This document shows positions 1 through 64,000 of a DNA stretch of 64,000 nt, piece by piece. This DNA is from a virus. Taxonomy: Duplodnaviria > Caudoviricetes. The notes beneath the pieces are model-generated. The model was given only the letters and a program-made list of their open reading frames with translations. It had not been told where the DNA came from and ran no database searches. The stretch lies in IMG/VR virus record IMGVR_UViG_3300028410_000746; one strand, written 5' to 3'. The position numbers and the translations under genes were made by a program. The first letter of the stretch is position 1; each line of letters opens with the position of its first letter.

Positions 1-1917
1 GTTCGTGATCGCCAGACCTCCAGCTCGAAGATCAAGCACGAGGTCTCCCGCGACGTTCGTATCCCCCACGCCCAAGGTGACGGAGTACCAACCGGGAAGC
101 GCCGCGTCGTCCAGCTCCGTCAACGTCGTGTTGACCGTGTTGACCGCCGAAGCCCCCGCCTTGAACAGAAGGCTCGTGAGGGCGGACCCGCTTACGCCCG
201 TGTTCGGCTCCCCGTCTCGGGAGAGGTAGAGCGTAGACACGTGCTCAGTCTCAATATCCAGGACGTACCCAGGACGCTGACGAGACAGCTCCGCTCGGAG
301 CGTGCCGATCACCGTATCAAGGGCGCTTGCCGGCTCCAGCTCCACCCACAACCTCGCCGCGTCGAAGTCTGCCGCCTGCTTACCCAGCTCCAGCCTGTCA
401 CCTGTGTTCGCTTGCGGCAAGAAGACCGCCGAGTCTGCCACGTACGTGTCCTGAATCGTCAGGCCAATCGCGGCCGCCTCAGGAGGTACGCTAAAGGTCG
501 CGCCCGCGTCATTGGTGTAAATGAGCGTACCCGACTCGCCCACCACATACGCCTCAGTCGCGCTGACCATGTGCACGCCGGTCAAGGCCTGAACCGTGCC
601 CGTGTTGGCCGTCACGTCCGTCCAGTTGTCTCCAGTATCGGTCGTGTAGATCACCGTTCCGTTGTCGCCCACCGCGAATCCCGAACCCGAACCCGGAAAC
701 AGATGCACGGCTCGAAGGCCGTCAACAGCCGGGAGGACTGAGGGTGCAACCAGAGCGAACCCTCCCGTAGCGCGCCGGACATACGCTGCGCCGCCGCCCG
801 TCTCCCCAACCAGCACGATCGAGTTGGAGGTAGGCACGTCCACGTCATAGACCTCAATACCCACGTGCGTCGAGCTGGCGGACAAGATCGGGGAGAAGAA
901 CGCCCCCTGATAGAGAATCCCATCGCCCCCGGCAGTCTGGCCGATCACGAAGAAGGCCGTACCTCCCGGCTGAACCGCACAACGCCGCGTCGTCGTGAGG
1001 GTCGCGGGAGCAAAGAAATCAACAGCCTCCGTCCAGGTCTCCCCGCCGTCTTCCGTGTAGTACGCAAATCCCAGGTCGCCGTTTGACTCCCACGCCGCGA
1101 CCACGATGCGGTCCGGATCTTCTACGTCACCAGCTACACCAGAAGGCCTCTTCGTGAAGCCGCCACCCGATCGAAACTCGATGTTGGTGAAGGTATCCCC
1201 ACGGTCCGACGAGAAGGCCACCTGATCCGTATCAAAGAAGTCCGTCACCCAGACGTCCACGGCATTGCGCGTACGGGAAGCCGCCCACACCGACGTTGCC
1301 GAGGTCAACGAGTAGCCAAGGTCCACCAGATCACGTGGGATCGGGTTCAGTGGCCGCACCTGCGTCACGACCGTTCCCGGCTCCTGCGTGAAGGCATCCC
1401 CCAGGGTCACCGTGTAGAGACCCTGACCCACCTCAGTGAGCGAGTCGAACACCGTGTTGACCGCCGACGTGCCGTTGATTACGACGTCCGTTGACACGGA
1501 GGCCCCCGTAAGGCCCGTCACAGCCGTCCCATCTCTTACCAGGGGTACGAGCAAGGTCAGCTCGCTGCCGACCGTCTCCGAGCGAGTATAGAGGCTCTCA
1601 CCCCCTGCGACGGATGCCCCGATCTGAAGCGTTTGCGTGTACTGCGCCACACCGGAAGCGCCAACCTCCGTGATCACAAAGGTGAACTCCCCTCGCGTGT
1701 CGAACTCCAGAGCGGTAAACGCCACCTCATACACGCCGGGCATGTTGGTCGCGTCCAGCTCCGCGAAGTTGTCGGAGGTGAGCGTCTTTTCAACGGGCGA
1801 GCCCGCGTCTTTGCGGTAATAGAGGGCAACGTCTGCGGCCACCAATCCCGTCAAGGGGGCGCCCGCCGCGTCGACGAGTAGCATGGACACCGTGTCAGCG
1901 GAGTTGAGCGCGCGCAT
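1..1917 (-). CDS. Virion structural protein, 3'-truncated at the window edge; Ig-like repeats plus BNR/Asp-box beta-propeller
   Basis: Hand translation gives an open frame from ATG 1917 (RBS GAGGA) to the edge. Asp-boxes FSSDRGDTF, YTEDGGETW, YTTDTGDNW, YTNDAGATF. Absent from the ORF track because it has no stop in the window. Confidence 0.75.
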   Translation of the reverse strand, partial: MRALNSADTVSMLLVDAAGAPLTGLVAADVALYYRKDAGSPVEKTLTSDNFAELDATNMPGVYEVAFTALEFDTRGEFTFVITEVGASGVAQYTQTLQIGASVAGGESLYTRSETVGSELTLLVPLVRDGTAVTGLTGASVSTDVVINGTSAVNTVFDSLTEVGQGLYTVTLGDAFTQEPGTVVTQVRPLNPIPRDLVDLGYSLTSATSVWAASRTRNAVDVWVTDFFDTDQVAFSSDRGDTFTNIEFRSGGGFTKRPSGVAGDVEDPDRIVVAAWESNGDLGFAYYTEDGGETWTEAVDFFAPATLTTTRRCAVQPGGTAFFVIGQTAGGDGILYQGAFFSPILSASSTHVGIEVYDVDVPTSNSIVLVGETGGGAAYVRRATGGFALVAPSVLPAVDGLRAVHLFPGSGSGFAVGDNGTVIYTTDTGDNWTDVTANTGTVQALTGVHMVSATEAYVVGESGTLIYTNDAGATFSVPPEAAAIGLTIQDTYVADSAVFLPQANTGDRLELGKQAADFDAARLWVELEPASALDTVIGTLRAELSRQRPGYVLDIETEHVSTLYLSRDGEPNTGVSGSALTSLLFKAGASAVNTVNTTLTELDDAALPGWYSVTLGVGDTNVAGDLVLDLRAGGLAITN

Positions 1918-1994
1918 AGATGCGTTCCTCGTGGGGGGTGCAGAAAGAGGACCCGGAGGTCCTCACTCGCTTTCCCCCCGCTATAAGTGGATTC

Positions 1995-2453
1995 TCACCC
2001 CCAGCACACCGACTCCCAACCCTCCTTCTGGGCGCGGGCCACGTAATCTCGAATCTCGGAGACTCGACCGTGGAGGTAGCCCGCAGGCCGGAGCTGGCGA
2101 AGGACCGAAGCACCCCGCACGATCTCGCTCACGCCGTCCGAGCGGACCTCTACGCGGCGAGGACCCATCTCAACCGAACCCTGTATGGCCGGGTCCTGCT
2201 CACGGCTCAGAAACCGCATGCACGCTCTCCGGACGCGGGGGTAATCCTCCGGGCCCCAGGACCCGCCGTACTCGCTCGGCTCTCCGAGGCACTGGAGCAA
2301 CTCCAGTGCGTTGGAGTTGGACATCTGGATGTCCTCCTGAAACTCGATGCGGTCGACGCCGCTGCCGTCGCAGTGGCGGCAGGAAGGCCTGTCGCAACAC
2401 TCGAACTCCTCAATCTTAACCGGCGCATCGTTGGAAAAAAAGCTGATGGACAT
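1995..2453 (-). CDS. Hypothetical protein (CxxCxGxG motif)
   Basis: ORF behind its own promoter/leader module. Confidence 0.6.
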   Translation of the reverse strand: MSISFFSNDAPVKIEEFECCDRPSCRHCDGSGVDRIEFQEDIQMSNSNALELLQCLGEPSEYGGSWGPEDYPRVRRACMRFLSREQDPAIQGSVEMGPRRVEVRSDGVSEIVRGASVLRQLRPAGYLHGRVSEIRDYVARAQKEGWESVCWG

Positions 2454-2551
2454 GAGGTGCCTCGTGATCTGGTGCGCCGTTTCGGCGCGGTGTGTCGTTG
2501 TCTGTCTCGTCTCTCACCTCTCATGTACCACAAGGGGTGGAGAGCGTAAAA
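2454..2551 (-). promoter_or_regulatory. Repeated early-type promoter plus leader, module 1
   Basis: TTTACG-N17(ends TGTGG)-TACATG, then GAGAGGTGAGA..GACAC..hairpin..RBS. Confidence 0.7.
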
Positions 2552-2647
2552 AGAATCTCAGAAAGGCCGCAAAAAAGATCACGCAAGAACGAAGCGACCC
2601 CCTCCCCGCAATGGGTGAGGGGGTCGGTGAGTCAGCTCAAGAGAGGC

Positions 2648-3064
2648 TCAGGAGAAGTGGGTTCCGAGGACCTCAGGGTTGATGCGGACCCCGTTCGAGC
2701 CCTTACCCTTCAGGCTCTCATCGGCTCGGCACTCGCGGCACCAGCTCTGGAGGTAGGTCTTGCCCCGAGCCTTGTAGAACCGGAGTCCGAAGGTCTCCTT
2801 GATCCCCTGGAGACCTTGAGCCTCCAGTCCACAGCAAGGGCAAGCGTGGACGATGTTCTCCCAGGGCTGGAGCCTTCCGACGAGACCCCTGTGGTCTCCG
2901 CGCGTCACCTCCGGCCAGCGGCTCACCAGGAGGTCGTAGAGGCTGCTCACCGCCTCCTCAGGGATCTCAGGGTTGGCGTGGGTCCAGCAGGCGATGAAAT
3001 CTTTGCGGAGGTTGAGGCTCTTGGCGTTCTTGAGGCTCTTGGCGGCGGCGTTCTGGACTTTCAT
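2648..3064 (-). CDS. Hypothetical protein, putative Zn finger (CPCC...CREC)
   Basis: ORF behind promoter module 2. Confidence 0.6.
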   Translation of the reverse strand: MKVQNAAAKSLKNAKSLNLRKDFIACWTHANPEIPEEAVSSLYDLLVSRWPEVTRGDHRGLVGRLQPWENIVHACPCCGLEAQGLQGIKETFGLRFYKARGKTYLQSWCRECRADESLKGKGSNGVRINPEVLGTHFS

Positions 3065-3155
3065 GACTTCCTCTCTTTCGTGTTGCGCCGTGATCCGGCG
3101 CCGTGTCTCTCTTGTCTCTCACCTCTCATGTACCACAAGGAGTGGGGAGCGTAAA
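3065..3155 (-). promoter_or_regulatory. Repeated promoter plus leader, module 2
   Basis: Near-identical to module 1. Confidence 0.7.
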
Positions 3156-3182
3156 AAGAATCTCAGAAAGGCCGCCGAAATC

Positions 3183-3770
3183 TCAAACGTGGGGGTCCTG
3201 CTTGATGACCGCGCCGCTGAAGCCCAGGCCCGAGTAACGGATAGCCTTGATGCTATCACCCTTGGTGGCCCATCCACGCTGGCCGTTGCCCCGCTTCTGA
3301 CGTCGGGTCCAGCACTGAGCGGGGATGTCCTCAAGAGCGACGCCCTCCTCCAGGGCCTGACGCGCCGATCGGAGGTCCGCAACCCAGATCTTCTTCTGCG
3401 AGTCTACCTTGGTGATGATCGCTCCGTAGGAGTCCCCCTGGACGTAGCGGGAAATCTCCCGACCCGCCTTCAGGATCGGGACGATCCTGATGTCCCTCAG
3501 CGCCAGGAAGTTGGAGCCGACCGCTTCTGCCAGCTCCTGGAAGCCAACGTGCTTCCAGGAGCTGCTCATCCAGTCGAAGAGGACCGAGAACTCCGCCGTT
3601 CGGTGGTCCATCCCCTCTTTCTCAGCCAGGATGCGGCCAAACTCTTCAACGGCTATCTTTTGAAGGTCTCGGCTCTCAAGTTTTACCAGGAGGCCTCTGA
3701 AGGCGAAGTTCTCCCGGTCACCGGACCGGACGTCTGCGAGGAAGCTGCGCATCTCACCGTAATTCGACAT
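3183..3770 (-). CDS. Hypothetical protein
   Basis: ORF behind promoter module 3. Confidence 0.6.
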   Translation of the reverse strand: MSNYGEMRSFLADVRSGDRENFAFRGLLVKLESRDLQKIAVEEFGRILAEKEGMDHRTAEFSVLFDWMSSSWKHVGFQELAEAVGSNFLALRDIRIVPILKAGREISRYVQGDSYGAIITKVDSQKKIWVADLRSARQALEEGVALEDIPAQCWTRRQKRGNGQRGWATKGDSIKAIRYSGLGFSGAVIKQDPHV

Positions 3771-3888
3771 TGTTCTCTCCTGTATCGTGGTGCGCCGTTG
3801 GGGCGTGGTGCGCCGTGATCCGGCGCCGTAGTGTGTTGCTCTCTCTTACACACTCTATATACCACAAGGGGTAGGGGTCGTAAAAACT
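3771..3888 (-). promoter_or_regulatory. Repeated promoter plus leader, module 3
   Basis: TTTACG-N17-TATATA; leader with repeated CGGCGC motifs. Confidence 0.7.
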
Positions 3889-3924
3889 ATCTCAGAATAG
3901 TTACAGAACCGGGAAAGCACCTAC

Positions 3925-3956
3925 AAAAAAACCTCCTCGCAGGTGAGCGAGGAGGT
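3925..3956 (-). terminator. Intrinsic terminator
   Basis: 10-bp stem ACCTCCTCGC/GCGAGGAGGT followed by a U-run on the minus strand. Confidence 0.75.
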
Positions 3957-3980
3957 CGGGAGTGTTGAAGGAGAGGGCCG

Positions 3981-4370
3981 TCAGCGTGCGTGGTTCACGT
4001 TGACGTAGAAGTTAACGTGGAAGTAGTCGCTCGCCATGTCCGAGCCGTCGAAGTTGTAGGCCTTGGCGATCGCCTCCAAGGCGGCATCCACCGCTTTGCG
4101 CTGGTCGGAGTAGACACTCTCGACCCGGTACATGGCCTTCTCCATATCGGACGCCTCGCGGCGCAGCTCGTAGGCGTACTCCTTGACCTCGATGCTGAGG
4201 CTCTGACCCCCTGAGTAGCGCTTGATGCGCACGCTCGCCTTGATCTTGGGGAGGTCCCCCGCCTTGACGGCGGCCTTGATGTCCTGGCGGACCTTCTTGG
4301 CGATCTCGGAAATGTCAAGGCCCTGCTCGTACTTGGAACCGTAAGCGACGGAGTAATCAGGAGCGTGCAT
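3981..4370 (-). CDS. LPD29-like (large polyvalent protein-associated domain 29) protein
   Basis: AKKVRQDIK..SVRIKRYSGGQSLSIEV..SDMASDYFHVNFY matches the LPD29 pattern as recalled. Confidence 0.65.
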   Translation of the reverse strand: MHAPDYSVAYGSKYEQGLDISEIAKKVRQDIKAAVKAGDLPKIKASVRIKRYSGGQSLSIEVKEYAYELRREASDMEKAMYRVESVYSDQRKAVDAALEAIAKAYNFDGSDMASDYFHVNFYVNVNHAR

Positions 4371-4463
4371 CGTATCCTCTCTTTTCGTGTTGCCCCGTAT
4401 CGGGGCGGTGTGTCGTTCTGTCTCTCACCTCTCATGTACCACAAGGGGTGGAGAGCGTAAAAA
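4371..4463 (-). promoter_or_regulatory. Repeated promoter plus leader, module 4
   Basis: Promoter core identical to module 1. Confidence 0.7.
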
Positions 4464-4502
4464 CTATCTGAGTTCGTCACGAAAAAAAAAAGACCCCAGA
4501 CG

Positions 4503-4544
4503 CACGAAACATCCACACTTCTCAACAAGTGTGGATGTTTCGTG
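4503..4544. terminator. 17-bp perfect inverted repeat next to an A-run; probable terminator
   Basis: CACGAAACATCCACACT / AGTGTGGATGTTTCGTG. Confidence 0.5.
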
Positions 4545-4558
4545 ATGTCGAAGGGGTA

Positions 4559-4882
4559 TCAGGAGCGGGGGGTCGGACGCGGCCGCGCGAGGAGCCTCTC
4601 CATCACAGCATCGTTCTGAGCGGCCCGACATTGCGCCTCAACGCCCTGGAGGCCCCAGACTCGACCCAGGACCATGAGAGCCTCACACCACTCCTGAGGC
4701 GTCTCAGGAGCGCGACCACGGCCCTTCTCGAAGGCCACCCGCACCTGACGGTTTAGCCGGGGAGAGCCGACCCACTCCAACCGGGCGAGTAGACCCGCCT
4801 GAACCTTGTAGTAGGCCCGAGCCTCCGCGTCGTCGGCGGGCGCGGTGTAGTCGAGCTTGGCGAGCTGTGCGTCGTAATCCAT
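4559..4882 (-). CDS. Hypothetical protein
   Basis: ORF downstream of a promoter copy at about 4920-4953. Confidence 0.55.
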   Translation of the reverse strand: MDYDAQLAKLDYTAPADDAEARAYYKVQAGLLARLEWVGSPRLNRQVRVAFEKGRGRAPETPQEWCEALMVLGRVWGLQGVEAQCRAAQNDAVMERLLARPRPTPRS

Positions 4883-4960
4883 GTCCTGAGCCTTGCCGTT
4901 AGGTAATGAAGGTGACTACCTTCCATATACCACAACGCTGGCTAGACGTAAAAAGAAAGA

Positions 4961-5266
4961 TCAGGTAGGCAGAAGCTCGCGGCGCACAAGATCCTCTTCC
5001 TCATCCAGCGTCATGACGAATGCAAGGTAATCCTTGTACTGGGCGTCTGTGATCTCATAGCTACGAGTAGACCCACCCACGCCGATCACGTGCAGATGGT
5101 GTGACGGACTCCCAGGGACGTAGGTGACCACCACCCCCTTGGGAATGAGCACGAGGGTGGAGTGCGTGTCGCTCTCGACGAGCGTGATCACGATCACCTC
5201 CTCTCCCACGTTCTCCCAGACAGGGTGATCAAAGTTGGGCACTTGCGCCCATTGCAACGTGTTCAA
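4961..5266 (-). CDS. Hypothetical protein
   Basis: Tiles the minus-strand operon. Confidence 0.5.
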   Translation of the reverse strand: MNTLQWAQVPNFDHPVWENVGEEVIVITLVESDTHSTLVLIPKGVVVTYVPGSPSHHLHVIGVGGSTRSYEITDAQYKDYLAFVMTLDEEEDLVRRELLPT

Positions 5267-5463
5267 AGCTCAACCTCCTTCCAACTGGCGGTACGGCGTG
5301 GAGGGGTCTCAGGCTCCTCACAGGGACGAGCCCAGATGAAGTACGGACCAAAGCCCGTGACTACGCTCTCACGATCATTCACAAGCACAAGATCCCCCAC
5401 TACAAGGTCTGTGTTCGTGACGCGCTTCCAGTTCTCGGGAGTGTCAAGGTGGTCGAAGAGCAT
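5263..5463 (-). CDS. Hypothetical protein (start MLFDHL)
   Basis: RBS GGAG; stop overlaps the next start. Confidence 0.5.
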   Translation of the reverse strand: MLFDHLDTPENWKRVTNTDLVVGDLVLVNDRESVVTGFGPYFIWARPCEEPETPPRRTASWKEVEL

Positions 5464-5495
5464 GGATTCTCCTTTCGGATTGGGTAAATTCACAC

Positions 5496-6086
5496 CTACT
5501 CTATACCACACGACGGGCTCCTCGTAAGAAGTTCGCCGTCTTTTATCCGAGACATGGCCCAACCGCCCTTCGGCGCGCGCACGACCTGGAAGCGGTACGG
5601 CGTGTCCGGGAACGCAAGCTCAACCCCCTCGTCGAGGTCCCGGATGTGGATGTACAGATCGCCTGCCGCGTTGAACCACCGGCGCGTCTGGTCCCACCTT
5701 GGGTGAATCCGATCGTACTCCTTGAGGTTGCCTTCTTCGAGGAGCTGCTCCGGCTCTTCCATGATCGCGTACCACGGCCGGGAGTAGCGCACAGGGGGCG
5801 GGTACGGAAAGGGCTCCTTGCCCGACCGTAGACGCCTCAAGAGTGCCGAGTGTTGTGCGTCGGTCACCAGACGTCCAACGGTGTTCGGATACTTGCCCTC
5901 AGGCCCACCGGGTCGGCAGGCCTCAAAACGGACCCGAAGCCACGTCAAGACGTGCTCGACCTCTTGCCCCTCGTAAGGGCTGAAGAGGTCGCGCAAGAAA
6001 GCCTCACGTCTCGCCGGCGTCTCGGGGATGGCCGTGTGGCTGCCGACCTCATCCCGTATCTGACTGTAGTTCAAAGGAACCTTCAT
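5496..6086 (-). CDS. Hypothetical protein
   Basis: ATG immediately follows the TAG of the upstream gene, in frame. Confidence 0.55.
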   Translation of the reverse strand: MKVPLNYSQIRDEVGSHTAIPETPARREAFLRDLFSPYEGQEVEHVLTWLRVRFEACRPGGPEGKYPNTVGRLVTDAQHSALLRRLRSGKEPFPYPPPVRYSRPWYAIMEEPEQLLEEGNLKEYDRIHPRWDQTRRWFNAAGDLYIHIRDLDEGVELAFPDTPYRFQVVRAPKGGWAMSRIKDGELLTRSPSCGIE

Positions 6087-7097
6087 CTAATCCTCCGGGA
6101 CGTCTAAAGACCTCAAGTGTTCCACAGCCTCCGCCCTCTTGGCAAGCAGGTACTCATCCTTGAGCTGCTGGGTTCTCTTCTCCTGGCGAGACCACGCGTC
6201 GACATACTCGAAGTCCTGATCACTTACAGCCGGAAGCGCCTCGAACCGAGGGGACGCCTCAAGACCGGCGAGACGTTCTCCAAATCGCGCTGAGAAGGTC
6301 TCGAACAACTCACGCGCTTCCTGGCGCATGACCGCCTTGTGGCCACACGTGGAAGCCAAATACAGCGCCTCATGGGCCAGAAGAAGCCAGTCGTCTTGTA
6401 TGTCTTCGGGGATCAACTGAATGCTCCCACGAAGACTGCGCAAGGGGAGCGGCTGCCCTTCTCCGAGAGACCCTCGATCTGCTTCCAAGCGCTCCGCTGC
6501 CCAACGCCCAGCCTCCCGACGGGCTCGGCTATGAGCTACGATCTCTTCGCCCACCATAAAAGGCTCCAGCTCCTCCCAGGTCCCAGGTAGAGCGTTCTGT
6601 TGATACAAGGCTTCGCATACGAGGTCGATCTCCTGAAGCAGAGCCTCAGCAGCAGAAGGCTCCGATTCCCCGCCTCCAACATCCGGAAGGTCCGACCAGT
6701 GCAAGTCAGGCCACGTCACGATCTGACCATCCAGCCACGCGTATCCCGTACCCGAGCTAAAGAAACAGTCAGACAGAACGCTCCAGCGGGTGTGGTACAG
6801 ATCACCATACTCGCGGTAGCACCACTCAAAGAGGCGCTCTACAGTGCTGTCGTACAACCCCTGCTGGTGTTCCCGGACGAAACGTCTCCCCTTGGCCAAG
6901 GCGACCTCTTTCGTGGGAGACATGCGACATGCTGCCTGGACATGGGAGCCCTGACGTGGGATCTGCTCGATATACGAGGACATCCAATTGACACCCTGAG
7001 GGTAATCAATACGAATGCAACACTGCCACGCCTCACCAAACATCCAGCACGCGACCTCATATCGGCCCTGCGTGAATTCTTCCCGCTCCTCACTCAT
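6087..7097 (-). CDS. Hypothetical protein (start MSEERE)
   Basis: Start overlaps the upstream stop; ends in TAG. Confidence 0.6.
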   Translation of the reverse strand: MSEEREEFTQGRYEVACWMFGEAWQCCIRIDYPQGVNWMSSYIEQIPRQGSHVQAACRMSPTKEVALAKGRRFVREHQQGLYDSTVERLFEWCYREYGDLYHTRWSVLSDCFFSSGTGYAWLDGQIVTWPDLHWSDLPDVGGGESEPSAAEALLQEIDLVCEALYQQNALPGTWEELEPFMVGEEIVAHSRARREAGRWAAERLEADRGSLGEGQPLPLRSLRGSIQLIPEDIQDDWLLLAHEALYLASTCGHKAVMRQEARELFETFSARFGERLAGLEASPRFEALPAVSDQDFEYVDAWSRQEKRTQQLKDEYLLAKRAEAVEHLRSLDVPED

Positions 7098-7351
7098 CTC
7101 ATTATCCCGAGCTTGGCATAGGCCTTGAGGGCGCGTTGAAGGCCGTCGGCTCGGTTGGCCGTGCCGGGCTTGGACGTGTGCACCTCCATACCCCTCATGC
7201 AAATTGCGTAGAACGGAAGGCCCGACCAGGGGCTCTTGGACTCCTGGAGCAACTCACACCTCCAGACCTCCGCGCCATCATCGAGATCTCGAATCTTGAC
7301 CGCTTTGAGGTCCTCGCGCTGGTCGATACGCGACTCTATCTTGTCTGCCAT
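7094..7351 (-). CDS. Hypothetical protein
   Basis: Tiles operon. Confidence 0.5.
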   Translation of the reverse strand: MADKIESRIDQREDLKAVKIRDLDDGAEVWRCELLQESKSPWSGLPFYAICMRGMEVHTSKPGTANRADGLQRALKAYAKLGIMR

Positions 7352-7353
7352 GT

Positions 7354-7776
7354 TCAGCTCTCCTCGGTAGGGTCTACCTCCCTCAAGGATACAGCGCGTT
7401 GGGCCCGGAGGTCAAGCACCCTGCGGTGCTCTGCCTGGAGCTGCTCGAACGCAGACCCCACCTCCTCTGACTTGGATTTGCGACGTTGGTATTCCCCCTC
7501 ACGACGCGCCTTTTCAACCTCCACGTCTTCTACGGCGCGGTCGATGGGCTTGAGCCGAGTGGCTTGGGCCGGATTACTGCACGCATGCAGCGCCACGCAA
7601 AGCTCCCCAAGGAGTCTTCGATGGTGCGGCGAGACCTCCAGCTCTTTGGTTCCCAGGACGTTCAAGAGCATGTGGACGTAGTTGAGCGCCTCGTCGCCCC
7701 GGATGTAGACACCCGACCAGTCCTCTCCAAAGCGAATCGCTCCCGTCTCCGCGCGCCACAGCGTGTCGTCACTCAT
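7354..7776 (-). CDS. Hypothetical protein
   Basis: Tiles operon. Confidence 0.5.
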   Translation of the reverse strand: MSDDTLWRAETGAIRFGEDWSGVYIRGDEALNYVHMLLNVLGTKELEVSPHHRRLLGELCVALHACSNPAQATRLKPIDRAVEDVEVEKARREGEYQRRKSKSEEVGSAFEQLQAEHRRVLDLRAQRAVSLREVDPTEES

Positions 7777-8122
7777 TGGACGGACTCGTAAGGAGGTCGA
7801 GCGAGGCCGCATCACGCTCTCGACGCTGCTGCTCCTGATAAGTCTTGGACAGCCTCATCCAAACCCAGGCCGGGGTGCGTGTGGCCACTTCGATACGACT
7901 GGCGACCTCTTGAGTAAAAGGCTGCGCATCCGCCAGAAGCTCGCGCAGATACGCCAGATCAATCTTGGTCAGATCGGCCAGTGTCTCTTCTGCGGTACCG
8001 GAGGACTCCAGCCATATCCGAAGAGCCTCTCCAGGGGAGGTGAAGCCTCCCGGCGTGTAACTCCGCGACTCGTCACGATCTTCGTGCTGTACGAACCCAT
8101 TGGAGCTAATCTTCTTGGTCAT
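7769..8122 (-). CDS. HigA-like Xre-HTH antitoxin-family protein
   Basis: SPGEALRIWL..ETLADLTKID..LL....FTQEVASRIEVATRTPAWVWMRLSKTY fits the HigA pattern. Confidence 0.6.
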   Translation of the reverse strand: MTKKISSNGFVQHEDRDESRSYTPGGFTSPGEALRIWLESSGTAEETLADLTKIDLAYLRELLADAQPFTQEVASRIEVATRTPAWVWMRLSKTYQEQQRRERDAASLDLLTSPSNE

Positions 8123-8822
8123 GTCCGTCTCCTGATTCGGCCACGTCTTCACGTGTCCACATCCACTGCAACTGATAGAACCCGCCGTCGCTTTCGCGGC
8201 GCTCCGCTTCTGGCTCAACCCACGCGTCGGCGTGCTCTCGAACCTCGATCTCCAGGCCGGGAGCGTTGCGGTAGAACCAGGAGAACATCTCATGGCGCGT
8301 TGTCGTATCCGCCATCTCCAGACGTACCCCGTAGAGGGTCTCTCGGAGGCTCCTCAAAGGAGTACCATCCGGCACCACGACCGTCAAGATGAGTTCAGGT
8401 TCTCCATCCTCCGGGCCCACCTGGAAGGTTCGACGTATACCGAGAGCCAGGGAGCCAAAGGCGGCGAAAATGCGACGCGCGGCTTCAAGGTCCAGGCCTC
8501 CAAACCCTTCCTCAGCCCATCTGAGGTGCGCGTGCGAGGTCTGTGCTTTGAGGACCGCGAGGGCTCCCAGATCTACCGCGTAGCTCTTGCCCCCAGACTC
8601 GATGATCCAGAACTGATTGGTCGCCTCATCGTAGGTCCACGTCAGCTCCGGATTCAACTCGACATCACGCACAGAAAACCTCCCTTCAAGCAGCTCCTGC
8701 CGTCGAGGCGGCCCCGTGAGGGCGTGAGCCCTGGCGACACGGCGGCGCTTATAGACGTCAGCACAGGACAACAAAAAGATGAGCCCCACCCACACGATAC
8801 CGAGTAGATAGAGGCCCATCAT
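8106..8822 (-). CDS. Hypothetical protein with N-terminal TM helix
   Basis: Hydrophobic N-terminus. Confidence 0.5.
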   Translation of the reverse strand: MMGLYLLGIVWVGLIFLLSCADVYKRRRVARAHALTGPPRRQELLEGRFSVRDVELNPELTWTYDEATNQFWIIESGGKSYAVDLGALAVLKAQTSHAHLRWAEEGFGGLDLEAARRIFAAFGSLALGIRRTFQVGPEDGEPELILTVVVPDGTPLRSLRETLYGVRLEMADTTTRHEMFSWFYRNAPGLEIEVREHADAWVEPEAERRESDGGFYQLQWMWTREDVAESGDGHDQED

Positions 8823-8838
8823 GACAACACCCTACGAA

Positions 8839-9108
8839 TCAGCGCTCCAGGGAGTCGTTGACCTGCGGAAGAAACTTCGTGTGCAGGTCGCGCTCCACAA
8901 GGAGCCGCAAGACGTCCGCCGCACAGGAGATCACGGCATAGATGTCCTTGGTTTCGAGCTGCGGCATCTCGTACAGGATCTGGTCGACAGTCCACCCGCT
9001 CGACAGCAAAGAGAGCAAGAACTCCACGCTTATGCGAGTTCCTCGAACCGTCGGTCGCCCTCCCATGACTGCTTCGTTTGATACAATACGTGTCCGCCAG
9101 TCTATCAC
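8839..9108 (-). CDS. DUF433 domain protein
   Basis: RIVSNEAVMGGRPTVRGTRISVEFLLSLLSSGWTVDQILYEMPQLETKDI; GTG start with GAGGT RBS. Confidence 0.85.
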   Translation of the reverse strand: MIDWRTRIVSNEAVMGGRPTVRGTRISVEFLLSLLSSGWTVDQILYEMPQLETKDIYAVISCAADVLRLLVERDLHTKFLPQVNDSLER

Positions 9109-9226
9109 GGTACACCTCGGAGGCAAGAGTGAGCACGGCTCCTCCAGGTCTCCCATAACCCCCAGCTTGTATCCTCACTCTGACCCGCCCGCACGCGTAC
9201 GCGCATCACCAGAACACGACGTACAG

Positions 9227-9466
9227 CTAGAATACCGTCGGCGGGTCTCCACTCGCACGAAATCCGACACGAGCAGCCCCAAGTTCAGGCTCCCAAAGAC
9301 CACGGTAGCTGCCTGCGAGACGAAGGCGTCCTTGGTGTACACGTAGCTGGCTGACGTCGTACGACGTCCAAGAACACGCCGACGCAAAGACGAGCGCTTG
9401 AGCGTGTACCTCAAACGCTGACGCATCCATGCCGAAAGCGTAACCCCCCCCTTGCGCTCTTCCCAC
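9227..9466 (-). CDS. Hypothetical protein
   Basis: In frame directly after the TAG of the upstream gene; ends in TAG. Confidence 0.35.
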   Translation of the reverse strand: MGRAQGGGYAFGMDASAFEVHAQALVFASACSWTSYDVSQLRVHQGRLRLAGSYRGLWEPELGAARVGFRASGDPPTVF

Positions 9467-9961
9467 CTACTCATCGTCAGTCTCCGAGGGGGCATGTTCG
9501 GCACACCGTCGACTGAACCAGCTACCCTCATAGACACCCTCGGCGCCCATCTTACCACAGACCTGACAGGTGACGTGACTCACACGCTCCGCAAGGTCCA
9601 CGTAGTGGTCTACCTTGTTAGGCCCATTCATGGTGTAGAACCGCAGCTCGCCCCACTTCTCCTTGACCTGCATGACCACGAAGCCCTCGAAGGGATCGGT
9701 GGGGTACTGCGCAAAGTAGCGCTCAATCCACTCGCAGTCTGCAAGCTCTCCCACGGTGGTGACCCCTTGTTTGACGAAGAGATCGTCGCGGATGTCACAC
9801 ACCTCCGGCCACCTCTTGGCAGCGTGCGAGATCTGATCCAGCAAGGCCTCCACGAGAGGCTCCCAGCCCTCGGGGACGCTGAAGTCAAACGCATCTTTGA
9901 GAAAGGCATGTTTTGCGAACATGCGCTCCCACCACTTCTTCTCTTCTGAACTGTCACTCAT
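9467..9961 (-). CDS. Conserved phage hypothetical protein (QVKEKWGELRFY...CQVCG family)
   Basis: Family motif as recalled; RBS GGAG; true start MSDSSE, the longer track ORF reads through CRISPR array 1. Confidence 0.65.
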   Translation of the reverse strand: MSDSSEEKKWWERMFAKHAFLKDAFDFSVPEGWEPLVEALLDQISHAAKRWPEVCDIRDDLFVKQGVTTVGELADCEWIERYFAQYPTDPFEGFVVMQVKEKWGELRFYTMNGPNKVDHYVDLAERVSHVTCQVCGKMGAEGVYEGSWFSRRCAEHAPSETDDE

Positions 9962-9978
9962 GGTCAAACTCCAGGGTG

Positions 9979-10068
9979 GGGGACATCCCCGCTCGCGCGG
10001 GGAACACCGCAGGTAGTGGGCCTCGTCGCAGATGATGACCGGAACATCCCCGCTCGCGCGGGGAACAC
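9979..10068 (-). CRISPR. Type I-E mini-array 1 (2 repeats, 1 spacer)
   Basis: 29-nt repeats GTGTTCCCCGCGCGAGCGGGGATGT(T/C)CC(G/C) at 10040-10068 and 9979-10007; 32-nt spacer; AT-richer leader to the right. Confidence 0.9.
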
Positions 10069-10345
10069 TCTTCAAATGTTCAGTATACCTAACTCCTTGA
10101 TTCATAAGAGGAATCCTGTTGGCATAGGGTGCGTCGGTTTACTTTACCAAATCGTACCCTGTGGTACAAGCTCCCAAGAGCGACTAAGCGGACCTTACTA
10201 CAAGCTCTCTCCGGCTGTCAAGAGGTTTGCAGCTCTTTCCACATGCGGTACATGTGGGCGCGGATGCGGTCATAAGAGTCCGTGTCGCCTTTTTGAGCGA
10301 TGCCGCGACCCTGGAGCGTGAGGAACACCTCTCCAAAAGCCTCAT

Positions 10346-10498
10346 GGGGACATCCCCGCGTACACGGGGAAGGGGTCCAGGTCAGGCACACGGGCCGTAC
10401 GGGAGTGGGGACATCCCCGCGTACACGGGGAAGGGTGCTACTAGACTCCGGGGTGCATGGCGGTGCGCAGGGGACATCCCCGCGTACACGGGGAAGGG
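10346..10498 (-). CRISPR. Type I-E-like array 2 (3 repeats, 2 spacers)
   Basis: Repeat CCCTTCCCCGTGTACGCGGGGATGTCCCC at 10346, 10407 and 10470; spacers 32 and 34 nt. The G-U in the stem supports minus-strand transcription. Confidence 0.92.
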
Positions 10499-10640
10499 TC
10501 TGTGCCAAGAAGTCACAGGGTAGGGAACACGTAAGTATTCGGTTTTCAAAGACTTTCAGGGTTCAGTGTCAAAGAGCGTCACCCTTGGGCGACCTCTCCG
10601 ACGTCCTTATGGTAACCACACCTAAGAGGGCCTGTCAAGC
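10499..10640 (-). promoter_or_regulatory. CRISPR leader with sigma70 promoter (leader copy 1)
   Basis: TTGACA-N18-TACCAT; highly similar to 39984-40125 and 44025-44165. Confidence 0.8.
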
Positions 10641-11171
10641 GCCGCGCAACGGTCGAAACGTCAAGTTGATGCGAGGCTCAGAGACACGGGCACGCTTGGG
10701 GAGGCTGTGCTCCCACTCGCGCTGAGTCCCCGCAGGCATGACGAGAAGGCTGCCGTCCGTGAGCGCGAAGGAGAGCTTCTCCTTGTGGTCCACCTTGCGG
10801 CGCATCTTGAAGTCTCGGGCAGCTCCAAACGACAGGGAGGCGATCACCGGGTCATCCCCGAACAGCGGCTCATCGTCCGCGTGCCAGCCAATGCGGTCCG
10901 AGCCGTCCCGGTAGAGGTTGGCCAGCATCGTGGGGAGCTTGCAACCCACATGAGCCTCGACCTTCTCCTGGAGCGACTTGAGGAGAGCAGAAGGAAGCTC
11001 CCGAGCCCCCCACTGTAGGTTGGAGTACGTGTAAGAGACCGGACCGTACCACGCAGTCAAGCGAGGCTGTGGGTGCTCTTTGCCGTAGACCACAATCATG
11101 CGCTGTTCAAAGGCGAGCAGACTGCGCAGCTCCTCGAAATCCATCTCCACGAACTGCTCTATCAATTCCAT
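10635..11171 (-). CDS. alkB: 2OG-Fe(II) dioxygenase, AlkB (ALKBH2/3-like) family
   Basis: QPRLTAWYG, LANLYRDGSDRIGWHADDE, IASLSFG, WEHSLPK, RINLTFR. Confidence 0.92.
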   Translation of the reverse strand: MELIEQFVEMDFEELRSLLAFEQRMIVVYGKEHPQPRLTAWYGPVSYTYSNLQWGARELPSALLKSLQEKVEAHVGCKLPTMLANLYRDGSDRIGWHADDEPLFGDDPVIASLSFGAARDFKMRRKVDHKEKLSFALTDGSLLVMPAGTQREWEHSLPKRARVSEPRINLTFRPLRGA

Positions 11172-11227
11172 CACGGTGCTCCAGGGCAAAGGGTGATGAG
11201 CTACCCTAGCCCGAAGAGAGCGTAAAG

Positions 11228-11602
11228 TCAACCGGCAGACAGCACCAAGCGCCAGATCGTCCACGCACACAGGAGGTGGTACGTGTTGTCGACGATGATC
11301 ACGGACCACGGCCCCATGTTGTCACGGAACCCCGTCTGACCTGCCTTACCCATCCAGGCGGCGGCGAGACGGTAGCGGTCGACCGGGTAGTGCGTGGCCC
11401 AAATGGCAGCGTAGGCCCACCACGGCCAGACATCCCCCATGACCCAGGTGAAGCAGACAAACATCAACGTATAGAGCGTCACATGCACCAGACACGCTGC
11501 CGTGCCCTCCCAGGTACGTGCGCTCTTGTTCTGCGCCATCCAGTCGTTCTGGTAGACGTAATCACCCACGAGGTGAACCAGAATAAGAGTACCCATATCC
11601 AT
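11228..11602 (-). CDS. DUF3307-like membrane protein
   Basis: HLVGDYVYQNDWMAQNK..H..THYPVD..DNTYH. Confidence 0.75.
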   Translation of the reverse strand: MDMGTLILVHLVGDYVYQNDWMAQNKSARTWEGTAACLVHVTLYTLMFVCFTWVMGDVWPWWAYAAIWATHYPVDRYRLAAAWMGKAGQTGFRDNMGPWSVIIVDNTYHLLCAWTIWRLVLSAG

Positions 11603-11880
11603 TACCGAACCTTCGCTTTGGAGGTCTCAAGCACGTACAGCGCCTGAAACAGTGATGTCCCGCCCGCTGTCTCTGGCCCACCCAGAGGACCGGGGTATAC
11701 CACGTCACCACTCTTCGCGTCCAACACAGCGAAGAAATTCTTCCACTGGATGGGAGATACGGGACCCGGCTTCTTGGGAGTTCCCCACTCGCAACGGTAA
11801 TACGGGGTTCCATCCTGGAGGGTGCCTGCACGCGAGGCTGTGAAGCCGTCGTCGCGATGGAAGGTAAAGGGGTAGACCAT
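11602..11880 (-). CDS. Hypothetical protein
   Basis: Tiles operon. Confidence 0.5.
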   Translation of the reverse strand: MVYPFTFHRDDGFTASRAGTLQDGTPYYRCEWGTPKKPGPVSPIQWKNFFAVLDAKSGDVVYPGPLGGPETAGGTSLFQALYVLETSKAKVR

Positions 11881-11982
11881 CTAACTCTCGCAAGGTATGA
11901 GGTATGGGCGCTCGGGAGGCTTACTTCCCGCTCTTGGGCATGGTCACCTTGATCGTCCACACCGGAGGCTTGCCGTTACGAT

Positions 11983-12011
11983 AGGGACATCCCCGCGCGT
12001 GCGGGGAAGGG
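11983..12011 (-). CRISPR. Solitary type I-E repeat
   Basis: CCCTTCCCCGCACGCGCGGGGATGTCCCT; no second repeat one spacer away on either side. Confidence 0.8.
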
Positions 12012-12016
12012 CCGGG

Positions 12017-12055
12017 CGCATCGACAATGCTACCACACCCTGAAAGGGGCGTCAA
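12017..12055 (-). promoter_or_regulatory. Sigma70 promoter directly upstream of the solitary repeat
   Basis: TTGACG-N17(ends TGTGG)-TAGCAT, about 16 nt before the repeat. Confidence 0.7.
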
Positions 12056-12060
12056 GTCCC

Positions 12061-13647
12061 TCACTCCACGGGTCCCAGGATCTCCTGGACGGTACCGAAG
12101 TTGGTGACGAGGAAGCGCACGGGGGCTCCTACCGTGTACCGTTGGAACTCCCCGTAGTCAACGGTGAGGGTCTGCGAGTACGGCGTATCACCCTCCTGGA
12201 ACCCCAGAGTAAGCTCATAACGCGCCGTGCGGCGTTCGCGCTCCAGCGGCCCCAGTGACCCCTTGGGCCAGCGAGCCGGTCTCTTGGTTCCTGCGGAGTT
12301 ATGACGGTCGGAGTCGATCCAGCGTTGCGTGGCGTAGCTGCACCACTGCTGCGGGATGGAGCGCTCGCAGATCTTGTCCACGGTATCGGAGCTGTGAATG
12401 GCCACCTGCTTCGAGCGCGTACACGTGTCAGGCACGCTGTCATAGACCGTACGCGAGCAGGTTGAAGAGACACTACGGGAGCAGTATCTGGGGGAGCAGG
12501 AGCGCGACGCGCTGCCCTTGCTCGTGCGGGACGTAGAGCACGTCTCGCCGCACTGATAGGACTCCGACTTGGAGCATGAATAGCTCTCCTGTCGAGACAC
12601 CTTCTTGGTGCACGAGTAGCTCTCCGTCTCCGTCCTCATGTGCGTACACGACACCTGCTTGGTCCCACACACGTAGTCCTGGTAATGGTGGTGCTTCATG
12701 CGACAGGACTGCACGCGAACTCCCGCGCGCGCGCCTGAGCCGTTGACGGGCTTGACCTCTCTCCGCTCGCTCAGACTCATCTGCCAGTCTTCGTCGACTA
12801 CAGGCGTCCACCGCTGCTCCTGGATCACCCTCTCCCAATGCAGCGACTCCACCTCTCCCGTGACCTCATGGGTCTGGAAGCCCCAAACGGTCGTACCCAG
12901 GACAAGCCCGAGGACACTGATCGCAGCCCCGCCGCCCTTCTGCTTCGGGCTCATGGATGAAAGGCGGGCCAGCTTGGGGACCTTTGGCGGGGAGTCCTCG
13001 GACGGCATACCCGACGTATCCTCGGAGGCCTTCTTGACAGGCTCTTCCTCCTCCAGGAACGCGTTCTCGGAGATCACCGAGCTGGGAAGGTCCTCGTCGC
13101 TCCATTTTGGGCGCGCGACATGACCCTGTGACTGCATCTCTTCTTTGAACGCCGAACGGCCCTTGTTGGCCGCTTCGAGCTGGTCCTCGTGCTTCGCGTC
13201 CGCGTCAAAGGAGAGGCCGTGTGCTGCACGCATACCCGCGAAGGCGCCGAACTGCTCCACGAGGTCCGCTGCGACACCCTGTTCGCCGTCCATGTAGGCC
13301 TGGAATGTACGGTAGTCGAGAGCCTCACGAAGCTGCTCATCCGAAGCACCGCGAGGCGCTGCGCAGTGGTGACACTCCGTCTCATCCCCGTAGTTGTCCC
13401 CCGTGCAGTTCGTACAGAACCAGCTCGCGCCAACGTCTGCGAACCGTGCCGTGTCTTCTTGGGTCCACGCGCGCTCTTCATGACCATGACTGGCCCACGA
13501 CTCGTCATCGCCAGGGAGATACGCCCCATCAAACTCTTCAAAGGTCCGGGCATGCGCGCACTCGGGGCATGTGCGATGGCGAGGACTACACGGGATACCC
13601 ACATGTCCGCAATCCGAACAGTCCCACATCAACCAGTAGTCACTCAT
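12061..13647 (-). CDS. Membrane-anchored protein with N-terminal Zn ribbons and a Cys-rich C-terminal domain
   Basis: WDCSDC/CPEC/WFCTNC..CHHC; one TM segment; Cys-rich tract. Confidence 0.7.
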   Translation of the reverse strand: MSDYWLMWDCSDCGHVGIPCSPRHRTCPECAHARTFEEFDGAYLPGDDESWASHGHEERAWTQEDTARFADVGASWFCTNCTGDNYGDETECHHCAAPRGASDEQLREALDYRTFQAYMDGEQGVAADLVEQFGAFAGMRAAHGLSFDADAKHEDQLEAANKGRSAFKEEMQSQGHVARPKWSDEDLPSSVISENAFLEEEEPVKKASEDTSGMPSEDSPPKVPKLARLSSMSPKQKGGGAAISVLGLVLGTTVWGFQTHEVTGEVESLHWERVIQEQRWTPVVDEDWQMSLSERREVKPVNGSGARAGVRVQSCRMKHHHYQDYVCGTKQVSCTHMRTETESYSCTKKVSRQESYSCSKSESYQCGETCSTSRTSKGSASRSCSPRYCSRSVSSTCSRTVYDSVPDTCTRSKQVAIHSSDTVDKICERSIPQQWCSYATQRWIDSDRHNSAGTKRPARWPKGSLGPLERERRTARYELTLGFQEGDTPYSQTLTVDYGEFQRYTVGAPVRFLVTNFGTVQEILGPVE

Positions 13648-13674
13648 AGCTCTACTCCTATTCTTCAAGGGGCC

Positions 13675-13968
13675 TCAGCTCTCCTCAACGATCTCCAGGA
13701 GCCGCGAGACCACCATGTCTTGGTTAGCCTGGAGCCACTCGACGACCGCCTCATGGTTACGGTCCAGGCTCGGCAGATCGTTACTCACACGGCGCGCGTT
13801 GACCGCGTACTCCATCTCATATGTGAGGTCAGTGAGAGCGGAACCCTCCAGAGTTCCGTCGAGCTTCGTGGCAGCGTTGAGATCCTCCAGGGTCTCCAAC
13901 GCCGTGTCCCAAAAGCAGTGGTAGAAGTGGTCCGTGTTCGAGAAAAGAGCCTGCATCGCGTCGTACAT
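13675..13968 (-). CDS. Hypothetical protein
   Basis: Behind a promoter copy at about 14010-14045. Confidence 0.55.
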   Translation of the reverse strand: MYDAMQALFSNTDHFYHCFWDTALETLEDLNAATKLDGTLEGSALTDLTYEMEYAVNARRVSNDLPSLDRNHEAVVEWLQANQDMVVSRLLEIVEES

Positions 13969-14049
13969 GTTTTATACCTCTGTTCGGTGTGTCTGTGTTG
14001 TCTTACACACATCATATAACACAAGGAGTAGGGGGTCGTAAAAAGAAAG

Positions 14050-14754
14050 TTACCACGCGGCTTCCTCATGTGAGAGGACGATCTCCCACACCACGGACAC
14101 ATCCACACACCCAGGTACGAGCCTCCAACCCCCTGTGATCTGCTCCACGATGCCTTCCTCCTCAAAGACCTCCAGACAACACACCTGACCGTACAGCTCC
14201 GTGACGTCGAAGCACCACGCCAAACGAAAGGCCGCCAAAGCGTAGGGGACCCACACGGCACAATCAACGATCCCAGCCGTCAAGAGGTCGCGTACGCCGG
14301 TCCCCACGAGGATATGCCCGTCGTCGGTCTCCCAGGGGCCGTGATCGAGGTAGTGATCTCGGATGTTCTGTTTGATTTGTGCGTCGACCTCCAGCCCCTC
14401 GCGAGGCTGGGGAGGCAAGCGCTCGTAGCTATGGGAGAGCACGAAGACCGGCAAGAGCTGGGCGATGGGGTCCTGACGCGTGTTCAGAGCGGGGGGTCGA
14501 CATCCCCTCGCCAGGATATGCTCGGTGAGGGTGGGAGCATTGAGCCTGTACCACTCCTTTCCGCCTTGAGCGCTCCACGGGTCCAGGAGCTTGTGCATGC
14601 GCTGCTCTTGCTCGAAGCTACCCGGCCAGCTCCCCACCAAGTGAAGACGCTCCACGTTCGAGCCTTGCATCTCAAGGCGCCGGTGCTCCCCCGAGCGACG
14701 CGTGTACCCGACCTTGTAGCCGTCGGTGGTCCCCGCTCTCAACAGATATATCAT
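14050..14754 (-). CDS. GIY-YIG (T5orf172/MUG113-like) domain protein
   Basis: IYLLRAG..YKVGYT..RRLEMQGSN..EQRMHKLL..KEWYRL. Confidence 0.75.
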   Translation of the reverse strand: MIYLLRAGTTDGYKVGYTRRSGEHRRLEMQGSNVERLHLVGSWPGSFEQEQRMHKLLDPWSAQGGKEWYRLNAPTLTEHILARGCRPPALNTRQDPIAQLLPVFVLSHSYERLPPQPREGLEVDAQIKQNIRDHYLDHGPWETDDGHILVGTGVRDLLTAGIVDCAVWVPYALAAFRLAWCFDVTELYGQVCCLEVFEEEGIVEQITGGWRLVPGCVDVSVVWEIVLSHEEAAW

Positions 14755-14823
14755 GACACCGTTCGCTGCGTGTGATCTGGTAACAGACCACGATAACCCC
14801 CGCACCGTACCGTGTCAAAGGTC

Positions 14824-15594
14824 TCAGCGGTAGAGCTTGAGCTTCCCGGTGATAGGGTCAAGGTCCTCCGCGTACTCCGGACCTATCGCCAAGGCCGTCG
14901 TCTGCGCGCCCGCAAAGATCGTCCGACCCTCATCGACCACGAGAGCGGTACGCAGGCCTGCCTCCTGTGCGGCAGCGTACAGCGCGAGCATCTCCGACTC
15001 GCTGTCAACTCCCAACACGATCTTGACGTGAGAGCCCTTGCTCCACGCGAGGTCGAGCGGTCTCATCTTCAGCGTCAGGTCTCCAGGTCCCGATGTGAGG
15101 GCCTCGCCCATGAACGCCTTGAGGCTGGCATGAGCAGCCTGCGCCGCTGCCTTGCCTGCGGGCATCTTGAGGTCGGTCCGTAGAATGATCACTTGCTTGG
15201 GCTCTCTCATCTCCATCACCTTGGTCTGTAGGGGGTTGAGCTGTAGGAGGTAGCGTTCTGCCTCCCGCGTATGCGTACACACGGTGGCTACGATCTTGGC
15301 CGGACGAAGCAGCGAAGCGTAAGCCATACCGTCAGCCGGATCAGTCGTCTCCTCCCAGGAGGACTCCAACTCCACCGCGTAGACGCCCGAGCCCACCCAG
15401 ACACCACTCTCCGTCAAGAGCACCGCCCCGCCTGAGCGAATATAGAAGGACAGCACATCATAGAGAGTCTTCCAGACGGTCCCCTCCACGTCCTTGTAGA
15501 TCGAGACGTCTCTCCACTTCTCGTAGGTCTGGAGGTTCCCGACCGTGTATGCGCGCGTGCCGGGGAGAGTCGGCACATCTTTGGACCAGCTCAT
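14824..15594 (-). CDS. pth2: Peptidyl-tRNA hydrolase Pth2 with an N-terminal extension (or an internal start)
   Basis: KQVIILRTDLKMPAGKAAAQAAHAS..VKIVL..VVDEGRT..TALAIGP..LDPITGKLKL. Confidence 0.88.
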   Translation of the reverse strand: MSWSKDVPTLPGTRAYTVGNLQTYEKWRDVSIYKDVEGTVWKTLYDVLSFYIRSGGAVLLTESGVWVGSGVYAVELESSWEETTDPADGMAYASLLRPAKIVATVCTHTREAERYLLQLNPLQTKVMEMREPKQVIILRTDLKMPAGKAAAQAAHASLKAFMGEALTSGPGDLTLKMRPLDLAWSKGSHVKIVLGVDSESEMLALYAAAQEAGLRTALVVDEGRTIFAGAQTTALAIGPEYAEDLDPITGKLKLYR

Positions 15595-16301
15595 GATTCA
15601 CCCTTCGTCGACGCCCAGACGCCCCGACCCACCTTGGAGGCCTCACCCTCTTTCTCCAGCTCTCGGAGGATTCGACTCACGGAGCTGGAGACGTTCTTGT
15701 AGAGGGTGGCGTAGTGGGGTGCCTCCTTGGCCAGCTTCAAGGGCTTGACCTCTCCAGCCTCCAGGCTCGCGCGCACCCACGCACGCGTGAGCTTGTAGTG
15801 GGTGCAGTACGTATGGGCCCCGCTTGGATAACCCGCGAGCTGGTCACGGTTCTGCTCACACAACAAGAGCTTGTGCCGGTTGCGATGCTTCTTGGCATCG
15901 TCCAGACGCTCCGCTGCAACATGCTCCACGAAGTCCTTCGTCTCCGTGTCAAAGCTCATGAGGCCGTGCTTACTCCAGCGTCCGCCCTTGAACGCCGCCA
16001 CCCACTTGGCCACGGTCGCTTCTCGCGGGGTAGCCATCGTGAACCCCCACACCTCATCGGCCACGTGGTAGATGTCGAGCTTCCACACCTGGCGTCTAAG
16101 CGTCTTATCTGACCCACGCTTCATCTCGATCGCCACCACGTACTCGGGAGCGTCACAGGGCCCCGTATGCCCCACGTGGTCCACGAAGATTGATTTGCCA
16201 AACATCGCAACCTCCCCGTGCACGCATAACCCGCGCGCACGCAGGTGCGCGACCACGTACGGGGACAGCTCCAGCTCTGTTTTGGGACTCTCTTTACTCA
16301 T
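15591..16301 (-). CDS. PD-(D/E)xK-like nuclease-fold protein
   Basis: ELEL..EV..VDHV..VAIEMK motif order. Confidence 0.5.
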   Translation of the reverse strand: MSKESPKTELELSPYVVAHLRARGLCVHGEVAMFGKSIFVDHVGHTGPCDAPEYVVAIEMKRGSDKTLRRQVWKLDIYHVADEVWGFTMATPREATVAKWVAAFKGGRWSKHGLMSFDTETKDFVEHVAAERLDDAKKHRNRHKLLLCEQNRDQLAGYPSGAHTYCTHYKLTRAWVRASLEAGEVKPLKLAKEAPHYATLYKNVSSSVSRILRELEKEGEASKVGRGVWASTKGES

Positions 16302-16367
16302 GGCGACCCTCCAAGGTACTTATATCACGTGTAAGGTGGACAGGGACAGCCTAAAGGAGACCCCACC

Positions 16368-16685
16368 ATGTACCGCCGCACTTACGCATTCGCCGCTCTC
16401 CTCCTCCTCACGCTCACAGGATCGACCGCAGCCTCCGTGATCCCTCGTACCTTCGACCCCTTCGGCTGGCTGCGTCTGCAACCCGTCCAGGTCATCGAGC
16501 TACCCGAAGAGTTCATCCCCGCGAACCTCACGCCACGCTACTCCGACGTCTACCTCGAATACTGCGCGCTGCCTGCCGACTCCGAAGCCTCTTATGTGCT
16601 CACGCACACAGGAGACCTCATCCAGGGTGATCCGGACTCGTGCCCGCATGAACTCACCCCTGAAGTCATCTTCGGACCTCAGTGA
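16368..16685 (+). CDS. Hypothetical secreted protein
   Basis: Signal-peptide-like N-terminus. Confidence 0.5.
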   Translation: MYRRTYAFAALLLLTLTGSTAASVIPRTFDPFGWLRLQPVQVIELPEEFIPANLTPRYSDVYLEYCALPADSEASYVLTHTGDLIQGDPDSCPHELTPEVIFGPQ

Positions 16686-17494
16686 CATACGACCGGATCA
16701 CTGCCTTTAGGGTTGGGGCAGAACGTCTGCGCGAGCACGGGCTCCGGAGAGTATGAATCAAACCGAACGTGAAGCATCGCGCGCTCCGCCGCCGAGCGTG
16801 ATCCGTACTCTCCAAAGGCCAGATGGAAGATCTCGCCGCGCTTGAAGACGCGTGCTCCCGAGAGCATCGTCAGGCCCTCGCGCGTGGGTGCGCGCATGAG
16901 AATGAGGATCCACCATGCCGTAGCATAGTCGTCAACGGCCCTGGATTGAGCTGCAAGCGTCTTGGGCTTCCCGGACGGAGCGGTAGCCGCGCGAGCCACT
17001 TGAACCGCTCTCGCGGAATATTCGGGGGCCTCCTCGCCTCGATCTGCTCCAGGGTCCTCAGCCCGGTCCCCGGATGGGAGAGGAGGAGCCGACATCATGG
17101 GAGCATACTCAAAGATCTCGTGATCCAGAACATCCCCGTAGCTGTCCGCCTCAAGCGCAGCCACCTCGCTTTGCTTGGCAGACTTCGCTCGTTCGATCAC
17201 CCAGGCGGCTTCGTCCGGGTAGAGGACCGTGAGCATGGTCACCGCATAGGTCACCCGCGCCGGGTCTTCATCGAGCAAGGGGGGGATGTAGGCCTTGAAG
17301 TCCGCGTTGCGGTCCGCCATGCGCGCGTTGTCGAACTCCTGTCTCTTCAGCTCGGCTTGCCGCTCCGCCTTGATCGTCTCCTGCTGCACCGCGTAAACGT
17401 GGGCCGCGTAGCTCGTGACCAAAGGTAGCAGCATGGACAGGACACCCACGAGAGCTGTCTTTGCCCGACTCCAGCCTGTTGTACTCTCCGCCAT
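16679..17494 (-). CDS. Membrane protein with a possible C-terminal SPOR-like domain
   Basis: TM helix, coiled coil, FHLAFGEYGSRSAAERAM. Confidence 0.5.
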   Translation of the reverse strand: MAESTTGWSRAKTALVGVLSMLLPLVTSYAAHVYAVQQETIKAERQAELKRQEFDNARMADRNADFKAYIPPLLDEDPARVTYAVTMLTVLYPDEAAWVIERAKSAKQSEVAALEADSYGDVLDHEIFEYAPMMSAPPLPSGDRAEDPGADRGEEAPEYSARAVQVARAATAPSGKPKTLAAQSRAVDDYATAWWILILMRAPTREGLTMLSGARVFKRGEIFHLAFGEYGSRSAAERAMLHVRFDSYSPEPVLAQTFCPNPKGSDPVVCH

Positions 17495-17542
17495 CGTGAT
17501 CCTCGTCTCGTATTGGTAGTACCCATACACGAGAACAAAACA

Positions 17543-18091
17543 TCATCGCGTCCACAACCGCTCAAGCAACGCCGCCATGTCCGCATCGTTCATACTCCCC
17601 TCACCTGGACCCCTCTCACCCGGTAGAGCCCAATCTCTTGTAGGGTCACCCGGCATAGAGCCGTACATCTGGGCCAGCGCGTCCGCCACGACATTCACAG
17701 AAGACGGTGTAAGTGAAGGATCACGACTCCTGCGTTGTGCAGGGGCATCCCGTCCGGTAGAGGCATCGTCATCTTGCAGGAGCCTTCGATCCAAGGCCTG
17801 GAAATGGGAAAGCCAATGTGCTGATACGACCGCCCCAAAGAGCGCCCAATCGGCCTGCTCCAGAGCCCACCTCATCTGACCACCGGAGCGACGTAGCCCG
17901 AGGATACCGTTGGCACGCTCAAGGGTGGTGCACATTCTGAGTAAGGGGTCTCGTAGGAGAGGGTTCAACCCCCTCAATGGCTCAAGCTCAATACACTCCA
18001 GGCCCCCCATCAACGCCATCACCTGTTGGGGCAGAGACGGGTGGCGTTGTACGAAGCGCATAGCCACCAAGGCATTAGACTGTTGCAGCAT
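17543..18091 (-). CDS. Hypothetical protein
   Basis: Tiles operon. Confidence 0.5.
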   Translation of the reverse strand: MLQQSNALVAMRFVQRHPSLPQQVMALMGGLECIELEPLRGLNPLLRDPLLRMCTTLERANGILGLRRSGGQMRWALEQADWALFGAVVSAHWLSHFQALDRRLLQDDDASTGRDAPAQRRSRDPSLTPSSVNVVADALAQMYGSMPGDPTRDWALPGERGPGEGSMNDADMAALLERLWTR

Positions 18092-18093
18092 GC

Positions 18094-18987
18094 TCAGCTC
18101 TCCAAAGACTCTTTGACGAAGGAGACGACCCTATTCACACCCAAGCTATGCAGCTCCTGGACCGAGACATCCGAAGACAGCTCCTCGATCTTCGGCATAC
18201 CCGACCAGCGCTCGGACGCCGCCGCTACTGCCGCGCGTCCGCTCTCCCACCAGCGAGCCTCCGACTCAGCCTCTCCTGTGGCCACGGTGACGCGTTCGTA
18301 GTCAGCCCGGAGGCCCAGCACCAGATCATACGAAGGAGGCACGCCGTTGTCGTAGCGGGTCATGCTTGCGTGCATATCATCGGAAGCCACGCTCAGCAGA
18401 AGCGGCAAGGGAGACGGGTAGAGCAGGACGCTTGGCCCCACTCGTAGATCCGCCGTCTCCCTGGCGATACGATCTAACATGGCCTGGAGCTTCCACGTAT
18501 GGACCGCCCGGATCTGGTCATCCTCCAGGATCGTGTCCTGGTCCCACAGGTCTCTCCCTCCATAGATACCCATATCACGCTGCGACAGCACGTGCAGCGC
18601 AGACGGGACCACCAAGGGGTTACAGCCAATGGAACGCAGATGCGATGCCAAGCCCTCCGTGAACTTGGGTATCCGAGACCCCGGAGCGCCCCACAAGGCA
18701 ATGGAGACCACTGACGGCTTCGTGGCGCGCGAATGCGCCTCATATTCGACCAGATTATCTCGCAGGATCGAGAACGTCTTCGCACCCGATACCCGCTCGC
18801 CGTCTACAAAGGGGGCGAGATCCCAGTAGGGTACGAGAGAATCGCAACCGCGTACATTCGTCTCACCTCTGTGGACGACTACATACAGGGAGCCCTCCTC
18901 GTACTTGCGAACAGGGTTCAAGAGGATGAACGACCGCAACAGCCGTAAGATTAGCCCTGGAGCCGGGTTCAAGAGTCGATGTGTCAT
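18094..18987 (-). CDS. Hypothetical protein
   Basis: Tiles operon. Confidence 0.55.
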   Translation of the reverse strand: MTHRLLNPAPGLILRLLRSFILLNPVRKYEEGSLYVVVHRGETNVRGCDSLVPYWDLAPFVDGERVSGAKTFSILRDNLVEYEAHSRATKPSVVSIALWGAPGSRIPKFTEGLASHLRSIGCNPLVVPSALHVLSQRDMGIYGGRDLWDQDTILEDDQIRAVHTWKLQAMLDRIARETADLRVGPSVLLYPSPLPLLLSVASDDMHASMTRYDNGVPPSYDLVLGLRADYERVTVATGEAESEARWWESGRAAVAAASERWSGMPKIEELSSDVSVQELHSLGVNRVVSFVKESLES

Positions 18988-19071
18988 TCGTCTTCCCGAG
19001 GTAATACGATGCCCAAGAGATGGGGAGGTGCGTTTAGCGCCCTGGCGATGCGCTCCGCCGTGTAGGCCACG

Positions 19072-19563
19072 TTAGACGAGGTGGCCCGCCTCCAGCCTTG
19101 AGTGTCGCGCAGCTCCCGCGTCTGTGTGCGTAGTTGAAGGTTCAGAGTAGCGCCCCAAAACAGGCCCCGCAGGGACGGGCTGTGGTCGCTGCTCAAGTGT
19201 GCTCATCACGCTCGGACTCACCACCAAGGTAGACGGTGCATAATCCCCACTCAAAGACCTACGCGCCTCAAATAGGGCGTCAAGGACAGACCCTCGCCGT
19301 GCCGGGGCCACCGGTGGGTACGTAGGTACGAACGTAGCGGGGGATATCTCCGCGCGCATGCGCGCGATCCTCCCCATTAGCGACGGGAGCGTCGGTGGAG
19401 TACCAAACTCCCCGGTAAAGGGAGAGCGGCCACTATACGAGGTGGAAGCATACACCTCCCACTCCCGAGGCATTGAGTTTGTGAGCAAAGAACCGTAGAA
19501 GGCCCAATCGGCACGTGAGCTTGGCCAAAACTCACGGCCCGTATCGTCAGAGCACCACGCCAT
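19072..19563 (-). CDS. Hypothetical protein
   Basis: ORF track; boundaries uncertain. Confidence 0.35.
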   Translation of the reverse strand: MAWCSDDTGREFWPSSRADWAFYGSLLTNSMPREWEVYASTSYSGRSPFTGEFGTPPTLPSLMGRIARMRAEISPATFVPTYPPVAPARRGSVLDALFEARRSLSGDYAPSTLVVSPSVMSTLEQRPQPVPAGPVLGRYSEPSTTHTDAGAARHSRLEAGHLV

Positions 19564-19720
19564 TTCGAGGGTACGCGTTGCCGTTAAACGGGAAGGAGGC
19601 TACCGTCCCGCTGACTTTGCGCCTCTTGCGACCTCGTACCTCCTTCAAGTAGGGCTCGATGAGGCGCTGATTCTCGTGCGCAAACTTCATAGCCTTGAGC
19701 GCTGGGTGTCGGATCAACAT
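19547..19720 (-). CDS. Small basic hypothetical protein (57 aa)
   Basis: RBS AAGGAG then ATG TTG ATC; below the track cutoff. Confidence 0.45.
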   Translation of the reverse strand: MLIRHPALKAMKFAHENQRLIEPYLKEVRGRKRRKVSGTVASFPFNGNAYPRNGVVL

Positions 19721-19741
19721 GAGAGGGCTCCTTGAGAGGTA

Positions 19742-19814
19742 TAGTCACGATGGGACTCGAACCCATACACGGGGATTTAGAATCCCCTGCTCTAACCCGT
19801 TGAGCTACACGACT
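19742..19814 (-). tRNA. tRNA-Sup(CUA), amber suppressor, copy 1
   Basis: Cloverleaf; anticodon arm GGGGA-TT CTA AA-TCCCC; A73; no encoded CCA. Confidence 0.9.
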
Positions 19815-19929
19815 GGAATGGAGAGGTAGGCACGTACTTGGTTTTTGCCGGACCAAAGCAGGCTCTTGGTTAGAAGACCCTGTACCCCCTCTCCATGCCG
19901 GGTACTATGCCACACCCCATGCGTAGGGG

Positions 19930-20880
19930 TCAAGACAAATAGGCACCCTCGGGACCACAAAGATCCAGGCGATCGCCAATGAGACCTCGCACGCGCGCAC
20001 GCTCGTCCGCATCCATGCGCGCCCACTGAGCCGCCACCTGCTCCCGGACCTCGGCAGGAACCTTATCCTTTGGAGAGGGTACCCACTCACGCAGGTACTG
20101 AATCATCTGGGCTGCGCGGTCCATGTCTGACGGCCGCCAGACGCACACACGCTCTCGCTCCTCCGTCACCGCCTTGACGGACTTGAAGGCCTCCTCAGAG
20201 TCGACGTCATTGTCCAGGTAGTCCTCCCAGCAGGCGCTGTTGAGGGCATTGAACGCAAGGTCCTGCTCTCCCTTCAGGTCGAGCACGAAGGCTTCGTACT
20301 CCTTGTGGTAGATCGCGTCTTCTTCTTTCCAGGTGAAGCTGCCGTCTTCCTGCCAGGACCCCTCAGTCGGGTCCAACCCTGACTCGAAGATCACGGGCCA
20401 CGGAACGTTGAGAGGCTCGCTGACGTCATACATCCGCACCTGATAGGGACACCCCCAGTAGCAGCCCTCCATGACCAGGAACTGCTTGCACGGCGACAGT
20501 TGCATCAACGCAATGCAGAACCCATGTCCGTCATTGGCCGCCTCGGAGAGGAAGTCGACCTGTTCGCCGTCGCTCAGGCGCACCACCGTATACCCCTGGT
20601 AGTCAAACCCACAGATCAAGTAGTCCTCGCCGTCCTCCGCGCCCACGAGGAACTCGTAAGGAAAAGACCCGAAGTTGCGGTCGACCCGCGCCACCTCGTC
20701 ATCTCCCCGATACACAATCCCACGAGAGTAGCCCCACGCCTCCTTTTCCGGATTATTCAGGTTGCCGATCACGAGTTGGTAGGTCTCGCAAGGGCTCATC
20801 CGGGGTGTGTCCCGCACCGTGAAATCCCAGTCGGACATGTCAGGGCGGTCGTAGGCTTCGGTCGTCGTCTCAGCACTCAT
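19930..20880 (-). CDS. Hypothetical acidic protein
   Basis: RBS GGAG; start MSAETT. Confidence 0.6.
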   Translation of the reverse strand: MSAETTTEAYDRPDMSDWDFTVRDTPRMSPCETYQLVIGNLNNPEKEAWGYSRGIVYRGDDEVARVDRNFGSFPYEFLVGAEDGEDYLICGFDYQGYTVVRLSDGEQVDFLSEAANDGHGFCIALMQLSPCKQFLVMEGCYWGCPYQVRMYDVSEPLNVPWPVIFESGLDPTEGSWQEDGSFTWKEEDAIYHKEYEAFVLDLKGEQDLAFNALNSACWEDYLDNDVDSEEAFKSVKAVTEERERVCVWRPSDMDRAAQMIQYLREWVPSPKDKVPAEVREQVAAQWARMDADERARVRGLIGDRLDLCGPEGAYLS

Positions 20881-20945
20881 TGTCTTCTCCAGTATTAAAG
20901 GCGAAGGGCCCACGCATCCAATGATGCGCGAGCCCTTCAGGTTGT

Positions 20946-21542
20946 TCACGTGTTGTACGTGTCTCGCCGCTGCCGGCTCTCCTCGGCGTACTCCTCCGTG
21001 GAGCGATACTGCCGGCGCGTCCGTCGCTTGGAGGCGCGCTGGCGCCTCTCCTCCTTACGAATCTCGAAGGTGGTCCGCTCGTAGGCTTTCGCCGTTGCCT
21101 CCCACTCCTCCCACGCCAGCTCGTAGCGCTCGCGCTCGGCCGCCATCACGCCCTTCGTCGTCGAGTACGGGAGACCCTGCACGTAGGAGACGACACGCGG
21201 GCCATGCTCCATCACGAGGGCCCTCACCTTGGAGAGGTCGCCCGAGAACCGATAGCGGGAGTTGCCCACCATCCTCTCGAAGCTCACGCCACGCATGAAG
21301 CCATACGCCAGCAACAGGTTTCTCAGCTTGCCCCCGTACGGACCCGCACCCGCACCGCACCGGCGACGGTACATCTTCTGGCACGCCTCCGTCTCCAGGA
21401 GGTTCCAACGCAAGGCGTCGATGGTGGTGTTGTAGTAGCGGCACTTGTGAGGACGCAGGCCCTTGGTGTTGGCGAAGGGGTTGACCTCCTCGATTGCGGG
21501 GATCTCAAGGCTCGGGGTCATTGGCTCGATAGTCATCGTCAT
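20946..21542 (-). CDS. Hypothetical basic protein
   Basis: Tiles the operon downstream of the Pth2-like gene. Confidence 0.55.
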   Translation of the reverse strand: MTMTIEPMTPSLEIPAIEEVNPFANTKGLRPHKCRYYNTTIDALRWNLLETEACQKMYRRRCGAGAGPYGGKLRNLLLAYGFMRGVSFERMVGNSRYRFSGDLSKVRALVMEHGPRVVSYVQGLPYSTTKGVMAAERERYELAWEEWEATAKAYERTTFEIRKEERRQRASKRRTRRQYRSTEEYAEESRQRRDTYNT

Positions 21543-21594
21543 CTCTCTTTGTTTGATCGGCCACAGCACAGCGAAGGGTGAGAGGTCACGTCCG

Positions 21595-21963
21595 CTATGG
21601 TGGAGGTCGAGAGGAGAGCGCCAAGGGCAAGCCACGGGTCACATGCAAGCACACGTAGTCATCCATCCCGTCGGGATCACCCAGGGGGCGGATCGCCACG
21701 GCGGTCACCGCGTCGCCGTAATACGGCTCACGGAAGACAGTGTGTGAGATGTGATGGGCTTGGAGCTTGGCGACGAGACTCACGAGGTGGTCTTCATCGC
21801 GGGCCGCCAGCATGACGATTCGGTTGGACACTGCGCGCCACGTAGCTACCCCATCCGAGGAGTCTAACGTGTGCTCAATGGCCGCATGAAGCGACTGAGC
21901 GGCCTGTTGCCCGGCAGATAGGTCTGCTCGGGTGACGACATAGAATTTAGCGTTCTACGACAT
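21595..21963 (-). CDS. Pth2-like protein with an in-frame amber codon at codon 3
   Basis: GGAG-N9-ATG TCG TAG AAC GCT AAA TTC TAT GTC = M-S-*-NAKFYVVTRADLSAGQQAAQSLHAA..RIVML..VFREP..TAVAIRP; 122 aa with readthrough. Confidence 0.8.
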
Positions 21964-22060
21964 GTCTTAAGGCTCCAGTAGATCGAGGCACCCAGTGCGC
22001 CTCGGGTTCGTTAGAAAGAGAATGGACACATCGCGACCTTGTGTCAAGGTCTTTTCGCAG

Positions 22061-22252
22061 TCAAGCGATACGCTCGACCTCGAACTCATCGGAAGCCCCA
22101 CCACCAACGGTCACTCGATCGCCCGGTTTTTCCAGGCTCTCCAAGCTCTTGACATCGAAGTCGTCGTTGCTGGTGACCAGCTCGTTGACCGAGCCGGTCC
22201 AGATCAGGGTTCCGCTGTCGTAGAGATTCACATCGTAGTCCAACATGGTCAC
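22061..22252 (-). CDS. Hypothetical protein
   Basis: RBS AAGGAG; behind a promoter copy at about 22280-22310. Confidence 0.55.
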   Translation of the reverse strand: MTMLDYDVNLYDSGTLIWTGSVNELVTSNDDFDVKSLESLEKPGDRVTVGGGASDEFEVERIA

Positions 22253-22322
22253 GCTCCTTGTGCGTTAGGTTGCACGAGGTATGTACCACAAGGAGATTAG
22301 GCTGTAAAAGAAAACTACGAAG

Positions 22323-22395
22323 TGGACGATGCGAGGATCGAACTCGCTACCTCCGCTGTGCAAAAGCGGCGCTCTCCCAGATGAGCTAATCGCCC
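22323..22395 (-). tRNA. tRNA-Ala(UGC)
   Basis: Cloverleaf, G3:U70, A73. Confidence 0.95.
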
Positions 22396-22459
22396 GGAAA
22401 CGGGAGGGGGGTTGCAAACGAGCCTCCGTAGAGGGCATCGCCTGCAACCCCGATATGAG

Positions 22460-22590
22460 CTGTACGAACAAGGGACTGGAAACGGAAGTTTAGCGTGCTA
22501 CCCATACACTACCCCCCGAAGGGGGCCGGGACTCGAACCCGGTCTGCCTCATTAACAGTGAGATAACCGTTTGCCATTCAGATCGTACAG
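22460..22590 (-). ncRNA. Circularly permuted tRNA-Asn(GUU)-like domain (core 22494-22563) in a conserved scaffold
   Basis: Order: anticodon arm (loop CT GTT AA), T arm, CCCCC-TTCG-GGGGG, D arm. Flanks pair. Confidence 0.75.
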
Positions 22591-22610
22591 AACATCACCC
22601 GTAAGGGTTG

Positions 22611-22740
22611 TGCGGTCAAGAGGTTAGAAGTGCTTATATATCAGATGCCTCTACCAGTTGGGCTACGTCGCTATAGGCGCGACGGCGGGGCTCGAACCCG
22701 CAACACTCCGATTCCGTTAAAGCTCTTCAAGCAGACCGCA
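22611..22740 (-). ncRNA. Circularly permuted tRNA-like domain opened in the anticodon loop (core 22641-22713)
   Basis: AA-TCGGA, variable loop, T arm, CGTCGC-GCCTATA-GCGACG, D arm, TCTGA. Flanks pair. Confidence 0.7.
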
Positions 22741-22742
22741 CA

Positions 22743-22882
22743 TACGGACCGAGGGAGTCGAACCCTCGCGTTTAGACCTCGCCAGGAGTTTTTTAGTACC
22801 TTGGGGTCGCCCGTATCTCGTCTTTCCGAGATGTCACCGCAAGAATTTTGGTCTGAGTACCTACCAACCTTGCGGAATCCGT
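22743..22882 (-). ncRNA. tRNA-like RNA with a large structured insert
   Basis: Acceptor ACGGATT/GGTCCGT plus A73; T arm GAGGG-TTCGACT-CCCTC; internal hairpins. Confidence 0.45.
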
Positions 22883-22899
22883 AGGTACCCCCCAGCGTC

Positions 22900-23717
22900 T
22901 GGTCTTGCTGGACCTCTCCAGGAGGTGCGAGGAACTCCCTGAGCATCCCGTCTCCCAACAACAATGGCAAGAGGGTTCCTCATCCTGGAGGGTGGTGTTT
23001 GAAGCTGGGTCAAGTTTGCGTAGCCAGGGTGCAAGCCACGTCTCTCAACGGGGCAAGTTTTGGATAACCCGAGCTACATCAGACCCAGCTTCAAGCTGGT
23101 CCGGCCGGAGCCGGTAGAAAGCTTCCCGGTCAAGGTAGCGTAGGAGGGTATCCCCCAGCCCAACCCAGACCCACTCTCGCAGGTAGGGCTCGACATGGGG
23201 GTTTCCAGTAACCCTGCCTACATCAGACCGGAAAGAGGTGTCGCAGATGCGGTGTGGTCGCGAAGGGAACGGAAGGGAAGGGACCATCCCCATGTGCGTG
23301 GGGAATCGATCGAGTTACCATCTCTCCCACCCGCTAGAAGCCCCCTCGGTGAAGCCCGAGACCTCCCTCCGGGTATGAACCGGAGGGTGTGCTGATTACA
23401 CCAGAGGCACCGTGTCACCTCAAGGGTAACTTCGGCAGGACCTCTCCACGCACTTTGCAGTGCCTACCTTTGCTGATATCCGCGACAGGTAGTAATCCAG
23501 TGCTCCGTTCTGGACTTGCACCAGACCTTCCCGCAGACCTCTCCACCAAAGAAGAGAGATGAGGGGCGTGCCTCTAAAGGTACTCGGCGCTTCATCGGAG
23601 GATCTAAAGACCCGTCCATTTCCGTCGCCTCGTACGCCAACACTTTCGGAACAGAACGTTCGATCAAGAGAGCGACGAGGAAGATTTTTGCGGTAATCCT
23701 CGTCAGCAGATCGAACG
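22900..23717 (-). ncRNA. Highly structured non-coding region in the tRNA operon (several scaffold copies)
   Basis: No credible ORF; many nested stems and repeated motifs. Confidence 0.55.
23280..23308 (-). repeat. Degenerate solitary type I-E-like repeat
   Basis: CGATTCCCCACGCACATGGGGATGGTCCC. Confidence 0.45.
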
Positions 23718-23720
23718 TAG

Positions 23721-23792
23721 TAGGGTCGGTGGGGATTGAACCCACGACCATCTCGGTGTAAACGAGGCGCTCTCCCACTGAGCTACGACCCT
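23721..23792 (-). tRNA. tRNA-Val(UAC)
   Basis: Cloverleaf, loop TT TAC AC, A73. Confidence 0.92.
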
Positions 23793-23877
23793 AAGAGTCT
23801 TTCGAGCAAAGAATGTGCAGTTGCCGGGGGGTATCGTTTGGGGATAACCCAGCGTTCGCGGGCAGCTCGGAAGACAG

Positions 23878-23950
23878 CAGGACGCCGGGGAATCGAACCC
23901 CGATACTCGGATTTGGAAACCAAGCGGATCAGCCATTACCTCAACGTCCC
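23878..23950 (-). tRNA. tRNA-Trp(CCA)
   Basis: Loop TT CCA AA closed by U-U; G73 and G2-C71 favour Trp over Gly. Confidence 0.75.
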
Positions 23951-23953
23951 ATC

Positions 23954-23995
23954 CGGAGTGGAGCTGGGTGCCCTGAGGGTCCCAGCTCCACTCCG
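23954..23995. repeat. 15-bp perfect inverted repeat
   Basis: CGGAGTGGAGCTGGG / CCCAGCTCCACTCCG just 5' of tRNA-Trp. Confidence 0.8.
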
Positions 23996-24164
23996 TATGC
24001 AGTGTGCCTCCTCCTGAGGGGGGAAGCCACACCGCGTGATGTGTTCATTCTCTTTACTTGTCAAAGACTCTGGGTCTGCGTCGGGCTTCCCCGTGCTGAC
24101 GTCTTCCTTTATAGGGGAGGCCCTGGGAGGCTGTCAAGCACATTCTGCAAGAGCGGACCAGAAA

Positions 24165-24237
24165 AGCGACTGGCGAGACTCGAACTCGCTATCTCCTCGT
24201 TGGAAGCGAGGTGCCCTGCCGGTTGAGCTACAGTCGC
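24165..24237 (-). tRNA. tRNA-Gly(UCC)
   Basis: Cloverleaf, C2-G71, U73. Confidence 0.95.
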
Positions 24238-24312
24238 GTTGTGTCCCGGCCTGGACGGGAAGCACAACTGAGGAAGAGGTTCGAGCTATTCCAGGAAGGA
24301 CCTCGAAGAAGG

Positions 24313-25542
24313 TCAGGAGACCCTTCGGAACGGCACGTGAGCGGTATTGCACGCCGCTTCAACGTTGGCAATGAAGTCCGACCGTTGCTTGTTCTCCGTT
24401 CCGTTTCCGCGTCTCGGATACTCCAGGGGGCCGTTCAAGAGATACTTCGCGTTCTTGCGGCACGCGTAGTGGTTGTACGCCGCCCACAGGCCCGCGTACT
24501 TCTTCGACCGGTCCGACGTGCGACGGGAGAGGAGAGCCAGACGGCCGGGGTTCGCAGGAGGATTCTGAAGCTCCAACCGGAGTGCGTACTTGAGAGCCTC
24601 AAACGAGAAGTTGTCGTGGCCGCGCACGTGCACGTACGCGTAGACGCCCCCGCGATTACAAAAGAAGGACTGCAAGATGTCCCGCCCCTCTTCCAGGATC
24701 TCCTCAATCTCGCTGAAGATGGTGAGGATCTCCTCCTCGCTGCGGCGAGGAGGTCCGAAACCGGTCTTCGCATGACTGGTCTCGTAGCCGGAGATGTCCA
24801 ACGCCGTCATGTACGTCACCCACGTAGGGGCCCCCTCGAAGTACCCCAGCTCTTCGCGAAGCTCCGGAGTGTAGAGGGCCAAGAGACGTTGCGCATTCTT
24901 ACGCCTCTCCGGATCGCCGCCCACCATCCCTGCCTCGTACGCAATGAAGTCCATAGTGGTCCAGACAGAGCCCGTCTCGTTGAGAATTCGCAGCGACTCG
25001 ACGGGGTTTTGACCCGTCTCCAGGAAGGAGACGTACGCGTCCAGAGGCTCTCCCCGCTCCTCCAGGACCTGGAGCCTCGCATGGATGCGATGCTGGCCGT
25101 CGATCACCACGAAGGGAGCGTCGGGGTTGGGGTCCCCCTTGTAGTCCACGAGGGTGTCCTCAGGGGACAAGCCCTGCGGGTAGGGCTTCACGCACACTGA
25201 CGCGGGGACCGACGCCGACAGATCACACGTCTTCATCTTGGCGGTCAGGTTGTTGACAAGCTTCTCGTCAAGGTCCCGATTGTGTGAGGAGAACCCAAGG
25301 AGCATCGGGTCGGTGATCCGATAAGAGACCTTGTAGGGCTCCAGATCCGGGTGAGCCACCTGTGCGGGCGACACCGTAGGCGTGATCACCGTCGAAGGAA
25401 TCACTCCAGACTTGACCTTGGCCGAAGGCTTGGCGTTTTGGGCGAGCTTGGCGGACTTGGCGAGCTTGGACTCCGGACCGAGTAGCGCATCAAGGGCGAG
25501 CTGCGTGCGGCTGCCCGAAGAGTCGGACGTAGAAGACGACAT
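24313..25542 (-). CDS. ParB/Srx-like (DGQHR) domain protein
   Basis: FVVIDGQHRIHARL. Confidence 0.6.
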   Translation of the reverse strand: MSSSTSDSSGSRTQLALDALLGPESKLAKSAKLAQNAKPSAKVKSGVIPSTVITPTVSPAQVAHPDLEPYKVSYRITDPMLLGFSSHNRDLDEKLVNNLTAKMKTCDLSASVPASVCVKPYPQGLSPEDTLVDYKGDPNPDAPFVVIDGQHRIHARLQVLEERGEPLDAYVSFLETGQNPVESLRILNETGSVWTTMDFIAYEAGMVGGDPERRKNAQRLLALYTPELREELGYFEGAPTWVTYMTALDISGYETSHAKTGFGPPRRSEEEILTIFSEIEEILEEGRDILQSFFCNRGGVYAYVHVRGHDNFSFEALKYALRLELQNPPANPGRLALLSRRTSDRSKKYAGLWAAYNHYACRKNAKYLLNGPLEYPRRGNGTENKQRSDFIANVEAACNTAHVPFRRVS

Positions 25543-25621
25543 AGGAACTCCTGTACTAGTTCACGTGAGCGACGACTCTACCACACACAGAGTGAACGGG
25601 TCAAGCATATCAGACCTCAGA

Positions 25622-26056
25622 TCACGTAAGGTGTGCCGACACTGCGAAGATGTCATTACCGAAGCGGTCGACGAGCTGACGGGTGAAGGCCTCCAGCTCC
25701 ATCCGAACACCTCGAAGGGTCGCCTGAGAAGGGGAGGGGAAAGGAACCTGGAGGTGGATGTGGATATGGGGCATGAGGAGAACATCATCCCACTCGAACT
25801 CCGTGACGTAGGGTAGCCCACGCTCCAGGAAGTCCGACACGTGACAGAACGCGCGCAGCGTCTGCTCCAGCTCCAACAGCGTGATCGTGGTCTCCCAGTA
25901 CACCGGAGTCGTCGAGTGCTCATCCAGGTGACAGGAGGCTCGACGATCCGAGACCGGAGCGACCGCTGCGGGGAGGTCCATGTACGGCGTGTAAAAGGGA
26001 ACCGGGAGGAGAGCTGTAACCGCTTCTGGGAGGTCTTCGTAATCATCGGAGGGCAT
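25622..26056 (-). CDS. Hypothetical protein
   Basis: Tiles operon. Confidence 0.5.
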   Translation of the reverse strand: MPSDDYEDLPEAVTALLPVPFYTPYMDLPAAVAPVSDRRASCHLDEHSTTPVYWETTITLLELEQTLRAFCHVSDFLERGLPYVTEFEWDDVLLMPHIHIHLQVPFPSPSQATLRGVRMELEAFTRQLVDRFGNDIFAVSAHLT

Positions 26057-26071
26057 ATCAAGGCCGGGGCT

Positions 26072-26398
26072 TTAAGGGAGCCCCTCGCCTCCGTCAGGAG
26101 CCTGGAGCACTTTGTCCGCGTGTTTAACGATGTCCTGCCGTACTGAAGAAGGAACTGCCACATTCTCACGCTGCCACAGGCGTAACCGCTGAGCAGGGGT
26201 CAAAGAGTCCTCGAAGCCTTGAGGGGTAGCCAACACCGACATCATGGCGTCGAGCTGACGCGCAAAGCGGCCGTGCTCTGCGCTAAGGTCTTCCAACGTC
26301 GCGGCGCCGAAGAGATCCTTGAGGGCCTCCTCGTGTGTCTGTGACATGCGCGCGCGCCATTGAAGGTACAGGGTCTCAAACTGCGTAGTCATCCTCAA
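26072..26398 (-). CDS. Hypothetical protein
   Basis: Tiles operon. Confidence 0.5.
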   Translation of the reverse strand: MRMTTQFETLYLQWRARMSQTHEEALKDLFGAATLEDLSAEHGRFARQLDAMMSVLATPQGFEDSLTPAQRLRLWQRENVAVPSSVRQDIVKHADKVLQAPDGGEGLP

Positions 26399-26417
26399 CT
26401 CCAGCTACTCAAGTACA

Positions 26418-27395
26418 TCAGGGCATCGAAGGGTCGCCCAGATTGGAGGCCCATGGTAGCAGAAGCCCCCGGTTGAGAAACACAAAGACTTCTCCGGGAT
26501 CTCCCAGGTACCGCTTCCCGTACCCCGCAGGCACATCCGGGAACTGTCGGAGCGTCCGACGGTCGTAGTTGATGTAAGTCCCATAGTCTTCAGAAGGCAA
26601 CAAGATCGAGCGCGGCACACGACGTGACAGGTACGTCCCGTCAATGGGGAACGGTTCCGACGTCGAAGGCGAGATGGAGTCGGAAAAGCCCGGATAGAGC
26701 GACTCGTAGTAGGGCGTAGGGTAATCATCCGAAAACAGCACCTGAAAATGCCGGTTCGAGTTGACCATACCCGAGGTGCTGCTTCCGGGGTCAAACCCAT
26801 ACACACCCTCGGTTGCCCATGTGAAGCGAGGATCAACCGGGACCCTGGAGCTGTCGAACATCTGAGAGGAGAAGCCCCACATCGCAGGGATCAGGTTGGT
26901 CAGTGACGTCACGTAGAAGAGCAGCTCAGGGTAGTCGTCATTCTCGATGAGGTAGAGCGAAAACGTCAAGCCTGCATTGGATGTGTTGTAGTTGTCGATC
27001 GTCTTGACGTGCGTGGAGAGCGTGGGCCAAAACGACGCGTCGCTGTATGGCAAGTCTCCCGTGACAAATGCCGCCGTGAAGCCTCCCCCACGCGCGTAGC
27101 TGAAGCCTAGCGCGCCATCCGCCACGTTATCATTGGTCGTACGTCGTGAGATCTCCACCTGCTCGGTGTAGCTGATGCTCTCCCCGTTCGGGCAGCTCAC
27201 GAGGACCTCATGCGTCCCATTCGTACACACGAAGTACGACCTCTCAGTCGTACCTGAACCATACGACTGGAGCGCGCCTACGGACCATGTAGTGAGGTTG
27301 GTGGCGAAGAAGTTCTGCATGAACGTCCCCTCGCCGTTGGTCGTACCCGAGGCACCATACGGATCACGAGCTATGGTGTAGCCAACGCGAGGCAT
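26418..27395 (-). CDS. Putative virion/tail protein
   Basis: S/T/G/aromatic-rich; lies in the structural cluster. Confidence 0.55.
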   Translation of the reverse strand: MPRVGYTIARDPYGASGTTNGEGTFMQNFFATNLTTWSVGALQSYGSGTTERSYFVCTNGTHEVLVSCPNGESISYTEQVEISRRTTNDNVADGALGFSYARGGGFTAAFVTGDLPYSDASFWPTLSTHVKTIDNYNTSNAGLTFSLYLIENDDYPELLFYVTSLTNLIPAMWGFSSQMFDSSRVPVDPRFTWATEGVYGFDPGSSTSGMVNSNRHFQVLFSDDYPTPYYESLYPGFSDSISPSTSEPFPIDGTYLSRRVPRSILLPSEDYGTYINYDRRTLRQFPDVPAGYGKRYLGDPGEVFVFLNRGLLLPWASNLGDPSMP

Positions 27396-28471
27396 CAGGG
27401 CATACCGGTAGGGTCAGGGTAGGGGAAGGAGGGGTTACCCGGCACGTAGGCCATGCACAGGTCTGCGTGGAACTTGATGAGGCTGCCTCCATCGAACTGC
27501 GTGAGCTGCTGACGCCCCGAGGCACCCATGACACGTACGACATCCGGGTCAATGTACCCCTTGTAAAAGGTGCCAGTGCTCAAGACACATACATCCCAGG
27601 GGTAGCGGCCATCCCCAAACGGAACGTTGTCCGGGTTGAACCCACCCGCCTCAAACTGATCCTCCAGCAAGACTTGAACGCCTCCATCATCAAAGACCCA
27701 GTGGGAATCCGCTACGATAGAGCCCCCACTAGCGCTGTCCAACATGTACACGAACGTTCCAGACGTTTGTGTATCCGTGCTGCGGTACGGGATCACTATT
27801 TCACCCAGGAACCAACACCCTCGAATCGTCATCGACGACGCAAAGCCGTGGTACAGGGCCACGAAGGGCTTATCCGGGTCGAACACGAACACTGCGCGTG
27901 TCCCTGTTGTCGAATACGCCGTCATCCCATCCGACGCACGAGAGGCGAGGCCATACAACGTGCCTGCGGGCATGAACGTCTCAATCGACGTGTACGGGCT
28001 AATCGCAGGGGCATCAAAGTCCCCGCCTACCAGAGCGCCGCTCGCATCCAGGCCCGTGCCGTAACCCCCCGAAGGTGCGTAGTGCATGGCAAACTGACCA
28101 TCATCGCCAAAGCTTACGCCGCCGCGAACGTCCTGGAAGAAGGTGCCGCGTTGCGCAGACGTAACCTGATCAAACTCGGCCGGGAAGAAGGAACCCTGAG
28201 AACCGCTCCAGAAGAAGATCCACTCGGGACCCAACTTGGCCGACGGCGCGCCGCCATCCATGAGGGCCACGACGAATGCGTAACCTTCAATAGTCGAGAG
28301 ACCGGGCCACTTGAAGATGTCCGAGACCTGCCACGTCGTCTGGAGGCTGTCAGGGTCCAGAGCCGCACGGAACGCATCACGGATGCGAGTGACCTCCGCA
28401 TCCGCGCGCACCTTGGTCTGGTAGCGAAGGTAGGGGTCCCAGATTCCGATGTCTACAAAGCTGCGTGCCAT
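27395..28471 (-). CDS. Putative virion/tail protein
   Basis: Similar composition and size to its neighbour; likely paralog. Confidence 0.55.
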   Translation of the reverse strand: MARSFVDIGIWDPYLRYQTKVRADAEVTRIRDAFRAALDPDSLQTTWQVSDIFKWPGLSTIEGYAFVVALMDGGAPSAKLGPEWIFFWSGSQGSFFPAEFDQVTSAQRGTFFQDVRGGVSFGDDGQFAMHYAPSGGYGTGLDASGALVGGDFDAPAISPYTSIETFMPAGTLYGLASRASDGMTAYSTTGTRAVFVFDPDKPFVALYHGFASSMTIRGCWFLGEIVIPYRSTDTQTSGTFVYMLDSASGGSIVADSHWVFDDGGVQVLLEDQFEAGGFNPDNVPFGDGRYPWDVCVLSTGTFYKGYIDPDVVRVMGASGRQQLTQFDGGSLIKFHADLCMAYVPGNPSFPYPDPTGMP

Positions 28472-28520
28472 GTCGCCTCCAAGCTAGTCCAATACACTTA
28501 GAAGCGCTACAAGCCGATTA

Positions 28521-29030
28521 TCAGACGATCTGCGTCACGCGCAGCTCATCCGTGAGTTCGGTCGGATTGGACGTCAGCGTCCCCTTTGGAGTCATCCGCA
28601 CCGGCTCATACCGTTCCAGTAGGTCGAGTGCGAGGGCCGATCGAGGATGTGCCGCGTAGGTCTCAGGAAGCACATCCAGCGCGATGGTAGCGGTCGTATT
28701 GAAGGAGGAAGCCAGGGTCACCGTGTTGGTGACCGTGATCGGACCCTCCGGGGAGTTGTCCGCCGTGAACGACAAGACCGGGTTGGCCGTATCCTGGACC
28801 AGGAACGTCGCCTCCCCATTGCTCAGCGTCTTGGAGTTGTCGAGCACGGTGAACGTGCCGTCCGAGTTCGCATCAAAGAGAATGCCGAGGTCGGTACTCG
28901 TTAGAGTGACCACGGTAGTGCTGTCATCGGAAATGAAGCTCCCTGAAGCATCAAGGGCGCGCACCAGGACCTCGAAGGTGCTACCCACCTGAATGGTCGA
29001 GGGGACCAGAATCTCAAAGCTGTCAATCAT
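28521..29030 (-). CDS. Ig-like domain virion protein
   Basis: FEVLVRALD..DSTTVVTLTS..FDANSDGTF..KTLSNGEATF. Confidence 0.6.
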   Translation of the reverse strand: MIDSFEILVPSTIQVGSTFEVLVRALDASGSFISDDSTTVVTLTSTDLGILFDANSDGTFTVLDNSKTLSNGEATFLVQDTANPVLSFTADNSPEGPITVTNTVTLASSFNTTATIALDVLPETYAAHPRSALALDLLERYEPVRMTPKGTLTSNPTELTDELRVTQIV

Positions 29031-29048
29031 GTGAGCTGCTCCTGTACA

Positions 29049-30041
29049 TCACGCCCCTACCGTAAGGAGGCTGCGAATCTCCGCCACGTCATCAAAGCCA
29101 TACTCCGCACCCGCGTTGTAGAACACCCCCTCCATCGCACCGATGTGGTAGAGGGCGCCGTTGGTCAGCTTGCCAAACTCTGCGATCTGGGCATGAACGC
29201 CTGCATCGGCTGCGATCGTGCCCGTGGTGCCTACTTGCACACCGTTGAGGTACATTCGCATGTCCACACCGTCGCCAATGACGACGACATCGAGAGCGTC
29301 TCCCAGGGTGTATGAGCCATTGAAGCTCACAAAGTCGCATCTGTGCGTGATCCCACCCCCCCCATTCCAGGTCACAAACGACATGCTGGAGCCACCCGCA
29401 TAGATGAACAGGTTGACCCCTCGACCGCTCGATGCGCGCGTGTGGAGGATGCTCATGTCGATAGTGAAGACGGGGCTGTCGTACGCATCAATGCGCCCCC
29501 TCCAACCAAACGCGAAGATGCCTGTTTGGGTCATCGCCTGGAAGGTGCTGGTGTCTCCCCCACGGAAGAAGTTGGTTTGAGTGGCGGCGTTGTCCATCTC
29601 GACGAGGTTGGCTAGATTTTGCGGCCGGTTAGCGCCCTGAGCCGTCAGCGTAAGACCCGAAGCCGTTTGCGTATCCCAGGTGTCGACATCCGTACCGGTC
29701 CCCGTGATCCCCACGTCGGAACGAACAAGCACGTCCGACGTGGGGAAGATGATGATAGGGGCATCACCGGACACCAAAACACCCTCGGAGGTAACAAAGA
29801 CGACTCCCTGGCGCAGCAGCTCATCGCGCGCGAGGCCCTCGAACTTCGGATGCACTGCCAGGGTCTCCGGCGTGCTGTCCAGATAGAGGATGTCTCCGCC
29901 TGAGACGCGCTGGATCACACGTGACTCGTTGGAGGGGACACCTCCCGGACCCTCTGCCACGAGCGTGAGGTCTCCGGAGGTCAGATCACGGACCCGAATC
30001 ACGAACTGACCGCCTGTCAATGTCTTGACGTCATCTGCCAT
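29049..30041 (-). CDS. LamG/ConA-like lectin domain virion protein
   Basis: C-terminal LamG pattern (MRMYLNGVQV..IGAMEGVFYN); start MADDVK. Confidence 0.65.
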   Translation of the reverse strand: MADDVKTLTGGQFVIRVRDLTSGDLTLVAEGPGGVPSNESRVIQRVSGGDILYLDSTPETLAVHPKFEGLARDELLRQGVVFVTSEGVLVSGDAPIIIFPTSDVLVRSDVGITGTGTDVDTWDTQTASGLTLTAQGANRPQNLANLVEMDNAATQTNFFRGGDTSTFQAMTQTGIFAFGWRGRIDAYDSPVFTIDMSILHTRASSGRGVNLFIYAGGSSMSFVTWNGGGGITHRCDFVSFNGSYTLGDALDVVVIGDGVDMRMYLNGVQVGTTGTIAADAGVHAQIAEFGKLTNGALYHIGAMEGVFYNAGAEYGFDDVAEIRSLLTVGA

Positions 30042-30042
30042 C

Positions 30043-33000
30043 TCAAACCTCTCCGAAGGTGCCGTCGCCGTCGCTGTCGAACTCAACATCCTGATCCGAC
30101 GACATCAGCACCTGCGTGGTCGAGTCCGTCGTGACCAGCTTCCCCGTCACATCGCGCGCGCGCACACGAAGGTCAAAGTCTCCGCCCGAAACGATCCCAT
30201 TGGGAGCCGTGATCTCGTACTCCGTGACCGGACCCAGAGCCTCCAGGTAATGGGCGAGAACGTCCGTGACCAGGAGAGCCCGATCGTAGACTGCAAAGTC
30301 CGAGACGATGCCTTGCATGCCCCTACCCAGATCCCACGTCGTAGGAAGCAACGCAGCTCCCCCCGAGTACGGCGTAGAAGCCTCCTGAGAGCCGTCAATG
30401 TAGATCCGCATCCAGCTACCGTCGTAAGTCAGGACGAGGTGGTAGGGCTCGCCTACCTCCCGGCCCGAGACCTGGAGCGACTTGGTGCCCCCCGTCGTGG
30501 TCAGGGTCCACGAGTACGTCCCATCCTCCAGGAGCTGTATCTCGTCTCCCAGAATGGCAGAAGCGCCCGGCGCTCGAACGTTGACCCACATCTCGATCGT
30601 CAGGGGGCCCGTGATGAGATTCCGGTACGCCAGCGTGGGAAGCGACACGTAACCCGAGTCCACGCGCGCAGCGTTCTCCAAATCCTTGGCGAGGTAGCCC
30701 AACGTATCCCTTGGGACTCCGTTGATGTAGCTGCCATGTGCCTGGAGTGGTCGGACGTCGTACGCGCGCGCGCCTGAGGCCTCATTGAGGGGGTAGTAGG
30801 CCAGCGGCTCATCCCCAAACACCAACGCAGGGTAGAACTGGCCGAAGATGCTCACGCTGGCCTGAGACGTATCCCGGTTGCCGAACGTATCCTCAATGGT
30901 GAAGTCGAACGTGGCGACTCCAAGGAACCCCGTGGCAGGTGTGAACAGGATCGTGTTGTTGATGCCGGTACCAATCAAGCTCGTGTTGCCCTCCACGCCC
31001 ACGCTGTCCACGCTCACGATCTTGAGCGGATCACCCTCAGGGTCTGAGGCCAATGCGATAGGGTTGAGGACCGCCGCCTGCTGGAAGATCACAGGCTGGA
31101 AGATCGGCAAGGCCACCGGAGCTTGGTTGGCCTCAATAGTCACCGTGATCGTCGCCGTATCCGTGAGCCCAAACTCGTCCGTGATCTCATAGTCGAACGA
31201 GTCCACGAACGGGGTCGCCAACAGGGGATGCACGTAGGAGATGAAGTCGTCGTACACACTCCCCACGTTACCGCCCACGTTGATCGACACGGTGCCGCCC
31301 TGAGCGCTTACAGGATCAGCGTTCGACACGAAGAACAGGTCGCCGTCCGGGTCGAAGTCGTTGGAGCGAGGGTCTACGTTGAGCACCTCACCCTCAGCTA
31401 CCGTGACGCTCAAGTCCGAGGCCACTGGTGCTTGGTTCGCGCCAACCTGGACCGTCACCTGAGCCGACTCAATCTGTCCGTAGGAGTCACGCGTCGTACA
31501 CGTCACGACATACGTACCCACCCCAGGGAACTGGAAGCTACCGGAGCGTGCCGTAGACGTCCCCGCCCCACCGAAATCCCAGAAGTAGGTGTAGCTCTTG
31601 TCAAAGCCCGTGGCTCCCGTCACCGACGCGCTGAAGGTGATCACCTCCGTAACAGGCAAGGACAGCGGAGAGACCGAGATGTTGAGCGTGTAGCTGATCA
31701 CCACCTGGACCGTACGGACCGTCGAGTTACCGAACGTGTCCGAGATCGTATAGGTGTAGCTGTCCAGACCCACGAAGCCGGGGTTTGGAGTGTAGAGAAG
31801 GCGATCGTCGCTCAGGTCTCCAGGGGTACCCCCCTCCACGCGCGTCACCACACCCGCTGAAGGCTGCGTGAAGCCCGTCAAGGTGATCACCTCACCCTCA
31901 GGGTCCGTGGCAGTCGCCAGGGGATCTACCTCACGCGGCGTGTCCAGAGGAGCCGATACGCGGAAGTTGACCGCTGACGGCGAGAAGTTGTTGACCCTCA
32001 CACTAACCGCACCCACATCCGTGCGGGTCCCATCATCCAACGTATAGGTGAAGCTGGTCGTACCTGCGAAGCCCGCAGGAGCCGTATACGTGATCGTGTC
32101 ATCCACGTTGAGCACCGCCGCGCCTTCCCCAACAGGGGGCTGCGTGATCGCGCTCACCGAGAGCGGGTCCGGGAACGGGGTCGTATCGTTCCCCAGGACG
32201 CCAAACGTCACTGAACCTTCAAATGGACACACGGCCGAGTCCGAGATCGCCTCGAACTGGATCACCTTGACCGTGATGATGATCGTCCCGTCTCCAAGCA
32301 GCCCATCCTCGTCCTGGACTTGGTAGACAAACGTATCGGTACCCAGGAAGCCCGGAGCCGGCGTGTACTGGACTTGATTGCCTACCACGACGGCTGACCC
32401 ACCTTCGGGCGTGGGCGTCTGCACATCGACCACAGTGAGCGTCTGAGAGGGCGGGTCCGGACGGTCATTGGACTGAGGGGAGAAGGTAACAGTCGTATCC
32501 GGCGAAATGGTCCTACGGTCCGTGGCAGTCTGGATTGGCTTCTTGGCCGCCACGGAGACCGTCACCACCGCTTGCGAGAGGGCGCCAGAGCCGTTGGTGA
32601 TCTCGTAGGTGAACGTGTCGTCCGCGTCCTGGAAAGTGTCATCAGGCGTATAGAGGAACGATGCCGACTCTCCGCTGCCTTGAAGCGCCACGGTACCATT
32701 GGCAGGCTGCGTGAATGAGTTGATGGACCCCAGGCCACCCGGAGGAAACGAATCGTTCGACAGGACGTTCAACGTCCTCGGCTGTCTGTAACCCGTGCCG
32801 AAGAAGTCACTGAAGGCGTTGAGGTCCGGGACCGGATCGACGTTGATCGTGGGGAACGCGCGCGAGCGGTTTGCCTGTCCATCGGTGACGAAACCCACCG
32901 GCGAATACACGCCCGTCTCCAGGTACTGGACGACCGTGGTGTTGGACGCCTGAGGTCCAACAGAGGGCGTGAACCCGTCCGGACTGAACGAGTACGTCAA

Positions 33001-33858
33001 GGGGTCCTCGTCCGGATCGGTCGCGGAGAGCACGAACGTCACCGACTCCCCCTCAAAAATGTTGACCGTCCCCGAGTTGAACCCATTCGCCGTGGAAGAC
33101 GAGATCACCGGAGCGGAGTTGGCGTCGTTGTTAAAATCGGTACGCTGGCCCGCGTCGATGTCGATCCCATCTCCGTAGAGTGCGACCTCATCAATCACCC
33201 CGTCGAAGCGCTGGCCGTTGTTGTAGGCACCGATCTGGACGTTCTCCGTCCCAAGAGCCGGCGCGGGCACGTTGGCCACCAAGTCTCCGCGTACGCCGTT
33301 GAGGAACACTGCGTTGGTCGTGCCGTCCCAGTTCGCCAAGATGTAGACGAACTCACCCGGCGAGATCACCGAAGGGCTCGTCGCGATCTTGGCCGACGCA
33401 GAGTCGTTGTACCAAAACTTGATCCGGCCGTCCGGGAGAAGAGAGAGCTGGAAATTGTTCGTGCCCACATTAGTGCCGCGAGACACGAGGACCTCCTCGG
33501 AGGCCGGCAAGGCGTCTACCTTGATCCAGCAGTCCACCGCAAACTGCGTGAACGCTTGGTTCAACGCTGCGTTGGAGGTCACCGTGATGAAGCCATCCAC
33601 CCCGTCCAGCTCGATGGCCGTATCACGCGCGTCGCGCGTCAGCGGGCTAGCCACCCCCCGAGTGATCCCGGTAGAAGTGAGCGTCCCATTGGTCCCATTG
33701 GTCGACGTATCAAACGCAGTCAGCCCTGCCGACTCCTGGAACCTCAGGTACATCAAAGGGTTCTGCCGCAACACAAACGAAGCGTAGTTGAGCCCACCCG
33801 GCACGAGCCGGTTGAAGTCAAAGATCAGGTTTGGGTTGAGGTTGTTGAAATCTGCCAT
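30043..33858 (-). CDS. Large tail/adhesin-like protein: LamG, tandem cadherin/Big_9-like repeats, PKD, LamG
   Basis: Two LamG domains (FDGVIDEVALY, SDFAVYDRAL); repeated DP(D/E)GD..FTY.I.D units; PKD motif YFWDFGG. Confidence 0.85.
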   Translation of the reverse strand: MADFNNLNPNLIFDFNRLVPGGLNYASFVLRQNPLMYLRFQESAGLTAFDTSTNGTNGTLTSTGITRGVASPLTRDARDTAIELDGVDGFITVTSNAALNQAFTQFAVDCWIKVDALPASEEVLVSRGTNVGTNNFQLSLLPDGRIKFWYNDSASAKIATSPSVISPGEFVYILANWDGTTNAVFLNGVRGDLVANVPAPALGTENVQIGAYNNGQRFDGVIDEVALYGDGIDIDAGQRTDFNNDANSAPVISSSTANGFNSGTVNIFEGESVTFVLSATDPDEDPLTYSFSPDGFTPSVGPQASNTTVVQYLETGVYSPVGFVTDGQANRSRAFPTINVDPVPDLNAFSDFFGTGYRQPRTLNVLSNDSFPPGGLGSINSFTQPANGTVALQGSGESASFLYTPDDTFQDADDTFTYEITNGSGALSQAVVTVSVAAKKPIQTATDRRTISPDTTVTFSPQSNDRPDPPSQTLTVVDVQTPTPEGGSAVVVGNQVQYTPAPGFLGTDTFVYQVQDEDGLLGDGTIIITVKVIQFEAISDSAVCPFEGSVTFGVLGNDTTPFPDPLSVSAITQPPVGEGAAVLNVDDTITYTAPAGFAGTTSFTYTLDDGTRTDVGAVSVRVNNFSPSAVNFRVSAPLDTPREVDPLATATDPEGEVITLTGFTQPSAGVVTRVEGGTPGDLSDDRLLYTPNPGFVGLDSYTYTISDTFGNSTVRTVQVVISYTLNISVSPLSLPVTEVITFSASVTGATGFDKSYTYFWDFGGAGTSTARSGSFQFPGVGTYVVTCTTRDSYGQIESAQVTVQVGANQAPVASDLSVTVAEGEVLNVDPRSNDFDPDGDLFFVSNADPVSAQGGTVSINVGGNVGSVYDDFISYVHPLLATPFVDSFDYEITDEFGLTDTATITVTIEANQAPVALPIFQPVIFQQAAVLNPIALASDPEGDPLKIVSVDSVGVEGNTSLIGTGINNTILFTPATGFLGVATFDFTIEDTFGNRDTSQASVSIFGQFYPALVFGDEPLAYYPLNEASGARAYDVRPLQAHGSYINGVPRDTLGYLAKDLENAARVDSGYVSLPTLAYRNLITGPLTIEMWVNVRAPGASAILGDEIQLLEDGTYSWTLTTTGGTKSLQVSGREVGEPYHLVLTYDGSWMRIYIDGSQEASTPYSGGAALLPTTWDLGRGMQGIVSDFAVYDRALLVTDVLAHYLEALGPVTEYEITAPNGIVSGGDFDLRVRARDVTGKLVTTDSTTQVLMSSDQDVEFDSDGDGTFGEV

Positions 33859-33902
33859 GAGACCCGCCGCGAGAGTGCTTGAACACTCCCGCTATAGACA
33901 GA

Positions 33903-34397
33903 CTACCAAAGGCCCGCGACCAGCGCACCAACAGAGGCCACCACGAAGGCCATGCCTCCGACACGGTAGATCCACGGGCTCGTCCCCGAAGCCTCCGCCG
34001 CCTTGCGCAGATCCGTCTTGGGGTGCAGGCCCAGCGAGTTGGTGAACATGTCCACGACGCCTCCCCCCCACAGCACCACCCACGCCAGAAGGACCCAGCC
34101 ACCCCAACCCCACCACGCAGCCAAAGGCATCAGCGTTAGGGCTACCAAGCTCGGAAGACGTGGTGCCATCGAGATCCAGAACTCCTCTCGGGGCTCCGGA
34201 GACCTCACCATGTAGTAGGAGACGCTCGCCCAACGGATGCCTCCCTCGTAGCGGCGAGGCCATGGGTTGATCGTGTAGCGCAGAACGCCGACCAGACGGT
34301 CCGCCATCCACACGTGGGAATGCTCATGAAGCTGCACCCAGATCACATGAGTCAGAGGGATGAGGTAGAGCAGGTGCAGGTAGGTCCAGGGGGACAT
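33903..34397 (-). CDS. Membrane protein with an HExxH motif (zincin-like)
   Basis: LHEHSH, SMAP, TM helices. Confidence 0.5.
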   Translation of the reverse strand: MSPWTYLHLLYLIPLTHVIWVQLHEHSHVWMADRLVGVLRYTINPWPRRYEGGIRWASVSYYMVRSPEPREEFWISMAPRLPSLVALTLMPLAAWWGWGGWVLLAWVVLWGGGVVDMFTNSLGLHPKTDLRKAAEASGTSPWIYRVGGMAFVVASVGALVAGLW

Positions 34398-34455
34398 GAG
34401 ACGCCTCGCGTGTCAGGTAGTGTGGACCACCTGACATACAAGGACGATATCCACA

Positions 34456-34956
34456 TCAGAGACGGCAGACCTGCCACTCCCGCGAGGAGGCCTCGAAGAT
34501 GTCCTGAACGAAACCGGAAGGCTTGACGCTCCAGTCAGGATCACTCTCGGACCAGCACAGGCCTCCCAGGCCACACCCCACCGGGACCGTAACGTAGTAG
34601 TCGTAAGCCACGTAACCCTCCAGCTCTCGCACCACCTTCTCCACCGCGTCGTAGTCGGCATAGGCGTGCCCTGGCATGGTCCGACGGCCGTAGTCGAGCT
34701 GCGTGATTGCGTTGACCACCGACAGCTCGGGCGACATGTGCACGATCTGGTGTGTCCCGAGAATGAGCGGCCGGGGTACCGTAGCACAGTGCCGGAGGTA
34801 CGCGTGAAACGCAGCCGGCCACCGCTGCTTAACCACGCGCGCGACGCCCGCGCCCATGACCCCCCGAGAGTTGCAGCCGTGTAGGAAGAGGACGCGCCCG
34901 TTGAGGCCTTCCAGGAAGGCGAAGGCGTCTGTCTTGTCGTGCATCGTGACGGACAT
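34456..34956 (-). CDS. Macrodomain (ADP-ribosyl hydrolase, TARG1/DarG-like)
   Basis: HGCNSRGVMGAGVA..VVNAITQ..VGCGLGGLCW. Confidence 0.85.
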   Translation of the reverse strand: MSVTMHDKTDAFAFLEGLNGRVLFLHGCNSRGVMGAGVARVVKQRWPAAFHAYLRHCATVPRPLILGTHQIVHMSPELSVVNAITQLDYGRRTMPGHAYADYDAVEKVVRELEGYVAYDYYVTVPVGCGLGGLCWSESDPDWSVKPSGFVQDIFEASSREWQVCRL

Positions 34957-34966
34957 CAGCCGTACC

Positions 34967-35476
34967 TCACTTGAGCTGCTTGAGGCGCTTCACCAGGGAC
35001 CCGTAAGACCCCCAAAGCTCCCTGGACGCGACGTAGAAATCGGTCTCGAAGCCCCGAACGTGGTCGTAGCGACGTTCCCGCTCCCACTTGGGTTGAGTGC
35101 CGGCCGGCAGCACCATCACACTGTGGGTGACCTGACTGACGCATATCACTCCCACGGGGCGAGGCTCCTTTGCATCCCACCCGCTGACCGTATCCACGAA
35201 CACGTCGTCGTAAGGGAAGTCTGCGGGAGACTTGAACTTGACACGACGAGACTTGACCTCAAAGACCAGCTCTCGTCCGGACCCCACCTCCACCACCACG
35301 TCCGAATCCTGGAGGTACTGGTGCGCCTGAGAGACGTGATCTCGAAGAGTCTGCTTGGGGCACGAGGCCTTGAGACCGTCTCGTGTGAGCAAGCCCACCA
35401 CGTAACGCTCCCACTTGTGGCCCTCAGCACACTCGCGCAAGAACAACGCGTCGTTCTGGAACCAGTCCGTGGTCAT
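34967..35476 (-). CDS. PD-(D/E)xK-fold nuclease-like protein
   Basis: GHKWE..DSDV..FEVKSR. Confidence 0.55.
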   Translation of the reverse strand: MTTDWFQNDALFLRECAEGHKWERYVVGLLTRDGLKASCPKQTLRDHVSQAHQYLQDSDVVVEVGSGRELVFEVKSRRVKFKSPADFPYDDVFVDTVSGWDAKEPRPVGVICVSQVTHSVMVLPAGTQPKWERERRYDHVRGFETDFYVASRELWGSYGSLVKRLKQLK

Positions 35477-35835
35477 GACGCCTCCGAAGGCTCCTCGATA
35501 CCCAGAAGTTCTCCTTCGCGAACAAGGAAGAACTCCTGACCTTCCGACTTCACCACGGTCGCGCTACGCGGACGGAAGAGGACGCGATCACCAACACGTA
35601 CGCGAAGGGGGATACACTCCATCTGACGAGGACCGCCCACCAAGTGACCGTTGTGTTCGATCGACGGACCGTCCACCGCGCGGTCGGTACGGTAGCCTTC
35701 CCCCACCGCGACCACATTCGAGTACCGAGCCTCGTTGGGGTCGTCTGTGGTGGAAAGGACGAGCCCCGAAGCGGTCGTCTTGGGGGCCTCTTCTTTACGG
35801 AGGAGGATCAGGTCATACAGAGGTCGAAAAGCCAT
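35473..35835 (-). CDS. groES: Co-chaperonin GroES with an internal insertion
   Basis: FRPLYDLILL..KTTASGLVL..VVAVGEG..VRVGDRVLF..LVREGELLGI. Confidence 0.92.
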   Translation of the reverse strand: MAFRPLYDLILLRKEEAPKTTASGLVLSTTDDPNEARYSNVVAVGEGYRTDRAVDGPSIEHNGHLVGGPRQMECIPLRVRVGDRVLFRPRSATVVKSEGQEFFLVREGELLGIEEPSEAS

Positions 35836-35896
35836 AGCGGTATCCTTTTGATGATTGCACCGGGATTGTAACACCAAGAAGCGCGAACAGTAAATC

Positions 35897-36196
35897 TCAA
35901 TTTAGCGACGCACTCCGAAGCTCAACCTCCGAGTCGCACAGCGTCGCCGTACCGCTGTGGTCAAACCTCACCGTCGGAAAGACGGCCCCATCCGCATACC
36001 GATCAACCGACACCACCCAGCCCTCATCGCCAGCGCGACAGTGAACCCACCCAGGCTCTCCGGGAACCGCCTCCAGGAGAGACTCTCGGTCCCCCTCTAC
36101 CAGGGTCTGCGTTGCCGCCACTCGCTGTCCTACTTTCCAACACATACTCTCTCCGCTATACGACCTCAACTCACGTCGAGTCCGGTTTGGTTTCAA
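35897..36196 (-). CDS. Hypothetical protein
   Basis: Tiles operon. Confidence 0.45.
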   Translation of the reverse strand: MKPNRTRRELRSYSGESMCWKVGQRVAATQTLVEGDRESLLEAVPGEPGWVHCRAGDEGWVVSVDRYADGAVFPTVRFDHSGTATLCDSEVELRSASLN

Positions 36197-36459
36197 TTGA
36201 ACTGAACGTGTAGGCCCGCACTACCCGAGACCCCATAGGCCTTGGCGAAGGGCTGCCACACCGTCTTTATCCAGGTCTCGACATTCGGGAAGTGAACCTG
36301 GGGATTGTACGGACTCACCTTGAAGGGCTTATGACCCAGGCAGAGATAGTTAACATTCTCCCTGTCATTCTGGAGTAGGACGAGATGTATCCCCGGATGG
36401 GCCTCGGGGTCAATCTCAGCATCGCTCCACTGAAGCTCTTGCCACACCTCCAATCTCAT
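36193..36459 (-). CDS. Hypothetical protein
   Basis: Tiles operon. Confidence 0.45.
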   Translation of the reverse strand: MRLEVWQELQWSDAEIDPEAHPGIHLVLLQNDRENVNYLCLGHKPFKVSPYNPQVHFPNVETWIKTVWQPFAKAYGVSGSAGLHVQFN

Positions 36460-36531
36460 GAGTCACTGAACGCAAGAAGCCTACCTCAATGGGGAGGCAG
36501 GCGTCAAGCGAAAGCGTGCTGAAACTGCAAG

Positions 36532-36999
36532 TCAGTCGATGTCGGCTTCTTTGAGCAAGGGGAGGAGGTCCGCGCGAAGTTCCGGCTTGGTGTACGCCAA
36601 CTTCACCAGGGCGGCCCGCAGATTGCTCTCAGAGGCACGCACGAAGCGTCGGTTGAGGTCACGCATCTGCGCAATCGAGGGGTCCTTGATGTAGTAAAGC
36701 TTGCCCTTGCCGTCCCTGAAGTACAGGTTCTCTTCACCCTGCTCCTGATAGCGAAAGGGGCCACGCATACGGTCCAGCTCCGAAGGGTCCTCAATGGCCT
36801 CAGGCCGCGCGTCTCGCTCCACGAAGAGCCTTCGCAGGATGCGCATCTGAGCATCCGAAGGCTCCTTGATGAAGTAACGCTGACCGCTGCGGTCGGTGAA
36901 GTAGGTGTTCTCTTCACCCTGACTCTCAATCCGGAAAGGCTTCCAGGACATGTCCAGCTCAGAGGGGTCTTCGATTTGGATCAGTTTGCTACGCGGCAT
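36532..36999 (-). CDS. Protein with two internal ~58-aa repeats
   Basis: IEDPSELD..PFR...QGEEN.YF.D..G..Y.IK.PS.AQMR.L.R.FV twice. Confidence 0.7.
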   Translation of the reverse strand: MPRSKLIQIEDPSELDMSWKPFRIESQGEENTYFTDRSGQRYFIKEPSDAQMRILRRLFVERDARPEAIEDPSELDRMRGPFRYQEQGEENLYFRDGKGKLYYIKDPSIAQMRDLNRRFVRASESNLRAALVKLAYTKPELRADLLPLLKEADID

Positions 37000-37112
37000 G
37001 AGAGCACCTCTATCTTGGATGTGTTGACGGGTTACATGGGGGGGCCCTATATCAACGTATTATCATCCCTCGAACGAAAGACGCCTACCCCAAAGATGAG
37101 GTAGGCGTCCAG

Positions 37113-37187
37113 GGCGACTGACGGGACTTGAACCCGCGACTTCCGGTGTCACAGACTGGCGCTCTAACCAACTGAGCTACAGCCGCC
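37113..37187 (-). tRNA. tRNA-His(GUG)
   Basis: G-1:C73; loop CT GTG AC. Confidence 0.93.
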
Positions 37188-37208
37188 ATGATCTCCCCCG
37201 AGGGAGAG

Positions 37209-37281
37209 AGGTAAGAGTGGGAGTCGAACCCACTGCGACTCGTGTTGCAGACGAGCGCCCCGCCACCAGGGCCTTCTTACC
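37209..37281 (-). tRNA. tRNA-Cys(GCA)
   Basis: Cloverleaf, U73. Confidence 0.9.
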
Positions 37282-37447
37282 GAACATCACCACCGGGACT
37301 CGAACTCGGATCTACACTGGAGGACGACGGCGACATCACGAACCCCAACCGCTGCCGGTTGAGAGGCTATTCCACGTCAGGAGTATTTACCCTCGTCAAC
37401 CTCTGTGGTACAAAGAAGCTTCAACCAAACTCTAAAGCAGAGCGGAC

Positions 37448-37948
37448 ATGGGCCAATATTACCGACCAGTCATCCTGAATGCTGACGATGAGGTTACCGC
37501 CTGGGTGCGGTGCTACGACTACCAGAACGGCGCCAAGCTCATGGAGCATAGCTACCTCGGCAACAACTTCGTGATGGCCGTGGACATGCTCCTGCTAGAG
37601 AACGCTCAACGTCTCGTCTGGGCGGGCGACTACGCCGAGGAAGACTACTACCTGCGGTGCACTGAAGAGTCTAAGAAGACACCTCTCGCAGGCGCGCGGC
37701 AGCCCCCTTACGTTATCAACCAGGACAAGAAGACGTACTTCAACCGCGATGAGGTCCGAAAAGACCTGGAAGGACACGTGCTGGACCCGCTCCCCCTGCT
37801 CACTGCTCTGGGGAACGGGAGAGGGGGCAGAGACTACCGAGGCGCCGATACCGAGGACGTGGGCATCTGGGCAGGTGACCGCATTCGAGTGAGCTTCACC
37901 AAGCCCTCCGAGGAGTACGCGCGGGATTATTTCTTCTTCGCTATGTGA
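37448..37948 (+). CDS. Conserved phage hypothetical protein (MGQYY...KLMEHSY)
   Basis: Plus-strand promoter copy TTTACC-N17-TACAAA at about 37387-37415. Confidence 0.65.
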   Translation: MGQYYRPVILNADDEVTAWVRCYDYQNGAKLMEHSYLGNNFVMAVDMLLLENAQRLVWAGDYAEEDYYLRCTEESKKTPLAGARQPPYVINQDKKTYFNRDEVRKDLEGHVLDPLPLLTALGNGRGGRDYRGADTEDVGIWAGDRIRVSFTKPSEEYARDYFFFAM

Positions 37949-38240
37949 GAAGCGCGCTCTTGAGCTTGAGCCGGTCCGCGTACCACAGGACACGGACGTC
38001 TCCGATCACGCTCTCCAGCCTATGAGACTTGCAGTGCTCAGGTAACCCTACCTGAGCCCGCGTGATCGAGTGACGCTCAGAGTCTGAAAGCCGATAGAGG
38101 CCTCCCGAAGTCTCACCCTGAGCTGCGAGGGCGTCCCGAACATACGAGAGCCTTGAGAGCACCAGATCCTCAAGAGAGGTAAACGCACATTCGAGCTGCG
38201 GCCCGTGCGGACCTTCCCTACGCAACACCCAGACCTTCAC
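37941..38240 (-). CDS. Hypothetical protein
   Basis: RBS GGAG. Confidence 0.45.
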   Translation of the reverse strand: MKVWVLRREGPHGPQLECAFTSLEDLVLSRLSYVRDALAAQGETSGGLYRLSDSERHSITRAQVGLPEHCKSHRLESVIGDVRVLWYADRLKLKSALLT

Positions 38241-38388
38241 TCCAGACCTCCGCCCTCATGCCACCGACCACACCGCACGCATATTTGATAGTACCGTACA
38301 GGGTGACGTGAGCCCGAACGTACAAGCGGCCTCATGCCAAAGGGCACCCACCAATGGAAGCCCAGACGACATCTCCAGGGTACCTTCG

Positions 38389-38769
38389 TCACGATGAATT
38401 TCCTCGCGCAGCCAAGTCCGCCTGCATTTGAGCGTGCTCAACGCGAACCTTCTGGACCGCTTCAGGCACATCGGTGGGGGGCACCTCACCGGGTGCATTC
38501 GGCAACAGGTACCACTGAGTGGCGTCATCCTGGGGAACCGAAGAGAACCCCCAAAACGATCCATGTCCGTCAGGCACGGCAGGGACATACCACCCCAAGC
38601 TTCCCCCTTCCTCCAGAGGAACACTCGAAGGCAAGAGATCACGCCCTACCTCATCATGCACGCACGCAACGCACCTGAGCATGTCATCTACCAAAAACAC
38701 GGCGGACTTTCGGTAGAGCTTACAGTCACATGCTCCACATAGACCGCACCGATACGGGTATTCACTCAC
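38389..38769 (-). CDS. Hypothetical Zn-binding protein
   Basis: CGLCGACDC..CVAC. Confidence 0.5.
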   Translation of the reverse strand: MSEYPYRCGLCGACDCKLYRKSAVFLVDDMLRCVACVHDEVGRDLLPSSVPLEEGGSLGWYVPAVPDGHGSFWGFSSVPQDDATQWYLLPNAPGEVPPTDVPEAVQKVRVEHAQMQADLAARGNSS

Positions 38770-38989
38770 TGTCAGTCTCCTCTAGATGCTTTTGAACTTC
38801 TGCCAACGTGGACGGAGCACGGCCCGTGTCCTCCATGTTGATCTCGTCAAGAGACGTCACCGTGCTCCCCAGGAGACGAGCGATCTCTTCCCACGTCACG
38901 GTGTGACCCTCGACCAGGAGGCGCCCGGTGTCGCCATCATAGACCGCCTCCCAATCGCCACTCTCCGCACACACGCGCACGAGGTTCAT
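38762..38989 (-). CDS. Hypothetical protein
   Basis: Tiles operon. Confidence 0.5.
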   Translation of the reverse strand: MNLVRVCAESGDWEAVYDGDTGRLLVEGHTVTWEEIARLLGSTVTSLDEINMEDTGRAPSTLAEVQKHLEETDSE

Positions 38990-39192
38990 AGGACCCCCTC
39001 TTGGTTACGGGTATAGGCCCCGTGTGCGAAGTACGAGGCCACCAGCAGCACGAGGCTACAAGGAATCAGCAGAATCAAACCTGCGGTGACCTCATCAATG
39101 AAGTAGTCAAGGCGGTGAAACGTTACAGCCTTGGATACCTCACCTGCACCCGAAAAGACCTGCTGGATATAGCCCACGGCGCGAACGCACAC
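38986..39192 (-). CDS. Small membrane protein
   Basis: One TM helix. Confidence 0.4.
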   Translation of the reverse strand: MCVRAVGYIQQVFSGAGEVSKAVTFHRLDYFIDEVTAGLILLIPCSLVLLVASYFAHGAYTRNQEGVL

Positions 39193-39466
39193 AGGTTATT
39201 GAGGAAAGGTTGCCCACGACGTGGGGGCTCAAAACCGCGAATCATACACCACCCTCGGACTGGACAGACTCCCACAGCGCCACACTTAGCACCGCAGGAG
39301 CTGCCATGCCCATGTAACATACCATAGACATCGCACCCCCGACAAGCGAGATGCCCATGGAGACGACATCTGAATACGGCCGAGGGAGGGGGCGCGATAC
39401 ACGCTCCGAGATGTGACCCGCCACCGTGCTTACGAGCTGACTCGGAAGGGGCGCCACGTGTGTCAA

Positions 39467-39983
39467 GGGGACATCCCCGCGTGTGCGGGGAGGGGTTGAC
39501 CGAGCACTGCTTCAGGTTGTCGATGTGGGGGACATCCCCGCGTACACGGGGAGGGGAAAACTTCTCCTGGGGGGTCTCTGCGGGCGCGGGGGACATCCCC
39601 GCGTGTGCGGGGAGGGGTTCCATCACTGCGCAGGAGCCGATGGCGGCGACGGGACATCCCCGCGTGTGCGGGGAGGGGTGCGCGACACAAGTCGTACATA
39701 AGCTCATTGCGGGGACATCCCCGCGTGTGCGGGGAGGGGTGACTCCGAGACCTCCGAGAGTGAGTCGCCGAGGGGACATCCCCGCGTGTGCGGGGAGGGG
39801 AAGCACGTCCGCGTCGGGCTGGTCAAAGCCAAGGGGACATCCCCGCGTGTGCGGGGAGGGGCCCGTCGTCTGGACCGCCGCTGACCTTATGGAGGGGACA
39901 TCCCCGCGTGTGCGGGGAGGGGAACTCATGGCGAGATGGTCTCCCAGGTCATACGGGGACATCCCCGCGTGTGCGGGGAGGGG
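39467..39983 (-). CRISPR. Type I-E-like array 3 (9 repeats, 8 spacers)
   Basis: 29-nt repeat CCCCTCCCCGCACACGCGGGGATGTCCCC every 61 nt (39467, 39528, 39589, 39650, 39711, 39772, 39833, 39894, 39955); all spacers 32 nt. Confidence 0.97.
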
Positions 39984-40125
39984 TCTGTGCCAAGAAGTCA
40001 CATGCGTTAGATCGCGTAAGTATTCGGTTTTCAAAGACTTTCAGGGTTCAGTGTCAAAGAGCGTCACTCTTGGGCGACCCTCTTGACGTCCTTACGGTAA
40101 CCTTGGTGAGGGAGACATGTCAAGC
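39984..40125 (-). promoter_or_regulatory. CRISPR leader with promoter (leader copy 2)
   Basis: TTGACA-N18-TACCGT; homologous to 10499-10640. Confidence 0.8.
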
Positions 40126-40190
40126 TGTATTTGACACGACGGTATCCAGTACGCTATTAACAGGGCACACCGTAACCAAGAGGCACCCCT

Positions 40191-40982
40191 ATGAGCACAC
40201 GTGAAGGTCTCCGAGCCAAGCTCTCCACACTCCCCCTGAAGCTCAAGCCCTACGCAGAGGTTGACCTCGAACGGGACTGCAAGCTCATGACGGGCTCCGG
40301 CTGGATGTTCGAGATGATGTCTCGCATGGAGAACGCGATGTGGGGGAGGTGGGGCTACTGGCTCAACGCATGGGCGACCATGCAGCCTCCGACCGAGGCC
40401 ATCCCTCAGATCGAATTCGAGAACGCGCCCAACCCCTTCGTGCTCAAGATGCTCGACCACACCCTTGAGTGCTGCACCCAGGGACGCATCCACCGCTACC
40501 GCGCCATGGAGTGGCTGGTGGACTGGATCAGGTGGTCACTGGGAGGGCTCAAGGACAAGCCCGAGAACCCGGTCCCGGAGATCCCGAGCGACGTGATCGC
40601 CTATCAGGTGTTCCAGCTCGACCCCATGGTCCTCTACCCCTACGACTACTTCGGGCACTGGTACGCGGAAGCCGGGCACGGGAAGAATGGAGCTGCGTTT
40701 TACCCTACCCCAATGGGCCTCACCAACCTCATGGAGCGTATCCTCTACGGAAATGACCCCCTCCCCACATCCTCCTCCGCATGTGACCCCGCCGTGGGCA
40801 CAGGAAGGACCCTCCTGGCGGCCAGCAACAGCTCCTTACGCCTCTACGGTCAGGACATCGACGCGCGCGTCCTCGCCTGTCTGGAGGTCAATTTCGCGCT
40901 CTACGCCCCGTGGGGCTATCGACCTCTGCCAGACGCCGTGTGGACCGCTCACTCCTCCTCGAAAATGACCTCCTCTCCATAG
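40191..40982 (+). CDS. N6-DNA-methylase-like SAM-binding protein
   Basis: FYPTP..CDPAVGTGRTLL..LYGQDID; no NPPY/DPPY motif seen; promoter TTGACA-N18-TATTAA. Confidence 0.7.
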   Translation: MSTREGLRAKLSTLPLKLKPYAEVDLERDCKLMTGSGWMFEMMSRMENAMWGRWGYWLNAWATMQPPTEAIPQIEFENAPNPFVLKMLDHTLECCTQGRIHRYRAMEWLVDWIRWSLGGLKDKPENPVPEIPSDVIAYQVFQLDPMVLYPYDYFGHWYAEAGHGKNGAAFYPTPMGLTNLMERILYGNDPLPTSSSACDPAVGTGRTLLAASNSSLRLYGQDIDARVLACLEVNFALYAPWGYRPLPDAVWTAHSSSKMTSSP

Positions 40983-41167
40983 AGCCGCACATTGGACACC
41001 GAGAGGCTCATGGAACCACGTGAGGGGTAGAGCGTTACCGGAGGACCCTCCAACGACGCGATGAGGGGGAGGTTGTCCGGGAACGGTACCTCCGGCGTCT
41101 CCAGCACACCCACCTCACGAGCGGCGAGCAGTCTCAAACCCTCCAACCTCTTCTGATCGTCGCTCAT
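40949..41167 (-). CDS. Hypothetical protein
   Basis: Tiles operon. Confidence 0.45.
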   Translation of the reverse strand: MSDDQKRLEGLRLLAAREVGVLETPEVPFPDNLPLIASLEGPPVTLYPSRGSMSLSVSNVRLYGEEVIFEEE

Positions 41168-41477
41168 ACCACTGCTCCAGGAAAGCGGGGACAGGCTCTT
41201 CGACCATCCCGAGTTCTACCAAGTATAGACGCAGGGCCTCGTGGGCCTCGTGCGTCCAAGGCGTAAACAAGAGGCCCTCGCCGCCGCCCTCTACCCAAGG
41301 CATGTCTACAAACGCATCCACACCGAACACGTCTTCAATGCGATCCAAGAGCTGGTCATCCCGGCACGTCTCGTCACCATCCCACAGCTCAGGAGCTACG
41401 AGCGTGAAGAGCGTCCCCGACGGGCGAAGCTCCAGCACCACGAATCGCCACGTTCCCGGACCGGTTTGATCACACAT
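41115..41477 (-). CDS. Hypothetical protein
   Basis: RBS GGAG. Confidence 0.5.
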   Translation of the reverse strand: MCDQTGPGTWRFVVLELRPSGTLFTLVAPELWDGDETCRDDQLLDRIEDVFGVDAFVDMPWVEGGGEGLLFTPWTHEAHEALRLYLVELGMVEEPVPAFLEQWYERRSEEVGGFETARRS

Positions 41478-41567
41478 ACACATCTCCAAAAAAGCGGAGG
41501 GGGAGTCGAACCCCCGGCGCCGCACTCCGCTAAGACACTACTCAAAGAGGGATGGACGCTGCCAGGA

Positions 41568-41747
41568 TCAAGCACCTTTATGTGCGTCTCCATACACTTC
41601 CTGGTAAAGCCCCAGGAGCTGCCGCGCCCCGTGGAGGACCACCGGATAGAAGAGCACGGCGAGGCTGATCACGACACCCGCACGCATGAACTGGAAAAGC
41701 TCCACATCCCTTACGGTGCCCGCCCACGTATACAGCCCGTGTGTCAT
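41568..41747 (-). CDS. Small membrane protein (59 aa)
   Basis: Hand translation MTHGLYTW..VVISLAVLFYPVVL; start overlaps the upstream stop. Confidence 0.45.
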   Translation of the reverse strand: MTHGLYTWAGTVRDVELFQFMRAGVVISLAVLFYPVVLHGARQLLGLYQEVYGDAHKGA

Positions 41748-42190
41748 CCAGTCGGCTCCGAGCTGTCGTGCAGGTTCTCGAAGATGAAGCCCGCCTCAAG
41801 GAAACGCGCCTTGACCTCCGACCACCCCGAGCCCGTCACCTCAAAGAGACTCTCCTGGCATTGCCCCTGGAGACCCAAACGCGCGTAACGCGCACCCAGC
41901 TCCTCTCGAATCTCCGCGTTCGTATCCCAATCAGGGTAGGGACCATCCGCACGATCTCGAAGAGCCTGTGAACAGATGTACACCAGAACCAAACCCTCCT
42001 CATCCTCATACCCGTCGTCAGAGAACGTGAAGTACCACGTCCCCTCAACAGTAGTCGGCAAGACCAGAAGGCTTTGAGCCTCTCTCAGAACCGCTTTGGC
42101 CTGCTTCAAGGTGAGTCCCGCCTTCTCCGGGTCCAGCTCGTGCGCTACGAGGAGCGTCAAGTCTCTCAGGACCTCTTCTCGCGTCTTCAT
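41744..42190 (-). CDS. Hypothetical protein
   Basis: Tiles operon. Confidence 0.5.
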   Translation of the reverse strand: MKTREEVLRDLTLLVAHELDPEKAGLTLKQAKAVLREAQSLLVLPTTVEGTWYFTFSDDGYEDEEGLVLVYICSQALRDRADGPYPDWDTNAEIREELGARYARLGLQGQCQESLFEVTGSGWSEVKARFLEAGFIFENLHDSSEPTG

Positions 42191-42375
42191 CAGGAGGTAT
42201 CTCGCTGCCGCACGTGAATGCTACATGCCACCAAGAAGATCGTGGCGTGAATCCAGCACCTCATGTTGAAGTCTTCGAGGGACTCCGCTTCCAGAGCCGC
42301 GAGCTGTTTCGCGAAGCTCTTTGACTTGAGTAGCACTGCACGGGAGACCCGCCGCTTTCCAATCACATAACTCAT
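42190..42375 (-). CDS. Hypothetical protein
   Basis: RBS GGAG. Confidence 0.45.
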   Translation of the reverse strand: MSYVIGKRRVSRAVLLKSKSFAKQLAALEAESLEDFNMRCWIHATIFLVACSIHVRQRDTS

Positions 42376-42396
42376 ACTCTACTCCCTCTTCTCGGC

Positions 42397-42696
42397 TCAC
42401 GAGAGCCAGTTATTAACGTCCGCCTCGAACTCCGGGTACTCCTTGAGCACCGCGTCAAGGGTGCGACCCGTCCCGGTGACCTCCACCAGGACGTCAGCCC
42501 CATGTTCGGTGAAGAGCACCTCCAGGATATCCCGACCCGTTGCCAGGGCGGTCTGGACAGGCTCCGCGTACACCTCGCGCATGGCTCCGAGGACCCACTC
42601 GCGGCACGAGTGTCGAAGCTCCTCTTCGCGTTCCGCACAGTCCTCAGAACTCGCGATCGCGTGGCGCTCATCGTACTCGCTGTAACCGTATCCCAT
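42397..42696 (-). CDS. Hypothetical protein
   Basis: Behind a promoter/leader copy at about 42700-42762. Confidence 0.55.
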   Translation of the reverse strand: MGYGYSEYDERHAIASSEDCAEREEELRHSCREWVLGAMREVYAEPVQTALATGRDILEVLFTEHGADVLVEVTGTGRTLDAVLKEYPEFEADVNNWLS

Positions 42697-42789
42697 GACC
42701 AGCTCCGTGTGTGTCTGTGTTGTCTTACACACCCTATATACCACAAGGGGGGGCCGTAAAAACTCATTCAGATTTTCGAGAGCAGTCCA

Positions 42790-42863
42790 TGCGCCGAGTG
42801 GGGCTCGAACCCACAACACGGGGATTTAGAATCCCCTGCTCTAACCCGTTGAGCTATCGGCGC
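42790..42863 (-). tRNA. tRNA-Sup(CUA), amber suppressor, copy 2
   Basis: Perfect 7-bp acceptor GCGCCGA/TCGGCGC; same D and anticodon arms as copy 1; A73. Confidence 0.92.
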
Positions 42864-42871
42864 TAAAACCT

Positions 42872-43127
42872 CGCAGAAGACTCCGGTTGTACGGCCGGAG
42901 TCCTCCTGTAGCCCTTATTAGGAGCGTCGTGTCAGGCAGCGGTATCACCCGCGTTCCGTCACCGAGGTGCTTGCCTTGAGTCAGTGTTTCCAGAAGCTGT
43001 GTGCTCCGCAGAACTGTCCGGTTATACGGCCGGAGTTCTTTGTAACCCTTACTAGGGGCGTCGTGCTAGACAGCGGTTTCATCCGCGTTCCGGCACCGGA
43101 GCTGCTCTGTCCTCACTGACTGAAGAC
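42872..43127 (-). ncRNA. Tandem pair of a ~125-nt structured RNA motif
   Basis: Two diverged copies with compensatory stem changes, between a promoter (about 43132-43163) and the CUA tRNA. Confidence 0.6.
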
Positions 43128-43170
43128 ACCCCCTATATACCACAAGAAAGAGACCCTGTAAAACTACTTC

Positions 43171-43422
43171 TCACTCTTCTTCCGAGGAGTCGTGTTCGGG
43201 ACGGGCGGCGGAAAACGCGTTCAGGAAACGCTCCCGTCGCGCCGCACCCTCGGAGGGCTTCCCGAGCTGAGCTTGGAGGTACGGGATAATAGCCGAAGAG
43301 GCGGCGGGACGGCCTGACCCCCTTGAGAGTGCCTCCAGGATTTGATTGCTGCGCGAGGTACGCCCCACGGAGCCGTTATCTTCATTCGACACGGGGACCT
43401 CCACGTTCATCCAAGGCATCAC
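43171..43422 (-). CDS. Hypothetical protein
   Basis: Tiles operon. Confidence 0.4.
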   Translation of the reverse strand: MMPWMNVEVPVSNEDNGSVGRTSRSNQILEALSRGSGRPAASSAIIPYLQAQLGKPSEGAARRERFLNAFSAARPEHDSSEEE

Positions 43423-43930
43423 GGCCCTTCTGAGTAAGGGTCATCGTCGGGCCGCTCAACTTCACCTGCTCCCAGGTCGCCAACTCGCCTATGGCATAGC
43501 TCAAGGGCTTGAGATCCGGGGCGGCCACGCGAGCCTGAGCCGAATCCATCACAAGCACGTGCCAACGCTCCCCCGTCTTGTCTACGAGACGACACAAGCT
43601 CTTCGCATCCAGGGCTCCGTGTATCCACAGGAGCGACAAGATCGTGAGATGCACATCTTCCAGGGGATAGGTCACCACACTCAGATCACCCTCTCCCGCA
43701 GGGTCACTTGGATCACGAGGGGGAGGCGGCTCAAACTCCGTGAGAGCGCCCTCCTGGGATGTAAGACCCCATTTACGACGCAACGACACCCGCGTGTCCC
43801 GTATCAGGCGGCCTATTCGCACCGTCTTGACGTACTTCCAGCAGGTGATGCTCCAGATGAGCACAAGCAACACGAACACGCTCACGAGAGCATACGATAC
43901 CCACAGAGCGGACGATTCCCACCCCATCAC
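43382..43930 (-). CDS. Membrane protein with a possible C-terminal winged helix
   Basis: N-terminal TM helix; RBS GGAGG. Confidence 0.55.
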   Translation of the reverse strand: MMGWESSALWVSYALVSVFVLLVLIWSITCWKYVKTVRIGRLIRDTRVSLRRKWGLTSQEGALTEFEPPPPRDPSDPAGEGDLSVVTYPLEDVHLTILSLLWIHGALDAKSLCRLVDKTGERWHVLVMDSAQARVAAPDLKPLSYAIGELATWEQVKLSGPTMTLTQKGRDALDERGGPRVE

Positions 43931-43995
43931 AAACCTCCAGTCACGTCAAAGGAGCGTGCCCGTTGTACGAACTGCGCGGCATCAAAGTGCATCCA

Positions 43996-44024
43996 CGGAA
44001 CATCCCCGCGTGTGCGGGGAAGGG
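43996..44024 (-). CRISPR. Solitary type I-E repeat with a full leader
   Basis: CCCTTCCCCGCACACGCGGGGATGTTCCG; no neighbouring repeat. Confidence 0.85.
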
Positions 44025-44165
44025 TCTGTGCCAAGAAGTCACATGAGCGGAATCACGTAAGTACTCAGTTTTCAAAGACTTCTCAGGTTCAGCGCCGTTC
44101 GGTGTCACCCTTGGGCGACCCTCTTGACGTCCGTATGGTAACCCTGAGGAGGGAAACCTGTCAAC
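44025..44165 (-). promoter_or_regulatory. CRISPR leader with promoter (leader copy 3)
   Basis: TTGACA-N18-TACCAT; homologous to the other two leaders. Confidence 0.8.
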
Positions 44166-44279
44166 ATGAGCAAGCTTCGCTTCCGCCAATTGCTTCAAAT
44201 GCGCATCCCTCAACCCGAACCTCCTGTCACAGTGTGAGTCCGAAGAGAGAGGATACCTCGAAGTCACACACCTGTCAAG

Positions 44280-44350
44280 CTCTGGGACCGGGACTTGAAC
44301 CCGGAAAGATTGGTTAACAGCCAATTATGATACCATTTCATCATCCCAGA
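44280..44350 (-). tRNA. tRNA-Asn(GUU)
   Basis: Cloverleaf, G73. Confidence 0.9.
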
Positions 44351-44377
44351 AGACGATCACGTTACCGCGACCGACAG

Positions 44378-44462
44378 GGTGTCGGGAAGGAGTCGAACCT
44401 TCATACCTCCGAAGAGGAACTGGGCCACACGGAGGCGAGCCTGCCAATGCTCAACCGGACGC
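44378..44462 (-). ncRNA. Tyr-like tRNA paralog C (loop GT GTG GC); its own acceptor and anticodon stems do not pair
   Basis: D arm, long variable arm and T arm intact; halves complement paralog B. Confidence 0.6.
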
Positions 44463-44467
44463 CCAAA

Positions 44468-44551
44468 TGCGCCGGGTAGGAGTCGAACCTACAGGTCTCC
44501 GAAGAGAACCCTCGCTACAACCAGCCGAGCTTACCAATGCTCAACCGACAC
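44468..44551 (-). ncRNA. Tyr-like tRNA paralog B (loop TT GTA GC); its own anticodon stem does not pair
   Basis: D arm, long variable arm and T arm intact; halves complement paralog C. Confidence 0.65.
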
Positions 44552-44555
44552 GCAA

Positions 44556-44636
44556 TGCGTTGGGCAGGACTCGAACCTGCACGCCCGAAGGACCGGGGCT
44601 ACAACCCGGCGAGCCAGCCAATTGCTCAACCAACGC
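44556..44636 (-). tRNA. tRNA-Tyr(GUA)
   Basis: Complete type II cloverleaf, A73. Confidence 0.9.
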
Positions 44637-44662
44637 AGATCACGAGCCTCACACGCTCGCGA

Positions 44663-44749
44663 CAATGACCTCTCACGGAATCGAACCGTGACCCGCAGGG
44701 GGAGACACCCCCACGTAGGTGAGGAAAAGTCTGCGACAAGAAGTCATTG
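44663..44749 (-). ncRNA. tRNA-like element with an 11-bp acceptor-like stem and T arm, no D arm
   Basis: CAATGACTTCT/AGAGGTCATTG; CACGG-TTCGATT-CCGTG. Confidence 0.45.
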
Positions 44750-44792
44750 CACGTGTGTAATCGAGAGACGTAGTGCTCTCATTCCCAAAAGA

Positions 44793-45362
44793 TTACTCCT
44801 CTCCGTCGTCCATATACACATCATCAGGCCCGCGAGCATTCAACAGGAGCAACTGAGCACCCAGGACGTCCAGCGCGCCGTAGAGCGACGACGCGGCGCC
44901 GTGAGCGTCCTCCAGACATGCTTGGTAGCACGGCTCACCATCTCGCATCTCGACAGACAACAAAACGTCCTCTCTCGCCGTACGTAGTACCGAAGGGGGG
45001 AGCACCGTCGAGGAGGGGCCCTTGAAGCCCATGAGCAGGACCCCAGCGCTCTTTGCGTGGCGCTTGAAGCCGTTGTAGCGCTGAATCAGTTCCCGATGCG
45101 AGGATTCGCGTTCAGGGTACTCGACCGCGTGGGTACGAGTAGGGCCGACGTAGCTGAAGCGAGGGCCTTCATAGCCGTACTCCGGCTTGTCCACGTGCTC
45201 CAGGAACATCTCAACAGGACGTGCCCACAACTCCCCAGAACGATCAGGCCGATGGTACACGGCTACAGGAGAGTCGCCTTCCGAATGCCTAGCGACCCCT
45301 ACCAGAAAGTAGAGGTCACCCTTGAAGTGGCGGTAGTAACCGGGCACCGGTTCAGTAGTCAT
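44793..45362 (-). CDS. DUF1653 domain protein
   Basis: GYYRHFKGDLY..VARHSE..VYH..LWARPVEMFLE..PRF. Confidence 0.85.
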   Translation of the reverse strand: MTTEPVPGYYRHFKGDLYFLVGVARHSEGDSPVAVYHRPDRSGELWARPVEMFLEHVDKPEYGYEGPRFSYVGPTRTHAVEYPERESSHRELIQRYNGFKRHAKSAGVLLMGFKGPSSTVLPPSVLRTAREDVLLSVEMRDGEPCYQACLEDAHGAASSLYGALDVLGAQLLLLNARGPDDVYMDDGEE

Positions 45363-45943
45363 CTAGATGCCTTGGTCAGGTACGCCATGATATCAGTCAG
45401 CGTGCCGAAGTTGTCCAACGTGTCCGACTCCAGGATCTCCCCCTCTTGGGTGACCTTCATCTCCACGCACCCCCAAGGGTTCTTTGCCGTGGGTGGGTAC
45501 GACCTCAACACGATGGCGAGGTTGCCCCGCACCAGAAGCTCCTCACGAGGCTTACCGGGAGCGTTAAGGTCTCGCCACATCTTCAAAGGCTCCGAGACTC
45601 CCCACTCTGCGAAGTCCACCGACTTGGCCTTCGAGGTGACGTACCGATCACTGTCGTTCTCGTGACCCCAGGGTCCCAGATTCGGCATCGCCATGATCTG
45701 GAACATAGAAGCGAGTGCTGCCACGACCTCATCCAGGGAGACCATGAACAGGCCTTCGCTCTCCGCGTACTCAGCATCCTCGCTCAATGCGAAGACGTTG
45801 TAGTCCCCGTAAGGGACGCAGGGTGAGACCAGAACAGGACACTCCATGTCCCGAAGGACGGCCTGAAGGTTCTCGGAGGGGATGTCCTCCGAAATGGCGA
45901 CGTGGCCGAGGAGCTTCGCGTTGGGGGCCCAGTTGTTCATCAT
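45359..45943 (-). CDS. Hypothetical protein
   Basis: Behind a promoter/leader copy at about 45945-46020. Confidence 0.55.
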   Translation of the reverse strand: MMNNWAPNAKLLGHVAISEDIPSENLQAVLRDMECPVLVSPCVPYGDYNVFALSEDAEYAESEGLFMVSLDEVVAALASMFQIMAMPNLGPWGHENDSDRYVTSKAKSVDFAEWGVSEPLKMWRDLNAPGKPREELLVRGNLAIVLRSYPPTAKNPWGCVEMKVTQEGEILESDTLDNFGTLTDIMAYLTKASR

Positions 45944-46025
45944 GATCGCGCTCCGTCAGAAGGGGTGTGTCGTTTCGTCTCTCACCTCTCATATACCACA
46001 ACAGGTATGGGGCGTAAAAAAAGAC

Positions 46026-46457
46026 TTACCAGCGCACGTCCTGGATGATGTACGTGATCCACACCTGACGCTCTCCGTTACGAGCATCAAGACCCACAAC
46101 GGTATGACACCACGGGTTCTCCTTCGGATCTGCCGAGATACCCTCCCAGGTGACCACGGGGTTGGCGAAGCTGCCCCCAAACCCAGGCGCTGCTATGATT
46201 TGGTTGAGCATTGTACGGACCTCAACCGGATCGTGAGCGGCAACCACACCCTCCCACACGTCCCCAGACAACTGACACTCTGCGAATCGACGCAGGGGGT
46301 CACTGTGCGGAGTGTACTCGGCCTCCCAAACCTCCGCCGTAATGGCCTCGAAAGCGTCATGCGAGAAGATGTAGAGGTGGAAGATCTCCACACCATCCTC
46401 ATGATACAGGTACTCGACCGGCTCAACTGAATTCGTTGGTGCAGAACTCATATCCAT
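46026..46457 (-). CDS. Hypothetical protein
   Basis: Tiles operon. Confidence 0.45.
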   Translation of the reverse strand: MDMSSAPTNSVEPVEYLYHEDGVEIFHLYIFSHDAFEAITAEVWEAEYTPHSDPLRRFAECQLSGDVWEGVVAAHDPVEVRTMLNQIIAAPGFGGSFANPVVTWEGISADPKENPWCHTVVGLDARNGERQVWITYIIQDVRW

Positions 46458-46731
46458 CCTCAGTGAGGTATCCGTACGTGCGCAGAACGGCTAGGTGAGG
46501 TCGAAGCTCTTGCTTCATCTCCACCAGGGCCCAGAAGCGTTCCAGGGACACCTCGCGTCCGTACTCGTCGACTACCCTCTCATGTCGATTGAGGAGGGCG
46601 CGAACGCTGTCCACGGTCTCAAGCCCAGTGTGGCTCCGGAACAGAAATCTCCAGCCAATCGACGACTTGCCGACGTGGAGACCCTCTTCCGGGTCCTCCG
46701 CGTCCGTGGGTAGGTAGTAATTGGTGCTCAT
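46423..46731 (-). CDS. Conserved phage hypothetical protein (MSTNYY..HVGKSSIGWRF)
   Basis: Family pattern as recalled. Confidence 0.55.
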   Translation of the reverse strand: MSTNYYLPTDAEDPEEGLHVGKSSIGWRFLFRSHTGLETVDSVRALLNRHERVVDEYGREVSLERFWALVEMKQELRPHLAVLRTYGYLTEDGYEFCTNEFS

Positions 46732-46742
46732 GAGACAGCCTC

Positions 46743-47039
46743 TCAAAGGTAGAACGCGACTTGACGAAGCCCGGAGATGAGGTCCTTGAACCCCTTGAAG
46801 GTGCGAACCGGGAACTGGATCTCCGAGACGACGCGTGCCCTCTCCAGATCCTGAACCTCGAAGCTGAGGCCGTAGAGGACGTGCACGACGGTCTTCGAGC
46901 CCGACTCGAAGACGTCTTCAGGAGCCGAGAACAACCGTCCGTCCTCGCTCATGTAGTAGTCCGCCTCTCCTGCGTACGCTCCCGTGAGACCGTAAAGAGC
47001 CTCATCACTGTACCTGCTCATGTCAACCTTGGTGAACAT
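46743..47039 (-). CDS. Hypothetical protein
   Basis: RBS GAGGA; promoter copy at about 47077-47104. Confidence 0.5.
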   Translation of the reverse strand: MFTKVDMSRYSDEALYGLTGAYAGEADYYMSEDGRLFSAPEDVFESGSKTVVHVLYGLSFEVQDLERARVVSEIQFPVRTFKGFKDLISGLRQVAFYL

Positions 47040-47163
47040 CTTGTCCTCTCCTCAGTGGGTTGGTGTATGACTCGTTTGTACCACTGCGACACTGCTCCGT
47101 AAAACAAAACCTCCCGGAACCTCAAGAAAGGTGCCGGGAGGCGAGTGATCGCGAAAGCGGAGG

Positions 47164-47514
47164 TCAGTCCCCCATCAAGCTCAAGTCAAAGATCTCGTCG
47201 TCCTCCACGGGACCGATTCGGCGCCATCCGAGACCAGGAACCGACGTCTCCGGCAAGCTGGCGTCTCCAGGCCACATGACGACGTGACGGTAGGGAGAAG
47301 CGGCGAATCCGATCTCATCTACCTCCACGTACACACCTGGAAGCTTGGGAACCATCCCAGGCTGGAGGACGAGCCAGTGGTTCTCTTCGGTAAGGACCGA
47401 CTGGTAAGAGGCGTTCCTACGGTAAGACAGCCACGCGCGGATCGCCACGGTTACCAGGAACACGCTCAGGGCAAGGATCGCGAAGAGGTGAAGGGAAGTC
47501 ATGGGAGGGTTCAC
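47164..47514 (-). CDS. Membrane protein
   Basis: N-terminal TM helix. Confidence 0.5.
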   Translation of the reverse strand: MNPPMTSLHLFAILALSVFLVTVAIRAWLSYRRNASYQSVLTEENHWLVLQPGMVPKLPGVYVEVDEIGFAASPYRHVVMWPGDASLPETSVPGLGWRRIGPVEDDEIFDLSLMGD

Positions 47515-47581
47515 AGCAGCACCTCGGGGGTAGCAGGATCACGGACAGTCGCAAGTACCAAGCACCCCTTGAACCTCCAGA

Positions 47582-47923
47582 TCACTCCTGCTCATCCTCG
47601 GAAGCGGCCGGTTGAGGGGCCGCAGAGAGGACACAGCGAAGAACCGCCGCCCAGTCAAACGTGATCTCCAGGCCCTTATCGGTCTCCTCGGCTGCCGTCA
47701 CGATCTCCGGGAAGTAGGGGACCATGCTCATGGCCATCTCCCATTGCCACGACGAGTCAGCACCTCCGCGAAACTCTCCGTCTTTGGTGAGCTGGTAGCG
47801 AGACAAGCGCGTCTGGTCAAAGCCCTCCGTGATCATGCTCAGGAGCCAGTCCGTGCCCGTTCGGCCGCCATCCTCTCGGCATAGCAGCCATCCTTGAACG
47901 TCTCTCTCCGGATCTTGCGACAT
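47582..47923 (-). CDS. Hypothetical protein
   Basis: RBS GGAGG; start overlaps the upstream stop. Confidence 0.5.
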   Translation of the reverse strand: MSQDPERDVQGWLLCREDGGRTGTDWLLSMITEGFDQTRLSRYQLTKDGEFRGGADSSWQWEMAMSMVPYFPEIVTAAEETDKGLEITFDWAAVLRCVLSAAPQPAASEDEQE

Positions 47924-48255
47924 CACATACCTCCAGCTCGATTGAGCAGCGCTATGGCCGCAGCAGCGGCCTCTTTCCATCGGACCTTGGGGTCCTGATG
48001 AGTCGCCAGAAGCGTCTCATCCTCGTCCTCGAATCTCCAGGCCCAGACTGACAGGCCCTTGCTGCGGAGCTGGTACCCCTGATTGGACAGGAGCGTGCCC
48101 AGTTCGAGCTGCATGCGCCACACCCAGGTAGAGACCTCAGGCCACGCAAGATCCTTGACTCCAGCTCGCCACGCACGCACACCCAACCAGGAGAGCGGGC
48201 ACGCGAGCACGTAATAAACCAACCGCCACTTCCACACTGCCAGTCGGTACGCCAT
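47923..48255 (-). CDS. Hypothetical protein
   Basis: Tiles operon. Confidence 0.5.
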   Translation of the reverse strand: MAYRLAVWKWRLVYYVLACPLSWLGVRAWRAGVKDLAWPEVSTWVWRMQLELGTLLSNQGYQLRSKGLSVWAWRFEDEDETLLATHQDPKVRWKEAAAAAIALLNRAGGM

Positions 48256-48314
48256 GGCATCCTCCAGGGTGTGTGTAACACTTACCCCGAAGTATCGACA
48301 GAGTATTCACCCCG

Positions 48315-48578
48315 TCAGAGCCCCTTGGTGTCACCGTCTTGCGGCATCTCGGACAAGAGAAGGTACTCCTCGCCCACCCTCATCTCCTCGCCGATCTCGT
48401 AGACCTTGGCAGGCTCTCCGTCCTGCTCGACCCGTCGTGAGTGTGCTCCCAGGAGCGCCTTCGCCATCCGGATCTTGAATCGTCGCAGCGCCTGATCTTC
48501 ATCGTGTGTCATCGTATGCCTCATGGTGTTCGTAGGAATCGTAGACCTACGATAGCCGGGCACACGAAAGAGCGTCAA
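48315..48578 (-). CDS. Hypothetical protein
   Basis: Tiles operon; start uncertain. Confidence 0.4.
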   Translation of the reverse strand: MTLFRVPGYRRSTIPTNTMRHTMTHDEDQALRRFKIRMAKALLGAHSRRVEQDGEPAKVYEIGEEMRVGEEYLLLSEMPQDGDTKGL

Positions 48579-49147
48579 GGGTCGGTGATGTGGCTTTCGC
48601 GGTAAAAGGCCAACTCATTGATCGTACTACGAAGGTCTCCCAAAACCCTGTGATCTGCGGAGACCTCGCGGGGCAGCATCTCGTGGCCCCAGACCTCGAA
48701 TGCGCCGCGAAAGCTGGACACGTCAATGTTCCGGTAGTGGAACAGGGCGTTGAAGTCGGGCATCTGCGTCTGGACGAACTCACGGTCGAAGTGCACGGAG
48801 GACCCGCACATGGGCAAGGTGCCGTAGCGACCGTTCTTGCCCTCGCGCGTGATCTCTTCCGGGAGCATGATCGGGCGGTAGTAGGCGAGCATCTCCTGCT
48901 CCACCTCCGCGAGCGTCTTGGTAGCCTCCAGGGACTCCTGAGTCAGACCGCTCTCGCCGTGTACGCGTACGCACCACGGATCCATCGCATCCAGAACCTC
49001 TTGCGAGTGGTGGACCACCCAGGCGTGGGCATCCAGCTCGACGAGGTTCGCATCGGTGATGATCACGCCCACCTCCAGGATGGGGATCTCGGCGCATGGG
49101 CGGTTCGTGGGAAGGTCTCCCGTCTCCAGGTCAAGAAAAACAAACAT
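48575..49147 (-). CDS. orn: Oligoribonuclease (DEDDh)
   Basis: FLDLETG..ILEVGVIITD..MDPWC..HGESGL..CGSSVHFDREF..HYRNIDVSS..HRVLGDL. Confidence 0.92.
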   Translation of the reverse strand: MFVFLDLETGDLPTNRPCAEIPILEVGVIITDANLVELDAHAWVVHHSQEVLDAMDPWCVRVHGESGLTQESLEATKTLAEVEQEMLAYYRPIMLPEEITREGKNGRYGTLPMCGSSVHFDREFVQTQMPDFNALFHYRNIDVSSFRGAFEVWGHEMLPREVSADHRVLGDLRSTINELAFYRESHITDP

Positions 49148-49779
49148 CACTCCTCCTCCATAAGCTGTGAAAACTCCGCCAAAGACTTGAGCGCCTCCCA
49201 ACGCTTCCGCTCTCGCAGGGACCCGTAAAGGCCCTGGAGCTGCATGAAGGTCGGAGTGAGCTGGTCGTTCACCAGGACGGTCTCAAAGTCGCCCCAGTCC
49301 TCGTACATCTCTCCAACAGCAGACCCAAGCCTCTTTCGGGCATCGGCTTCTCCGCGTCCATCCGACTTCAACCGGTGCACCAGAGCGTCCACTGACGGTG
49401 GGAGAAGAAGCACTGCGAAGATCTCGACCTCATCGTCCTCCGCGAAGTGCTCCCGGAGCTGCTCCAGGCCATGCCTCTCGATCACGACGAGGACGTTCTT
49501 GCCGCGCCCAAAGGGATCTCGAAACGCATCCTCACGGTAACCGTAGTAGTGATCATGGTACTTGACGTGCTCGATGTACTCCCCCCGCTCGATCTCCTCC
49601 AGAACCTGCTCCCGGCCCCTGAAGTCGTAGTCGACCCCCTGCACCTCTACAGGACGTGGAGGCCGTGTGGTGACCGATACGGCGACCTGAGCCGTATCCT
49701 CGCACGAGGCCGCCAACAGCCGGCATAGGGTGGTCTTTCCGACCCCTGAGGGGCCTACCAGAGCTAAGATGGTATTCAT
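49147..49779 (-). CDS. gmk: Guanylate kinase
   Basis: GPSGVGKTT, SVTTRPPRPVEVQGVDYDF, HYYG. Confidence 0.92.
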   Translation of the reverse strand: MNTILALVGPSGVGKTTLCRLLAASCEDTAQVAVSVTTRPPRPVEVQGVDYDFRGREQVLEEIERGEYIEHVKYHDHYYGYREDAFRDPFGRGKNVLVVIERHGLEQLREHFAEDDEVEIFAVLLLPPSVDALVHRLKSDGRGEADARKRLGSAVGEMYEDWGDFETVLVNDQLTPTFMQLQGLYGSLRERKRWEALKSLAEFSQLMEEE

Positions 49780-49862
49780 TTGCGTTCTCACAGGGGGTAA
49801 TCAAGTGCTCGTAGCCCAAAGTAAGAGAGGACGTCTGATCTGTCAAGTCAGACGCCCTCAGA

Positions 49863-49944
49863 TGCGCGAGGAGGGGATCGAACCCTCACGGCCATTGCCA
49901 CCGAATTCTTAGCCCGGCCTGTCTACCAGTTCCAGCACCCGCGC
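49863..49944 (-). tRNA. tRNA-Leu(AAG)
   Basis: Type II Leu body (GGAACTGGTAGAC), loop CT AAG AA, A73. Confidence 0.88.
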
Positions 49945-50004
49945 TCACGAAAGGTACTACCCTGAGAGACCACTCAACATTCCGAGAGGCCCCACTCGCG
50001 ATCA

Positions 50005-50092
50005 CGGAGGGTAGGGGGCTCGAACCCCTGTACCGGAAGACCCGATGTCTCAGATTAGCAATCTGGCCGCTTACCAACTCGCGCAACCCTCC
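50005..50092 (-). tRNA. tRNA-Ser(GCU)
   Basis: Type II, G73. Confidence 0.92.
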
Positions 50093-50132
50093 AGCTCTCC
50101 GAACCTCAAACCCAGGCCCTCGTATTTCAAGC

Positions 50133-50492
50133 TCAGAGCACCAGACGGTGCAGGAGGTCATTGAGCACCGTGCTGAAGGCTTGCGAGTTCATGGGGACGT
50201 AGAGAGGCTCCGTACAACGCAGCAGACCTTTGGGCTTGAGGCAGAAGTCCGTCAGATCGTCCAGGCAGTCGAACTGCTCGGCCATCACCCTGTTGTAGAA
50301 CCGCACGTGCGCCGGCACGATGTCCACAACGCTCATCTGTCTGAACAGGCATTGAATGCGGCGGATGGGCCGAGTCAAGATGAAGTTGAACTGACGCGTG
50401 GAGGGCTCCAGCAGCATGACTCCCACGTTCACGCCCTCCTGCCGGTCAGGGTCAGGCACGAACTGGATAATCGAATAGAAGGCGCTGCTCAT
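50133..50492 (-). CDS. DUF3037 domain protein
   Basis: YSIIQFVPDPDRQEGVNVGVML. Confidence 0.75.
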   Translation of the reverse strand: MSSAFYSIIQFVPDPDRQEGVNVGVMLLEPSTRQFNFILTRPIRRIQCLFRQMSVVDIVPAHVRFYNRVMAEQFDCLDDLTDFCLKPKGLLRCTEPLYVPMNSQAFSTVLNDLLHRLVL

Positions 50493-50504
50493 CCTAGCCT
50501 CTCG

Positions 50505-50786
50505 TTAGTGAGGGCTCCAGGAAGCCTCCCCGGAGTCCTTGTCCTGTGACCTCAACCTCCACGCCAGACAAATCATGACCACGACCGCTACCGCGCCGTA
50601 CACCCAGGAGAACTCCAGGATCTGATCCAGGAACGAAACGTCCGGATCAATCGAACCCCACATCACCGCCAGGGTTACTACGAACAGGAGCCCAAACGCA
50701 TCCTTGAACGTCGCCATCACTGCATGCCACATCTCTCCAACCTCTTGCTTCATACCCTGGAACGCAAAAAAACGCCACCCCGACAT
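50505..50786 (-). CDS. Small membrane protein
   Basis: Two TM helices. Confidence 0.45.
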   Translation of the reverse strand: MSGWRFFAFQGMKQEVGEMWHAVMATFKDAFGLLFVVTLAVMWGSIDPDVSFLDQILEFSWVYGAVAVVVMICLAWRLRSQDKDSGEASWSPH

Positions 50787-50891
50787 GACCCCCTGGAGGG
50801 CGCAAGCCGCTGACGTTACAGGACATAGACGGATTACAGAGAAACCCCCGAGACTGACTCGTGATCACGAGCCCGCCTCGGGGGTCAAGAG

Positions 50892-50975
50892 AAGAGCGGG
50901 GGAGAGTCGAACTCCCAGGCCCCGAAGGACTACACCGGGTTCAAACCGGGCTGGCGTGCCCATGCCTACCACTCC
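50892..50975 (-). tRNA. tRNA-Ser(UGA)
   Basis: Type II, loop TT TGA AC; atypical U73. Confidence 0.8.
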
Positions 50976-51020
50976 ATAGCACTTGAAGTACCAACCCTGA
51001 GTGGTCAAACATTCCCGCGC

Positions 51021-51578
51021 TCAGTAGTAACCGCGACGCTGCAACCTATAACGCAGCGCCAACGCGAGCGCATCCGGGCTTGCGTTCATATCAAGGCACC
51101 ACACAGACTCCGCCCACTCCTCGAAACCTGCTCCATCTCCCGGCGCCTCATCAGGGATCAGGTCGGTGACGTCCACCGCGAAGAGATGCGTGCGGCTCTC
51201 CAGCACCTTGGAAAGATGCACAGTACCCAAGGACAGCATATCATCGGAGGTCACGCGATAGCCGGACTCCTCGTACACCTCGCGAACAGCGGTATCAACC
51301 GGGTTCTCACCCTCGTGATCCATCATGCCCGTCAACGACGACAAGATACGCTCCTCCGGGTCTCCCGAGTCGACGAGCCACGGCGGGACAATCTCCCGAC
51401 GCAAGAGCACCTCGATCACAGGATCACGCAGGCTACGCTTCACGTAGCGAAAGGGCATCACGGCGACAGACGCGCCCGTCCCGTCCTTGACCGACGTGTA
51501 CGGGTTGACCGAACCATCAGGCATCACATGCGACAGCTCATGCACCTCAACCCACCGGTTCTTGTACAGCACCTTCAT
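51021..51578 (-). CDS. NUDIX hydrolase
   Basis: GMMDHEGENPVDTAVREVYEESGY Nudix box. Confidence 0.9.
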   Translation of the reverse strand: MKVLYKNRWVEVHELSHVMPDGSVNPYTSVKDGTGASVAVMPFRYVKRSLRDPVIEVLLRREIVPPWLVDSGDPEERILSSLTGMMDHEGENPVDTAVREVYEESGYRVTSDDMLSLGTVHLSKVLESRTHLFAVDVTDLIPDEAPGDGAGFEEWAESVWCLDMNASPDALALALRYRLQRRGYY

Positions 51579-51579
51579 C

Positions 51580-51813
51580 TCAAACCTCCGTTCTCATCCA
51601 AGCAAAAGGAACATGCAACACATAGCGATCACAGTAGACTCGATGCAAGCGACGGTCAAGGAGGCCACAGCGACGCCTTCGACGCTCCACAAACAAAAAC
51701 CCCGGCTGATTGAGCCGGGGGGCGTGGTGCGTAATGTGCCACAGGTGCCAAGCTCCCCACAGGAAGATCACGGAGCACAGGAACGCGAGCAGGCCGTGCA
51801 GGAAACGGGTCAT
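51580..51813 (-). CDS. Small membrane protein
   Basis: N-terminal TM helix. Confidence 0.4.
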   Translation of the reverse strand: MTRFLHGLLAFLCSVIFLWGAWHLWHITHHAPRLNQPGFLFVERRRRRCGLLDRRLHRVYCDRYVLHVPFAWMRTEV

Positions 51814-51869
51814 GTGTCGAGGGGGGCAAGGGGGTTAGCCGACGCCCACCTCCTCCATAAGCGAATCAC

Positions 51870-53060
51870 TCAAAAGAGCAGGGACTCGCCCTTGGAGCCG
51901 GTGAGACGGAGGGTGTACCACGTGTAGCCCTCGAACGACTCTTGCGCCTCCCACAGCTCGCGGATCTTGGGCCTGAGATAAGGCACACTCGATTGGTAGC
52001 CACTATAGTAACTGTGGTAGTGGGACCTCGGACGTGGATTGGCGACATGCTTGAAGGGCAGCTCACTGTAGGTGGCTTCAGGGTCTATGGTCATGTCCAG
52101 TGTGTAGAGTTCCGGATCGTGCCCGTGGTACGAAACCAGAAGCCACTCTCCCTTGGGAGTCTTGACCACAAAAAAACGACCCCCCTCCATCCACCCACGC
52201 CACCGGCCATACGACTCAACGTCTTCCGGGAACGGCACCGTGGTTGGCTCCAGCGTGAGCTGGGCATCTTCCGGCGCCATCTTGGCCTTCAAGAACATGT
52301 TCGGCTTGTAGTACAACCTCAGCCCCCCGTCGTCGTCGATCAACGTACGAACGTCCTCCCACGTCAAGGCTTCATCCGACTCCTCGATAAGGCTGCTCAC
52401 CTTCAAGGACGCGCGCGAGTCCAGATCAAAGCTCGTGTTATCCGACTTCTTGGGGTCCGAGAGGACCTGCACGTAATGGCGACGCTTGAGCGCAGACAGG
52501 ATCAGGGAGTGCCTCGCCTCCAGCTCCAACTCGTAATGCCCCCCCAGGTAGATCACCTCACGGTTGTCCTTGAGACGCACCCGGTCTCCCGGTTTGATGT
52601 CGCGCAGGCTCACCTTGGAGAGACGGGTCTGCGTGTACAGCTCCGCCGCCGCATAGGCCTCAGTACCCTCAACCAGGAGCCAGTTCTGACCGTCCGAACC
52701 TCGCGCCCACCGACACGCAGCTTGTATGACGCCACAGTCAATGAGGCTGTGGCGTAGGATAAGCTCCAGGTTGGCGCTGGGGACTTCGAGATCGAACCCT
52801 CTTGGGTCGGAGATTCGCCACACCTTGTTCGACGTGCGATAGCGCGAAATCACGTCCCCGATCTCAAAGCCCGTCACCCCCGTGTTCTCAAGGACGAACC
52901 CGGTTCCCGACCCCCAGGACTCCACAGACGCCTGCGACTGCGCGAAGGACGTAGCCTCCTTGTGCTCGCTCTCCTGGTAGGGAGTCGCGTACCCAAGAAG
53001 CGTATCTCCACGCTCCTGGAACTGGAGGTAGTAGGAGAGCGGGAAGTAGTGCTGTGTCAT
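51870..53060 (-). CDS. Hypothetical protein
   Basis: Long ORF, no family recognised. Confidence 0.6.
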   Translation of the reverse strand: MTQHYFPLSYYLQFQERGDTLLGYATPYQESEHKEATSFAQSQASVESWGSGTGFVLENTGVTGFEIGDVISRYRTSNKVWRISDPRGFDLEVPSANLELILRHSLIDCGVIQAACRWARGSDGQNWLLVEGTEAYAAAELYTQTRLSKVSLRDIKPGDRVRLKDNREVIYLGGHYELELEARHSLILSALKRRHYVQVLSDPKKSDNTSFDLDSRASLKVSSLIEESDEALTWEDVRTLIDDDGGLRLYYKPNMFLKAKMAPEDAQLTLEPTTVPFPEDVESYGRWRGWMEGGRFFVVKTPKGEWLLVSYHGHDPELYTLDMTIDPEATYSELPFKHVANPRPRSHYHSYYSGYQSSVPYLRPKIRELWEAQESFEGYTWYTLRLTGSKGESLLF

Positions 53061-53069
53061 GACGAACCC

Positions 53070-53291
53070 TTAGAGGTAACGAAGGCCTTGCCACTGCCGT
53101 GACGCATCCTTTTCGACGTAGAGAATCAAGGCGTTTAGAGACGACCCATGAACCTTTTCATAGGCCCTCAAGCTCGGATACACCTCGGCCAACTGGAGCC
53201 CGGCTGTCCAGCCAGAACCATCCCAGTACCGAGGACCCTCCGCGCCTTGAGACACCCGCACGAAGCCGTGGTCAAGCATCGAATCGCTCAT
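53070..53291 (-). CDS. Hypothetical protein
   Basis: Tiles operon. Confidence 0.45.
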   Translation of the reverse strand: MSDSMLDHGFVRVSQGAEGPRYWDGSGWTAGLQLAEVYPSLRAYEKVHGSSLNALILYVEKDASRQWQGLRYL

Positions 53292-54247
53292 GACGTGAAG
53301 AGCTGGTTGCCCTGGCGTACCTTGTTCGCTTCCACAATCGTAGCGAAGGCCTCCGCCTCTTCCTCGTAGGGAATGAACGCCTCATGCCGACGAGTCGGTC
53401 GAGATTGCGTCGAGAGCAGGAACGACAGCTTTGCATCCTCGAACTTCTTCCGGTCGTAGCTCCGGTTAGTCGCCAGAAGGTCCATCTCCTCCATATGCTT
53501 CTCGACCTCACGCCAGCGCCTGGACCACACGTTCGCCCACTGAACGTTCTGCTGGGCGTAGTAGTGGATCTGGAGCGCGCAGAGGTCGAAGGGAGACGGG
53601 TTACGCATCGTCTGCACACGCTCGTGCATGAGACGATGCAGGAGGTTACTAAGATCCGTCTCAACCGCGAACGTTCCAAGCGCCTCGGGACACATGGGAG
53701 GCTGATTGTCGTCGTACAACCCCGAAGCGCGAGCCGTCACCGTCGCCTCCGTGACCGAATCCATCATTTCCAGGGTGGGCATGTATTTGAACTCGCGCTG
53801 CTTCTCCTGGAAACGATCCACCCACAGCTCGAACTCAAACGACTGCTCTCGCAAGCCGTCAAGCATGAAGTACACGAACGCTTCCGAGTGAAGGCTCGCA
53901 TACATCTCGTTCTCGGTCATCTTGCGAAACCACTTCGCGAAGCTCAAGGTCGAGTCGTACGTCATGGTCCCCATGTGTACGAACTCGTGGAGGTAGTAGA
54001 GGTCGTGGACCACATCCGACTCGTACTCACGAAGCGCGATGCACCCCATCCAGGTCGTGAAGTGGGACCACTCCAGCTTCGAGTCCGTCATCTCAAACGC
54101 CACCAGGGGCTTCTTGGCGGGCGCATCCACCACCCCCGCGATGTAGCCGCCCTCTTGCTCATGCGAGGCTTTGAACAGCTCGAAGCGCCACAGGCTCCCC
54201 ACCCACTCTCGAACATCTTCCGAATGTACAAACTTCAACTTCTTCAT
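53288..54247 (-). CDS. Hypothetical protein with an HExxH motif
   Basis: YLHEFVHMG; promoter copy at about 54280-54308. Confidence 0.55.
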   Translation of the reverse strand: MKKLKFVHSEDVREWVGSLWRFELFKASHEQEGGYIAGVVDAPAKKPLVAFEMTDSKLEWSHFTTWMGCIALREYESDVVHDLYYLHEFVHMGTMTYDSTLSFAKWFRKMTENEMYASLHSEAFVYFMLDGLREQSFEFELWVDRFQEKQREFKYMPTLEMMDSVTEATVTARASGLYDDNQPPMCPEALGTFAVETDLSNLLHRLMHERVQTMRNPSPFDLCALQIHYYAQQNVQWANVWSRRWREVEKHMEEMDLLATNRSYDRKKFEDAKLSFLLSTQSRPTRRHEAFIPYEEEAEAFATIVEANKVRQGNQLFTS

Positions 54248-54309
54248 GCACTACCTCTCTGTGTCGATGTACGGACCGTGTATACCACACAGAATCGTAA
54301 GCGTAAAGC

Positions 54310-54540
54310 TCAATCAGCACCGAACGGCCAAGGGGGCCACGACGAGTTTACCCAGGAGTCGTAGTCGCTGGCCACATCATCGCAAGCCTGCTGCTGGGCC
54401 TGGACGCACTTGGCCTCCAGGTCCACCTCGGAATCCGACACGTCGGGAACCTCTCCAGACCCTCCACAGGTACAGCAAGGGTCCTCGTAGCTCACGAAGA
54501 GGGGGATACGTCCTTTGCCTTTGCAGTCAGGGCACCTCAT
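54310..54540 (-). CDS. Small CxxCxGxG Zn-finger protein
   Basis: CPDCKGKG..CCTCGGSG. Confidence 0.55.
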   Translation of the reverse strand: MRCPDCKGKGRIPLFVSYEDPCCTCGGSGEVPDVSDSEVDLEAKCVQAQQQACDDVASDYDSWVNSSWPPWPFGAD

Positions 54541-54904
54541 AGAGCCCACGCGCCTGAGCCTCTTCGTAGAGAAGCTGAGTCAGGCAGTAGCGGTAACGAC
54601 CCGCACGATTGTAGGCAGGGAGGCCCCCTAGTGACGACGTTGCCAGAAGTGTCACATGCGACGTTTGACATGCCACATACGAGTCAGAGAGATCCAGTGA
54701 TAAGGCCTTCACCACATCGCGCTGAAGCTCCCGGTAACGCAACGGCAGCTCGGCCATCTCCGCCAGCATGGCCTCCGTCTCAGGCATCACCCACGAGTAG
54801 ACGGTCGTGCTCAGTTTGGTATCCAACGTATCCTCCATACAAGCCTCACCGAGAGGCGGGGTCTTTTCCCCGAGAAGGTACCTTGACATACCATGAATCG
54901 TCAA
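54527..54904 (-). CDS. Hypothetical protein
   Basis: Tiles operon; start uncertain. Confidence 0.4.
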   Translation of the reverse strand: MTIHGMSRYLLGEKTPPLGEACMEDTLDTKLSTTVYSWVMPETEAMLAEMAELPLRYRELQRDVVKALSLDLSDSYVACQTSHVTLLATSSLGGLPAYNRAGRYRYCLTQLLYEEAQARGLYEVP

Positions 54905-54969
54905 CCCCCAAGGTCAATACTTCTTTTGTGCTCCGAGTAGTCGTATGCTTTCGCCCCCTCGGAGACTCG

Positions 54970-55584
54970 ATGAACCTGGACAGCTTGAAATACGGCGCGT
55001 TGAACCGTCAACAGGTCCTCTCCCTGTCCAGGCCGACCCCATTCTTCGCGTGCGACGTCGGTGATCTGCCTCTGGTCGCCCCCATGAAGAACAGCGACCC
55101 TCGCGTACGGCGAGAGATCGAGTTCGTGAACCACGTCATGAAGCGTAAGCCCCTCCCAGACGACTTCATGAAGCTGTGTGATCGGGACCTCCTCGCACCC
55201 TTCCACATGAGGCTTGCCAAGATCGGCGCGCCTCCGCCCCTCTGGTTGGAGCCTCTTGCCGGCCAAGTCGAGAGCTTCGTCGTCTACCTCAAGGAGCACT
55301 ACCAACGGGCCCGACCCTCACAGCTTGCCCCCTACATTGAGATGAACTTCATGCCTGAGGCGACCCTGAGCGGACACTCGCCAGCCTACCCCTCCGGCCA
55401 CTCCGCGCAAGCCATCGTGGTCGCGCTCGCGCTGCAAAAGGCCTACGGCAAGCACGGCTTCCTGGAGCTGGCCAAGGCGATCTCGCTTTCCCGGCTCCAG
55501 CTAGGCGTACACTACCCATCCGACAAGAAGTACGGGGAGTACCTCGGGTACTGGCTCTTCAAGCGCTGCACCTTTCGGCTCTAA
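54970..55584 (+). CDS. PAP2/vanadium-haloperoxidase-type phosphatase
   Basis: KEHYQRARP, AYPSGHS, SRLQLGVHYPSD; RBS GGAG. Confidence 0.88.
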   Translation: MNLDSLKYGALNRQQVLSLSRPTPFFACDVGDLPLVAPMKNSDPRVRREIEFVNHVMKRKPLPDDFMKLCDRDLLAPFHMRLAKIGAPPPLWLEPLAGQVESFVVYLKEHYQRARPSQLAPYIEMNFMPEATLSGHSPAYPSGHSAQAIVVALALQKAYGKHGFLELAKAISLSRLQLGVHYPSDKKYGEYLGYWLFKRCTFRL

Positions 55585-55787
55585 GGCCGACAGCCTCCCA
55601 CCTCGGATACCGAACCATCACAGCCTGAAACAAGACGACCCCGGCGAGGAGGAAGCGGCGCGTTCATCGCGCGCTGCAACCGACCCATGCCGGGGCGTCC
55701 GTGTACCCAGGACCATCCCACTGCCGCAAGGCTGAGGCCTCCGTAGAAACAGGCGCTCATCCAAATCAGGGCAACCAGGGCAGTCAT
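55581..55787 (-). CDS. Small membrane protein
   Basis: Hydrophobic N-terminus. Confidence 0.35.
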   Translation of the reverse strand: MTALVALIWMSACFYGGLSLAAVGWSWVHGRPGMGRLQRAMNAPLPPRRGRLVSGCDGSVSEVGGCRP

Positions 55788-55807
55788 GGGAAGCTCTCAG
55801 GTGCGGT

Positions 55808-57403
55808 TCAGCTCACCTCATCGGGGCTGAACGTGTAGGTAACCGTGCGGGTGCCGTCAGCGCTCACCTGCATGGAGATGAGGCCCTCCTGCGTCGTCTG
55901 CTGAATCAGCGCGGCGAGCGCGGGGTCCACCTCGCGGGAGACCTGGAGGTTGTGTGCCGTTGTACCCTCACTGGCAGTCGTTGACAAGGACTTATTGAAC
56001 TCCGACGGCTTCCTGCGGCGCATCGCCTTGGGACCCGAAACGCCCATGGCAACCTCCGCCCACTTCGCGCTGGTGTCGTCCAACGGGAGGCTGTTGGGAG
56101 TGTTGGATACGTTCGGAGCAGCGGACGAGGCGCGCTTCGTAGTCACGACCTCCTCCGTATCCAAGATCGAAGCCTGCTCCAGAAGCCAGGACGGCTCAGG
56201 CATCGAGCAGCTCCCCTCGCGGGTGAGCACCTGACGCAGCAAAGGCCTCGCATCCTCGGAGACATCCTCGAACAGCGCCGTCAGGTCCGGGGCTCCCAGG
56301 ATCTGGTACTGATAGGGACGGACATCGCGAGCCACCGTCACGAGGCCCTCCTTCTCCAGACGGCGAAGGGGGAGATCCACGAGCGCACCCGACGTATCGC
56401 TGTAGATACCGCGAAAGGCCGACACCACGAACTCAGACTGACGCACCGGGACCGCAGCCTCAGACGCTCCGAGATCGTTCAGGACCGCCAGAATCAACCT
56501 GGACTGGGCCTCGACCTCACCTCCATCTGATTCTCCCGAGAGGTTCGCCTGGACGTACGCCTTGGCCATCGCCGGAGTCACATGCTCGAAGGCCGGAGTC
56601 ACCGAAGAGTAGCTGGTGTTCTGACGGCTCAGGAACCCCAGGTTCACCAGATCCTGAACGCGGCGGCTGATCTGAGCGAAGGGCTGACCCGTGAGCTGGT
56701 GGATAAGACGTGAAGACACGTCACCACCGATCGCCACGTAGTGCGTGAAGAGGTTCACGAGGTCCTTGCTCGGGGTCGGGAGGTCCTCGTAGAACTGAGC
56801 CTCCTTGAGCGCCTTGACCTTCTTGTACGTACGGTAGGACTTCCAGTCCTGTTGCAAGCGCTCCTGCAACAGGGAGTTGAAGGCAAAACGGAAGGTCTCC
56901 ACGTCGAAGCGGTCCGACACGTGGCGAGTGCCGAAGCTCGACAGGATGTCCGTCAAGCGAAGGAAGGTCTCCTGCATGGCCGCCAGCTCATCGCTGCGAA
57001 CGGTCTGCCTGCGAATCTTGAGCGTCTCATCCTGGAGAATCCCATACAGGTCGCTCATCTGGAAGACGCCCGGTGCAACCTCCAGGGGGATCACGTACTG
57101 AAGGTCCGCCTCCGACGACTGGTTGCGGTCGTGGTCCCACCCAAAGATGCGGGCTCCCAGGACCGGAACCTTGGTCCGAGAGAAATACATCATCTCGAAG
57201 TGGTGCAGGAGCAGCGCGGCGTAACCGATCAGGGACGATACATTGCCGATGTAAATCGACTCGTCGAGAAGGTCCAGAGCGGCCTTGCCATAGCGCGCCT
57301 CAAACGCGCTCTGGTTCGTGTGTGGGGTGACCTTGAACATCTGGCTCAGGTCGTGGGTCGGGACGTATCCCTCTTCGGGAGAGGGGGTCGTTTGCGTGTC
57401 CAT
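55808..57403 (-). CDS. Hypothetical protein, possible winged-helix repeats
   Basis: RBS GGAGG; HTH-like ISRRVQDLVNLGFL and LRRLEKEGLV. Confidence 0.6.
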   Translation of the reverse strand: MDTQTTPSPEEGYVPTHDLSQMFKVTPHTNQSAFEARYGKAALDLLDESIYIGNVSSLIGYAALLLHHFEMMYFSRTKVPVLGARIFGWDHDRNQSSEADLQYVIPLEVAPGVFQMSDLYGILQDETLKIRRQTVRSDELAAMQETFLRLTDILSSFGTRHVSDRFDVETFRFAFNSLLQERLQQDWKSYRTYKKVKALKEAQFYEDLPTPSKDLVNLFTHYVAIGGDVSSRLIHQLTGQPFAQISRRVQDLVNLGFLSRQNTSYSSVTPAFEHVTPAMAKAYVQANLSGESDGGEVEAQSRLILAVLNDLGASEAAVPVRQSEFVVSAFRGIYSDTSGALVDLPLRRLEKEGLVTVARDVRPYQYQILGAPDLTALFEDVSEDARPLLRQVLTREGSCSMPEPSWLLEQASILDTEEVVTTKRASSAAPNVSNTPNSLPLDDTSAKWAEVAMGVSGPKAMRRRKPSEFNKSLSTTASEGTTAHNLQVSREVDPALAALIQQTTQEGLISMQVSADGTRTVTYTFSPDEVS

Positions 57404-57509
57404 TCTATCCTCCAATGGTTGAAGCAATCATCACCAGGAGAATGACACAAGAAACCCGCTCTCGTCAAATGAAAGCGGGTTTCTGAGTGGTCGTATGACG
57501 AGCGTTAAG

Positions 57510-57591
57510 TACGGGGGGAGGGGATCGAACCCTCACGGCCGAAGCCACAGAATTTTGAATCCTGCGTGTCTACCAGTTCCACCACACCCGC
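57510..57591 (-). tRNA. tRNA-Leu(CAA)
   Basis: Type II Leu body, loop TT CAA AA. Confidence 0.9.
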
Positions 57592-57594
57592 ATA

Positions 57595-57667
57595 TGCCGC
57601 TGAGAGGACTCGAACCCCTTTCTCCTCCATACCACAGAGGTATCCTAGCCGGTTGGACTACAGCGGC
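57595..57667 (-). tRNA. tRNA-Thr(GGU)
   Basis: C2-G71, A73; atypical G32. Confidence 0.8.
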
Positions 57668-57670
57668 GAG

Positions 57671-57742
57671 AGCCTCACGAGGGACTTGAACCCTCCTCTC
57701 GGCATTACAAAAGCCGCGCGGCGCCGTCTCCGCTTGGGTGGC
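57671..57742 (-). tRNA. tRNA-Thr(UGU), degenerate acceptor stem
   Basis: Loop TT TGT AA; two acceptor mismatches. Confidence 0.6.
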
Positions 57743-57779
57743 ATGGTGATAAGTGCCACCCAAGCGAAGGCTATTCCAC

Positions 57780-58322
57780 TCACAGGTGCCTCAACCGCGC
57801 GGTAAAGACCAGGACCCGCTCGGCCCCCACGCGAGTGAGTCGGATCAGATCACGGTGCCCCATACGAGACAGGCACGCCGAGAACGCAGACGTGTTCACA
57901 CCCTCCAACTGATCGCTCAGAGCTGTCAGGAGGTCGGAGTTGGAGCCCTGAAGAGTCAAAACTCGGCACGTGCGCGGCTTGGAAGTCCCCGACTCTCGCA
58001 GACGCCTCTCCGCCTCTCCTTGAAGCGCACGCAGGAGCAAAAGCTCTCGGGCGGGGAGACTACTCGGGTCGACCCAGGAGATGCCTCCTGACTCCTCGAC
58101 GTCTGGCATGGTGTACCGGGTAGACGTGTCAGCTCGCAGCATGTCAGCCTTGAGCAAACGAAGCTCGGAGAAGAACGCTTGGGCCTCCTTCTCACGTTGT
58201 GTGACCCGAGCTTCCCGGACATCCAACTCGTGGGCGCGCTCGCGTAGGAGCGTGATCAGGGGCGCGAGCGCGCCCGCGAGGACAGAACGGGCCAGATCAT
58301 CAAAGGTATCAGACGTCTTCAT
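57780..58322 (-). CDS. Hypothetical coiled-coil/winged-helix protein
   Basis: Start overlaps the upstream stop. Confidence 0.5.
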   Translation of the reverse strand: MKTSDTFDDLARSVLAGALAPLITLLRERAHELDVREARVTQREKEAQAFFSELRLLKADMLRADTSTRYTMPDVEESGGISWVDPSSLPARELLLLRALQGEAERRLRESGTSKPRTCRVLTLQGSNSDLLTALSDQLEGVNTSAFSACLSRMGHRDLIRLTRVGAERVLVFTARLRHL

Positions 58323-58633
58323 TGCGCAAACCATGGGTGTGCCGTGACTCCCCGACCGCCGCAGTCGTCACATGGAGGATGAGAATAGAGAACCCCCTCG
58401 CCGCCACACGCGCCACACTCAAGGTCGTAGAGGACCCCTTGGTAGTCACACCTCGCGCAGCCGTCCGGATCTTCCCCGTCTCCTTCCCCTCCGCAGGCCG
58501 GACACGGAATCTCTTCCAGGAAGCCATCCCCCCGACAGACCTCGCACTCGGTCTCCAGGAGGAGATCCTTTCGGACCCCCTCCATCATACAGACCTCGCA
58601 CTCGACGAGCATTGTGGGAGGCATGGGACTCAT
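58319..58633 (-). CDS. DnaJ-type CxxCxGxG Zn-finger protein
   Basis: Multiple CxxCxGxG repeats. Confidence 0.7.
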   Translation of the reverse strand: MSPMPPTMLVECEVCMMEGVRKDLLLETECEVCRGDGFLEEIPCPACGGEGDGEDPDGCARCDYQGVLYDLECGACGGEGVLYSHPPCDDCGGRGVTAHPWFAQ

Positions 58634-61600
58634 ACAGACGGCTCCTGGACGAAGGGCTCGGTCACCGGGAGAGCCTTGGTCCAGTCACGAAGAACGTCTC
58701 GGAACACCAGCGGCGGAATCTGCTCCACGCGGTCCACCGGGTAGAACGTCATTTCGCTGAGCACCAGGGCGTCCACGTCACGCAGGTCCTTGGTACACTG
58801 CGAGGGCATGATGACCTCACGGATGCCCGCGCGATGCGCGGCGATGACCTTCTCCTTGATGCCGCCGACCGGGAGCACCTGACCCGTGAGCGTAATCTCA
58901 CCGGTCATGGCCACCTCTCGGCGCAGCTTGAGCCCCGCGAAGCGAGAGAGCAAGGCGCTGAACATCGTGATGCCTGCGGAGGGACCATCCTTGGGGATGG
59001 CGCCAGCCGGCACGTGGATGTGAAGGTCGTGCGACTTGATCATGTTGGTGTCTACTCCATACAGATCGCCATGCGCACGCAGGTAGCTCAGGGCAGCCCG
59101 GACAGACTCCTTCATGACGTCTCCGAGCTGGCCCGTCAGCGTCACCTCACCCTTACCCCCTTTCATCGCCTGCACCTCAATGAAGAGGATGTCTCCACCT
59201 ACCGCCGTCCAGGCCAAGCCCGTTGCCACGCCCTCCTGATCCTCACGCTGCGACACCTCCGAGATGTACCGAACGGGACCCAGCGCCTTCTCGACCCGCC
59301 CCATGTCCAGGGGGAACACCGCACCGAGACGCTCAGCCTCCGGAAGCTTGACGACATCCACAGCGATAGAGCGGCACAGGTCTCCCAGCCTACGGTTCAG
59401 GCTACGGACGCCCGCCTCACGGGTGTACTTGTCCACCACGTGGTGGACCACCCCATCCGCGACCTCGATCTGGTCGGGCCCCAGACCGTGGGCGGCTACC
59501 TGCTTGGGGAAGAGATAGCGAGTCGCGATCTCATTCTTCTCGAACATCGTGTAGCTGGGGACCTCCAGGATCTCCATACGGTCACGCAGCGGAGCCGAGA
59601 TCGTATCCAACCGGTTGGCCGTGGCGATGAAGAGGACCTTGGACAGGTCAAGGTCTATCTCCAGGTAGTGGTCGTTGAACGTCGAGTTCTGAGCCGGATC
59701 AAGAACCTCCAGGAACGCGGCGGCGGGGTCGCCTCGGAAGTCCGAGCCCACCTTGTCGATCTCGTCCAGGAGGATGACCGGGTTCATCGTGCCGGCCTTC
59801 TGAAGCGCTCGAACGATGCGGCCCGGCATGGCGCCCACATAGGTACGACGGTGACCACGGATCTCGGACTCGTCGTGCATACCTCCAAGGGAGATGCGCG
59901 CGAACTTGCGGCCCATCGTCCGGGCAATGGACTTGGCGATGGACGTGTTATGCGTCACAATCACGTCATCAGTGATGTAAAGAGAATCAGGAGCAGAGAC
60001 CTTGATGCACTGAGTCTCCTTGACACCTACCGCTACGATATCAGAGATGAACCTCTTGGGAGCGTACTTACTCTTGGAGACCCACCGCTGAGCTTTGGCG
60101 TCACACCAGAAGGGACACTGACCCGCCGACATTGAGACCGTCACGTTGTACGCCAGACGACCCGAACGCCTCTCCCCATCAACCGTATATGACGGCTTTT
60201 TCATCGTCACCCGTGTCACCCCCCCAAGCGACCGGACCAACCACTGCACGTCATCACACAATCGCGTCGACGTCGTACAAAAAGAAACCCTACAACCCGT
60301 CGCGTCTACAGTACCGCCAGTGTCCATCAAGCCCTGCAAAAGAGCGAGCCTCTGCTCTACCGAGCCGTAAAGGTACACATAAGGTACATGCTTTTCGTAC
60401 GAGTAGAGCCCCGTAAGTTCCAGAGCATCCAGCTCCACCTGCAACGCGTCCCGTACAGACCCCTTTCGCCCTGCGGTCAAACGATAGTCACAGGTCTCCG
60501 ACGCTTGCTTGCGCATCCGAACCTCCCCCGGCAAGGCGGCAGCTACGCGTGCGCAAATATCACCCTCTGGGTTTGAAAAACCAACGGAAGCTCCCGTAAG
60601 GCCTCCATCTCCCAAGAGCGCCCCCAAGAGGTACGGGTCAAGGGGTACGGACTTTTCCGCAAACTCCAAGGGCTGGGTCAGAGGGATAGAATGGTTGCGG
60701 CGAGCGTCCGAGCCGTACCGAAGCGTCTCTCGGATTTGCTCCAGAGACTTCACCGACCCCTCACGGGAAGCCTTCCGATCGAGGTCGGTATGCGTGTACC
60801 ACAAGTGCTCGTCGCAACACTCTGTTGATGAGCCGTCTTGAAACTCCACACGATACACCGGCCGCGTGCCTTGAGGGAACGCGCCCTCCACGTGATGAAC
60901 GCCCCCGTCCGCACCCATGACCGCATCACCTACCGCAAGCGTACCCATCGCAACCCAACCCTTCGGGGTCAACACCCGCGCATCCAAAGGCTGCGCCTTG
61001 CCCACACCGGGAGGGCCCACGAAGCACAGGATCGGGCCGTTCATGTCCTGCTTGAGCGCCTGAACAGCCAGATGCTCGACCACCCTTCGCTTCACCTTCT
61101 CCAGGCCGTAGTGGTCCGCGTCGAGCACATCCTCCGCGCGGACGACATCCAGGTTGTCCTCGCTCTCGACGCCCCACGGCACATCGAGCATCTGCTGGAT
61201 GTAGTTGAGCGTCACCGAATACTCGGAGCTGGCCGGCTGCATCGCGTCGAGTCGACGATGCTGCTTCAGGACCGCAGCCTCCACCTCCTCAGGCATGTCT
61301 GCCTCCTGAATACGCTCAAGCAGCTCCTCCGTCTCGGAGATGTCCTCACCGAGCTGGTCCTTGATGACCTTGAGCTGCTGGCGAAGGATGTACTCACGCT
61401 GAATAGACTTGCTGCGCTCCTGGAGCGACTGGTTGATCTCACCCGCCAGCTCCTGGCGCGCGATACGCTCCCCCAGGATGCGCAGACACCGAGACGCGCG
61501 CTCCGTGATGTTCGGCTCCAGGTAGAGAGCCAACAGGTCCTCATCCTCGAAGCGGGGCGCGAGCATGTCTGTAAGGTCTGAGAGGGAGCCCACAGCACGC

Positions 61601-62079
61601 ACGCGCTCGAACTCCTGCTCGGGAGCGTCCGGATCGTCTCCCAGGACCTGAAGCGTCTTCTCCTGAAGCGCCTCGAACAGCGCTTCATTGTACTCCGCCT
61701 CCTTGTCGAACTCCGGTCCAATGACCTCGAAGTGACCCATCAACGGCGCGGAGGCATCCTCCGGAATCTCAAGATCCAGGAGCCTCAGCCTCACCTCCCC
61801 GGAAGAAATGACCGTATAGTCGTTCGCGTTCGGGTTCGGGATGATCTTGATGCAGGACACCAGGGTCGCGATCTCGTGGACCTCATCCATCGAGGACAGC
61901 GTGAGCACGTCCGGAGACTTCTGAAGCACGACCGCGATCTTGAAAGGCGCCGGCGAGTCTGCACCCTCAATGACCGCCAGGGAGCGTGCTCGACCGACCC
62001 GAACAGGGATCATCTGTAGCGGGAAAAGAGGGTTCTCGCGCATGGCGATCACGGGAAGGTACAGGGTGTCAGCGCTCAT
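58630..62079 (-). CDS. lon: ATP-dependent Lon protease containing an intein
   Basis: LON N-domain, GPPGVGK|T, LLDEIDK, DGPSAG catalytic Ser, IGGIKEK-type VGGIKEK. Confidence 0.97.
59947..60996 (-). mobile_element. Class-3 intein (350 aa) with a LAGLIDADG domain in the Lon P-loop
   Basis: Starts AQPLD, ends VTHN before Thr+1; WCT signature (HLW, TQC, VTHN). Confidence 0.92.
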
Positions 62080-62128
62080 CGTGGTCCTCGGTAGTGCATT
62101 TGTGTAGTATCATGTTGTCCCCCACCGT

Positions 62129-62674
62129 GTGAGGTGCCTCGTGGCTTTGATCGTTCTCGACCTTGAGTACAACCAACCCTCACGACGTATCATCCAGATT
62201 GGGGCAGTCGAAGTGCGAGCCCATGAGGGTGAGATTGAACCAGTTTTCTGTGAGCACGTCAACCCCGGAGAGCCGCTTGACGCCTACATCCAGAAGCTGA
62301 CGGGGATCACTCAAGAGCAGGCTTCGCGCGCGCAAACCCTGGATCACGTCGCCGCTCGCTTCTGGCGTACCATCGGCCACCACGAGCACATAGTCCTCGG
62401 AGGTTGGGGCGACGACGCGAGAAAGCTCGTGCGAGACTCCCACCGCGCGAAGGTACTCACACCTGAAGCACACGCGCTCGACCTGACGACGCTGTGGAAG
62501 CTCTTGCAGACGCTTGGAGAAGCTCCCACGCCCAAGAATCACGGCCTCAAGAGGCTCATGCGCTACTACGGCGTCCGCTTCGAGGGTCAACAGCACGACG
62601 CCCTCACGGACGCGCGCGCTACGGGTGAGGTCCTCATGAAGATGGCTCAAGCGGCTCGGGATATTCTTGGCTGA
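62129..62674 (+). CDS. DEDDh 3'-5' exonuclease
   Basis: VLDLEY..IIQIGAV..LTGIT..WGDD..QHDALTDA. Confidence 0.85.
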   Translation: MRCLVALIVLDLEYNQPSRRIIQIGAVEVRAHEGEIEPVFCEHVNPGEPLDAYIQKLTGITQEQASRAQTLDHVAARFWRTIGHHEHIVLGGWGDDARKLVRDSHRAKVLTPEAHALDLTTLWKLLQTLGEAPTPKNHGLKRLMRYYGVRFEGQQHDALTDARATGEVLMKMAQAARDILG

Positions 62675-63146
62675 CCGCGAGCTGCGAGTTGAAGTAGCGA
62701 GTATCGTCCGAGACCTCCACACCAACCCAGTCCGGCAAGACCAACTCCTGAGCCTCACTCTCCAGCTCGACCTCGGCCACGACCAACGGGCTAAACGGCT
62801 CCTCGAACGTGTCGATCTCCCAAAGCACACCTGAGTGGTCCACGGTATGCCTCGTCTTACAAACGAGGTTCCCACAGTCCTTCAACAGACGCGTGGCCTC
62901 AGGGTACTTGATGCCCACCTCATGCTCCACCCTCGTGATACCCGTCGTGGGCCCCTTGATGGTCAGAAAGGCAAGGGGCCGCGACATCGGACGCCGACAT
63001 ACACGCACCCGAACCGTGGTCTCCGGGCCGATGCCCCGCAAGTAACCCTGTTCGATCTCCACCACGTCCTTGAGAATACCAGAAGCGACGGCCGCAGCCC
63101 TTCGTCCCGGAAGCACCAGGAACTTTCGCTCGATCTCAACACCCAC
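62634..63146 (-). CDS. CYTH-domain triphosphatase/adenylate cyclase-like protein
   Basis: EIERKFLV, IEQGYL, VRVR, LTIKG, KTRH, WEID, AEVEL. Confidence 0.92.
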   Translation of the reverse strand: MGVEIERKFLVLPGRRAAAVASGILKDVVEIEQGYLRGIGPETTVRVRVCRRPMSRPLAFLTIKGPTTGITRVEHEVGIKYPEATRLLKDCGNLVCKTRHTVDHSGVLWEIDTFEEPFSPLVVAEVELESEAQELVLPDWVGVEVSDDTRYFNSQLAVSQEYPEPLEPSS

Positions 63147-64000
63147 TCACTCCTCTCCTGCCCTCATGAGGGCCATGTAGTTCACGATCATCTCCTTGCG
63201 CACCTCGGCAGACTTGCCCATCACGTCCGAGAGCACCGTATCCAGCTCACCCTCATCTGGCACGGTCACCGGGAGAAGCGTTCGGGAAGAGGGCGACAGC
63301 GCCGTGTAGCGCAGCTCCTCCTTCATCATCTCACCCAACCCCTTGAAGCGGGCGATCTCGGGAGGACGACTCAAGGTCTTGAGGTACACCGCCAGGGCCC
63401 GGTCGTCTTCGATCCACCGAGACGTTGAACCCACGGTGACCTTGTAGAGAGGAGGCTTGGCCAAGTAAACGTGGCCTCCCCTCACCAAGTCAGGCATGTA
63501 CCGCCACAGGAAGGTCAGCAACAGCGTCGCGATGTGCGAACCGTCCGAATCCGCATCCATGAGCAGGATGACCTTATGGTAGCGCAAGGAGTCCGCATCG
63601 TAAAGCTCCTTTACGCCACAGCCCAACGCCTCTACCAAGTCTCCCAGCTCTCGGTTCTTGAGCACCTGAGAGGTGGTAGCGGATTCCGCGTTGAGGACCT
63701 TCCCCCTCAAAGGGAGGATCGCCTGTGTGCGACGCTCGCGAGCCTGCTTGGCGTTGCCACCAGCGGAGTCTCCCTCCACCACGAACAGCTCACACTCCGA
63801 CGGGTTCTTGGAGGTACAGTCTGCCAGCTTGCCCGGAAGAGCGAGGGCCCGGTTGGCGGGCTTCTTTCGCTTGACCAGCTTCGTAGCGGATCGCGAGGCC
63901 TTGCGTGCTCGCGCTGCCTGTATGATGCGCTGGGAGATGTCGGAGGCGGTCTCGGGGTTTCCCAGCAGGAAGCTCTCCAGCTCCGTACGCACGAGCTGCG
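63147..64000 (-). CDS. gyrB: Type IIA topoisomerase subunit B (GyrB/ParE), 5'-truncated at the window edge
   Basis: EGDSAGG, PLRGKVLN, MDADSDGSHI, RFKGLGEM. Confidence 0.93.
   Translation of the reverse strand, partial: QLVRTELESFLLGNPETASDISQRIIQAARARKASRSATKLVKRKKPANRALALPGKLADCTSKNPSECELFVVEGDSAGGNAKQARERRTQAILPLRGKVLNAESATTSQVLKNRELGDLVEALGCGVKELYDADSLRYHKVILLMDADSDGSHIATLLLTFLWRYMPDLVRGGHVYLAKPPLYKVTVGSTSRWIEDDRALAVYLKTLSRPPEIARFKGLGEMMKEELRYTALSPSSRTLLPVTVPDEGELDTVLSDVMGKSAEVRKEMIVNYMALMRAGEE

Follow-up and report, generated by a model that had tools for sequence, protein, structure and literature searches.

The stretch of DNA analysed here, referred to below as the window, is 64,000 nucleotides (64 kb) long and belongs to a large, almost orphan phage genome with a GC content of 0.60 that derives from a lake-water metagenome. 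The 15 called tRNAs of the window and nearly all of its genes lie on the minus strand, as do all of the features described below, and sequences are given as read on that strand. In this direction the locus comprises a tRNA-like RNA (44749-44666) that stands first in a run of tRNA-like genes and carries the sequence GGGGG-UGUCU-CCCCC, an intact tRNA-Tyr(GTA) that we refer to as gene A (44555-44637; called by ARAGORN, 50.9 bits with Rfam), two further genes designated B (44468-44551) and C (44378-44463), a hairpin, and a tRNA-Asn(GTT) (44279-44350; found by both ARAGORN and Rfam) that forms the downstream end of the run. Gene A lies 4 nt upstream of B, a spacer of 4-5 nt separates B from C, and the three genes are tandem paralogues at a spacing of 88-90 nt. 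B and C align over 75 nt with 77% identity, and each retains an intact D arm, a long variable arm capped by UUCG, and an intact T arm, with the canonical tRNA marks GG in the D arm and GTTCGANTC in the T arm. The longest exact repeat between the two genes is 13 nt, and the 13-nt identical blocks are the D and T arms. Despite these features, ARAGORN called neither B, nor C, nor the 174-nt unit that contains them both, and neither gene was listed by Rfam at the gathering threshold; B matched RF00005 at 29.6 bits only when the search was run on 451 nt, and C matched tRNA-Sec at 26.6 bits against a threshold of 47.

The initial annotation had raised the concern that B and C might be an assembly chimera of two normal tRNA genes. 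Logan, an independent second assembly of the same lake-water run, contains a contig of 9496 nt at depth 16 that covers 44034-45100 and spans the site with 0 differences, joints, or loose ends, which excludes a chimera at that level. Since the repeat shared by B and C reaches at most 13 nt, whereas Logan contigs are presumably built with 31-mers, a mis-join induced by the repeat is not possible. At the level of a second assembler, the arrangement of B and C is real DNA. Among the runs searched, the sequence was present in one alone, which is probably the source sample, and no RNA run contained the locus. The restriction to a single run is what speaks for an artefact in which assembly or sequencing wrongly joined two normal tRNA genes, an explanation that we find scarcely credible given the independent 9.5-kb contig and a repeat far too short to mislead a 31-mer assembler.

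Relatives of the locus were sought in several collections. The neighbouring genes are orphans in PHROGs, both upstream neighbour proteins were without relatives in IMG/VR, and the nearest of them matched only itself in a set of 5.8 billion proteins. A blastn search with positions 44250-44700 against 50,697 phage records returned matches to gene A and tRNA-Asn only, exact and degenerate patterns of B and C retrieved one unrelated tRNA-Tyr and one chance match from IMG/VR, a pattern describing the family retrieved only normal tRNA-Tyr genes from GTDB genomes and IMG/VR, and a pattern combining the D arm with the loop retrieved nothing from JGI metagenomes. The initial annotation had also proposed looking for the same arrangement in other phages, and here the answer was negative: among 126 tandem T-arm pairs in IMG/VR, none was reciprocally swapped, and the six tandem pairs of that collection in which both members were uncalled either form acceptors from their own strands or are oddities without relation to this case.

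Pairing between genes B and C

The pairings that the initial annotation had reported between the two genes were all recovered. The acceptor 5' strand of B, GTGTCGG (44551-44545), is complementary to the acceptor 3' strand of C, CCGACAC (44385-44379), which is followed by the discriminator C at 44378; this outer acceptor has 7/7 Watson-Crick pairs and a duplex energy of −10.5 kcal/mol. The anticodon-stem 5' strand of B, GCTGG (44525-44521), pairs with CCAGT of C (44423-44419) through four Watson-Crick pairs and one G-U pair to form an outer anticodon stem. Reciprocally, the acceptor 5' strand of C, GCGTCCGG (44462-44455), forms seven pairs, with one bulged base, with CCGGCGC of B (44475-44469), closing an inner acceptor hairpin (44455-44475) in which A-TTTG-G separates the two strands (−10.3 kcal/mol). 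The inner anticodon stem is formed by CCTCC of C (44431-44435) and GAGGG of B (44509-44513), either with four Watson-Crick pairs when shifted by one position or, over five positions, with three Watson-Crick pairs, one G-U pair, and one C x A. The strands that would make up the anticodon loops are TTGTAGC in B (44514-44520; U33 G34 U35 A36), which is identical to the loop of gene A and of the tRNA-Tyr family, and GTGTGGC in C (44424-44430; U33 G34 U35 G36). In the nested fold these face each other as UUGUAGC and GUGUGGC across a 7 × 7 internal loop, in agreement with the earlier claim that two loop strands join the two bodies.

Across acceptor and anticodon stem, B5'/C3' pairs at 12/12 positions (seven Watson-Crick pairs in the acceptor, and four Watson-Crick pairs plus one G-U pair in the anticodon stem) and C5'/B3' at 11/12. 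These two cross pairings were the top two when set against 304 controls, defined as ordered 5'/3' strand pairs from B, C, and the 15 tRNAs of the window, of which the next best had 10. By our own arithmetic, for which no tool was run, the probability that two decayed stems would be reciprocally complementary by chance is about 5e-4. When the halves were exchanged in silico, B5'+C3' and C5'+B3' were called by ARAGORN as tRNA-Tyr(gta) and type-II tRNA(gtg).

A statement that neither gene folds alone holds for the anticodon stems but is too strong for the acceptors. Within each gene only 2/5 anticodon-stem positions pair, with duplex energies of −0.1 kcal/mol in B and +0.9 kcal/mol in C, and neither gene has an anticodon stem of its own. 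The acceptor of B, in contrast, forms from its own strands with five Watson-Crick and two G-U pairs (−9.5 kcal/mol), and that of C nearly does, with 7/8 pairs including G-1:C73 and with a single C x A mismatch and a single bulge (−6.1 kcal/mol). The swapped acceptors are better than the genes' own by about 5 kcal/mol (−10.5 and −10.3 against −9.5 and −6.1 kcal/mol); because the own acceptor of B, and nearly that of C, can form, however, the hard evidence for an acceptor swap reduces to the pair 2:71. The anticodon-stem 5' strand of C (CCTCC) also has a rival partner, a perfect 7-bp complement in C's own variable arm (−11.4 kcal/mol). All six local hairpins, namely the D, variable, and T arms of both genes, are intact. 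The extra base in the acceptor 5' strand of C is best read as an inserted C in preference to a bulged T, judging by comparison with the intact relative described in the next section.

Folding of the 174-nt unit, which the initial annotation had suggested as a check, bore out its model in part. The minimum free energy (MFE) structure of the unit (−72.8 kcal/mol, with B alone at −33.2 and C alone at −28.6 kcal/mol) contains both the outer (B5'/C3') and the inner (B3'/C5') acceptor helices, and both the MFE and the centroid structures of the 472-nt operon use the two swapped acceptors while A and tRNA-Asn fold separately; the z-score of the 174-nt fold was only −1.96. In the unconstrained ensemble the inner acceptor had a probability (P) of 0.88, the outer acceptor 0.52, and the own acceptors 0.00, but the swapped anticodon stems were at about 0, being displaced by the helix internal to C (P 0.99) and by cross pairing of the D arms. 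With the six D, variable, and T hairpins enforced, as a stand-in for the effect of tRNA tertiary contacts, the outer acceptor rose to a P of about 1.0 and the inner one to about 0.95, the own acceptors stayed at 0.00, the outer anticodon stem reached a P of 0.5-0.6, and, with two registers taken together, the inner one reached about 0.4. An explicit double cloverleaf in the nested arrangement had an energy of −60.1 kcal/mol, compared with −24.7 kcal/mol for B alone without an anticodon stem. Nearest-neighbour folding judges cloverleaves poorly and misfolds the genuine tRNA-Tyr A too, and on these predictions free-energy folding alone cannot choose between the models. Of the tRNA-like folds, the best is the arrangement originally proposed, in which an outer tRNA (B5'+C3') surrounds a permuted inner tRNA (B3'-linker-C5'). 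It dominates the modelled ensemble once the hairpins are enforced; this nested reading is supported by the modelling and, in addition, by the comparison with an intact relative.

Both genes also carry recognisable identity marks. Gene C has the full bacterial histidine set of G-1, C73, and G34 U35 G36, and the phage's normal tRNA-His (37186-37112) has the same G-1 and C73; gene B has the tyrosine set of A73, G34, and U35. The histidine and tyrosine sets were used as given in the literature (PMC9976931). Within the window, U-G-U was observed in the loop of every non-canonical tRNA-like RNA that has a loop, i.e., B, C, a YrlA-like RNA with the loop of tRNA-Asn, and the RNA at 44749-44666. The triplet U33-G34-U35 is read by colicin E5-type nucleases and by tRNA-guanine transglycosylase.

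Origin of the two halves

The variable-arm/T-arm motif with its UUCG cap, which is common to the 3' halves of B and C, was found at 23 viral or metagenomic loci, almost all of which are ordinary tRNA-Tyr(GTA) genes. Patterns built from the D arm (UUGAGC...) and the loop (UUGUAGC) likewise led to ordinary tRNA-Tyr genes in GTDB genomes and IMG/VR (contigs L146, L147, and L149). The closest intact relative is the tRNA-Tyr of L146, a 4.1-kb contig that carries 12 tRNAs and was binned with an Actinomycetota MAG; it is 81% identical to A and 78% identical to B. An HNH endonuclease gene is located directly upstream of this tRNA-Tyr, and the Lon gene of the phage studied here has a LAGLIDADG match.

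The acceptor of the L146 tRNA-Tyr is GCGTCGG/CCGGCGC with A73. B carries the very same 3' strand, and the 5' strand of C equals the 5' strand of L146 plus one C. Overall, the L146 gene agrees with C5' at 25/33 positions and with B3' at 31/47, versus 23/32 for B5' and 27/47 for C3'. Since the L146 acceptor is built of the C 5' and B 3' strands, C5' and B3' once formed a single ordinary gene, which we call Y, and we call the combination of B5' and C3' X. Judged by descent, both halves of B and of C belong to the phage-type tRNA-Tyr family. Y is the conservative paralogue, and X is a more diverged one with U2-A71 and U4-A69. If the whole loop goes with the 3' half, Y would have C73 replaced by A73 and the loop UUGUAGC, and X would have C73 and the loop GUGUGGC. 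In both genes, the most fitting place for the break is between positions 31 and 32, and the present order would read X(1-31) / Y(32-76) - linker - Y(1-31) / X(32-76). On this reconstruction, B consists of the 5' half of X (acceptor 5' strand, D arm, and anticodon-stem 5' strand) and the loop and 3' half of Y (TTGTAGC, the stem strand GAGGG, the UUCG-capped variable arm, T arm, CCGGCGC, and A73), and C of the 5' half of Y (G-1, GCGTC(C)GG, D arm, and CCTCC) and the loop and 3' half of X (GTGTGGC, CCAGT, variable arm, T arm, CCGACAC, and C73). A permuted Y inside X and a reciprocal exchange of 3' halves would be equivalent descriptions of this order.

A one-step origin is possible, either through a break or replication stall at the anticodon hairpin of X, with out-of-register repair templated by a Y-Y tandem, or through integration of a circle of the Y unit. 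The initial annotation had listed the trace of a circular tRNA integrating at the loop among its options, and the idea that the DNA was rearranged at this place gains support from the match of the L146 acceptor to C5' and B3'. Several other accounts were considered and rejected. Inversion of a central segment does not fit the 3' part of B, which has a genuine T arm and variable arm and lacks a D-arm complement. The flanking copies of TGTCGGT were considered as a target-site duplication of a mobile element; one copy is the acceptor strand, and the other lies in a separate GUAA hairpin of the operon fold. An open reading frame on the plus strand (ORF 44379-44987) is mere read-through of the tRNA repeats. 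Neither a group I intron nor a small ribozyme is indicated, there being no Rfam match at E values up to 10; an insert of roughly 90 nt is too short for a group I core and here consists of tRNA arms. Site-specific excision of an 88-bp circle was rejected as well, a circle of this length being too small.

A candidate two-headed tRNA mimic and its rivals

As a function for the B/C unit we tentatively prefer, with confidence that falls somewhat short of even, a non-decoding two-headed tRNA mimic or decoy. The B/C run would be transcribed with tRNA-Tyr and tRNA-Asn as one precursor, and the 174-nt unit within it would fold as one two-headed RNA. In this RNA, an outer tRNA body would be closed by the 5' end of B and the 3' end of C, an inner permuted body would have a 7-bp acceptor capped by a short loop, and the two bodies would be joined stem-to-stem with the 7 × 7 internal loop displaying the two U-G-U anticodon strands. 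By analogy with the YrlA of Mycobacterium smegmatis, RNase P would be expected to cut at the 5' end of B and inside the inner acceptor loop, with CCA then added, and the product would be a two-piece B/C heterodimer held together by about 24 intermolecular pairs. Such a mimic could not decode, because it has no closed anticodon loop, and it might be retained in the same way as the phage's two YrlA-like RNAs. One defence nuclease has been proven to target tRNA-Tyr, and this nuclease is countered by phage tRNA-Tyr (PMC11555353). As a speculative target of the mimic, one may think of an enzyme that recognises GUN anticodon loops or the tRNA body, for instance a defence nuclease directed at tRNAs. 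A decoy is plausible, albeit speculative, in light of the U-G-U loops, the status of tRNA-Tyr as a nuclease target, and the enzymes that read U33-G34-U35. Weighing against the mimic are its occurrence as a single instance with no relatives, hence with neither covariation nor conservation to support it, the inserted C, which bulges the inner acceptor and looks like relaxed constraint, the unconstrained ensemble, in which the swapped anticodon stems are missing, and the modest z-score of the 174-nt fold.

A real possibility, if on the doubtful side, is that the locus is instead a recent recombination scar, in which Y(32-76)-spacer-Y(1-31) was inserted in X to leave two dead but undecayed pseudo-tRNAs whose complementarity is merely inherited. 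That C5' and B3' make up the acceptor of the intact relative and are the closer pair of halves shows that ordinary X and Y genes came first, and the inserted C in the Y acceptor looks like early decay. With an intact tRNA-Tyr in gene A and an intact tRNA-His at 37186-37112, X and Y are dispensable for decoding; no second example of the arrangement turned up, the tandem A/B/C paralogues offer a substrate for misaligned repair, and the HNH gene beside the L146 tRNA-Tyr (circumstantially) and the LAGLIDADG match in the Lon gene of this phage also count towards a scar. Such an event, however, requires that both junctions fell at one and the same position of the 7-nt loop despite the availability of 13-nt identical D- and T-arm blocks, as well as a Y-Y donor that has since disappeared. 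The six hairpins and both cross stems are all intact. Useless DNA is usually lost quickly by phages, and the complete histidine set in C would be left to chance, which a random junction would yield in about one in four cases.

B and C may also act separately with their own acceptors as chargeable, non-decoding RNAs, B being Tyr-like and C His-like, with their anticodon-arm strands pairing in trans or not. The own acceptor of B is normal and accompanied by A73 and GUA, and C has G-1:C73, GUG, and 7/8 acceptor pairs. HisRS charges mini-helices with G-1:C73 (PMC9976931), and the phage's normal tRNA-His bears the same G-1/C73. The own acceptors nevertheless had a P of 0.00 in every ensemble computed, that of C contains a mismatch plus a bulge, and the covariation at 2:71 favours the swapped pairing, which makes separate action unlikely in our judgement. 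The unit may alternatively be a precursor that is cut and rejoined: both loop strands would be cleaved, whether by an anticodon nuclease of the host or by an enzyme of the phage, and an RNA ligase would join the ends crosswise into two tRNAs. The inner tRNA would then form after RNase P cleavage and 3' trimming of the linker. In such a route, a phage would have its own equivalent of the maturation of permuted or split tRNAs. ARAGORN recognises both in-silico products as tRNAs, an exchange 5' of position 36 yields the matched marks GUA/A73 and GUG/C73, and the cleaved halves would be nicked tRNAs held by their own acceptor and anticodon stems. Nicked tRNAs of this kind are sealed by tRNA-repair ligases (phage T4 Rnl1/Pnkp). 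We consider this route decidedly unlikely: a bulge-helix-bulge cannot form between the loop strands when these are paired by hand, bacteria to our knowledge lack a tRNA splicing endonuclease, Rfam finds no intron or ribozyme at the locus, and RNA ligase, RtcB, and polynucleotide kinase are absent among the 89 ORFs of the window; the GUG product, moreover, lacks G-1 and has a long variable arm. More improbable still, in our view, is a latent two-in-one precursor, in which a nuclease, for example one of the host's defences directed at GUN tRNAs, would cut both UGU strands and a ligase would seal them crosswise into two working tRNAs. If true, this would represent split or permuted tRNA maturation in a phage, triggered by the very defence that is being countered.

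Comparison with known systems

Permuted and split tRNA genes are known in algae and archaea, where dedicated splicing operates on them, and YrlA mimics are known in bacteria and phages. The two-headed mimic that we tentatively prefer can be compared with each of these, as well as with the tRNA family from which its halves derive. Circularly permuted tRNA genes were reportedly described by Soma et al. in 2007 from Cyanidioschyzon merolae and green algae. The inner tRNA of the B/C unit (and it alone) resembles those of C. merolae in that a 3' half lies upstream of a 5' half, in its short linker, and in a break at or near the anticodon loop. The algal genes differ in that they are matured by way of a bulge-helix-bulge, a eukaryotic/archaeal splicing endonuclease, and a circular intermediate. 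The present locus lacks that motif: hand pairing of UUGUAGC with GUGUGGC as a bulge-helix-bulge splice site gave no 4-bp central helix in either register. A further difference is that the permuted gene of B/C sits inside another tRNA gene. Split tRNAs of the Nanoarchaeum type are also unlike the present case, in which the halves are adjacent and have no extra complementary leader or trailer.

A bacterial precedent for an acceptor stem made from two RNA chains in permuted order is the two-piece tmRNA, which is encoded by a permuted gene and is said to have been described by Keiler, Shapiro and Williams in 2000 from alpha-proteobacteria and cyanobacteria. In contrast to that RNA, B/C lacks an mRNA-like part, a G3-U70 pair, and a tag reading frame, and ARAGORN called no tmRNA. 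By sequence, both halves of B and of C fall within phage-type tRNA-Tyr(GUA), a family marked by the UUGAGC D arm, the UUGUAGC loop, and the UUCG-capped variable arm (gene A, L146, L149, and L013), but the genes of that family are contiguous and fold alone, and B and C do not. In our literature searches, which addressed permuted or split tRNAs together with phages, we found no case of a complete tRNA body surrounding a permuted one and derived from two tRNA-Tyr genes.

The two U-G-U loops and the tRNA-Tyr ancestry of B and C connect them to the answers that phages have to tRNA-cutting defences. If the RNA is stable and folded as predicted, it would constitute a new architecture of tRNA mimicry and a snapshot of how one DNA rearrangement might turn tandem tRNA genes into YrlA-like permuted mimics. 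If the locus is only a scar, it would still be a clean reciprocal swap of halves at the anticodon loop, and it would show why tRNA finders overlook genes in phage tRNA arrays.

The closest structural parallel to the order of the inner module is YrlA (RF02553), which likewise runs from the anticodon-stem 3' strand through the variable region, T arm, closed acceptor, 2 nt, and D arm to the anticodon-stem 5' strand. The acceptor of the inner module is 7 bp long, as is that of the YrlA of M. smegmatis, in which this length makes the RNA a substrate for RNase P and for the addition of CCA; both reactions take place in vivo, and the RNA persists in two pieces (Chen et al. 2014, PMC4201824). Two weak RF02553 matches with the YrlA order lie in the window itself, one of 33 bits at 22731-22621 and one of 27 bits at 22573-22476, relative to a gathering score of 69, and the second of these carries the loop CUGUUAA, which is the same as that of tRNA-Asn. 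Over the B/C junction (44440-44500) there was no RF02553 match, the sole local match being one of 16.3 bits at the A/B junction, and a Ro60/TROVE gene was absent among the 89 minus-strand ORFs of the window. In contrast to YrlA, the B/C module would have, in place of a Ro60-binding stem, another full tRNA body as its closure, whose 5' and 3' ends are free, and its inner module has a long variable arm and a visible derivation from tRNA-Tyr.

Identity elements of gene C and the tRNA run

As encoded on the minus strand, gene C (44378-44463), one of two neighboring tRNA genes whose halves appear exchanged at the anticodon loop, carries G-1, C73, and the anticodon GUG, which together make up the complete bacterial His identity set, on a body of the tyrosine type whose variable arm is long. 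This set is not explained by the half-swap model, in which the 5' half of the partner gene B and the 3' half of gene C constitute one tRNA and the remaining halves the other. In the minus-strand region 44351-44385, directly 3' of the gene C strand CCGACAC, lies CC-TGTCGGT, a near copy of the 5' acceptor strand of gene B, with which a 6-bp hairpin closing the acceptor of gene C is possible (-8.5 kcal/mol); in the fold of the operon, CC-TGTCGGT goes instead into a GUAA-capped hairpin ahead of the tRNA-Asn gene.

The first member of the run that contains the intact tRNA-Tyr gene A, genes B and C, and tRNA-Asn is a tRNA-like RNA (44666-44749, minus strand) with a closing helix of 11 bp, a T arm of CACGG-UUCGAUU-CCGUG, and the hairpin GGGGG-UGUCU-CCCCC. 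Taken as a 4-bp stem with a 7-nt loop, this hairpin shows GUC, so the run would show GUC, GUA, GUA, GUG, and GUU, which, given that reading, would be the four queuosine-family anticodons.

Other tRNA genes, the Lon gene, and a repeated sequence

The closest relative of genes A and B is a tRNA-Tyr on L146, a 4.1-kb contig from outside the window that bears 12 tRNA genes and was binned with an Actinomycetota MAG. An HNH endonuclease ORF (2779-3321) adjoins this tRNA-Tyr on its upstream side (region 2626-3321), and the contig probably represents an array of phage tRNA genes accompanied by a homing endonuclease. Within the window, the minus-strand gene for a Lon protease of 1149 aa (58630-62079) encodes a LAGLIDADG-type match at residues 575-627, shortly before an AAA match at residues 712-837, which suggests an intein.

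Two well-formed minus-strand tRNAs with the amber-reading anticodon CUA (19742-19814, 65.7 bits; 42790-42863, 68.1 bits) were both labelled Pyl by ARAGORN, and a PTH2 peptidyl-tRNA hydrolase domain is likewise present in the window. At 44000-44085, the contigs of Logan, a second assembly of the same lake-water run, fragment and depth climbs to ~200; hence the sample contains repeated copies of this stretch.

Tandem tRNA-like RNAs

At the end of another viral contig, L030, two tandem tRNA-like RNAs (8180-8408), neither called as a tRNA by ARAGORN, each have their own acceptor stem and T arm, and their central parts share ~15 nt of mutual complementarity (GCCTCTAGGTTTTGC versus GCAAAACCTAGGAGGC); they may represent a different type of interlocking pair.

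The window itself holds two minus-strand RNAs, arranged in tandem, that resemble the permuted tRNA mimic YrlA (RF02553), at 22476-22573 (27.1 bits) and 22621-22731 (33.2 bits), both matches scoring under the family's gathering score of 69. Neither Ro60/TROVE nor DUF7873 was found among the 89 ORFs of the window. The RNA at 22476-22573 retains a full anticodon arm, the loop of which, CUGUUAA, is that of the tRNA-Asn (44350-44279).
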